Of a stretch of DNA of 32,000 nt, positions 1-32,000 are shown in pieces (the stretch's first letter is position 1; each line of letters begins with the position of its first letter). Both the position numbers and the translations under genes were made by a program. The notes under the pieces were generated by a model. That model ran no database searches. It was not told where the DNA came from and saw only the letters and a list, made by a program, of their open reading frames with translations. Origin of the DNA: Microcystis aeruginosa NIES-843 (GTDB lineage: Bacteria; Cyanobacteriota; Cyanobacteriia; Cyanobacteriales; Microcystaceae); assembly GCF_000010625.1 (NCBI RefSeq), contig NC_010296.1, positions 1,530,001 through 1,562,000 on the forward strand, read 5' to 3'.

Positions 1-506
1 CGAGATTACACGAAAAAGTGTCTAATACTCGTAGAGATTGGCATTTTAAGTTAGCTCATTACCTTGGCGATTTTGCTGATAATATCTTCGTTGAGGATAT
101 TAACTTCGTTTCTTGGTCTAGAGGGATCGTTAGAAAACAATCTCTAGATTCAGGCATCGGTAGTTTTATTAATGAGATACTACCGTTTGTTGTTTGGAAA
201 CGGGGGAAATATTATCTTAAAGTCGATAAAAACGGAACTTCCCAGGATTGTCCTAATTGTGGCGCAATTACTGGTAAAAAAGCGTTATCGGAAAGAGTTC
301 ACCGGTGTGATTCTTGCGGCCACATTGAACCGAGAGATACGGCATCAGCGAAGGTAATTGAGAACCGAGGAAAAAACGCGGTCGGACTGACCGTGTTAGA
401 AAACGCTTGCGGAGGCGATTTGACGGGGGTCGTTCAGTTAAACCTGTTTGATCTAGTTAAAAGCCTAAGAACCAAGAATCCCCCGCTACACCGCGCGAGC
501 GGTTAG
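1..506 (+). CDS. tnpB: TnpB-like RNA-guided endonuclease (IS200/IS605-family accessory protein), C-terminal part; 5' end lies outside the window
   Basis: The frame is open from base 3 (RLHEKVSNTRRDWHFKLAHYL...), so the GTG at 18 is not the true start. VEDINF (RuvC-II Glu), the CPNCG...CDSCG zinc ribbon and EPRDTASAKVI (RuvC-III Asp) occur in canonical TnpB order. Confidence 0.8.
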   Translation, partial: RLHEKVSNTRRDWHFKLAHYLGDFADNIFVEDINFVSWSRGIVRKQSLDSGIGSFINEILPFVVWKRGKYYLKVDKNGTSQDCPNCGAITGKKALSERVHRCDSCGHIEPRDTASAKVIENRGKNAVGLTVLENACGGDLTGVVQLNLFDLVKSLRTKNPPLHRASG

Positions 507-545
507 CGGGGGAGAGTCAAAATCAGATCACGCTAATTTGATTGG
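1..545 (+). mobile_element. Right-hand portion of an IS200/IS605-family (IS1341-like, tnpB-only as far as visible) element; the exact right end is not mappable from one copy
   Basis: Rests on the tnpB 3' part plus a 9-bp-stem hairpin, cccccgcta(480-488)/tagcggggg(504-512), that encloses the tnpB stop codon. This is typical of structured IS605-family right ends and omega-RNA scaffolds. The end coordinate is approximate. Confidence 0.5.
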
Positions 546-560
546 TTATGGACCCTATTC

Positions 561-1685
561 ATGTCTATCTCTCTACCCCGTTCAGGTTACACTTTACCGG
601 TTTTTGCCTGTGCCAGTGCGATCGCATCTCTCCAGCATCTCCACGGCGAAAATGAGCTAAATTCCGTTACTTTTAATCTTTTAGAACCGCCAGAAACCGT
701 TACAATTGCCATCGAACAAGTTGCTCGACTTAACCCCGATGCTGCCCTAGCCATCACCCGCAGCGATCCGGGGGACAATTTAGATTTAACTAGAAATACC
801 CCTATATGGGCGTTAGTAGAAAGAAAGACGGGTAATCAAGAGATAGAGATTCAAGGCGGCGAAGGAATCGGCCTACAGGTTGATAATGACGGAAAATCAG
901 CTATCTATAGTTATGCCCAGCGTCTCCTGCAAGAAAACCTCAGACCCCTGTTACTGCCCCAAGAAAGCATCAAAGTGACGATTATCCTGCCGGAAGGCAA
1001 AAAACTGGCCACAAGGACTTCTAACGCCGCTTTTGGGGTAGTAGAGGGATTATCTTTGTTGGGTACCACCGGCATTTCCCAACCCCTGAGCGCCCCCGGA
1101 CAGTTGGAAATCTTTCGCGAGCAATTAAAAATTTTATCCCGTCGTTTCGATCGCTTGGTGTTTTGTATCGGGGAAAATGGCTTAGATTTAGCCCCTCAAA
1201 TGGGTATTAATCCTGATATTTTGGTAAAAACAGCCAATTGGATCGGGCCGATGTTATTAGAGGCACAATTACAGGGAATCTCTGAAATTCTTTTGTTTGG
1301 TTATCACGGTAAATTAATTAAACTTGCCGGGGGAATCTTTCAGACTCACCATCATCTCGCCGATGGTCGTCGGGAAATTCTTACCGCCTACGCCGCTAAA
1401 ATGGGTTTAGCTACCCCCCATCTCCAGCAAATTTTTGACAGTAGCACCAGCGAAAACGGTCTGGAATATCTGCGTCAATTAGACCGGCAAACGGGAGATA
1501 ATTGGGTGGAACGCATCTATGGAGAAATGGCTAATACGATTGATCGCCGTTGCCAAGAATACGTTTATAACCACAGTAACGGTCATCTTGGGGTCGGTTG
1601 TATTTTATTCGATCGCTCTCGTTCTTTGATCAGCAAAAGCGAAAATGGCCTTAAATTTTTGCAGAATCTACAAGTTACCCCCTAG
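561..1685 (+). CDS. cbiD: Cobalt-precorrin-5B (C1)-methyltransferase CbiD
   Basis: 374 aa. N-terminal RSGYTLPVFACASA, then GTTGISQPLS and GYHGKLIKLAGGIFQTHHHLADGRREIL, match the CbiD family pattern (GxxGKxxKLAxGxxxTHS/HxxAD) and its length. Confidence 0.85.
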   Translation: MSISLPRSGYTLPVFACASAIASLQHLHGENELNSVTFNLLEPPETVTIAIEQVARLNPDAALAITRSDPGDNLDLTRNTPIWALVERKTGNQEIEIQGGEGIGLQVDNDGKSAIYSYAQRLLQENLRPLLLPQESIKVTIILPEGKKLATRTSNAAFGVVEGLSLLGTTGISQPLSAPGQLEIFREQLKILSRRFDRLVFCIGENGLDLAPQMGINPDILVKTANWIGPMLLEAQLQGISEILLFGYHGKLIKLAGGIFQTHHHLADGRREILTAYAAKMGLATPHLQQIFDSSTSENGLEYLRQLDRQTGDNWVERIYGEMANTIDRRCQEYVYNHSNGHLGVGCILFDRSRSLISKSENGLKFLQNLQVTP

Positions 1686-1819
1686 TGACCGTGCTATGAT
1701 CGTGGGAATATTTAGTCTTAAAAAATGAAACTAATAAGGCTAAACTATTCTAGCTTATTTTCAGAACAATAGCCGATTTAGTTTACAAATCTTTAACCTT
1801 TTCCTGCCAGTTTCTTTTT

Positions 1820-3454
1820 TTGATCGCAGTGACAACTCAAACCCCCCTTCCCACCCCCCAAGAGACTTTGCCCTCAGAGTCCTTCACTAATAGCCTTAAT
1901 CGTCAAATAATCATCATTCTTGACTTTGGCTCCCAGTATTCTGAATTAATCGCCCGCAGAATCCGGGAAACGAACGTTTACTCCGAAGTTCTCTCCTATC
2001 GTACCAGCGCCGAACAATTGGCCCAAATCAACCCGAAAGGAATAATTCTTTCGGGCGGTCCCAATTCCGTCTATGATCCTGGAGCGCCCCACTGTGATCC
2101 CGAAATTTGGAATTTAGGTGTACCGGTCCTCGGAGTTTGCTACGGGATGCAATTGATGGTACAGCAGTTAGGGGGCAGGGTAGAACGGGCAAAACGGGCC
2201 GAATACGGCAAAGCATCCCTATTTATCAACGATCCTACCGATTTATTAACCAATGTCGAGGACGGTTCCACCGCTTGGATGAGTCACGGGGATTCCTGCG
2301 TGGAATTGCCCGCGGGTTTTGAAATTCTCGCTCATACCGATAATACCGATTGTGCGGCCATTGCCGATCACAAGAAAAAACTCTTTGGAGTGCAGTTTCA
2401 CCCGGAAGTTGTCCATTCTGTGGGAGGAATCGCCTTAATTCGCAATTTCGTCTATCATATCTGCAAATGCGAACCCACTTGGACCACGGAAGCTTTTGTC
2501 GAGGAATCGATCCGAGAAATTAGGGCAAAAGTGGGCGATAAGCGAGTTTTATTGGCTTTATCTGGCGGTGTGGACTCCTCTACCTTAGCATTCCTCTTGC
2601 ATCGAGCGATCGGTGATCAACTAACCTGTATGTTTATCGATCAGGGATTCATGCGTAAGGGTGAACCAGAACGATTAATGCAGATATTTAACGAGCAATT
2701 CCATATTAGAGTTGAGTATGTCAACGCTAGAGAGCGATTTTTAGCGCAAGTGGCCGGTGTCACGGATCCCGAGGAAAAGCGCCGTCGTATCGGCCATGAA
2801 TTTATTCAGGTGTTTGAAGAAGAATCGAATCGTTTGGGACCCTTTGATTATCTGGCCCAAGGAACTTTATATCCCGATGTGATTGAATCGGCCGATAGTA
2901 ATGTGGATCCCAAAACCGGGGAAAGAGTAGCGGTTAAAATTAAAAGTCATCATAACGTTGGTGGACTGCCGAAAAATCTCCGGTTTAAATTAGTCGAACC
3001 CCTGCGAAAATTATTTAAGGATGAGGTGAGAAAATTAGGTCGATCGATCGGTCTTCCAGAAGAAATTGTTCGTCGTCAACCTTTCCCCGGCCCCGGTTTA
3101 GCAATTCGCATTTTAGGGGAAGTGACCGCAGATAAATTAAATATTTTGCGCGATGCAGATTGGGTAGTGCGCGACGAGATTAATAAGCAGGGAATGTATC
3201 ACGATTTCTGGCAAGCTTTCGCGGTTTTATTGCCTGTCCGCAGTGTGGGAGTGATGGGAGATCAACGCACCTACGCTTATCCTATTGTCCTACGTTTAGT
3301 CAGCAGCGAAGACGGAATGACTGCCGATTGGTCGCGGGTTCCCTATGATTTATTGGAGACAATTTCTAATCGCATTGTCAATGAAGTTAAGGGAGTTAAC
3401 CGCGTGGTTTATGATATTACTTCTAAGCCCCCCGGAACTATAGAATGGGAGTAG
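1820..3454 (+). CDS. guaA: GMP synthase (glutamine-hydrolysing)
   Basis: GATase-1 motifs GVCYGMQL and QFHPE, the ATP-pyrophosphatase P-loop SGGVDSS, and the canonical C-terminus KPPGTIEWE. The start is uncertain: TTG at 1820 or GTG at 1829. Confidence 0.95.
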
Positions 3455-3480
3455 TATTGAATTATTGATTGATTGTTAGT

Positions 3481-3508
3481 CCCGTCCAAATATTGGGGCG
3501 GGATTTTT
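3481..3508 (+). terminator. Rho-independent terminator downstream of guaA
   Basis: Stem cccgtcc(3481-3487)/gggcggg(3496-3502) with one G-U pair, followed by attttt(3503-3508). Confidence 0.6.
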
Positions 3509-3542
3509 GCAGAATAGACAATTGAGGAGATTAATTACTACC

Positions 3543-4784
3543 ATGACACAGTTAGAGATTTTAGAAGAAATAGAAGCGGTGGATTTTGCGGAAGAAGAAG
3601 AAGATATTGAAGGAGAATCAGCAAACCAAAAAAAGCTACAACTCAAAGAAATCTCCGAGACTGTTGTTGCCAGCAGTGATTGGACTACCGCAACGATCCG
3701 CGATCAATTAATTCGAGAAAATATTCAACTCAATCCGCGCTTTCAAAGACGAGATGCTTGGAATATTACTCGTAAAAGTCGATTTATTGAATCCCTAATT
3801 CTAGGGTTTCCAGTCCCACAGATTGTCTTAGCTACTAATAATAAGGAAAAAGGGAAATTTATCGTTCTTGATGGCAAACAACGCCTACTAACAATTTTAC
3901 AGTTTTATGGTGACAGTGCCACACCTAATAATAGTTTTACTTTAAAAGATTTAGAATTTCTAGATAATCTCAATGGCTGCCAATATCAAGATCTAAAAAA
4001 TGACTTCAATTTGAATGATATCTTAGACCAACTGGATAATCAAACTATCCGCACGATTGTTATCCGTAATTGGAAAACGGAGAGTTTCCTCCATAAAATT
4101 TTTCTGCGTCTCAATGTGGAAAATACCCCTTTGTCTTCTCAAGAATTAAGACAAGCATTACACCCAGGAGGTTTTATTAATTTTTTAGATGATCGAGCGA
4201 TCGAAAGTCAAGCATTAAAGAAAATATTTAAATCTTCCTATCCCGATTTCCGGATGCGCGACACTGATATATTATTGCGTTATGTAGCTTTTCATTATTA
4301 TTTATCTGATTATCGCGGTGATGTTCAGATGCTTCTAGATAAAACCTGTCAAAATTTCAATCAAGAATGGGAAAAACGCTCAGATGAAATTATCAATGTT
4401 GTTGATCAATTTGAAAAAGCTGTCCAGACAACGATTAATATTTTTGGAGAGAAAAACTTTTCCCGTCTCTGGCTGCCTGAATCGGCAACTTATCGAAGTC
4501 AGTTCAATCGAGCAATTTTAGATGTGATGGTTTTTTACTTTTGCGATGATCTAATTAGAGCAGCTGCCGAGAAAAACAAAGAACAGGTAGAAGAAGCATT
4601 TAAAAGTTTATTTCTTACTGCCGTTGATCGATTTAAAAATGCTGTATTAATTAGTACAAATACTAAACAATCAACCTATGATCGTTTTCATTTATGGGGT
4701 CAAGCTTTATCAGAAGTATTAGATATTAACTTCAATATTCCTCAGATGGAAGACAATCGTATTATTTTTAAGGGGTTAAGATAG
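3543..4784 (+). CDS. DUF262 (ParB/Srx-fold NTPase-like, GmrSD N-terminal type) domain protein with a helical C-terminal region; no recognisable DUF1524/HNH nuclease domain
   Basis: Motifs NPRFQRRDAWNITRKSRFIESLILGFPVPQIVL and VLDGKQRLLTI (the DGxQR signature of DUF262). I prefer ATG 3543, which has a GAGGAGA 12 nt upstream, over the track's TTG 3507, which overlaps the guaA terminator. The gene is AT-rich relative to guaA. Confidence 0.75.
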   Translation: MTQLEILEEIEAVDFAEEEEDIEGESANQKKLQLKEISETVVASSDWTTATIRDQLIRENIQLNPRFQRRDAWNITRKSRFIESLILGFPVPQIVLATNNKEKGKFIVLDGKQRLLTILQFYGDSATPNNSFTLKDLEFLDNLNGCQYQDLKNDFNLNDILDQLDNQTIRTIVIRNWKTESFLHKIFLRLNVENTPLSSQELRQALHPGGFINFLDDRAIESQALKKIFKSSYPDFRMRDTDILLRYVAFHYYLSDYRGDVQMLLDKTCQNFNQEWEKRSDEIINVVDQFEKAVQTTINIFGEKNFSRLWLPESATYRSQFNRAILDVMVFYFCDDLIRAAAEKNKEQVEEAFKSLFLTAVDRFKNAVLISTNTKQSTYDRFHLWGQALSEVLDINFNIPQMEDNRIIFKGLR

Positions 4785-4797
4785 TTGTTTTTTTACT

Positions 4798-5436
4798 ATG
4801 CCGAAATCTCTAAGATTTAGACAACTAACCAAAGAATTAAATCGACTCAAAAAACAATTCCTACCTCGTAAATTCAGCGAGATAAATGACTATTCTGAAA
4901 GACAATTAGCTTTAACTTTTGCCTATCGAGTTTTTGCTCATGCTGAGATTGAATCTTATCTTGAAGATCGAGTTTGGGATACCGTACAGACAGCAAAAAA
5001 TATCTGGGATAATCAAGGTAAAGCTGGTCGAGTTTTGTTATGTGTAATCGCTTTTTCTGGTCAAGAAATGGAAAATCCTCCCGATACCATTACTCCTCTT
5101 AAAGGTAACAAAAATGTCTCCCTAGACAAACTGAAAATAACTAAAAAAATTGACATAGCGATTAGATGTTTTAAATCAGTTATCGATCAAAATCATGGGA
5201 TTAAAGAAACTAACCTATTAAAATTACTCTTACCAATCGGCATCGATAGTGATGAATTAGATCAAGTTTGGTTACTAAATATGGATACTTTTGGAGAATA
5301 ACGCGGTGAAATCGCTCATTCTTCGGCAAGAAAAACGAAACAACCGCCTAACCCTGCCGACGAATTAGAAAGAGTTAAACAAATTATTCAAGAATTAGAG
5401 AAAGTCGATCAATTGATTACTAACTTGCTCAAGTAA
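4798..5436 (+). pseudogene. HEPN-like (Rx4H) protein gene interrupted by an in-frame TAA at 5299-5301; paralogue of the intact gene at 11669-12748
   Basis: ORF 4798-5301 ends ...NMDTFGE*. The same frame then continues RGEIAHSSARKTKQPPNPADELERVKQIIQELEKVDQLITNLLK* to 5436. RGEIAH (5302-5319) is an Rx4H motif. ETNLLKLLLPIGIDSDE...RGEIAHS parallels KDQLTRLLVDAGISATD...LRNNSAHG in the other copy. Confidence 0.65.
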
Positions 5437-5459
5437 TTGCACTCTTAATAAAACTTAAA

Positions 5460-5489
5460 TTGTTAATTATATCAGAAATACAGTATAAT
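5460..5489 (+). promoter_or_regulatory. Possible sigma70-type promoter for the methyltransferase gene
   Basis: TTGTTA (5460-5465), an 18-nt spacer, then TATAAT (5484-5489), about 33 nt upstream of GTG 5522. Sequence pattern only. Confidence 0.25.
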
Positions 5490-5521
5490 AAAAGGCAGAC
5501 AATAGAGAGCTAATCATCAAA

Positions 5522-6784
5522 GTGAAACATAGACCAATTGCGATCGATTTATTTGCCGGCTGCGGTGGGATGTCCCTTGGTCTAGAAGCGGCGGGATTTG
5601 ATATTGCTGTAGCGGTGGAGTTTGATGCAGTCCATTCCTTGGTTCATCATTTTAACTTTCCCTATTGTCAAACTATTTGCCGGGATATAGCCAAAGTAAC
5701 AAGTAGAGAAATATTGGAATTATTAAAACTAAAAGGCTATGCCACCGATGTTAGTTTAATTGCTGGTGGTCCCCCCTGCCAAGGTTTTTCATTGATTGGT
5801 AAACGACAAATAGATGATCCTAGAAATTCTCTTGTATTTGAATATCTGCGGATTGTAGCAGAAATTAAACCCAAGTATTTTATCTTTGAAAATGTCCCCG
5901 GCATGGCTACGGGTAAACATAAACAATTTTTAGAGGAGTTAATCTCTGAATTTGAAGCTATTGGCTATACAATTAATCAGCCAATTAAAATCCTCGATGC
6001 CAGTGAATATGGCGCACCACAAAAGCGCAGAAGATTAATCTTAATTGGTAGTCGAAAAGACGTGACGATGGCTAAATATCCCTTAGCCAAGACCGTCGAT
6101 TTGAACTCAGCCAAAAAATCAGCTTTTACCAGCGTCTATGATGCGATTTCAGATTTAGAATTAATACCTGCCTTTATCGATACTGATTTAGGCATACCTG
6201 CATCAAAATTAGATTATAGTGGTAAGAGGAAAAAATATTCAGTGCAGCCAGGGGATATTTTTAAACTTTGCCATCAAAGAACAGTAGATACAAAAATCTA
6301 TGGACATATAGGCTCAGTTCATACCCAAAGATCAATTGATAGATTTATCATAACCGAACCGGGTACAGTGGAACCAAAAAGTCGCTTTTTCAAGCTTTCT
6401 CCTACTGGTTTATGTAATACTCTCCGGGCCGGAACTAATAGTGACAAAGGGGCCTATACTGCTCCTAGACCCATTCACTATTCTATTCCTCGTTGTCTTA
6501 CTGTACGAGAAGCCGCCAGATTACATACATTCCCCGATTGGTTTCAGTTTCACCGCACAATATGGCATGGTTTTCGTGAGATTGGTAATGCAGTTATTCC
6601 GCTATTATCGAAAGAACTTGGCTCTTCTGTGATGGGAGCAATGAATATCAATACCGCTAATCTCAACCGAGTTATTTTAGAAAAAATGCCAGCCGAATTA
6701 TTGCTATATAATATGTCTCAAGCATCAAATTATTGGGGAATCTCTGACGATGTTATCCCGAAAAGAAAACGAGGTGTATCTTAG
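5522..6784 (+). CDS. DNA (cytosine-5)-methyltransferase
   Basis: All diagnostic m5C-MTase motifs are present in order: DLFAGCGGMSLG (I), GGPPCQGFS (IV), FIFENVPGM (VI), QKRRRLILIG (VIII), TVREAARLHTFPDWFQF (IX) and GNAVIPLL (X). GTG start. Confidence 0.9.
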   Translation: MKHRPIAIDLFAGCGGMSLGLEAAGFDIAVAVEFDAVHSLVHHFNFPYCQTICRDIAKVTSREILELLKLKGYATDVSLIAGGPPCQGFSLIGKRQIDDPRNSLVFEYLRIVAEIKPKYFIFENVPGMATGKHKQFLEELISEFEAIGYTINQPIKILDASEYGAPQKRRRLILIGSRKDVTMAKYPLAKTVDLNSAKKSAFTSVYDAISDLELIPAFIDTDLGIPASKLDYSGKRKKYSVQPGDIFKLCHQRTVDTKIYGHIGSVHTQRSIDRFIITEPGTVEPKSRFFKLSPTGLCNTLRAGTNSDKGAYTAPRPIHYSIPRCLTVREAARLHTFPDWFQFHRTIWHGFREIGNAVIPLLSKELGSSVMGAMNINTANLNRVILEKMPAELLLYNMSQASNYWGISDDVIPKRKRGVS

Positions 6785-6900
6785 AGACTGTTCGGTATTT
6801 AAATTATACCAAGTCCGTTAGCTGCCAATCGAACTTTAAAAACTCGCTCCCATCTTCTCAGCCTCTTATACTTTTTAAACAGGATTTACTATCATTTTTA

Positions 6901-8520
6901 TTATTCGGGAACCGTCCACCAAGCGAGAGCAAAAGCTTGTTCTTTCTCGTTAACTTGTTGACGATATTGAACCCGAATTTTATAGTTTCCAGAGATGGGG
7001 ACAGGACAAAAAATATGCTCTAAACTATCACTATCACTCAGGGAAGCACAGGTGTATTTAGCATTATTATCCTCCTGGGCAGGTAAAAGATAAACATCTA
7101 AATTATTCAGTCCGCGATCCCGGAAACTTTCATCGAGATCATAGAGATTATTGCGGTTAGTATCGATTAGTTCAACCAAACGATCCCAAGCCAAAGTTAT
7201 CGAAACAAAACTATTAGCTTTTAAGGGCTTCTCTAGGGCATAATCTTGATAACCATTAGCGGTAACTGTAGCGTAATCCCAACCAATAGCAGGAATAGAT
7301 TTTGCGGCCGACCATTGACCATTACTAAACTGTTGGTAGGCGCGAAAAGTGTTAAGATGTCCCGTCCCCATCTGCATATCTAAAGGAATTTTCGGATCTT
7401 TATAAGCATCGGACTCTAACCAAGTTTTTTGGTCTTTAGTTAAGACCGTCCGTCTCATACCTAACCGTAACCCATCGCCCGTATCTTTAATTTTATCGGC
7501 AGCATTAAGCATTACTGCCTTCATCACTTGATGATGACGAGAATCGACGCTCCAATGGGGATTTTTTTGATTAATTTGTTGATCGCCGTATTCTTGTAAA
7601 AGTGCCACGGATGCTGTAATATGAGGAGCGGCGAAACTGGTGCCACTAACGGTATTTAATTTACCTTTGAGGTCATAAAGCTCTATTTTATTGCCAGGAG
7701 CAACTAAATTAATCGACCGTCGCGAACCATCATTAATTTCCCGTTTAATTAAACTGCGACCAATACCCACTGGCAAAGCACTAATATTAGCAAAATCAAC
7801 TTTAGTAAATTTTCCTTCTCTTTTCGCTGTATAGGCGGTAGTAATGCCGTTAAAATGATCGGTGGGAATGGGAATTCCTCCCTTACCTTGATTACCAGCA
7901 ATTACATAAAGAACATCATCAACTCGCGATGACCAATCAACACATTGAGTTAATAAAGCCTGACCATCTAATTTTGGTTCCTGTCGTTGATCTCTTTGCA
8001 AAGATTCCCCAAAACTAAAGTTAATGGCGCGCACATCACCGCTATTTTGTCGGGCAATATTTTGACTAGCCAGACATTCTTCCGGTTGTCCGCCCCGTCG
8101 CAAAGAACCCACCGCCCCCGAATATAATCTCGCTTTTGGGGCCACTCCGGGGATTTTTTTATCATCACTGACCATTACCGTTGCCACCATAGCGGCGTGA
8201 TTATCTAGATAGGTGTTGGGTTTGGCAATTTGATCGCGAAAAAAAACACCGGCTAATTTATAGGGAGGTCGCCAAGCTGCCACTTTATCATAACCGAACT
8301 GAGCCGGTCGGCCGATTTCCACTTGACCGATGGCAATTTTTCGCCCTAATAAATTATAGGGTTCCGCCCGCAGGCGATCGGCATAAATTCCCTGTTCACC
8401 GATGGAATTAGAAAGAACTAGGGAAGGAAGCAGAATTATCGTTACTACTAACCCGACGACAAACCAAAACCCTCTTTTCATCATCAGCAATCCTGCGGCA
8501 GTAAGGTGATACCGATCCAT
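6901..8520 (-). CDS. Secreted subtilisin-like (S8 family) peptidase
   Basis: N-terminal hydrophobic signal/anchor (KRGFWFVVGLVVTIILLPSLVLS), NHAAMVATV (His region), VIAGNQG (oxyanion Asn) and GTSFAAPHITASVALL (catalytic Ser). The start could instead be one of the internal Met codons (MMKRG). Confidence 0.8.
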   Translation of the reverse strand: MDRYHLTAAGLLMMKRGFWFVVGLVVTIILLPSLVLSNSIGEQGIYADRLRAEPYNLLGRKIAIGQVEIGRPAQFGYDKVAAWRPPYKLAGVFFRDQIAKPNTYLDNHAAMVATVMVSDDKKIPGVAPKARLYSGAVGSLRRGGQPEECLASQNIARQNSGDVRAINFSFGESLQRDQRQEPKLDGQALLTQCVDWSSRVDDVLYVIAGNQGKGGIPIPTDHFNGITTAYTAKREGKFTKVDFANISALPVGIGRSLIKREINDGSRRSINLVAPGNKIELYDLKGKLNTVSGTSFAAPHITASVALLQEYGDQQINQKNPHWSVDSRHHQVMKAVMLNAADKIKDTGDGLRLGMRRTVLTKDQKTWLESDAYKDPKIPLDMQMGTGHLNTFRAYQQFSNGQWSAAKSIPAIGWDYATVTANGYQDYALEKPLKANSFVSITLAWDRLVELIDTNRNNLYDLDESFRDRGLNNLDVYLLPAQEDNNAKYTCASLSDSDSLEHIFCPVPISGNYKIRVQYRQQVNEKEQAFALAWWTVPE

Positions 8521-8563
8521 TCTAAGACAGAAATATCAGAAAATACCTAAATCTCTTTTTTGG

Positions 8564-9649
8564 CTAGGCGGGATGGTAATAAAAAGCTACTGCCAAGATT
8601 AAATAGGTGGCTAGTAATAGGGTTCCATCTAACCAATTGGAACGACCAGTAAAGCTGATTAAATTAGTAACAATCACCGCTACAATCAAAGCCACCACGT
8701 TAAAGGGATTAAAATTTAAATCCATCGGCTGCTGCCAAAATTGACCGATAAAAACTAATAAAGGTGCCACGAATAAAGCCACCAATAAACTATCACCCAT
8801 AGCCACGGAAACCGTTAAATCCATCTGATTTTTTAGGGCTAATTGAGTGACGGTAACTATTCCAGAAACATCGCTAATTAAAGGGATGAAAATCACCCCG
8901 ATAAAGAGAGGAGTGAGATTAAATCCTTCCATCACCGATTCCACTACATCAACAAATAAATCCGACTCATAAGCTACAGCTACGGTGGAAGTAAGCAGCA
9001 CAAGTAACCAAATCCAGACTTGAGCTTTTTCTTCCTCACTAACCTGATTGTCAGGGGTATTTTCATTACTTAATCCCACTTCGTAGAGATAGCTATGGGT
9101 TTTGAGGGAAAATAATAAAGTTAACCCGTAAACTATTAATAAAACCGTGGCGGTGACTAGGGAAAGACTGAGAATATCGGCAACTTCCACCACGTTAGAA
9201 GTATATATTACCAAAGTTGGTAAAGCGATCGCTATTACTGCTAAAGTCATGGAAGAACCATTTACCCGCGCTAAAATCGGTTTAAATTCCTGCTCTTTGT
9301 AGCGAATTCCTCCCGTGAGCATTCCCATGCCCATAAATAATAATAAGTCGCTGAGAATACTACCGGTAATACTGGCTTGTACGATGTCCACCAAGCCTTT
9401 TTTTAGGGCAATTAAGGCAATAACTAAAGTGGTAGTATTGCCGAAGATAGCATTAACTAATCCTCCCAAAGTTGGCCCGGTGACTACGGCAACTCTTTCC
9501 ACGGCCGTACTTAACCAAATTGACAGGGGAATGATCGATAAAGCGGCAGTGATAAAAATAGCTTGATCTCCCCAATTAAGACGACTAGCGACCACCGATA
9601 GGGGAATAAATAATAGGAAAGCAAAGGAGACAATTTTTCTTAAATTCAT
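8564..9649 (-). CDS. CaCA/CAX-type cation:proton exchanger family membrane protein with divergent alpha-repeats
   Basis: Polytopic protein of about 11 TM segments with a central acidic loop (NENTPDNQVSEEEKAQ). GSILSDLLLFMGMG and LVNAIFGNTTTLVIALIALKKG align to the CAX signatures GSILSNLLLVLG and LLNATFGNATELIIAILAL. Confidence 0.75.
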   Translation of the reverse strand: MNLRKIVSFAFLLFIPLSVVASRLNWGDQAIFITAALSIIPLSIWLSTAVERVAVVTGPTLGGLVNAIFGNTTTLVIALIALKKGLVDIVQASITGSILSDLLLFMGMGMLTGGIRYKEQEFKPILARVNGSSMTLAVIAIALPTLVIYTSNVVEVADILSLSLVTATVLLIVYGLTLLFSLKTHSYLYEVGLSNENTPDNQVSEEEKAQVWIWLLVLLTSTVAVAYESDLFVDVVESVMEGFNLTPLFIGVIFIPLISDVSGIVTVTQLALKNQMDLTVSVAMGDSLLVALFVAPLLVFIGQFWQQPMDLNFNPFNVVALIVAVIVTNLISFTGRSNWLDGTLLLATYLILAVAFYYHPA

Positions 9650-10107
9650 GGGTTATTAATGGCGATTTCCCCCACCATTCCCGCTTCCGCATGACCCGGA
9701 ATAGTACAGATTAATTTATACTTACCGGTTTTGAGAGGAACTATTACCCATTCTGCCTGTGCATTAGGTTTTAATTCTAGTTCGTGAATCGCCCCTTTAA
9801 TCTCCACTTTTCCCGCTTCAACTTTCTGCGTCCAACTAGCATCGGCGAAGTCTTTAGCGGTAAAATAATGTTTAGTGGGACTGGGATTATCGAGAATTAA
9901 TTTGTATTTTTGTCCGGCAATAAAGTCTAATTGACTAGGAAAGAATTTTAATTCTCCTTGGCTGGAGCCTAGACTAATTTTAACTTCTAGAGGGGCGGCT
10001 CCGGCGCAGGCCGGAAAAGTCACTAACCAACAACTAATTAAAACTATTACTACTGCCACAAATTTTTGATAGATATCCTGGGCAGCGAAGTAGGGATTAG
10101 AATTCAT
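9646..10107 (-). CDS. Secreted cupredoxin (type-1 blue-copper-like) domain protein
   Basis: Has a signal-like N-terminus. Copper-ligand pattern: His in PTKHYFTAKD, plus CTIPGHAEAGM (Cys..His..Met). Its stop overlaps the downstream antiporter start by 4 nt (9646-9649). Confidence 0.7.
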   Translation of the reverse strand: MNSNPYFAAQDIYQKFVAVVIVLISCWLVTFPACAGAAPLEVKISLGSSQGELKFFPSQLDFIAGQKYKLILDNPSPTKHYFTAKDFADASWTQKVEAGKVEIKGAIHELELKPNAQAEWVIVPLKTGKYKLICTIPGHAEAGMVGEIAINNP

Positions 10108-10358
10108 TTTGCTCCTCCAGCTTATAATAGAGAAAATCTGGCGGCTTTTAAGTAGCTAGACACAATCAATTACACATATCTAACTACTTCTTGCCTTTTG
10201 CCTATCCTAACCAAGAAATTAATTTTGCACGACTACTTAGGATAATTTTACAACAAGTGGTGATTCTGACCGGCTCTCTTCCCTTCCATTCCCTAAAAGT
10301 CCCTTGGCCATGGTTAAAACCGCGGGACTTCTAGCCACTGTCAGTTAAATCGACAAAA

Positions 10359-10667
10359 CTAATCTAAGCTATCGGGAGAATGGGGATAAAGTTGTTCTGC
10401 TTCCGGACAATCTTCCGAGACATTAATATCAGGATTCGTCCGCGACACCGAGGCCAGTTTTCTGCTCACCGCACCAATACTTTCTAAACGCACCATTTCT
10501 TCCCAAGAACTAATTTCGTCTTCTTCTTCTGTTTCGTAGCGAATGGTGACGAGATCGCTTTCTAGATCGACAATACGAGCATTATCAATCCATCTTTGCT
10601 GATCGCGCAAGAAAATGCAGACTTCCTGACCATCCATACAGAATTGATAAATCTTGCGGTGTAACAT
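10359..10667 (-). CDS. Small hypothetical protein (102 aa) with an acidic middle region
   Basis: Clean ORF with backbone-like composition. I recognise no motifs. Confidence 0.45.
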   Translation of the reverse strand: MLHRKIYQFCMDGQEVCIFLRDQQRWIDNARIVDLESDLVTIRYETEEEDEISSWEEMVRLESIGAVSRKLASVSRTNPDINVSEDCPEAEQLYPHSPDSLD

Positions 10668-10981
10668 AAATTGCTCCTAAACAGCTTCTTTTGTTGAATT
10701 CAACTAACGGGAAGTGACAAAATGCCAATCTCAGCAATAGCTCAAAAATTCCCGCGGATAACACAAAAGGGAGAAAAATTCCGCTAGCAGTGGCAAGAAT
10801 GGGAAAGGAAAGTCAGGTTTCCGGTTTGGGGCTACGTTCTTCAAAGACATCGATTCGATTAATAGACGGCCTCGGCGATCACTAAAAAATCGCCCTTATA
10901 GAGTCATTGTGACATAAATTTTCACTTCCTAACAGTATTTCTGGATGGAATCGGCAATAAGGTTTAGGGATGAGGTTATGC

Positions 10982-11074
10982 CATTTTTCTTTATTCATGG
11001 CAGGCATTCTACACCCCTCTCGCGCCCCTCCAACCCCCCACATCGGGGTGGCAGGGGGGGTTGGGGGTGAGGGC
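10982..11074. repeat. Copy 1 of a repeat with a C-run/G-run palindromic core
   Basis: catttttctttattcatggcaggcat...ccccccacatcggggtggcagggggggttgggggtgagggc. An inverted, diverged copy lies at 24087-24186 (shared atgcctgcca[c/t]gaataaagaaaaatg plus the C-run/gatgt/G-run core). Confidence 0.7.
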
Positions 11075-11234
11075 AATTAACCATATCTGCCATTACTTTT
11101 GAAAAATGCTATCAGTATCGTCCCCTTTCCAACCCCGAAAAATAGCTATAGACGCTCTGTCATCTTGGCAAGTCATGGGCCATCGCTCGCCACTTGATTC
11201 CGTTGGCCGATAGATAGGGTTTGCTGAAAAAGTA

Positions 11235-11299
11235 GGGGCGAAGCATTCGGATAGAAAATCTCCGGTTTCAGCGATAGGTTATGCCAAATGCTTCGCCCC
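11235..11299. repeat. Hairpin repeat (13-bp perfect stem), MITE-like
   Basis: ggggcgaagcatt (11235-11247) pairs with aatgcttcgcccc (11287-11299). Confidence 0.6.
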
Positions 11300-11668
11300 G
11301 ACAGGACGCGATCGCCGCTCAAGATGCCAGGTTTTTGAGCCACTAGCTGGAAAATCTTGCAGCTGCTTGGCCAAACAGTCCCCCAAACCCCTTACCTCGT
11401 CTATATTTCACATTTATTCAGCCAACCCTAAATAAAAAATGGCTGTGAGCTCATAGCTACTTCAGGGTAGCACATCTTAAGGAGCCTTGACAAAATGAAC
11501 TTTATGTGAGTTGCTTACCCAGAGAGCGATTCAGGCATATTTGAGGAGAATTTGCCATCTCAATTGTTAATAGCGTTTGAGATGCGCTCACCTTGGGTTG
11601 GGGGGTGGGGAGACGATGCCAAATCTGGTTATAATTCACATTTACCAGAAACGCTATATTCATTTCAA

Positions 11669-12748
11669 TCATTCCGAAATAACTAAATAAACTTCTAATC
11701 CTTTTTGACTTTCTTTGTCAAATTTTAAGCCTATTTCAGAATCTTTTATCTCTCTTATTGGAATTCTTCGGCGAGGGGTATTTTTGCCATTTTTATTAAT
11801 TTGAATACTTTCAATAATAGCATTTTGACATATTTTTTTATTTTCACTGACTAAAAAAACTTTTTTACCAACTTCTAGTCTTTTATTGGGTTCCTGTGGC
11901 TCATCTGATATTTTGATAGCGCAAGCTTGTTGCTGTTGATACCAATTGACAACTTTACCGATCTTTTGAAGCTTTCCTATCTTTTTCTTCCTATCAACAA
12001 AGCAATAAAGAACTAATTCACTCATAGCTTGACATATAGCTTCGACAAAATCACATAATTGTAGTAACTCATTGGCATTAAGAACGGTATCTATTTCTTT
12101 ACCATGAGCAGAATTATTACGAAGTTCTATAAAATTCTTTAATTCATTTTCCACACTACCCCTACTATTATTGTCAATAAAATTCTTAACTTTTTTATGA
12201 TTTTCTATCCATTGCCAAGAATCAGTTGCAGATATGCCAGCATCGACTAAAAGTCTGGTTAATTGATCTTTTCTCAGATTAGCTTCATGTAACAAAAAAG
12301 CAGCTGATGTGAGATTATATTTAGTTGTATTTTTGTATTCAGTATCAAATAAATTTTTGATAATGTCCCTCTCTGAAAGAGAATCGAAGCGATTTCTTTT
12401 ATTTTCATTGCCCAGTAATGTAGCACAACCAGTCTGATGCTTATTTCTTACAGATTCAGGTAAATCTTGATAGCAACTATATAATTGAGGCAGCAAAATA
12501 ATCCAATCTCCCACTAGATTTTCGACAAAATTTTCGTAAAGAGCATATAACCTTGTGATAGATGAACAATGATCGTTAACTAGCCACTTGTCTCCTAAAG
12601 GAGCATTTGCTTGAAGATATTTTAAGTCTTCTGTGTTGAGTTGTGAAGGATTATCCGCAATAATTTCTCTAAGTTTTTCACTGATATTAATTATTGATCG
12701 AATGGTCTTTATCTCATCCTTTAGGTTATTTAAAAGTCCTTCAAACAT
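11669..12748 (-). CDS. HEPN-like (Rx4H) predicted RNase with a C-terminal beta-barrel-like extension
   Basis: FIELRNNSAHGKE contains the Rx4H motif (nt 12104-12121). The motif context is homologous to the interrupted gene at 4798-5436. ATG 12748 lies 2 nt after the upstream gene's TGA; the track's TTG 12754 would overlap it. Very AT-rich. Confidence 0.7.
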   Translation of the reverse strand: MFEGLLNNLKDEIKTIRSIINISEKLREIIADNPSQLNTEDLKYLQANAPLGDKWLVNDHCSSITRLYALYENFVENLVGDWIILLPQLYSCYQDLPESVRNKHQTGCATLLGNENKRNRFDSLSERDIIKNLFDTEYKNTTKYNLTSAAFLLHEANLRKDQLTRLLVDAGISATDSWQWIENHKKVKNFIDNNSRGSVENELKNFIELRNNSAHGKEIDTVLNANELLQLCDFVEAICQAMSELVLYCFVDRKKKIGKLQKIGKVVNWYQQQQACAIKISDEPQEPNKRLEVGKKVFLVSENKKICQNAIIESIQINKNGKNTPRRRIPIREIKDSEIGLKFDKESQKGLEVYLVISE

Positions 12749-12750
12749 TC

Positions 12751-13962
12751 TCAAATACTCTGCTTAAGAACTCGTTGAATCAGAGAATCAAAAATTTGAA
12801 TACGAGCTTTAAAATCATCTTTGGTATCCCCTTCTCCGGTGAAAAGTCCTTTTTTTAATTTTTTATCTTGATGAGTAATTCCCTGGGAATCTTGAGTAAA
12901 TAAGCTGATAGTTTCATCAATTATCGCTGATTTTCTAGTAATTAATTCTTGATAATCAGATAAATGGTTACTGAAACTAATCATCACCGCATCATAGTAA
13001 ACTTTATAAGCTTTCGATTTATGTGTTTTGGTTTTACTATCGAAAGGCTTAAATAACTGATCCTGATAAATGTTAGATACTAACTCTATAGTTTGGTTAA
13101 ATACTTGCTCGAACTCTTGGATATTCTCGTCGGAAAAATTAAGACTTTTTTTCATCATATAATTATCCAGATATTTAGATAAATTACCAGTATATTGATC
13201 AATATCCCTCAGGGCAAAAAAACGGAGGATTAATTCTACATCTTCCATCTTTTTATAAAATCCATTTTCTTTAAGTTCTTCTTTATCATCAATAGGAATA
13301 TCCCAAGCTTTAGCAAAAATAGTATTCTCAGAAAGCTTTAATAAAAGTTCATTGAATTTCCCAGAGTAAATACAGTTTCTTATTTCTTGGCGACTCAAAG
13401 ATACACCTCCTGTATTGAGGCGTTCAAAAACCAGTTGTTTTAAAGATAAAGCTTCCTCTGTATTCGATAGAGACTCGGTAATAACAACTATAGTTGAAAT
13501 GGCGCGTCGATTGATACCATCTTTGATTTTTGCAGGAAGACTTTCATAGGTTCTTCCTTCTAATTCAGGCCAGATATCTAACCCTGTTAATTTTAATTTG
13601 TTATTATAAAAATTCTCAATTGCTGTGATTCTTTGTTGACCATCCATTACTTCATAGGAGTTATAGGAAGTTTCATAGAGAATCAGAGGAGGTACGGGAA
13701 TATTCATCAAAAAAGATTCAATTAGTCTCGATTGTTTTTGTGCGTCCCAGCGATCCCGTCTCTGATAGAAAGGACGCTTTTTCACATAGTTAGGTTTATT
13801 TAAAGACTCAGCAAAACTAGGCAACTTTTCTCGATTCATTTCTAATAATATTCTTCGTTCACCTTGTTCATATTTTTCATTAATTTCATTATCTGATAAT
13901 TTTTTAACATCCTTTCGGGAACGTTTTTGCCAAGGATTTGTTTTAGTTTGTGAGATTGTCAT
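12751..13962 (-). CDS. DUF262 (ParB/Srx-fold NTPase-like) domain protein, paralogue of 3543-4784
   Basis: RPFYQRRDRWDAQKQSRLIESFLMNIPVPPLIL and VMDGQQRITAI. I prefer ATG 13962, which has a GGTGGGA Shine-Dalgarno-like sequence upstream; ATG 14010 is the alternative. No DUF1524/HNH-type motif is visible in the C-terminal half. Confidence 0.75.
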   Translation of the reverse strand: MTISQTKTNPWQKRSRKDVKKLSDNEINEKYEQGERRILLEMNREKLPSFAESLNKPNYVKKRPFYQRRDRWDAQKQSRLIESFLMNIPVPPLILYETSYNSYEVMDGQQRITAIENFYNNKLKLTGLDIWPELEGRTYESLPAKIKDGINRRAISTIVVITESLSNTEEALSLKQLVFERLNTGGVSLSRQEIRNCIYSGKFNELLLKLSENTIFAKAWDIPIDDKEELKENGFYKKMEDVELILRFFALRDIDQYTGNLSKYLDNYMMKKSLNFSDENIQEFEQVFNQTIELVSNIYQDQLFKPFDSKTKTHKSKAYKVYYDAVMISFSNHLSDYQELITRKSAIIDETISLFTQDSQGITHQDKKLKKGLFTGEGDTKDDFKARIQIFDSLIQRVLKQSI

Positions 13963-14102
13963 AATTTCCCACCAGAGGCGTACAAATTGAGATGACCGGA
14001 CTTCCCTCATTCATTTTTAAGCATAGACTGAGGATATATACGAGAATTAAGAGTTATTGGTAATCTTCCCAGATAACTCTCAAAAGTTAATTCTCTTCAA
14101 TT

Positions 14103-14139
14103 GGCAACTGGTCACTGATAACTGTTAACTGGTAACTGA
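14103..14139. repeat. STRR-type tandem heptamers (5 units)
   Basis: aactggt cactgat aactgtt aactggt aactgat, immediately downstream of the sir stop. Confidence 0.7.
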
Positions 14140-16077
14140 TTAGGATTTTTGGCTGAAATAGGCCTCTAGCGCCTCATTGATGATTTGATTCATCGGCCGT
14201 TTTTCCGTTTCCGAAGCTTCCTTGAGACGGACAAACATATCATCGGGGACGCTGACACGGTTTTGATTTTTACGCACGCGTTTGGGTTTTGATTCAGTGG
14301 TAGTAGTTTCGGTCATTTTAGGTGTGTAGGTGGCTGAAAATGCTTGTAAAGCAGGGAAATTGACTCGATGACAGAATTCTCCGAAGGTTTCGTTATTTTG
14401 TTGATCCTGTTGGAAGTAAACGAAAATCGGTTCTAAGACCTTTTCTAGATCATCGATCGCCATTTTATCCAAATAGGGGCGCGCTAGTCGAGTTTGATCG
14501 GCTGTTCCCCCCAACCAGAGTTGGTAGGAATTGGGAGCGCTACCCACAAATCCTAATTCTGCCATATAGGGACGCGCGCAGCCATTGGGACATCCTGTCA
14601 TGCGGATGACAAATTGCTCTTTGCTTAATCCTAAGCGATTAAGCAGGGCGCGAATGCGTTCAATCACCTGGGGTAAAATTCTTTCCGACTCAGTAATCGC
14701 TAATCCACAGGTGGGCCAAGCGGGACAGGCCATGGCATAACGGGTTAAAGGGTCAATTTCGGCGGGATCGGTGATAATTCCGTGTTCTTTCAGGATCGCC
14801 TCGATCGCTTGTTGATCCTGGGGTTCGATTTCGTAGAGAATGATATTATGGTTAGCCGTCAAGCGCATGGGCAACTGAAAACGCTCGATAATCACTTTTA
14901 AGGCGGTTTTTAGCTGAAAACTGCCTTCATTTTTGACCCGGCCATTCTCCACAGAAAGACCAAAAAATAATTTTCCGTCTCCCTGTTCATTCCATCCCAA
15001 AAAGTCTTGATATTCCCAATCGGGGAGGGGTTGGTAGGGGGCAATTTTTTGGCCGAAATAACCCTCAACAGTGCTGCGGAATTTCTCTACTCCCCATTCT
15101 TCGAGGATATATTTCATTCTCGCATGACGACGATCGCCGCGATCACCGTAATCCCTTTGGGTTGCCACGATCGCTTTTACCAGATCGTACACCTCTTCTT
15201 TGTCCACATAACCGATCGGATCGGCCATTCTGGGGAAAGTTTCCTCCTTATTGTGGGTTCTTCCCAGTCCACCCCCCGCAAGGACGTTAAAACCCTGTAA
15301 TTGACCGTTTGCGTCGGTAATCACCACCAAACCGATGTCATTGGTGTAGATATCGATGGAGTTGTCTCCCGGCACGGTGACACCCATCTTGAACTTACGG
15401 GGCATATAATGTTGACCGTAGATCGGTTCGATGGGATCGTTTTTGTTAATCCCATTTGTATCTTTTTGTCTCGCAGCCTTGACTTCTGGCGCTTCTTCTG
15501 CACTGATAACTTTTTCGCCATCGAGCCAAATTTCGTAGTAGGCTCCAGTTTGGGGAGTGAGCAAATCGGCGATATTATTGGCATATTCCCAAGCATAGCC
15601 GTATTCGGGGCGATTTTTGTAGGGGGCTGGCGGTGCGGTGACATTGCGGTTAACATCACCACAGGCCGCTAAAGTGGATCCCATACTGCGGATAATTTCC
15701 CCGAGGGTGGCTTTGAGATTTTTCTTTAAAATGCCGTGCAATTGGAAGCCTTGGCGGGTTGTCACCCGTAAAGTGCCGTTACCGTAGCGATCGGACAAAC
15801 TATCGAGGGTAAGATATAGTTGCGCGGGAATAAAACCCCCCGGACTGCGGGTACGCAACATCATTTGATAGTCTTTTTCTTGACCTTTGGCTCTATTGTC
15901 GCGATTATCCTGTTGATAGGAACCGTGAAACTTGAGGATCTGCACCGCCGCATCGGTAAAATGGGTTGTATCTTCGAGGAGTTCACTGGCCAAAGGTTCT
16001 CGTAGATAATTACTGCGTTCTTTGATACCTTCGACTTTAGAAACCTTGGCGGTAGGAGAAATAGGAGTTGTAACCAT
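14140..16077 (-). CDS. sir: Assimilatory sulfite reductase (ferredoxin)
   Basis: The N-terminus [17 protein letters not shown]...[14 protein letters not shown] matches plant/cyanobacterial SiR. The siroheme/4Fe-4S cysteine clusters are [11 protein letters not shown] and [11 protein letters not shown]. 645 aa, including a C-terminal tail described in the findings. Confidence 0.92.
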
Positions 16078-16273
16078 CGTCTAACAGCACGATAACCTGT
16101 GGATAGGTCTTAGGAATAGGAATTTAGACAAGCTCGATCGATCCTAAGAAGTTTTACTAACATGATCTCTAGAGTTCGTTCCAGACTCTGAGGTTAACAG
16201 TAGCGATCGAGACATCAATTCTATCTTAGCTTCTTACTGTCCCCCGCGAACGCCATCTACCGATCAACTTTTT

Positions 16274-18673
16274 ATGACCAATTCTCCCAACATTAAAACG
16301 GTTATTAGTCAAGAACCCTACATTATTCTTAACAATCAGGGAGAATTTCTCCCTTCTATTAATCTGAGTCGTCCTAATTATAAATTGGGGCGGGATGGTC
16401 AACAGGTGGATTTAGTTGTTCCCCAACACTGGACGGTGGTGAGTCGAGTACAAGCTTGTTTTCGTCGTCAGGGAGATGATTACTATATCTACGATGGAGA
16501 CGGGACTAATCCTAGTTCCAATCAACTTTTTATCAATAATCGCGTGATTACTCCCAAAGATGGCTATCTTTTACAAAATGGGGATGAGATTCATATCGGT
16601 CAAGATGTCAAAAATTCGGTCAAGATCACCTATTATCATCCTAACCAACCAGTAAAAAGCCCACCTTTAGCTTTTAAATCGGTTTCCCTAGGCAATCGCA
16701 GTGTAGTTTTAGGACGAGATAATGCTGCTACTGTGGTTTTAGACGCGCCGACAATTTCCCGACAACACGCGATTATCGATAGCGATAACCAGAATCGTTA
16801 TATTCTCTACGACAAAAGCACCAATGGAGTCTTTATCGACGGAGAAAAAGTATCGGGTAGTGCCATTTTAACCAATGGTTGTACGGTGAGAATCGGACCC
16901 TATAGTTTTCGGTTGCAGGGAGATGACTTAGTTTTATTAGATACGGGGGATAATATCCGTCTGGATGCCGAAGATATCGTCAGGATGGTGCGGGATAAAA
17001 AGAAACGACCGTTGATAATTCTCAATCATATCTCCTTACCGATCGAACCGAGTCAATTAGTGGCGATTGTCGGGGGAAGTGGTGCGGGAAAATCGACTTT
17101 CTTAAAGACTTTATTAGGAATTGAACCCACCACCTCGGGAACTGTTTATCTGAATGGGGAAGAGCTGCGCCAGAACTTTAATATCTATCGCACCCAAATC
17201 GGTTATGTTCCCCAATACGATATCGTTCACAGGGATTTAACCGTGGGAGAAGTGTTATATTATGCTTCTAAATTAAGGCTACCTCCGGATCTTAATTGCC
17301 AAGAAGTGATCGAGAAAACCCTACAGCAGGTGGAATTATTAGAAAGAAGAAATACTTTAGTCAGAGACTTAAGCGGTGGTCAGTTAAAAAGGGTGAGTAT
17401 TGCGGTAGAATTATTAGCCAATCCCAAATTATTCTTTTTAGATGAACCCACCTCGGGATTAGACCCCGGTTTAGATAAAAAGATGATGGAATTGCTGGCA
17501 AAATTGGCCAAAGAAGGCAGAACAATTCTCCTAGTTACCCATGCTACTAATAATATCAATCTCTGCGATCGATTAGTTTTTCTTGGTCAAGGGGGCAATT
17601 TATGTTATTTTGGTTCTCCGGGGGAGGCCTTAAATTTTTTCTCTTTACCTCAGGGGGATTTTGCCGATATTTATATTCATCTGGAAACTAGCGAAAAAGT
17701 TGAGCAAGAATGTCAACGTTTCCAACAATCCGACTACTACAAAAATAATATTGAAGCAAGAATCGGTAAAATATTTCAGCAAAATCATAGTAAACCGCAA
17801 CAGGTTCAACAATCTTTTTGGTCGCAACTACAGGTTTTATGTCAACGCTATAGCCAGTTAATTATCCGTGATCAATTTAGTTTAATTTTATACCTATTAA
17901 CCGCCCCGATTGGAATTTTCTTAATGGCCGTGGTTTCAGGGGACAAAAATCCTTTATTTTTGGGGGATAATCCCAGGTTTGAAGATGCTATCCAATCCGC
18001 ACCTTTAGCCTTAAAAACTCTCTTTGTTTTTACCTGCGCGCAACTGTGGGTAGGTTTTGCCTGTTCCCTACAGGAAATTGTCAAAGAATCAGCAATTTAT
18101 CAGCGAGAAAGATTAGTTAATCTGGGATTATTACCCTATTTATTCTCAAAAATTCTGGTTTTAGCAGCCTTAGCTTTTCTGCAAACAATTGTAATTATCT
18201 GCGTGATATTTTGGCGATTTACTGACCAACAACCGGAATTAATGACCTGGTTAATTGGCTTTTTTATTACCACATTTTTAACTATATTTGCGGCGATTAA
18301 TCTCGGTTTATTAATTTCTGCTGGGGTTAATAACATCACCCAAGCAAATAGCGCCTTACCTTTAATTTTAATCCCTCAGATTATCTTTGCTGGGGTATTA
18401 TTTAACTTAGAAGGTCTGGGAAAATATCTATCATGGTTGATGATTAGTCGCTGGTCGATTGGTGCCTATGGGGTATTAGTAGAGGTGGAAGCTATGATTG
18501 CAGAAGCGAAAGAACAAAATACTTTTAAGCTCCCTTTACCCTTTGAGGATACCAATCAAGTTTATCAATTATCTATCAATAATTTGTTATTGAATTGGGG
18601 AGTATTAATTCTTCATTCCCTTATTTATTTTCTCCTTACCTATTGGTTGCAAAAAAGAAAAGATATTTTATGA
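16274..18673 (+). CDS. ABC transporter: two N-terminal FHA domains, an ATP-binding domain and an ABC-2/ABCG-type permease in one polypeptide
   Basis: Two FHA-like segments (YKLGRDG...; VVLGRDNAATVVLDAPTISRQHAII...STNGVFIDGEKV). Walker A GGSGAGKST, signature LSGGQLKRVSIA, Walker B LFFLDEPTSGLD, and a C-terminal multi-TM region. Confidence 0.9.
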   Translation: MTNSPNIKTVISQEPYIILNNQGEFLPSINLSRPNYKLGRDGQQVDLVVPQHWTVVSRVQACFRRQGDDYYIYDGDGTNPSSNQLFINNRVITPKDGYLLQNGDEIHIGQDVKNSVKITYYHPNQPVKSPPLAFKSVSLGNRSVVLGRDNAATVVLDAPTISRQHAIIDSDNQNRYILYDKSTNGVFIDGEKVSGSAILTNGCTVRIGPYSFRLQGDDLVLLDTGDNIRLDAEDIVRMVRDKKKRPLIILNHISLPIEPSQLVAIVGGSGAGKSTFLKTLLGIEPTTSGTVYLNGEELRQNFNIYRTQIGYVPQYDIVHRDLTVGEVLYYASKLRLPPDLNCQEVIEKTLQQVELLERRNTLVRDLSGGQLKRVSIAVELLANPKLFFLDEPTSGLDPGLDKKMMELLAKLAKEGRTILLVTHATNNINLCDRLVFLGQGGNLCYFGSPGEALNFFSLPQGDFADIYIHLETSEKVEQECQRFQQSDYYKNNIEARIGKIFQQNHSKPQQVQQSFWSQLQVLCQRYSQLIIRDQFSLILYLLTAPIGIFLMAVVSGDKNPLFLGDNPRFEDAIQSAPLALKTLFVFTCAQLWVGFACSLQEIVKESAIYQRERLVNLGLLPYLFSKILVLAALAFLQTIVIICVIFWRFTDQQPELMTWLIGFFITTFLTIFAAINLGLLISAGVNNITQANSALPLILIPQIIFAGVLFNLEGLGKYLSWLMISRWSIGAYGVLVEVEAMIAEAKEQNTFKLPLPFEDTNQVYQLSINNLLLNWGVLILHSLIYFLLTYWLQKRKDIL

Positions 18674-18683
18674 TCTAAATTAT

Positions 18684-18774
18684 AACTGAAACCTGAAAAC
18701 TGAAAACTGAAAACTGAAAACTGATAACTGATAACTGATCACTGATCACTGATCACTGATAACTGATAACTGAC
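18684..18774. repeat. STRR-type tandem heptamer array (13 units, 91 bp) between convergent genes
   Basis: Four AACTGAA units plus one ACCTGAA variant as the second unit, then (AACTGAT)x3, (CACTGAT)x3, AACTGAT, AACTGAC. Confidence 0.9.
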
Positions 18775-18786
18775 TCCTAACCCTAC

Positions 18787-19449
18787 TTAATTTAACTTCA
18801 GATCAAGAGCGAGCGGACATTCCACTTTCGTTCCCCCTAAACCACAGTAACCGCCGGGGTTTTTCGCTAAATACTGCTGATGATAAACTTCAGCATAATA
18901 AAATTCAGGTGCGTCGAGAATTTCCGTGGTAATCTGACCGTAGTTCGCTTTATTGAGAGCTTCTTGGTAGATCGATCGGGATTTTTCCGCTAATTGCTTT
19001 TGCTGGGGACTATAGGTATAGATACCCGATCGATACTGAGTCCCCGTATCATTACCCTGACGCATTCCTTGGGTGGGATTATGACTTTCCCAGAAAACCT
19101 TTAACAGTTGTTCGTAGGAAATCACACTGGGATCATAGACCACTAAGACCACTTCATTATGCCCAGTCATGCCGGTACAGACTTCCTGATAGGTGGGATT
19201 GGGGGTGATACCAGCCGCATAACCTACGGCCGTGGTGTAAACTCCTTCTAATTGCCAAAATTTCCGCTCTGCTCCCCAAAAACAGCCTAAACCAAACATT
19301 GCGCTTTCCATACCGCCTGGAAAGGGGGGCTGCAAAGGATGACCGTTAACGTAGTGGGTGCTAGGTACGGGCATTTTTTCCGATCGCCCGGGTAGTGCTT
19401 CCCTTGCTGTGGGCAAAGTTAATTTTTTTCCGAATCCGAATAACACCAT
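18787..19449 (-). CDS. msrA: Peptide-methionine (S)-S-oxide reductase
   Basis: [13 protein letters not shown] active-site motif, with the conserved YHQQYL and C-terminal Cys region. Confidence 0.93.
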
Positions 19450-19722
19450 AATAAGAATTTGTCCAGAAAGTTTTACCTTACTTTACATTGTCGCTTAATT
19501 TTAGGGATTTCAGTGATCGGTGATCAGAACCGAGGCTGCAGCTCAATTTTTGTCAATCTACTGAGTTGGGATTTTGAAAGGGAAACTCTCCGCTAAAACT
19601 GGGCGTTATTTCCGATTTTATCACTCAATCCCAATCTTTAGGGGGTTCTACTCCCCAAACCCCGGAGCGCATTAGTTTTTCGGTGGGATGCTTACAGGCA
19701 TCTGTTCATACACTTGTACCAG

Positions 19723-19844
19723 TTTAGGCGTTGCTGAATCAAGGTATGAATGCCAACTTTGCATCAGATGCAAAAGTTAGTTTGGCTCTAGGTTTTAAAA
19801 ATACCAGAAAAGAAGATTCATATCTCAAATCAGCAACGCCTAAA
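19723..19844. mobile_element. MITE-like element (122 bp) with 29-bp imperfect terminal inverted repeats
   Basis: tttaggcgttgctgaatcaaggtatgaat (19723-19751) versus attcatatctcaaatcagcaacgcctaaa (19816-19844), which are reverse complements with 4 mismatches. There is an internal palindrome aactttgcatc/gatgcaaaagtt. Confidence 0.6.
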
Positions 19845-19883
19845 TCCGACATTCCGCACATCTTCATATACTTTTATGTATTT

Positions 19884-19978
19884 TTATAGCAGTTTTCATC
19901 AGAATGAGGTATGGGCAAGGGGCTTAAGCCCTTTGTTGGCAAAACTTGTCGATACCTCAGTAAAGTGAAAAGTGCTAT
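19884..19978. mobile_element. 95-bp MITE, copy A
   Basis: 89/95 identical by hand alignment to the reverse complement of 24258-24352. Own TIRs are tatagcaSttttca, with a central palindrome aaggggcttaagccctt. Confidence 0.8.
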
Positions 19979-20469
19979 ACATTCCCCAAGATGTTTTGAC
20001 AAAAAACCTTCATTGTAGAAACTACTATTGAGAACATTTTCAATAATTGATTTTTTCTGACAAAAAAATTTACAATTCTTCACCTTGATAAAAATCCATC
20101 ATTGTAGCTATAATCCTTACTGGTAAGGGGTGGTCAGCAATATATTAGTAAAAATTATCAATTGAATGTTAAGAAGTGCGGAAAGTGGGTATATAGAGGT
20201 TCTCACACCTGTGTGGCACACTTAAACCTTTACTAATTAAGCTTTTCAACATTAATAATGTACCTCGTGCGAACAGGAAACGCTATAGTCCGATATTTAA
20301 ATCCGATGTTAAGATTTATTTCCTCAAAAATTTATTTCCGCAAAGACCATCTATGCTACTACCTAGAGATGACTTTTATGGATCTAGGCGATCGCTAGTG
20401 CCAGTCTCATAAGTCTTGAGCAATTAAATTAAATGTAAATGCAAACAAATAGTTGATGGAAAGGATGTT

Positions 20470-23400
20470 ATGACTAATCTTCTTCAGACCACTCTCAACA
20501 AGACCTATAACCAACTGAAAAACTTTGCTGGTTTAAATGACTTCTGGAATTTGTTTGAAATAGCATTTGGTACACAATATGACCATACAGTAGCCACAAA
20601 TCTCCGTTCTCAATGGCTTGTAGGTGATTTTAGTTCATTTCCACAAATTGAAATCCTTGATAGTAGCATTCTTGGTAATGCTAGTGGTGCTTATGGGACT
20701 AGCACGAATAAGATTTATCTCGCTGCTAATTTTCTTGATACAGCTACGGAGACAGACATTATTGCGGTTTTGTTAGAAGAATACGGGCATTTTATTGATG
20801 CTCATATTAATCAGACGGATAGCGCTGGTGATGAGGGAGACATTTTTTCTAACTTAGTGCGTGGTAATAGTCTCAGTGCTGGGACATTACAGGCTTTGAA
20901 AGGTGAGAATGATCATGCGACGATTACATTAGATGGCCAGAGTATTGAGATAGAACAAGGTGTGATACAACTTCCTGACTTGACAGCTGGTTCTCCGGCT
21001 CTATTAACGTGGGCTGATAACTTAAATCGCTATCAGTATGAAAATGTACGCACAATAGGTGGCGGATACAGAGCAAGATTTAAGAACACATTCCTACCTG
21101 GACCTATTCTAAATCCATTTCCCAACCCTATTCCTGCTGGTATTCCTCCTCTTTCTACAGTGGCTACTACCATCAATGAACTTCCCTCCACAGAAAAGGG
21201 ATTGCTTATCCATACTGCTGGAACTGATCATGTATTTGGGAGTTCTTCTCCATGGACTCCATGGTCTCCAACTACAGGTTTTTCTAACATCACGAATGCA
21301 ACTAACTTCATACAAACTATTGCGTTATCGCCTACGGGAAATACCCGCCATATCTTTGCAGAAGATACTTACAATAGCACAGTTGGTACACCAATTAATG
21401 TAGGTATATTGAGATATACAGGTGTTGGTGGGGTCAAAGTCACCCTAGATTGGACAGGTCCTGCCAGCAATAATCTAGATGTGTACTTGACGAACACTCT
21501 GGGCGGTTCTCCATCGTATACGCCGTCATTTATAGGAACTGAGACAACTGTTACTAATGACAACATCGAACAGATTTTCTCAACTACGATCCCTGCGGGT
21601 AACTACTATATTTATGTTACCAAAAATAGTACGGTAACTACTCCCTTCATTCAAGATTTCTCAATCTTTGCCACTGCTAATAATCCAGTAAATCAAGGTC
21701 ACGGTTGGGGAGATGTGCATCTCGTAAATTTTGATGGAAAACCCTATGATTTTCAAGCAGTTGGGGAGTTTATTCTTGTCAAATCTCTGATAGATGATTT
21801 TCAAGTGCAAACCCGTCAAAAACCTTGGGGAGCAAGTACAACTGTTTCTGTCAACACAGCTTTTGCCACAACGATAGATGGTTACAATGTTGTTTATGAC
21901 TCAGAGCTTGCAGTTGGTCAAGAACTCAAAATTGACGGAGTGACCTATAATTTAGCAAGTGGTCAAAGTGTATTTCTGAGTAGTAGCAAAATCCAGCGTT
22001 CAGGTAATCAGTACACCTTCACCTATGCTGGACTAGACGGTGATTTATCCACAGCCGATGATAACGATGTCATCATCGCCTCGGACAATGGAAGCTACAT
22101 TGATGTTTATGTCGATCCCGCTGACTATCGTTTTGGGGTACTTCAAGGGCTTTTAGGTAATGGTGATGGGGTTAGTACCAATGATTTTGCTCTACGCGAT
22201 GGCACGGACTTGGGACCTAATCCCTCTGTTCAAACAATACATACAACTTATGCAGATAGTTGGCGGATTACTCAGCAAGAATCCCTTTTCGGGACACCGA
22301 CATTTGCTAATAAAAGTTTTCCCGCTAATTATGTCTCCTTAGAAACTTTAGCGCAACAAAATCCCCAAGGAGTAGCAAACGCTTTCGCAAAGGGACGGGA
22401 ATTTGGTATTGCTGAAGGTGCTTTTTTAAATGGTGGGGTTTTCGATTTTGTGGTGACGGGGGATGAAGGTTTTCTTAAAGGAGCGAAGCTGGCGGCAAAC
22501 TTAGCGCTTAAAAATGGAGACATTCAAATTCCACTTGGAAGCATCCAAGGCAGTAAATGGAACGATGCTAATGCTAATGGTATCTGGGACACAGGTGAAA
22601 AAGCCCTAGCCGGTTGGACAATTTACATTGATAGCGTTGCCAATGGAAAATTAGATCCTTGGGAACTCTCCACAGTCACTAACGCTGATGGTCAATATAC
22701 CTTCAGCAACTTAGGACCAGGAGAATATGCCATCCGAGAAGTGAATCAAACAGGTTGGATACAAACCTTCCCCACCACTCCCTATGCTCTAAACTTGAAA
22801 GCAGGGGAAAAATTGACTGGCATTAATTTTGGCAACTACTTTCAGTTACCCACGATTAATCTTAGTCCCAGCAATCAGACTGTTGTTGAAGGTTTAACCA
22901 CTCCTCAAAACGCCTCCTACACCGTCACTCTTTCCCAGGCAAGCAACCAAACCGTCAGCGTTAACTATGCAACTTCTAACGGTACAGCAACCGCGGGAGC
23001 GGATTACACCGCCACCACTGGAACTCTAACCTTTGCCCCTGGTGTTACTACTCAAGTCATCAACATTCCCATTCTCAATGATTCCCTTAATGAGGCAGAT
23101 GAGACCTTTACTTTAGCTTTGTCTTCTCCTACTAATGCTGTTCTTGGTGCGGTGACGATAGCTACCACGACTATAACCGATACTATCACGGCCGCTGTCA
23201 CCACGACTTTAGCGGCAAATGTGGAAAACCTGACACTGACGGGAGCAGCCGCCATTAACGGTACTGGTAACGCAGGTAATAACGTGATCACGGGCAACAC
23301 GGCCAATAACCTTCTCAACGGTGGTGGGGGCAATGATACCCTTAATGGTGGTGCTGGTATTGATACCTTGACGGGGGGAACAGGAAACGATATCTTCCTC

Positions 23401-23793
23401 TTCCAATTTTCCCAATCTACTGTCGCTAACCCTGACCGGATCACTGATTTTGCGATCAACTCCGACAAAATTGATTTGCTCAGTGCCGCGGGAGGTGTGC
23501 TGCCTGCCCCCGCTGCCTTTAGTCGTGCTGCCAATTCTGCCGCTGCCACTTTAACCAATGTCGTGAATGCTGTTTTTACCGATGCCAATGGTGCCTTAGC
23601 CGGAAACCAAGCACTTGGTATTAATGGCGCAGCCCTGGTCCAAGTAACCACTGCTGGGATAGCCGGAACCTATATTATTGTCAATGATAATGTTGCTGGT
23701 TTCCAAAGTGCCAATGACTTACTGGTTAACGTTACAGGCATTACCGGCACATTACCCACTGGCAATATCCCTGTTTCCAACTTCTTTGTTTAG
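20470..23793 (+). CDS. Large secreted multidomain protein (VWD domain, SdrD-B/Cna-B-like fold, Calx-beta, RTX nonapeptide repeats, cyanobacterial C-terminal tail); probable type I secretion substrate
   Basis: GWGDVHLVNFDGKPYDFQAVGEFILV (VWD). GSKWNDANANGIWDTGEKALAGWTIYID...DGQYTFSNLGPGEY (SdrD B-like). VNYATSNGTATAGADYTATTGTLTFAPG...NEADETF (Calx-beta). GNNVITGNTANNLLNGGGGNDTLNGGAGIDTLTGGTGND (RTX). No N-terminal signal peptide. Confidence 0.85.
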   Translation: MTNLLQTTLNKTYNQLKNFAGLNDFWNLFEIAFGTQYDHTVATNLRSQWLVGDFSSFPQIEILDSSILGNASGAYGTSTNKIYLAANFLDTATETDIIAVLLEEYGHFIDAHINQTDSAGDEGDIFSNLVRGNSLSAGTLQALKGENDHATITLDGQSIEIEQGVIQLPDLTAGSPALLTWADNLNRYQYENVRTIGGGYRARFKNTFLPGPILNPFPNPIPAGIPPLSTVATTINELPSTEKGLLIHTAGTDHVFGSSSPWTPWSPTTGFSNITNATNFIQTIALSPTGNTRHIFAEDTYNSTVGTPINVGILRYTGVGGVKVTLDWTGPASNNLDVYLTNTLGGSPSYTPSFIGTETTVTNDNIEQIFSTTIPAGNYYIYVTKNSTVTTPFIQDFSIFATANNPVNQGHGWGDVHLVNFDGKPYDFQAVGEFILVKSLIDDFQVQTRQKPWGASTTVSVNTAFATTIDGYNVVYDSELAVGQELKIDGVTYNLASGQSVFLSSSKIQRSGNQYTFTYAGLDGDLSTADDNDVIIASDNGSYIDVYVDPADYRFGVLQGLLGNGDGVSTNDFALRDGTDLGPNPSVQTIHTTYADSWRITQQESLFGTPTFANKSFPANYVSLETLAQQNPQGVANAFAKGREFGIAEGAFLNGGVFDFVVTGDEGFLKGAKLAANLALKNGDIQIPLGSIQGSKWNDANANGIWDTGEKALAGWTIYIDSVANGKLDPWELSTVTNADGQYTFSNLGPGEYAIREVNQTGWIQTFPTTPYALNLKAGEKLTGINFGNYFQLPTINLSPSNQTVVEGLTTPQNASYTVTLSQASNQTVSVNYATSNGTATAGADYTATTGTLTFAPGVTTQVINIPILNDSLNEADETFTLALSSPTNAVLGAVTIATTTITDTITAAVTTTLAANVENLTLTGAAAINGTGNAGNNVITGNTANNLLNGGGGNDTLNGGAGIDTLTGGTGNDIFLFQFSQSTVANPDRITDFAINSDKIDLLSAAGGVLPAPAAFSRAANSAAATLTNVVNAVFTDANGALAGNQALGINGAALVQVTTAGIAGTYIIVNDNVAGFQSANDLLVNVTGITGTLPTGNIPVSNFFV

Positions 23794-23961
23794 TGGATTC
23801 CTGATGGGGTGACAAGAATATTCTCAAGCCGGCGTGTTAGGGGTCGGGAATGGAGTCGCCTCCATCCCCCCCCTTCAGAACCGTGCATGAGACTTTCACC
23901 TCACACGGCTCCTAGTTTGATTGTTCCATTCTTAGGGATACAACTTCTCTTAGGCGCTTGG

Positions 23962-23990
23962 TTGACATACTCCCACCGTCAAGCTACGCT
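23962..23990. repeat. 29-bp repeat, partner of 26689-26717 in inverted orientation
   Basis: The reverse complement of ttgacatactcccaccgtcaagctacgct equals agcgtagcttgacggtgggagtatgtcaa. This is 28/29 identical to 26689-26717. Confidence 0.8.
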
Positions 23991-24086
23991 GTGACGGGGA
24001 ATTCTTGACCTATCACTATCGGAAATTCCTTGTTCAACGAGACAGCTTAGATTCTCAATGTCTCCACTGAAAACCCAGAGGCCGGA

Positions 24087-24186
24087 CTCTCCCCCCCCCC
24101 CTTGCCCCCCCGACCCCCCCGATGTCGGGGGGGGCAGGGGGGGTGGGAGATGCGAGTAGGATGCCTGCCACGAATAAAGAAAAATG
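24087..24186. repeat. Copy 2 (inverted) of the C-run/G-run palindromic repeat
   Basis: ctctccccccccccccttgcccccccgacccccccgatgtcggggggggcagggggggtgggag...atgcctgccacgaataaagaaaaatg. Related to 10982-11074. Confidence 0.7.
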
Positions 24187-24257
24187 CTATCAGCCAATTA
24201 CTTTGAGAGTTAAGCAGTAAGCGTTGGGGTTGTTGGGTTTCGCTTTTTCAATCGAAT

Positions 24258-24352
24258 TATAGCACTTTTCACGTTAGTGAGGTGTCGACAAGTTTTGCAA
24301 ACAAAGGGTTTAAGCTCCTTGCCCATACCTCATTCTGATGAAAACTGCTATA
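24258..24352. mobile_element. 95-bp MITE, copy B, inserted into or truncating a DUF3883-type gene
   Basis: 89/95 identical to the reverse complement of 19884-19978. It supplies the artificial N-terminus (MRCRQVLQTKGLSSLPIPHSDENCY) of ORF 24277-24582. Confidence 0.8.
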
Positions 24353-24582
24353 GATGTAATTGGGCTAACCTACTTCCCAATTGTGTTAGCATCAGAGATA
24401 AGTATAAAACAGCCGAACGATTAAAGCGGGACTATTGGCTCTATATGGTGTTTAACTGTGGGACAATGTCGGAAGTTTATGTCATTCGAGATGCGGTTAC
24501 GCTAGGACGGCAACCTGTTACAAGCATTGAACATTATCAGCTTGGACTAGAGGCAATTCTCCAGCAGGATGAACGGGAATGA
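24353..24582 (+). pseudogene. C-terminal remnant of a DUF3883-type (restriction-endonuclease-like tail of helicase-family defence proteins) gene
   Basis: ...SIRDKYKTAERLKRDYWLYMVFNCGTMSEVYVIRD resembles the DUF3883 C-terminal signature (..A..LgdrYWLYVV.n....p.l..i.dP). Everything upstream is replaced by the MITE. The stop overlaps the next gene's ATG (ATGA at 24579-24582). Confidence 0.45.
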
Positions 24583-26567
24583 AGATCAGCAAAATTCAGA
24601 TTAAAAATTTTAAGTCTTTTCAAGATGTTACCGTAGATTTAGAGCCTGATTTTAATGTCTTTACTGGGGTTAATAATTCAGGAAAAACCAATTTGCTAGA
24701 GGCGATCGCCCTTTGGCATGAGTGTTTTAATAAGCTAATTCGGCAAGCGGGCAAAGGATATAAAGAGTTATACAAAAAAGGTGATTATATTCTCGGTCAT
24801 ACAACAGAAAAATATTTTCCTTACGAAACTATTAAAACGGTTAGAACTTCAAATATTGACGATATTTTTTATCAACGTGATACAACTGCTCCTATTGAAT
24901 TATCTATTACCTTAAACAAAGTAGATAGAAATTTATTAAACAAAGTAGATATAAATTTAGAAATTGGTTTTTCTATCAAGACCTCTGGTTTAAATTATGT
25001 TATCGAGCTTTTGAATTATAGCCAATATAACTTTAGAGGATTCAATGAGTTTTTTGAAAATTTTCCCAACCCTATTAGTGCATCTTTTGCTTCTCCTGTA
25101 GCCACCATCAGAACTGAGGAGAGATTTGTGACTCGTCCACAAATTATTGAATCTATTCAAAAAAGAGAGTCTGTTGAAGTTGTTCGTAATCGTTTATACA
25201 ATCTTTATTATGATACAACTCGAAATGAAAATCTTTACAATAAATTTATTCGAGATTTATCATATATTCTCTTTAACGGCGATAAAAAAATTGAGTTTTT
25301 CCCTAAAAGTGATATCAAAAAAGATATAAAATCAGTGATTGATTATAAAATTGAGTCACAAGACATTGAGAAAGATATTTCTCTATTGGGAAGTGGAACG
25401 TTACAAATTATTCTTATTTTATTGAATCTTTACGCGCCAGAAAAAACTAGAGACCTAAACTTAATTTTATTTGATGAGCCTGATAGTCATATTCATCGGG
25501 ATATTCAAAAACGTTTAATTGATACGGTTCTTAGATTTTCGACAAATACTCAAATCTTTTTAACAACTCATAATGAGACTCTAATTCGTCAGGTTCCTCT
25601 GTATCAGCTTTTTCATATTGAAAACAGACCCAACTATTACTATACTTCTGTGGTTAAAGATGAACAGAGTTTAGATGTTGGCTATCGTTTTAAAGGAATT
25701 TATCCCTCTAGTCTAAATCCGATTATTAGTTCTTTGGGTAATAGTAATGGTTTGGACGTTATCAATGCTATTGAGGCAGATCATATTTTATTTGTGGAAG
25801 GTCAGGATGATGCAAAAGCAATTTATACATTGTTACAAAAAATGACTTTAGGGGTAAATACCAAAAAATATGTCTTTTGGGTGATAGGTGGAGTCTCTCA
25901 AATTTTTAAGGATTTACCTAGTTATAAGACAGTTTTTCAGCAAATTAAGAATCAAGAAACGCTTTGGAGTAAGGCTTTTCTCGTCTTTGATCGTGATTTT
26001 ATTGAAGATGATCACCGTGATAAGCTTATTGAAGCACTGGGTAGTCATTTTAAAATTCTAACTTATATCACTCCGTCTTATACTTTTGAGTCAATTTTAT
26101 TAATGGATTTGATCAAGTTATCTCATCTACTAAAAAAATGGCTAGAAGCCAAAAAAGATGATATTAATATTGATCGATCTGCTTTGGTACAATCCCTAGA
26201 GAATCATTATTTAACAATTATGCAAGAAAAGCTAGAGAGTCTTGATGATAAATATATTGATGAGACTTGCCATCGGTATGCCAACGTCAGGGAACAACTA
26301 AGTAAAAGGGATTTTTTGAATAACCAAAATCCTATTAGAGAAAAGGATATTAGTCTAAATACTCTATTTAGGAGGTATTTAAAAACTATCAATGACAATC
26401 GTGAATTTTATAAAATGGCTAATAAAAATGATGTTCAAGCAATTATCAATCAAGTGACCAAACCTTATAATATAGAGTTCAATATTGAGCAAGATTTTAT
26501 TTCATTACTCAATCTTGTTGATCGCTCGACTTGGTTTAATGAGTGGGATTTTTTAACCAAATTGTAA
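24579..26567 (+). CDS. OLD-family-like protein: N-terminal ABC/AAA_15-type ATPase plus a C-terminal Toprim/DUF4435-like domain
   Basis: MKISKIQIKNFKSFQD...FTGVNNSGKTNLLEAI (Walker A), LILFDEPDSHIH (Walker B), FLTTHNETLI (H-loop). The C-terminal part has ILFVEGQDDAKAI, VIGGVSQ and FLVFDRDF (an E...GG...DxD Toprim-like pattern). Very AT-rich. Confidence 0.7.
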   Translation: MKISKIQIKNFKSFQDVTVDLEPDFNVFTGVNNSGKTNLLEAIALWHECFNKLIRQAGKGYKELYKKGDYILGHTTEKYFPYETIKTVRTSNIDDIFYQRDTTAPIELSITLNKVDRNLLNKVDINLEIGFSIKTSGLNYVIELLNYSQYNFRGFNEFFENFPNPISASFASPVATIRTEERFVTRPQIIESIQKRESVEVVRNRLYNLYYDTTRNENLYNKFIRDLSYILFNGDKKIEFFPKSDIKKDIKSVIDYKIESQDIEKDISLLGSGTLQIILILLNLYAPEKTRDLNLILFDEPDSHIHRDIQKRLIDTVLRFSTNTQIFLTTHNETLIRQVPLYQLFHIENRPNYYYTSVVKDEQSLDVGYRFKGIYPSSLNPIISSLGNSNGLDVINAIEADHILFVEGQDDAKAIYTLLQKMTLGVNTKKYVFWVIGGVSQIFKDLPSYKTVFQQIKNQETLWSKAFLVFDRDFIEDDHRDKLIEALGSHFKILTYITPSYTFESILLMDLIKLSHLLKKWLEAKKDDINIDRSALVQSLENHYLTIMQEKLESLDDKYIDETCHRYANVREQLSKRDFLNNQNPIREKDISLNTLFRRYLKTINDNREFYKMANKNDVQAIINQVTKPYNIEFNIEQDFISLLNLVDRSTWFNEWDFLTKL

Positions 26568-26577
26568 AATTTTAACC

Positions 26578-26688
26578 ATGATGACCTACCCTAAACGCCT
26601 GATCGAAGTTGACCTACCCATTAAGGGAATTTCTGCCCATGCGCGGCGGTAAAAATCGATTCGTCATGGGCATATTTCTACACTTCAT
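26578..26688 (+). pseudogene. N-terminal fragment of a DUF1156-type DNA methylase gene, with a nonsense codon and a 3' truncation
   Basis: [36 protein letters not shown]. The DUF1156 N-terminal signature as I recall it is [10 protein letters not shown]..is..arrEKsirhGH.stLH. The TAA at 26650-26652 sits where Glu is expected, and similarity ends at 26688, where the 29-bp repeat begins. Confidence 0.55.
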
Positions 26689-26717
26689 AGCGCAGCTTGA
26701 CGGTGGGAGTATGTCAA
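26689..26717. repeat. 29-bp repeat, partner of 23962-23990
   Basis: agcgcagcttgacggtgggagtatgtcaa. It forms the breakpoint of the DUF1156 fragment. Confidence 0.8.
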
Positions 26718-26732
26718 TGAATTTGCCAAGCA

Positions 26733-26759
26733 AACTGATTACTGATTACTGATCACTGA
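26733..26759. repeat. Short STRR-type heptamer run
   Basis: aactgat tactgat tactgat cactga. Confidence 0.6.
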
Positions 26760-26787
26760 AAAAGAGCCGCCGCTGCCTTGGTTAAAA

Positions 26788-28431
26788 TTAACCAAAGTGA
26801 GGCATAAGAGTCAAAACTCCCAAGTCTAAATCTTTACTATCGATCGATTTTGCCTCGTAGAGGGCTAACATATCGTTTAATTGGGGATTGCCGCAGGAGG
26901 AACCGGTTACGCCCATGGCAATAATCAAACCACAATAACCCTCGGTATTTTTGATGCGTTTTTGCCAATTGCGGCGCGCATTACGGTGGTCGGGATCATC
27001 TTGCTCGAATTCCCCAAATAGATAGAGATCACCGTTAGCCATTTTCAGAATACCGAGATCATAACGGGTATCTTCAAGGGGATCTTCGCCGGGGTTAAAA
27101 CCAATGGCCGCCAAACCGCCAGCTTGTTCGATTTTTTCGATAATTTCCTTGGCTTTCGGTCGGGAGGTCTGGATCATCACCACGGGGAAACCCTCTCCTT
27201 TTGTCGGTACGGACTGGGGTTGATAATGGATTTTTGGACGACTGCGAATTTTATCTAATAATTGCCAGGGAACCATTCCCAGACTGAGATGTGCATTATC
27301 AGGAACTAAATCCTCCTTGAGTACGGATTCTTCCTCATCATCCTCATCCTCGTCGTCGTCCTCCTCCTCCAAGAGTTGCATAAATTCCGCACATAGATCG
27401 GGCATCGTGGCTACCGTCACCGCCACGGTTTCCCCTTTTGCCTGTTCGGGATCGATGGGAATGCGAAAACGACGCTGTAATTCTCCGATCGGTTCTTCGG
27501 ATAAAGCGGATTGATTGCCTTTAAAAAAGCGCAACAGAGCTATTAAAGCTAAATATACCGTGATTGCTTCTTCTTCATCCAAATAGGGGCGAATACCTTC
27601 GTAGGGATGCACGCTGCCGAAAACTGGATGGATTTGGGAGGGAGCAGCCGAGGCCAGATCGTAGTCATCCTCATCATCTTCCTCGTCATCATCGGCCAAT
27701 TCGTAGCTTAAAAACCAGCAATCTTGGGAAAGAAAGGCCTTTTCTAATCTTTCCATCGATTTTTCTTCTAAAGCGGACTGCCGGAATTGTTTGAGGGATT
27801 CTAGGGAACGATAGAGAATGATTCCGTATTCCCGACCGAGCATTCCCATGACACAGGCGTAAAGATTCGGGAAATCGGAGCGATCGAGCTTAATTTGCAA
27901 AATATCGTAATCAGCTAAACAGGACCAGGGTTCAGCTTTCCAAATTTCGTGAGCGGTTTTCACTAAAGCGGACTGCCAAGCGGGAGGAATTGCCGGGGGG
28001 CGGTTATTTTGGAATTCGTCGAATCCACGAAAGAGATCATCGATCAGGGGCAAACTGGGGACATAATCGATGGTGATATCGAGATCTTGCAGTACCCCGC
28101 GCAGAAAAAACTGTGTTTCTCGATCGCGGACGATAATTTTTTTCGGTCTGGCTGGCCGGGCGGGATTTTGGGGTGTTTCGATGGCGCGGATTAAGGTTCT
28201 CACCATGGCCTCTGGCCCGGTTTCAGGGGAAACTACTTCCATAGCGCGTACACAGCCCTCGCTACCATCCACCCAGATCACGCACTCGCCACCGCTTTCT
28301 TGATTTGGTTCTAGGGTGGCCCGGGGCATTCTCTCGGATAAGGATAAAGCACGACGATCTCCTTCCCAAACACTGGGAATTTGTGGAATTTTTTTGAGGC
28401 GGCTTTGGGTGGTCCGGGGCAGAAGATTCAT
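26788..28431 (-). CDS. Hypothetical protein (547 aa) with two poly-acidic linkers
   Basis: Long ORF with backbone-like composition. It has acidic runs DDDEEDDEDDYD and EEEDDDEDEDDEEE. I recognise no catalytic motifs. Confidence 0.65.
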   Translation of the reverse strand: MNLLPRTTQSRLKKIPQIPSVWEGDRRALSLSERMPRATLEPNQESGGECVIWVDGSEGCVRAMEVVSPETGPEAMVRTLIRAIETPQNPARPARPKKIIVRDRETQFFLRGVLQDLDITIDYVPSLPLIDDLFRGFDEFQNNRPPAIPPAWQSALVKTAHEIWKAEPWSCLADYDILQIKLDRSDFPNLYACVMGMLGREYGIILYRSLESLKQFRQSALEEKSMERLEKAFLSQDCWFLSYELADDDEEDDEDDYDLASAAPSQIHPVFGSVHPYEGIRPYLDEEEAITVYLALIALLRFFKGNQSALSEEPIGELQRRFRIPIDPEQAKGETVAVTVATMPDLCAEFMQLLEEEDDDEDEDDEEESVLKEDLVPDNAHLSLGMVPWQLLDKIRSRPKIHYQPQSVPTKGEGFPVVMIQTSRPKAKEIIEKIEQAGGLAAIGFNPGEDPLEDTRYDLGILKMANGDLYLFGEFEQDDPDHRNARRNWQKRIKNTEGYCGLIIAMGVTGSSCGNPQLNDMLALYEAKSIDSKDLDLGVLTLMPHFG

Positions 28432-28506
28432 CGGGAAATTTAGGGGTAGCTGTTTTAGGATTTTAACCTTTTCTTTTCAAGGATTCCATAGAATTATTCT
28501 ATCGAT

Positions 28507-30579
28507 TTAGTCGATAACTTGATAAATAAACTGGAAACCTGACCAAGTTCCCAGATCAAAGGCGTATTCATCAATTACACTGCCAGAACTATCCATTTTT
28601 AGACCTAAATCTAATTTTAGATCGCTCCAGAAAGCTCTGGCTATTTCTAGGGGGTTAGTCAGGGTGAGCAGTGGGGTGGCTTCTCCCTTGAGGCTTTGAG
28701 TGGCATTGAGAAGGGTCAAGGTTTTCGGGAAAGGATGGCGACTGAGGATCAGTATATTCTCTCTGATGCCCTTGGGTTGACTAATTTTCCAATGCCCTTG
28801 GCGGTCATTGGGGATGGTGGCCTTGGTTTTGGCCGCCACGACAAAGGGGGCTAATGGGCTGGAATTGCTGAAATTATCGGGGTTTTCTGAACGGGAACAG
28901 TATAAAAGCGGTTGGCGATCGCTGTTGAGGACAAGGATCAGTGCGTAGAGGGGTTGTTCTTCTTGATTCTCGATTTGATAGCGAATTTCCGTACCGACGG
29001 GCAGAATTAAGTCGTTTTTAGCGGTATTAGTCCCCCTGCTACCCGCAATTTTTTGAGTTGGCACCGTGGAGATATAGGTTTGATCGAGGCTTTCCAGGGT
29101 GACGATGACGGCTAAACCGGAGGATTCTTGATTGATCAACAAGTGCCACAATTTGCAGGCCAGCAGGGTTTCTAGTTGCGATTGCAGTCGTTTGATTCCC
29201 GATTTAATTGCTTCGTTGGCTGCCCCTAAACTACCGATAATTAGGGAGCCATTGGGAGATAATAACTGATAATTGCCAGTTTCTTCGCCACCAACTCGAC
29301 TTAAGAGACAATCTACCGTTTGTTCGCCAATGTTAACCACGGCGGCCACATCGGGCAAACTGGCAAAGGTACTGGTGGCATCTACCCGTTCAATTCGGGT
29401 TAAGTTATGATCCAAACCGACGATTAAGCCGATTTTACTCGGAAAAACCCGCAATTTTTCCTCTAGAATCTGTCCTATTTCTAGGGAGGCGGTTGGTGAT
29501 AATAACTGGGCTTTGGCTTTTAAACCCTGACGGGAGAGAATTTGTAGGCTGATTTCCTCCCCGGTCGCCTCAATAAAGCTCAAACAGGAGTTAATTCCGT
29601 AATTTTCCAGGATTTCTAAGGGCAGGCCGACCAGATTGACTTCTAGGGTGCGCTCATCAATAAGATTTGTAACAATTGCCGCCCCAACCCTTGACTTTTC
29701 TGACGTTGTATGATATAGCGGCACAGAATTATTTTGATTATTGGTCAGGATTGCCGGTTGCTGTTGTTGACTGCTGTGACTAGCGACGAGATTACGGAGA
29801 TGGGGAAAAGCGATCGCAATTGTCGGACTGGGGGAAACTTGCCAGAGATACTGAGTGAGATCATAGGTGAATAAGCCAGCATTGGGGCTATTACCGCTCA
29901 ATTCCAGGGCGATTTGCTCTGGTTTAGCGGCAGCGAGAATAACGCCGTTACTAGGCTTATTTTTGAGGTTAAAACGGGTTTTAATATCGGCAGCGAAAGT
30001 TAATTCGGCGGGGTTAGGATCAGTAATGGTTCTAGAATAGGAACGAATGCGGAGATTACCGAGATAGGGCTGAGGTTGGGGGAGATGACTACTATCAAAA
30101 ATCAAGCTAAACTTATCCGTAGCTAGACAGCGAGCCATCAGCAGGATATTTTCCTTGATTAAAGCATTTTCTGCCCCATCAGCAGTAATAAAAACCTCTT
30201 TTCCGGCCCCAAGACTGCCATAACCGCTAAAGTGAAAAATTACCACATCCCCCAACCTGGCTTGGGCGATCAGGTGTTCTAAAAAAGCCGCTTCGATCGC
30301 TTCTCGACTGGCTTGTTGTCCCGTTAAAGTTACTATATCAGCATCCTGAAAGCCAAAACGATAACGGAGAAGGTCTTTTTGTAACTCCACATCGGTAAGA
30401 CAGCCGGGCAGCGGCGGAATATTCGCCCCATACTGGTCAATACCGACTAAAAGAGCCAATTTTCGGGGATTAGGGGTGGCGAGAGCGGCCAAATGACGGT
30501 TAAGGGTCCCTTGACTAATCGCCAAAGTCAGCAACCCCCAACCTGTCTGCTGGATCAATTCTCGCCTAGTTATGTTCAT
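28507..30579 (-). CDS. Caspase-fold (C14, orthocaspase-type) protein with both catalytic-dyad residues substituted (pseudo-orthocaspase); Tat-type signal
   Basis: N-terminal MNITRRELIQQTGWGLLTLA (twin-arginine signal). p20-like region KLALLVGIDQY...VVIFHFSGYGS...SLIFDSSHLP aligns to caspase xYFSGHG / DxCHSG with His->Tyr and Cys->Ser. Confidence 0.8.
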   Translation of the reverse strand: MNITRRELIQQTGWGLLTLAISQGTLNRHLAALATPNPRKLALLVGIDQYGANIPPLPGCLTDVELQKDLLRYRFGFQDADIVTLTGQQASREAIEAAFLEHLIAQARLGDVVIFHFSGYGSLGAGKEVFITADGAENALIKENILLMARCLATDKFSLIFDSSHLPQPQPYLGNLRIRSYSRTITDPNPAELTFAADIKTRFNLKNKPSNGVILAAAKPEQIALELSGNSPNAGLFTYDLTQYLWQVSPSPTIAIAFPHLRNLVASHSSQQQQPAILTNNQNNSVPLYHTTSEKSRVGAAIVTNLIDERTLEVNLVGLPLEILENYGINSCLSFIEATGEEISLQILSRQGLKAKAQLLSPTASLEIGQILEEKLRVFPSKIGLIVGLDHNLTRIERVDATSTFASLPDVAAVVNIGEQTVDCLLSRVGGEETGNYQLLSPNGSLIIGSLGAANEAIKSGIKRLQSQLETLLACKLWHLLINQESSGLAVIVTLESLDQTYISTVPTQKIAGSRGTNTAKNDLILPVGTEIRYQIENQEEQPLYALILVLNSDRQPLLYCSRSENPDNFSNSSPLAPFVVAAKTKATIPNDRQGHWKISQPKGIRENILILSRHPFPKTLTLLNATQSLKGEATPLLTLTNPLEIARAFWSDLKLDLGLKMDSSGSVIDEYAFDLGTWSGFQFIYQVID

Positions 30580-30928
30580 CGGAAATTTTGGGTCTGAAAC
30601 CCCGCCGTTCTACGGCGGCTTTACGTTAGAATTAAAAGGCCAGTCTCGAAAACCAAGTGGACGGCGCAGCACCTTGAAAACTCGGCTTAGGGGGTTCCGA
30701 CCAGAAAAGCTTGGCCGGGTAAAAAGTCGCGCGCAACAAGTACAAGAAGCTATAGGCGGTCAACGTACCGTGGGACACACGGAATCGGGCTTCTGAAATG
30801 GGGCGAAAGTCTGTGGACTCTGTGTAAGACAGTACATGGTTTTTTAACTGTGGTATGCGACGGTGGTGGAAGCAGAAACTTAAATCGTGAGGTTTAGGAA
30901 TCGCCGCACTTTTAGGGCGGCGAGGATG

Positions 30929-32000
30929 TCAAGATCCTTGCATGGCGCGGATTAATTCGGCAGCCACTTCTGGACGGGAGAATTCCGGAGGTGGTAATTC
31001 TCCTTTGCGCAGCAGTTCCCGGACTTTCGTTCCCGAAAGGTGGATTCTTTCTTCCGGTAAACTGGGGCTAGTTTTGGTGGTTGCCATTCCCGAAGTGCGG
31101 GTACAGTAGAAAGCGTGTTCAAACTTCATCGGCACGATTCCCAATTCCCCCGGCTCGAACTCATCAAAGATATACTGAGCATCGTAGGTTCCGTAGTAGT
31201 CGCCGACTCCGGCATGGTCACGACCGACGATAAAATGGGTACAACCGTAGTTTTTACGGATAATAGCGTGGAAAATTGCTTCCCGGGGGCCGGCGTAACG
31301 CATAGCTGAGGGGTTGATAGCCAGAATAACGCGATCTTGGGGAAAGTATTTATCCATCATGATCTCATAGCAACGCATCCGCACATCGGCCGGTACATCA
31401 TCGCTTTTGGTAGCGCCGACAAGGGGATGCAAGAATAAACCATCTACCACTTCTAGGGCGCATTTTTGAATGTATTCGTGGGCCCGGTGGATGGGATTAC
31501 GGGTTTGGAAACCGACAATCGTTTTCCAAGCTTTTTCGTGGAACATTTTGCGCGATTGCAGAGGATCGATCTGATATTTGGGAAACTGGGGATGAGGATC
31601 GCGCTGAAGTAACCATATTGGACCTGCGAGGTTAATTTCTCCCTGTTCGTAGAGGACTTTTACCCCGGGATGTTTCTGGTCGTCGGTACGATAGACGTTA
31701 ACTGCTTCGTGGGCTTTATTATAACGGTATTTTTGGGTTAGTTCTAGGACTCCGACAAAGTTGCCTTCGCTGTCATCTAAACGAATCCAGTTGCCTTCTT
31801 TGAGCGGATCCGCCACTTCTTCCCTAACGGAAAGAGTCACGGGAATTGCCCAGGGTAAACCATTGATTAGACGCATATCATCGACGACTTTTTCGTAGTC
31901 GTCCTGTTCCATAAAGCCTTTGAGGGGACTGAAACCACCAATAGCAATCATAACTAAATCCGAGAGCGCTCGTTCATCTAAGGAAACTCGCGGTAGTTTT
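30929..32000 (-). CDS. sat: Sulfate adenylyltransferase (ATP sulfurylase); N-terminus lies beyond the window end
   Basis: [11 protein letters not shown] and GRDHAGVG motifs. The frame stays open upstream of the listed Met (…[29 protein letters not shown]) through base 32000. Confidence 0.93.

Follow-up and report, generated by a model that had tools for sequence, protein, structure and literature searches.

A probable anti-phage module of the PD-T4-2 type: a DUF262–HEPN gene pair with a long HEPN effector beside sir in Microcystis aeruginosa NIES-843

Introduction

In GmrSD, BrxU and SspE, the DUF262 domain functions as an NTPase and a sensor of DNA modification, while cleavage is carried out by DUF1524 (PMC12065111). 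The domain is defined by three motifs, QRxxxW, DGxQR and FxxxN (PMC12065111). DUF262 proteins also occur with partners encoded by separate genes. According to Tables S1-S3 of Vassallo et al. 2022 (PMC9519451), PD-T4-2 of E. coli ECOR65 consists of 'DUF262, HEPN', and the best Pfam families for its second subunit, PD-T4-2B, by HHpred are HEPN_RiboL-PSP (PF18735) and HEPN_MAE_28990 (PF18737). PD-T4-2 was selected with T4 and validated in K-12, and its deletion from ECOR65 is reported there to restore T4 plaquing. The mechanism of PD-T4-2 is unknown (PMC12065111). Although the PD-T4-2 type has been validated, control of a separate RNase by a DUF262 NTPase that lacks DUF1524 is mechanistically blank.

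An operon link between ParB-like and HEPN genes was tabulated in 2013 by Anantharaman et al. (PMC3710099), whose tabulation includes HEPN families named from Microcystis proteins. Other HEPN proteins with an Rx4H motif, namely DARNA/PD-T7-3, ApeA, HepS and PrrC, are anticodon nucleases that stay inactive until a phage nucleic-acid cue is present and that bring about abortive infection (bioRxiv 10.64898/2026.02.22.705581). The locus described here is a DUF262–HEPN gene pair of M. aeruginosa NIES-843. It lies in a stretch of 32,000 nt (NC_010296.1, 1,530,001-1,562,000), referred to below as the window, and all positions are window-based.

The gene pair and its junction

The upstream gene product is termed P1 and the downstream product P2. 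Both open reading frames are intact, full length and co-directional, they retain all catalytic motifs, and they are separated by a spacer of 2 nt.

11596..14129, minus strand: whole swappable cassette (5' region, P1 and P2), 2.53 kb, GC 0.322, delimited by blastn breakpoints
12749..12753, minus strand: gene junction (P1 TGA, 2 nt, P2 ATG), sequence ...att TGA ga ATG ttt gaa...

The maximal reading frame of P1 spans 12751-14010 on the minus strand (419 aa). Since homologues are 389-403 aa long and align from M17, the likely start is the ATG at 13962, giving 403 aa, rather than that at 14010. The P2 reading frame was called at 11669-12754 on the minus strand, and because P2 homologues begin with MFxxLL the ATG at 12748 is taken as the real start of a protein of 359 aa. 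A first-pass annotation made from the letters of the window had described tight coupling, with the P1 TGA at 12753-12751 placed 2 nt from the P2 ATG at 12748, and a downstream protein of roughly 360 aa. The sequence bears out both statements, and the intergenic gap is -4 to +6 nt in 71 of 76 homologous loci. P1 and P2 are probably co-translated. A scan for promoters and terminators with the sigma-70 consensus, which is weak evidence in cyanobacteria, found nothing above shuffled controls. The cassette is AT-rich (GC 0.322 vs 0.475 for sir, 0.416 for the window and 47% for the flanks), and the greater AT content of the pair relative to sir had likewise been recorded at first pass.

P1, the predicted DUF262 sensor

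12751..13962, minus strand: P1, ParB-like DUF262 NTPase with a C-terminal helical NsnA-C/'ParBDB'-type region, predicted sensor (Pfam, PADLOC)
13747..13764, minus strand: DUF262 motif I, QRRDRW (= QRxxxW); Q67, R68, R69 and W72 invariant in alignment A2
13630..13644, minus strand: DUF262 motif II, DGQQR, predicted NTP-binding centre; D107-R111 invariant in A2
13414..13428, minus strand: DUF262 motif III, FERLN (= FxxxN); F179, R181 and N183 invariant in A2

Pfam assigned to P1 the family GmrSD_N/DUF262 alone (92.7 bits, cut-off 33.2, E 4e-26, aa 77-215), and no nuclease domain could be recognised in the protein, DUF1524 and HNH included. Alignment A2, in which the three motifs were examined, comprises 17 P1-family sequences. 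PADLOC returned three models only: NsnA (E 1.3e-63; aa 66-416 against profile positions 56-384 of 385), PD-T4-2_A (E 4.5e-44; aa 74-406 against positions 50-360 of 363) and a weak match to 'REase_II' (E 3e-9). P1 also has a conserved N-terminal segment, about 60 aa long, and its 419-aa form represents a cluster of 318 members. On the evidence of its sequence, P1 is a ParB-fold DUF262 protein with three NTPase motifs, a helical C-terminal region and no nuclease domain. The DUF262 assignment and the missing DUF1524/His-Me nuclease had both been anticipated in the first-pass annotation.

P2, the predicted HEPN effector

11669..12748, minus strand: P2, 359-aa predicted HEPN RNase-type effector, long subtype (Pfam, AF2 model, synteny)
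12104..12121, minus strand: predicted HEPN catalytic motif RNNSAH (R210-x4-H215) from the translation; R210, N211 and H215 invariant in 23 sequences
11681..11971, minus strand: beta-barrel resembling EF-Tu domain II and the U32-peptidase C-domain (domain-only AF2 model, pLDDT 89.2)

P2 matches two Pfam HEPN families, HEPN_RiboL-PSP at 65 bits (cut-off 28.4, E 1e-17) and HEPN_MAE_28990 at 54.9 bits (cut-off 26.8, E 2e-14), which together with the RNNSAH motif confirms the earlier reading of the downstream gene as a HEPN protein of the Rx4H kind. The motif RN[DENK][AS]AH is present in 61 of 63 full-length P2 partners, the exceptions being loci L036 and L073. The AF2 model of P2 (pLDDT 86.9) is all-helical over aa 1-256 and has a beta domain at aa 260-356, and the 359-aa form represents a 303-member cluster at 90% identity. 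P2 is a HEPN protein of the RiboL-PSP/MAE_28990 families with an invariant Rx4H motif, and its C-terminus bears an added, predicted beta-barrel that resembles domain II of translation factors.

The HEPN core of P2 appears, with moderate support from profile comparison, to share homology with the short HEPNs that accompany DUF262 genes on plasmids (hhalign 88%, E 3e-6), a comparison that needed an alignment of six short HEPNs, since hhalign of the long HEPN profile against a single short HEPN or a 167-aa ORF is uninformative. The PADLOC model PD-T4-2_B did not match P2 even at E<=1, and among four plasmid partner HEPNs scanned (two short, two long) it reached one, the short HEPN of an E. coli plasmid (4e-4). 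The model is therefore narrow. Since it misses the long subtype, surveys of defence genes in bloom-forming cyanobacteria would overlook the system if they were based on PD-T4-2_B.

For the barrel, Pfam gave no hit in P2 itself. Foldseek of the barrel against the PDB placed 4he5/4he6 first (TMt 0.77/0.71), followed by domain II of eIF5B/IF2, EF2/EF-G, EF-Tu/EF1A, BipA and Snu114. The top matches, about 47, are nearly all of one fold class, with TMq of 0.43-0.63 and every E value at 2.6e-3 or weaker. When the full P2 model was used, the best 50 matches were almost entirely barrel-mediated and included no solved HEPN structure, and PDB sequence searches with the P1 and P2 family profiles gave no match. 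The A3 profile retrieves the sequences P0284 and P0285 (~4e-7), which in turn reach Pfam GTP_EFTU_D2 at 33-37 bits. As modelled, the P2 barrel resembles domain II of EF-Tu, IF2 and EF-G and the C-domain of U32 peptidases; a domain of this kind is also found fused to a TIR domain. The portions of the 2013 survey consulted (PMC3710099) make no mention of a C-terminal barrel, and the sole beta-rich domain defined there, MAE_18760-NTD1, is N-terminal.

Conservation, decay and distribution of the pair

Profile searches and a census of gene neighbourhoods had been suggested at first pass as checks on the pair. The former placed P1 and P2 above the cut-offs of GmrSD_N and the HEPN families, and in the latter a P2 homologue lies immediately downstream of the P1 homologue in all 76 testable genome loci, that is, loci in which the P1 homologue has downstream sequence. 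Since it recurs in every one of them, the pair is not a chance pattern. A search around 81 loci for a third conserved gene, such as a methylase, an antitoxin or an ATPase, found none; the next commonest neighbour family occurs at 11 of the 81.

The two genes decay unequally. Shortened copies of P2 occur at 13 of 76 loci, as against 4 of 78 for P1, and P2 diverges faster (median identity 39% vs 56% for P1), the difference holding in 59/59 loci. This bias in truncation and divergence suggests a toxin-like asymmetry. Broken P2 copies are found in related Microcystis, among them a 134-bp insertion at loci L086 and L089 and gene calls of 218-299 aa.

Pairs occur on conjugative plasmids, on small plasmids and in an integron cassette, and a 3.9-kb E. 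coli plasmid carries little cargo besides its DUF262-HEPN pair. In integron, plasmid and prophage relatives the P2 homologues match end-to-end (hhalign 99.3%). The prophage relative is a moron beside cI in a P2/186-like prophage, and a search of GenBank phages with P1 found prophage copies. A scan of IMG/VR viral contigs with P2 profile patterns yielded no confirmed relative. Some relatives adjoin DNA methyltransferases, and an Acinetobacter plasmid was found to carry a genuine Menshen arrangement.

The slot beside sir

14106..14140, no strand: heptanucleotide tandem array of 5 copies, directly after the sir stop (TRF period 7, 5.0 copies, score 42)
11217..11428, no strand: 212-bp MITE-like insertion with 12-nt terminal inverted repeats, outside the cassette and not part of the module
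11232-11250/11284-11302, no strand: inverted repeat, from the sequence

Blastn against AP024565.1 (L087) and JXYX01000013 (L088) shows homology that stops at 14130 and resumes at 11595. Between these breakpoints the two strains carry a different cargo of 4.5 kb, and their Sir protein is identical. The cassette thus sits beside sir in an exchangeable position, the sir-DUF6679 slot, where other Microcystis strains hold different cargo. The break at 14130 falls within the tandem array, at the sir-proximal boundary of the cassette. The 212-bp element is single-copy in the window, has a fold energy of -72 kcal/mol and is missing from L086, L087 and L006. Repeats bordering the pair had been noted at first pass, and they correspond to the array, the 212-bp element and the inverted repeat listed above. 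Composition and the exchange of cargo support the view that the pair is accessory and horizontally acquired in character.

Comparison with known systems

The closest likeness is to PD-T4-2, a comparison that rests on PADLOC models and the published HHpred table. Both are two-gene operons with DUF262 first and HEPN second, the match of P1 to the A-subunit profile is nearly full length (E 4.5e-44), the top two Pfam families of the B subunit are those of P2 in the same order, DUF1524 is absent from both systems, and both sit in a mobile accessory context. They differ in the effector, PD-T4-2B being ~165 aa (both ORFs lie within 1540 bp) whereas P2 has 359 aa, with a longer HEPN region and the extra C-terminal barrel, and PADLOC PD-T4-2_B does not detect P2. 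Short-type A subunits fail to align over the ~60-aa conserved N-terminal segment of P1, and the host here is a cyanobacterium.

The first-pass annotation had called the pair an uncharacterised defence module and had known of no experimental characterisation. The defence part of that claim gains support from homology to the validated PD-T4-2. The word uncharacterised has to be given up, as does the statement on experiments, for 'DUF262, HEPN' was validated against T4 in 2022 under the name PD-T4-2 (PMC9519451, supplementary tables). Its mention of comparative-genomic work with a HEPN family named after Microcystis loci and with ParB-like neighbours is correct and corresponds to the 2013 survey (PMC3710099). 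Novelty of the DUF262–HEPN architecture does not hold, because PD-T4-2 was published in 2022 and the operonic association of ParB with HEPN had been listed in 2013.

Menshen (NsnABC; Millman 2022; Bell et al. NAR 2025, PMC12065111) resembles the cassette in that P1 has the NsnA architecture and its best PADLOC score is to NsnA, and the predicted effectors of both are RNases. The higher score of NsnA over PD-T4-2_A is not diagnostic, since NsnA is the better-scoring model of the two for every DUF262 protein paired with a HEPN gene. Neither the NsnB ABC ATPase (AAA_15 + DUF3696) nor the inPIN effector NsnC occurs in or beside the cassette, no ATPase family recurs among the 81 loci, and the ORFs beyond P2 are unrelated. 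Membership in Menshen was therefore rejected despite the NsnA match. With NsnB and NsnC missing and HEPN as the sole conserved partner, the sensor would have to address the effector with no ATPase transducer in between.

With GmrSD, BrxU and SspE, P1 shares an N-terminal DUF262 domain carrying QRxxxW, DGxQR and FxxxN that is followed by a helical middle domain. It differs in lacking the DUF1524 His-Me nuclease, the effector being separate and of the RNase rather than the DNase type, and a GmrSD-type single-chain restriction system was rejected on the absence of DUF1524. P2 belongs to both the RiboL-PSP and MAE_28990 HEPN families of Anantharaman et al.; the cassette differs from the ParB operons of these families and from PD-lambda-5 in having neither a methyltransferase nor an L-PSP fusion. 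DARNA/PD-T7-3, ApeA, HepS and PrrC follow the same logic as that proposed for the cassette, with the difference that they are single-chain proteins with a nucleic-acid-sensing C-domain whereas the proposed sensor of the cassette is a separate DUF262 NTPase. Their relationship to P2 is at the level of the HEPN superfamily.

Proposed function and alternative explanations

The pair is most readily explained as an anti-phage module of the PD-T4-2 type that consists of two genes, is self-contained and moves horizontally, a reading to which a probability of about 0.7 is given. In its favour are the domain assignments, the architecture shared with a validated system, the strict synteny, the mobile setting, the toxin-like asymmetry and the barrel fold. 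Against it count the failure of PD-T4-2_B to match P2, the higher score of P1 on NsnA than on PD-T4-2_A, the lack of a solved HEPN structure among the best 50 Foldseek matches, barrel matches that all have E>1e-3, and the negative promoter and terminator scan. By analogy with GmrSD, BrxU and SspE and with HEPN defence RNases, P1 would scan DNA and recognise a phage-specific DNA state, and NTP binding or hydrolysis may then alter the hold of P1 on P2. A HEPN dimer of P2 would be activated to cleave a translational RNA (tRNA, rRNA or mRNA), translation would stop, and growth arrest or abortive infection would defeat the phage. The role of the barrel may be to guide P2 to tRNA or the ribosome; alternatively, it may bind P2 to P1 at the conserved N-terminal segment of the latter. 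A DNA-state sensor coupled to an RNA-targeting suicide output, as proposed at first pass, is inferred for PD-T4-2 as well as for this locus.

Alternatively, the pair could be a toxin-antitoxin or addiction module in which P2 would be an RNase with constitutive toxicity, neutralised by P1 as a protein antitoxin, the pair serving mainly to stabilise mobile elements or islands without specific phage sensing. Very small plasmids such as the 3.9-kb E. coli plasmid carry such pairs, as do conjugative plasmids and an integron cassette; gene coupling is tight; and the far more frequent loss of P2 than of P1 is expected if loss of an antitoxin is lethal. The gene order is nevertheless atypical for a type II system, with a large 'antitoxin' of 400 aa bearing conserved NTPase motifs in first position, PD-T4-2 of the same architecture lowers T4 plaquing natively, and DUF262 in GmrSD, BrxU and SspE is a DNA-state sensor. 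An addiction module in this sense is unlikely, and roles in addiction and in abortive infection are not mutually exclusive. It is also possible, with still lower likelihood, that P1 is a ParB-fold nuclease which nicks or cleaves modified phage DNA in the manner of type IV restriction, HEPN being an accessory, a back-up toxin or a regulator. The 2013 survey, in its tabulated contexts, terms the partners 'ParB nuclease' and places HEPN genes among restriction-modification systems, P1 has its weak 'REase_II' match (E 3e-9), and DNA methyltransferases adjoin some relatives and the second module in the window. P1 nonetheless shows no recognisable nuclease domain, whether DUF1524, HNH or another, in characterised DUF262 proteins it is DUF1524 that cleaves while DUF262 is the NTPase and sensor, and a methyltransferase is not conserved with the cassette. 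The Rx4H motif, invariant in 23 aligned homologues and present in 61 of 63 full-length partners, argues that P2 is a catalytic effector rather than an accessory.

Finally, the reading frames in NIES-843 might look intact and yet be unexpressed or no longer functional. Sister Microcystis strains do carry a broken P2 (the 134-bp insertion at L086/L089 and the calls of 218-299 aa), the reading frame of the second module nearby is interrupted by a stop ahead of the Rx4H motif, and no promoter-like signal rose above chance. A silent or decaying remnant is very improbable all the same, given that both frames are full length with all catalytic motifs, that the 359-aa P2 and the 419-aa P1 represent clusters of 303 and 318 members, and that a sigma-70 consensus scan carries little weight in cyanobacteria.

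Within the reading of the pair as an anti-phage module, the long subtype could represent a distinct wiring of DUF262. The barrel would be a reusable adaptor, used also on TIR effectors, which anchors the effector at the N-terminal segment of P1 or brings the HEPN site to aminoacyl-tRNA or the ribosome, so that a DNA-sensing NTPase directly licenses an RNase specific for the translation apparatus without the ATPase transducer of Menshen. This extension is speculative and doubtful. If the module as a whole works in the way proposed above, it would couple the sensing of a DNA state to an arrest of translation in the simplest form conceivable. The long subtype offers clean two-gene synteny, an additional effector domain suggestive of the translation apparatus, and natural effector knock-outs in sister strains as handles on the mechanism. 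What is new here is the pairing at 76 of 76 loci, the swappable slot beside sir, the long P2 subtype with its barrel, the failure of PD-T4-2_B to detect it, the truncation biased toward the effector, and the second module.

A second module in the window

At a distance of 7 kb from the cassette is a second module, a degenerate paralogue consisting of DUF262, a HEPN-like ORF and then Dcm, with an in-frame stop before the Rx4H motif. In an exact-sequence look-up its DUF262 protein matched from the ATG at 3543, not from the TTG start. This second module resembles the methylase-linked layout of PD-lambda-5 ('ParB/HEPN, methyltransferase').

A DUF262-HEPN gene pair beside sir

The cassette next to the sulfite reductase gene (sir) is a real, intact, defence-type locus and a member of an already validated system type. 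It consists of two minus-strand genes whose products are referred to here as P1 (DUF262/ParB-like NTPase) and P2 (HEPN protein). The features of the locus are as follows.

12751-14010, minus strand: maximal open reading frame of P1, 419 aa at most
11669-12754, minus strand: open reading frame containing P2, from ORF calling
14106-14140: 7-nt tandem array after the sir stop codon
11217-11428: MITE-like element of 212 bp downstream of the cassette, bounded by 12-nt terminal inverted repeats (GGGTTTGCTGAA...TTCAGCCAACCC)

The junction between the two genes reads TGA-ga-ATG, which places the start of P2 at ATG 12748, and homologues of P2 have the N-terminus MFxxLL. P1 likely starts at ATG 13962 since its homologues are 389-403 aa in length and their alignment begins at M17. 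GC content is 32.2% for the cassette, 47.5% for the adjacent sulfite reductase gene and 41.6% for the window. The MITE-like element is predicted to fold strongly (-72 kcal/mol). The window has a single copy, and three sister strains (L086, L087 and L006) lack the element. The reading frames, junction, AT-richness and repeats described in the first-pass annotation are thus as reported, and only the start of P1 needs to be moved from 14010 to 13962.

P1 scores 92.7 bits against the Pfam GmrSD_N/DUF262 family (gathering score 33.2). It also aligns over nearly its full length with the PADLOC models NsnA (E 1.3e-63) and PD-T4-2_A (E 4.5e-44), which fits the 'ParB-DUF262 plus ParBDB' architecture of NsnA from the Menshen system (PMC12065111). 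P2 passes the Pfam threshold for two families, HEPN_RiboL-PSP (E 1e-17) and HEPN_MAE_28990 (E 2e-14), and residues R210, N211 and H215 are invariant among 23 sequences. In the AlphaFold2 model of P2 (pLDDT 86.9) residues 1-256 are helical and residues 260-356 form a beta domain. A PDB sequence search returned no relatives of either the P1 or the P2 family. The assignment of the pair to DUF262 and HEPN, initially made from the sequence alone, is borne out by the Pfam matches.

Synteny and unequal decay of the two genes

A P1 alignment scanned against one genome per species identified 80 loci (48-99% identity), nearly all of them cyanobacterial; the exceptions are a Bradyrhizobium genome and MAGs, of which one is an unclassified bacterium and the others are placed in Psychroflexus and Tatlockia. 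A P2 homologue lies directly 3' of P1 in all 76 loci with downstream sequence (HMM E 1e-32 to 4e-168), and the gap between the genes is -4 to +6 nt in 71 of these. The motif RN[DENK][AS]AH is kept in all but two of the 63 full-length P2 partners. When all flanking ORFs were clustered, no further gene proved conserved: the family next in frequency is present in only 11/81 loci.

Sequence comparison indicates that P2 evolves faster than P1: relative to the window proteins, P2 homologues have a median identity of 39% and P1 homologues one of 56%, and P1 is the more similar in 59/59 loci. The C-terminal barrel is the most divergent portion of P2 (34% identity). Truncated genes are likewise commoner for P2 (13/76) than for P1 (4/78, two of these four loci also having a broken P2). 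Such an asymmetry would be expected if P2 is the toxic partner, although MAG assembly errors may account for part of it.

Relation to known systems

The first-pass annotation inferred the architecture correctly, as DUF262 plus HEPN is the layout of PD-T4-2 from E. coli ECOR65, which Vassallo et al. 2022 (PMC9519451) list as 'DUF262, HEPN'. Its statement that no experimental characterisation was known does not stand, as that source describes PD-T4-2 protecting K-12 against T4 and T4 plaquing being restored by deletion in ECOR65. The best HHpred families given there for PD-T4-2B, PF18735 (97.8%) and PF18737 (96.9%), are the same two HEPN families that best match P2. The association of ParB and HEPN genes was itself published in 2013 (Anantharaman et al., PMC3710099). 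Reviews (including PMC12065111) group PD-T4-2 with Menshen and Dazbog, DUF262 systems that lack DUF1524 and are still largely uncharacterised.

P2 differs from PD-T4-2B in being about twice as long, and the PADLOC PD-T4-2_B model does not match it, so annotation relying on that model would overlook the locus. Partners of the long type (about 350 aa with a C-terminal barrel) and the short type (164-261 aa) nonetheless appear related, with moderate support: a profile of short partners aligns with the HEPN core of the long type at 88% probability (E 3e-6). One short plasmid partner among those profiled matches PD-T4-2_B. To the known type the cassette adds a long effector with a translation-factor-like barrel, strict two-gene synteny in cyanobacteria and a swappable slot in Microcystis, which make it a variant of that type and not a separate kind.

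The P2 barrel and the P1 N-terminal segment

The C-terminal ~100 aa of P2 modelled alone (pLDDT 89.2) match in Foldseek the C-domain of a U32 peptidase (4he5, TMt 0.77) and domain II of eIF5B/IF2, EF2/EF-G, EF-Tu/EF1A, BipA and Snu114; the matches are uniform in fold, yet every E-value is 2.6e-3 or weaker. A search of 1.84 billion proteins with a barrel profile yielded 476 cluster representatives. Most among the matches listed carry the barrel at about residues 250-350 of proteins of 330-410 aa, and the remainder are for the most part shorter and probably represent incomplete gene products. Each of the seven 330-410-aa proteins scanned is a RiboL-PSP/MAE_28990 HEPN. Two retrieved proteins are non-HEPN: P0284 (L108 319-1263), in which a TIR domain accompanies two barrels, and P0285, which has three barrels. 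Both score 33-37 bits against Pfam GTP_EFTU_D2 (cut-off 30.3). On the basis of the uniform Foldseek list and these two proteins, a fold class of the translation-factor domain II type is fairly well supported. The barrel occurs in no fewer than two kinds of effector, and may serve defence effectors as a common adaptor or targeting module.

Long-type A subunits share a conserved segment, P1 residues ~20-63 (window ~13774-13905), with the invariant pattern RILxEMNREKLPSF...Y. The segment is unaligned in short-type A subunits, for which the query start is 40-66 versus 21-27 in the long type. One possibility is that this segment is the P2 barrel's counterpart, but the correlation is confounded by relatedness and is only a lead.

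Mobility of the cassette

Among Microcystis contigs whose Sir protein is identical, the interval between sir and the DUF6679 gene exists in three states. The P1-P2 pair is intact in the first. In the second (L086 and L089), a 134-bp insertion in the HEPN gene (L086 10729-10863, equivalent to window ~12349-12358) shortens P2 to 158 aa in contigs otherwise 99.7% identical, a predicted natural effector knock-out with P1 intact. The third (L087 and L088) holds 4.5 kb of other cargo (L087 8949-13482, AP024565.1): a 626-aa protein that weakly matches TPR, a 126-aa nSTAND6/PifA-like fragment, three hypothetical proteins and a DDE transposase. The points at which homology is lost, window 14130 and 11595, delimit a cassette of 2.53 kb, and the different cargo in identical-Sir strains identifies the interval as a variable hotspot.

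Plasmids of non-cyanobacterial hosts commonly carry DUF262-HEPN pairs. A tblastn search with P1 matched 751 plasmid records, including 517 from Escherichia; this is an upper bound on the number of pairs because Menshen-type and other DUF262 genes are counted too. Short partners of 164-261 aa were found among inspected plasmids of E. coli, Klebsiella, Bradyrhizobium, Arthrobacter and Burkholderia. Long partners (355-377 aa) occur on Shewanella baltica pS19502 (L085 1479-5262), where the pair lies directly beside an integron integrase and so seems to be an integron cassette. The long partner on a Tabrizicola plasmid adjoins a methyltransferase, and that on a Nostoc plasmid is frameshifted. Vibrio phage 10N.286.55.A5_PE003 (PQ189364.1; L109 2932-5204), a P2/186-like temperate vibriophage, encodes a 402-aa DUF262 protein and a 355-aa RiboL-PSP HEPN protein with a 4-nt overlap. 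The latter aligns end-to-end with the profile of the cassette's P2 protein (99.3%, E 1e-20). The pair is directly downstream of the CI repressor gene, a typical prophage defence-moron site.

Proposed mechanism

What is established here is which domains and catalytic motifs the proteins have, that the genes are obligately adjacent, that the pair is mobile and that the two genes decay unequally. The mechanism is modelled on GmrSD, BrxU and SspE, in which DUF262 is an NTP-dependent sensor of DNA modification (PMC12065111), and on the HEPN defence RNases DARNA, ApeA, HepS and PrrC (bioRxiv 10.64898/2026.02.22.705581). P1 would recognise a state of the phage DNA, and binding or hydrolysis of NTP by P1 would then release or activate a P2 dimer, which would cleave RNA of the translation machinery and thereby cause growth arrest.

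A simple addiction/TA module is an unlikely alternative. A reading in which P1 is a ParB nuclease that targets DNA and the HEPN protein an accessory is slightly less likely still; a Pfam scan detected no DUF1524 domain in P1. That the pair is a silent remnant is the least probable of these readings, and quite improbable; the DUF262 motifs QRRDRW, DGQQR and FERLN are all present in P1 and invariant across 17 cyanobacterial homologues.

Other loci in the window

A second, paralogous DUF262 module (window 3543-6784, plus strand) lies 7 kb from the cassette in another low-GC island (GC 0.345).

3543-4784, plus strand: DUF262 protein, GmrSD_N E 1e-22, NsnA E 4e-66, 27% identical to P1
4798-5301, plus strand: 167-aa ORF with a sub-threshold HEPN_RiboL-PSP match (E 0.006)
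5522-6784, plus strand: C-5 cytosine methylase

An in-frame TAA (5299-5301) directly precedes the Rx4H motif RGEIAH, and the frame runs on to 5436. From its sequence the module looks like a short-type DUF262-HEPN-methylase system whose effector is cut just 5' of the catalytic motif. The same 167-aa gene call is present in 5/5 identical-DUF262 contigs that reach past the downstream ORF.

A third low-GC island (24579-26567, plus strand, GC 0.306) encodes a 662-aa AAA_15/OLD-type ABC ATPase, which is probably another defence gene judging from its PADLOC matches to AriA, AbiLi, NsnB, PtuA and GajA (E 3e-25 to 1e-15). A 162-aa ORF at the window edge (18-506, plus strand) has a Cas12f1-like TNB (TnpB-type) zinc-ribbon domain (E 1e-12), and a 690-aa caspase-domain (Peptidase_C14) protein (28507-30579, minus strand) matches the PADLOC 'caspase' model (E 7e-13).
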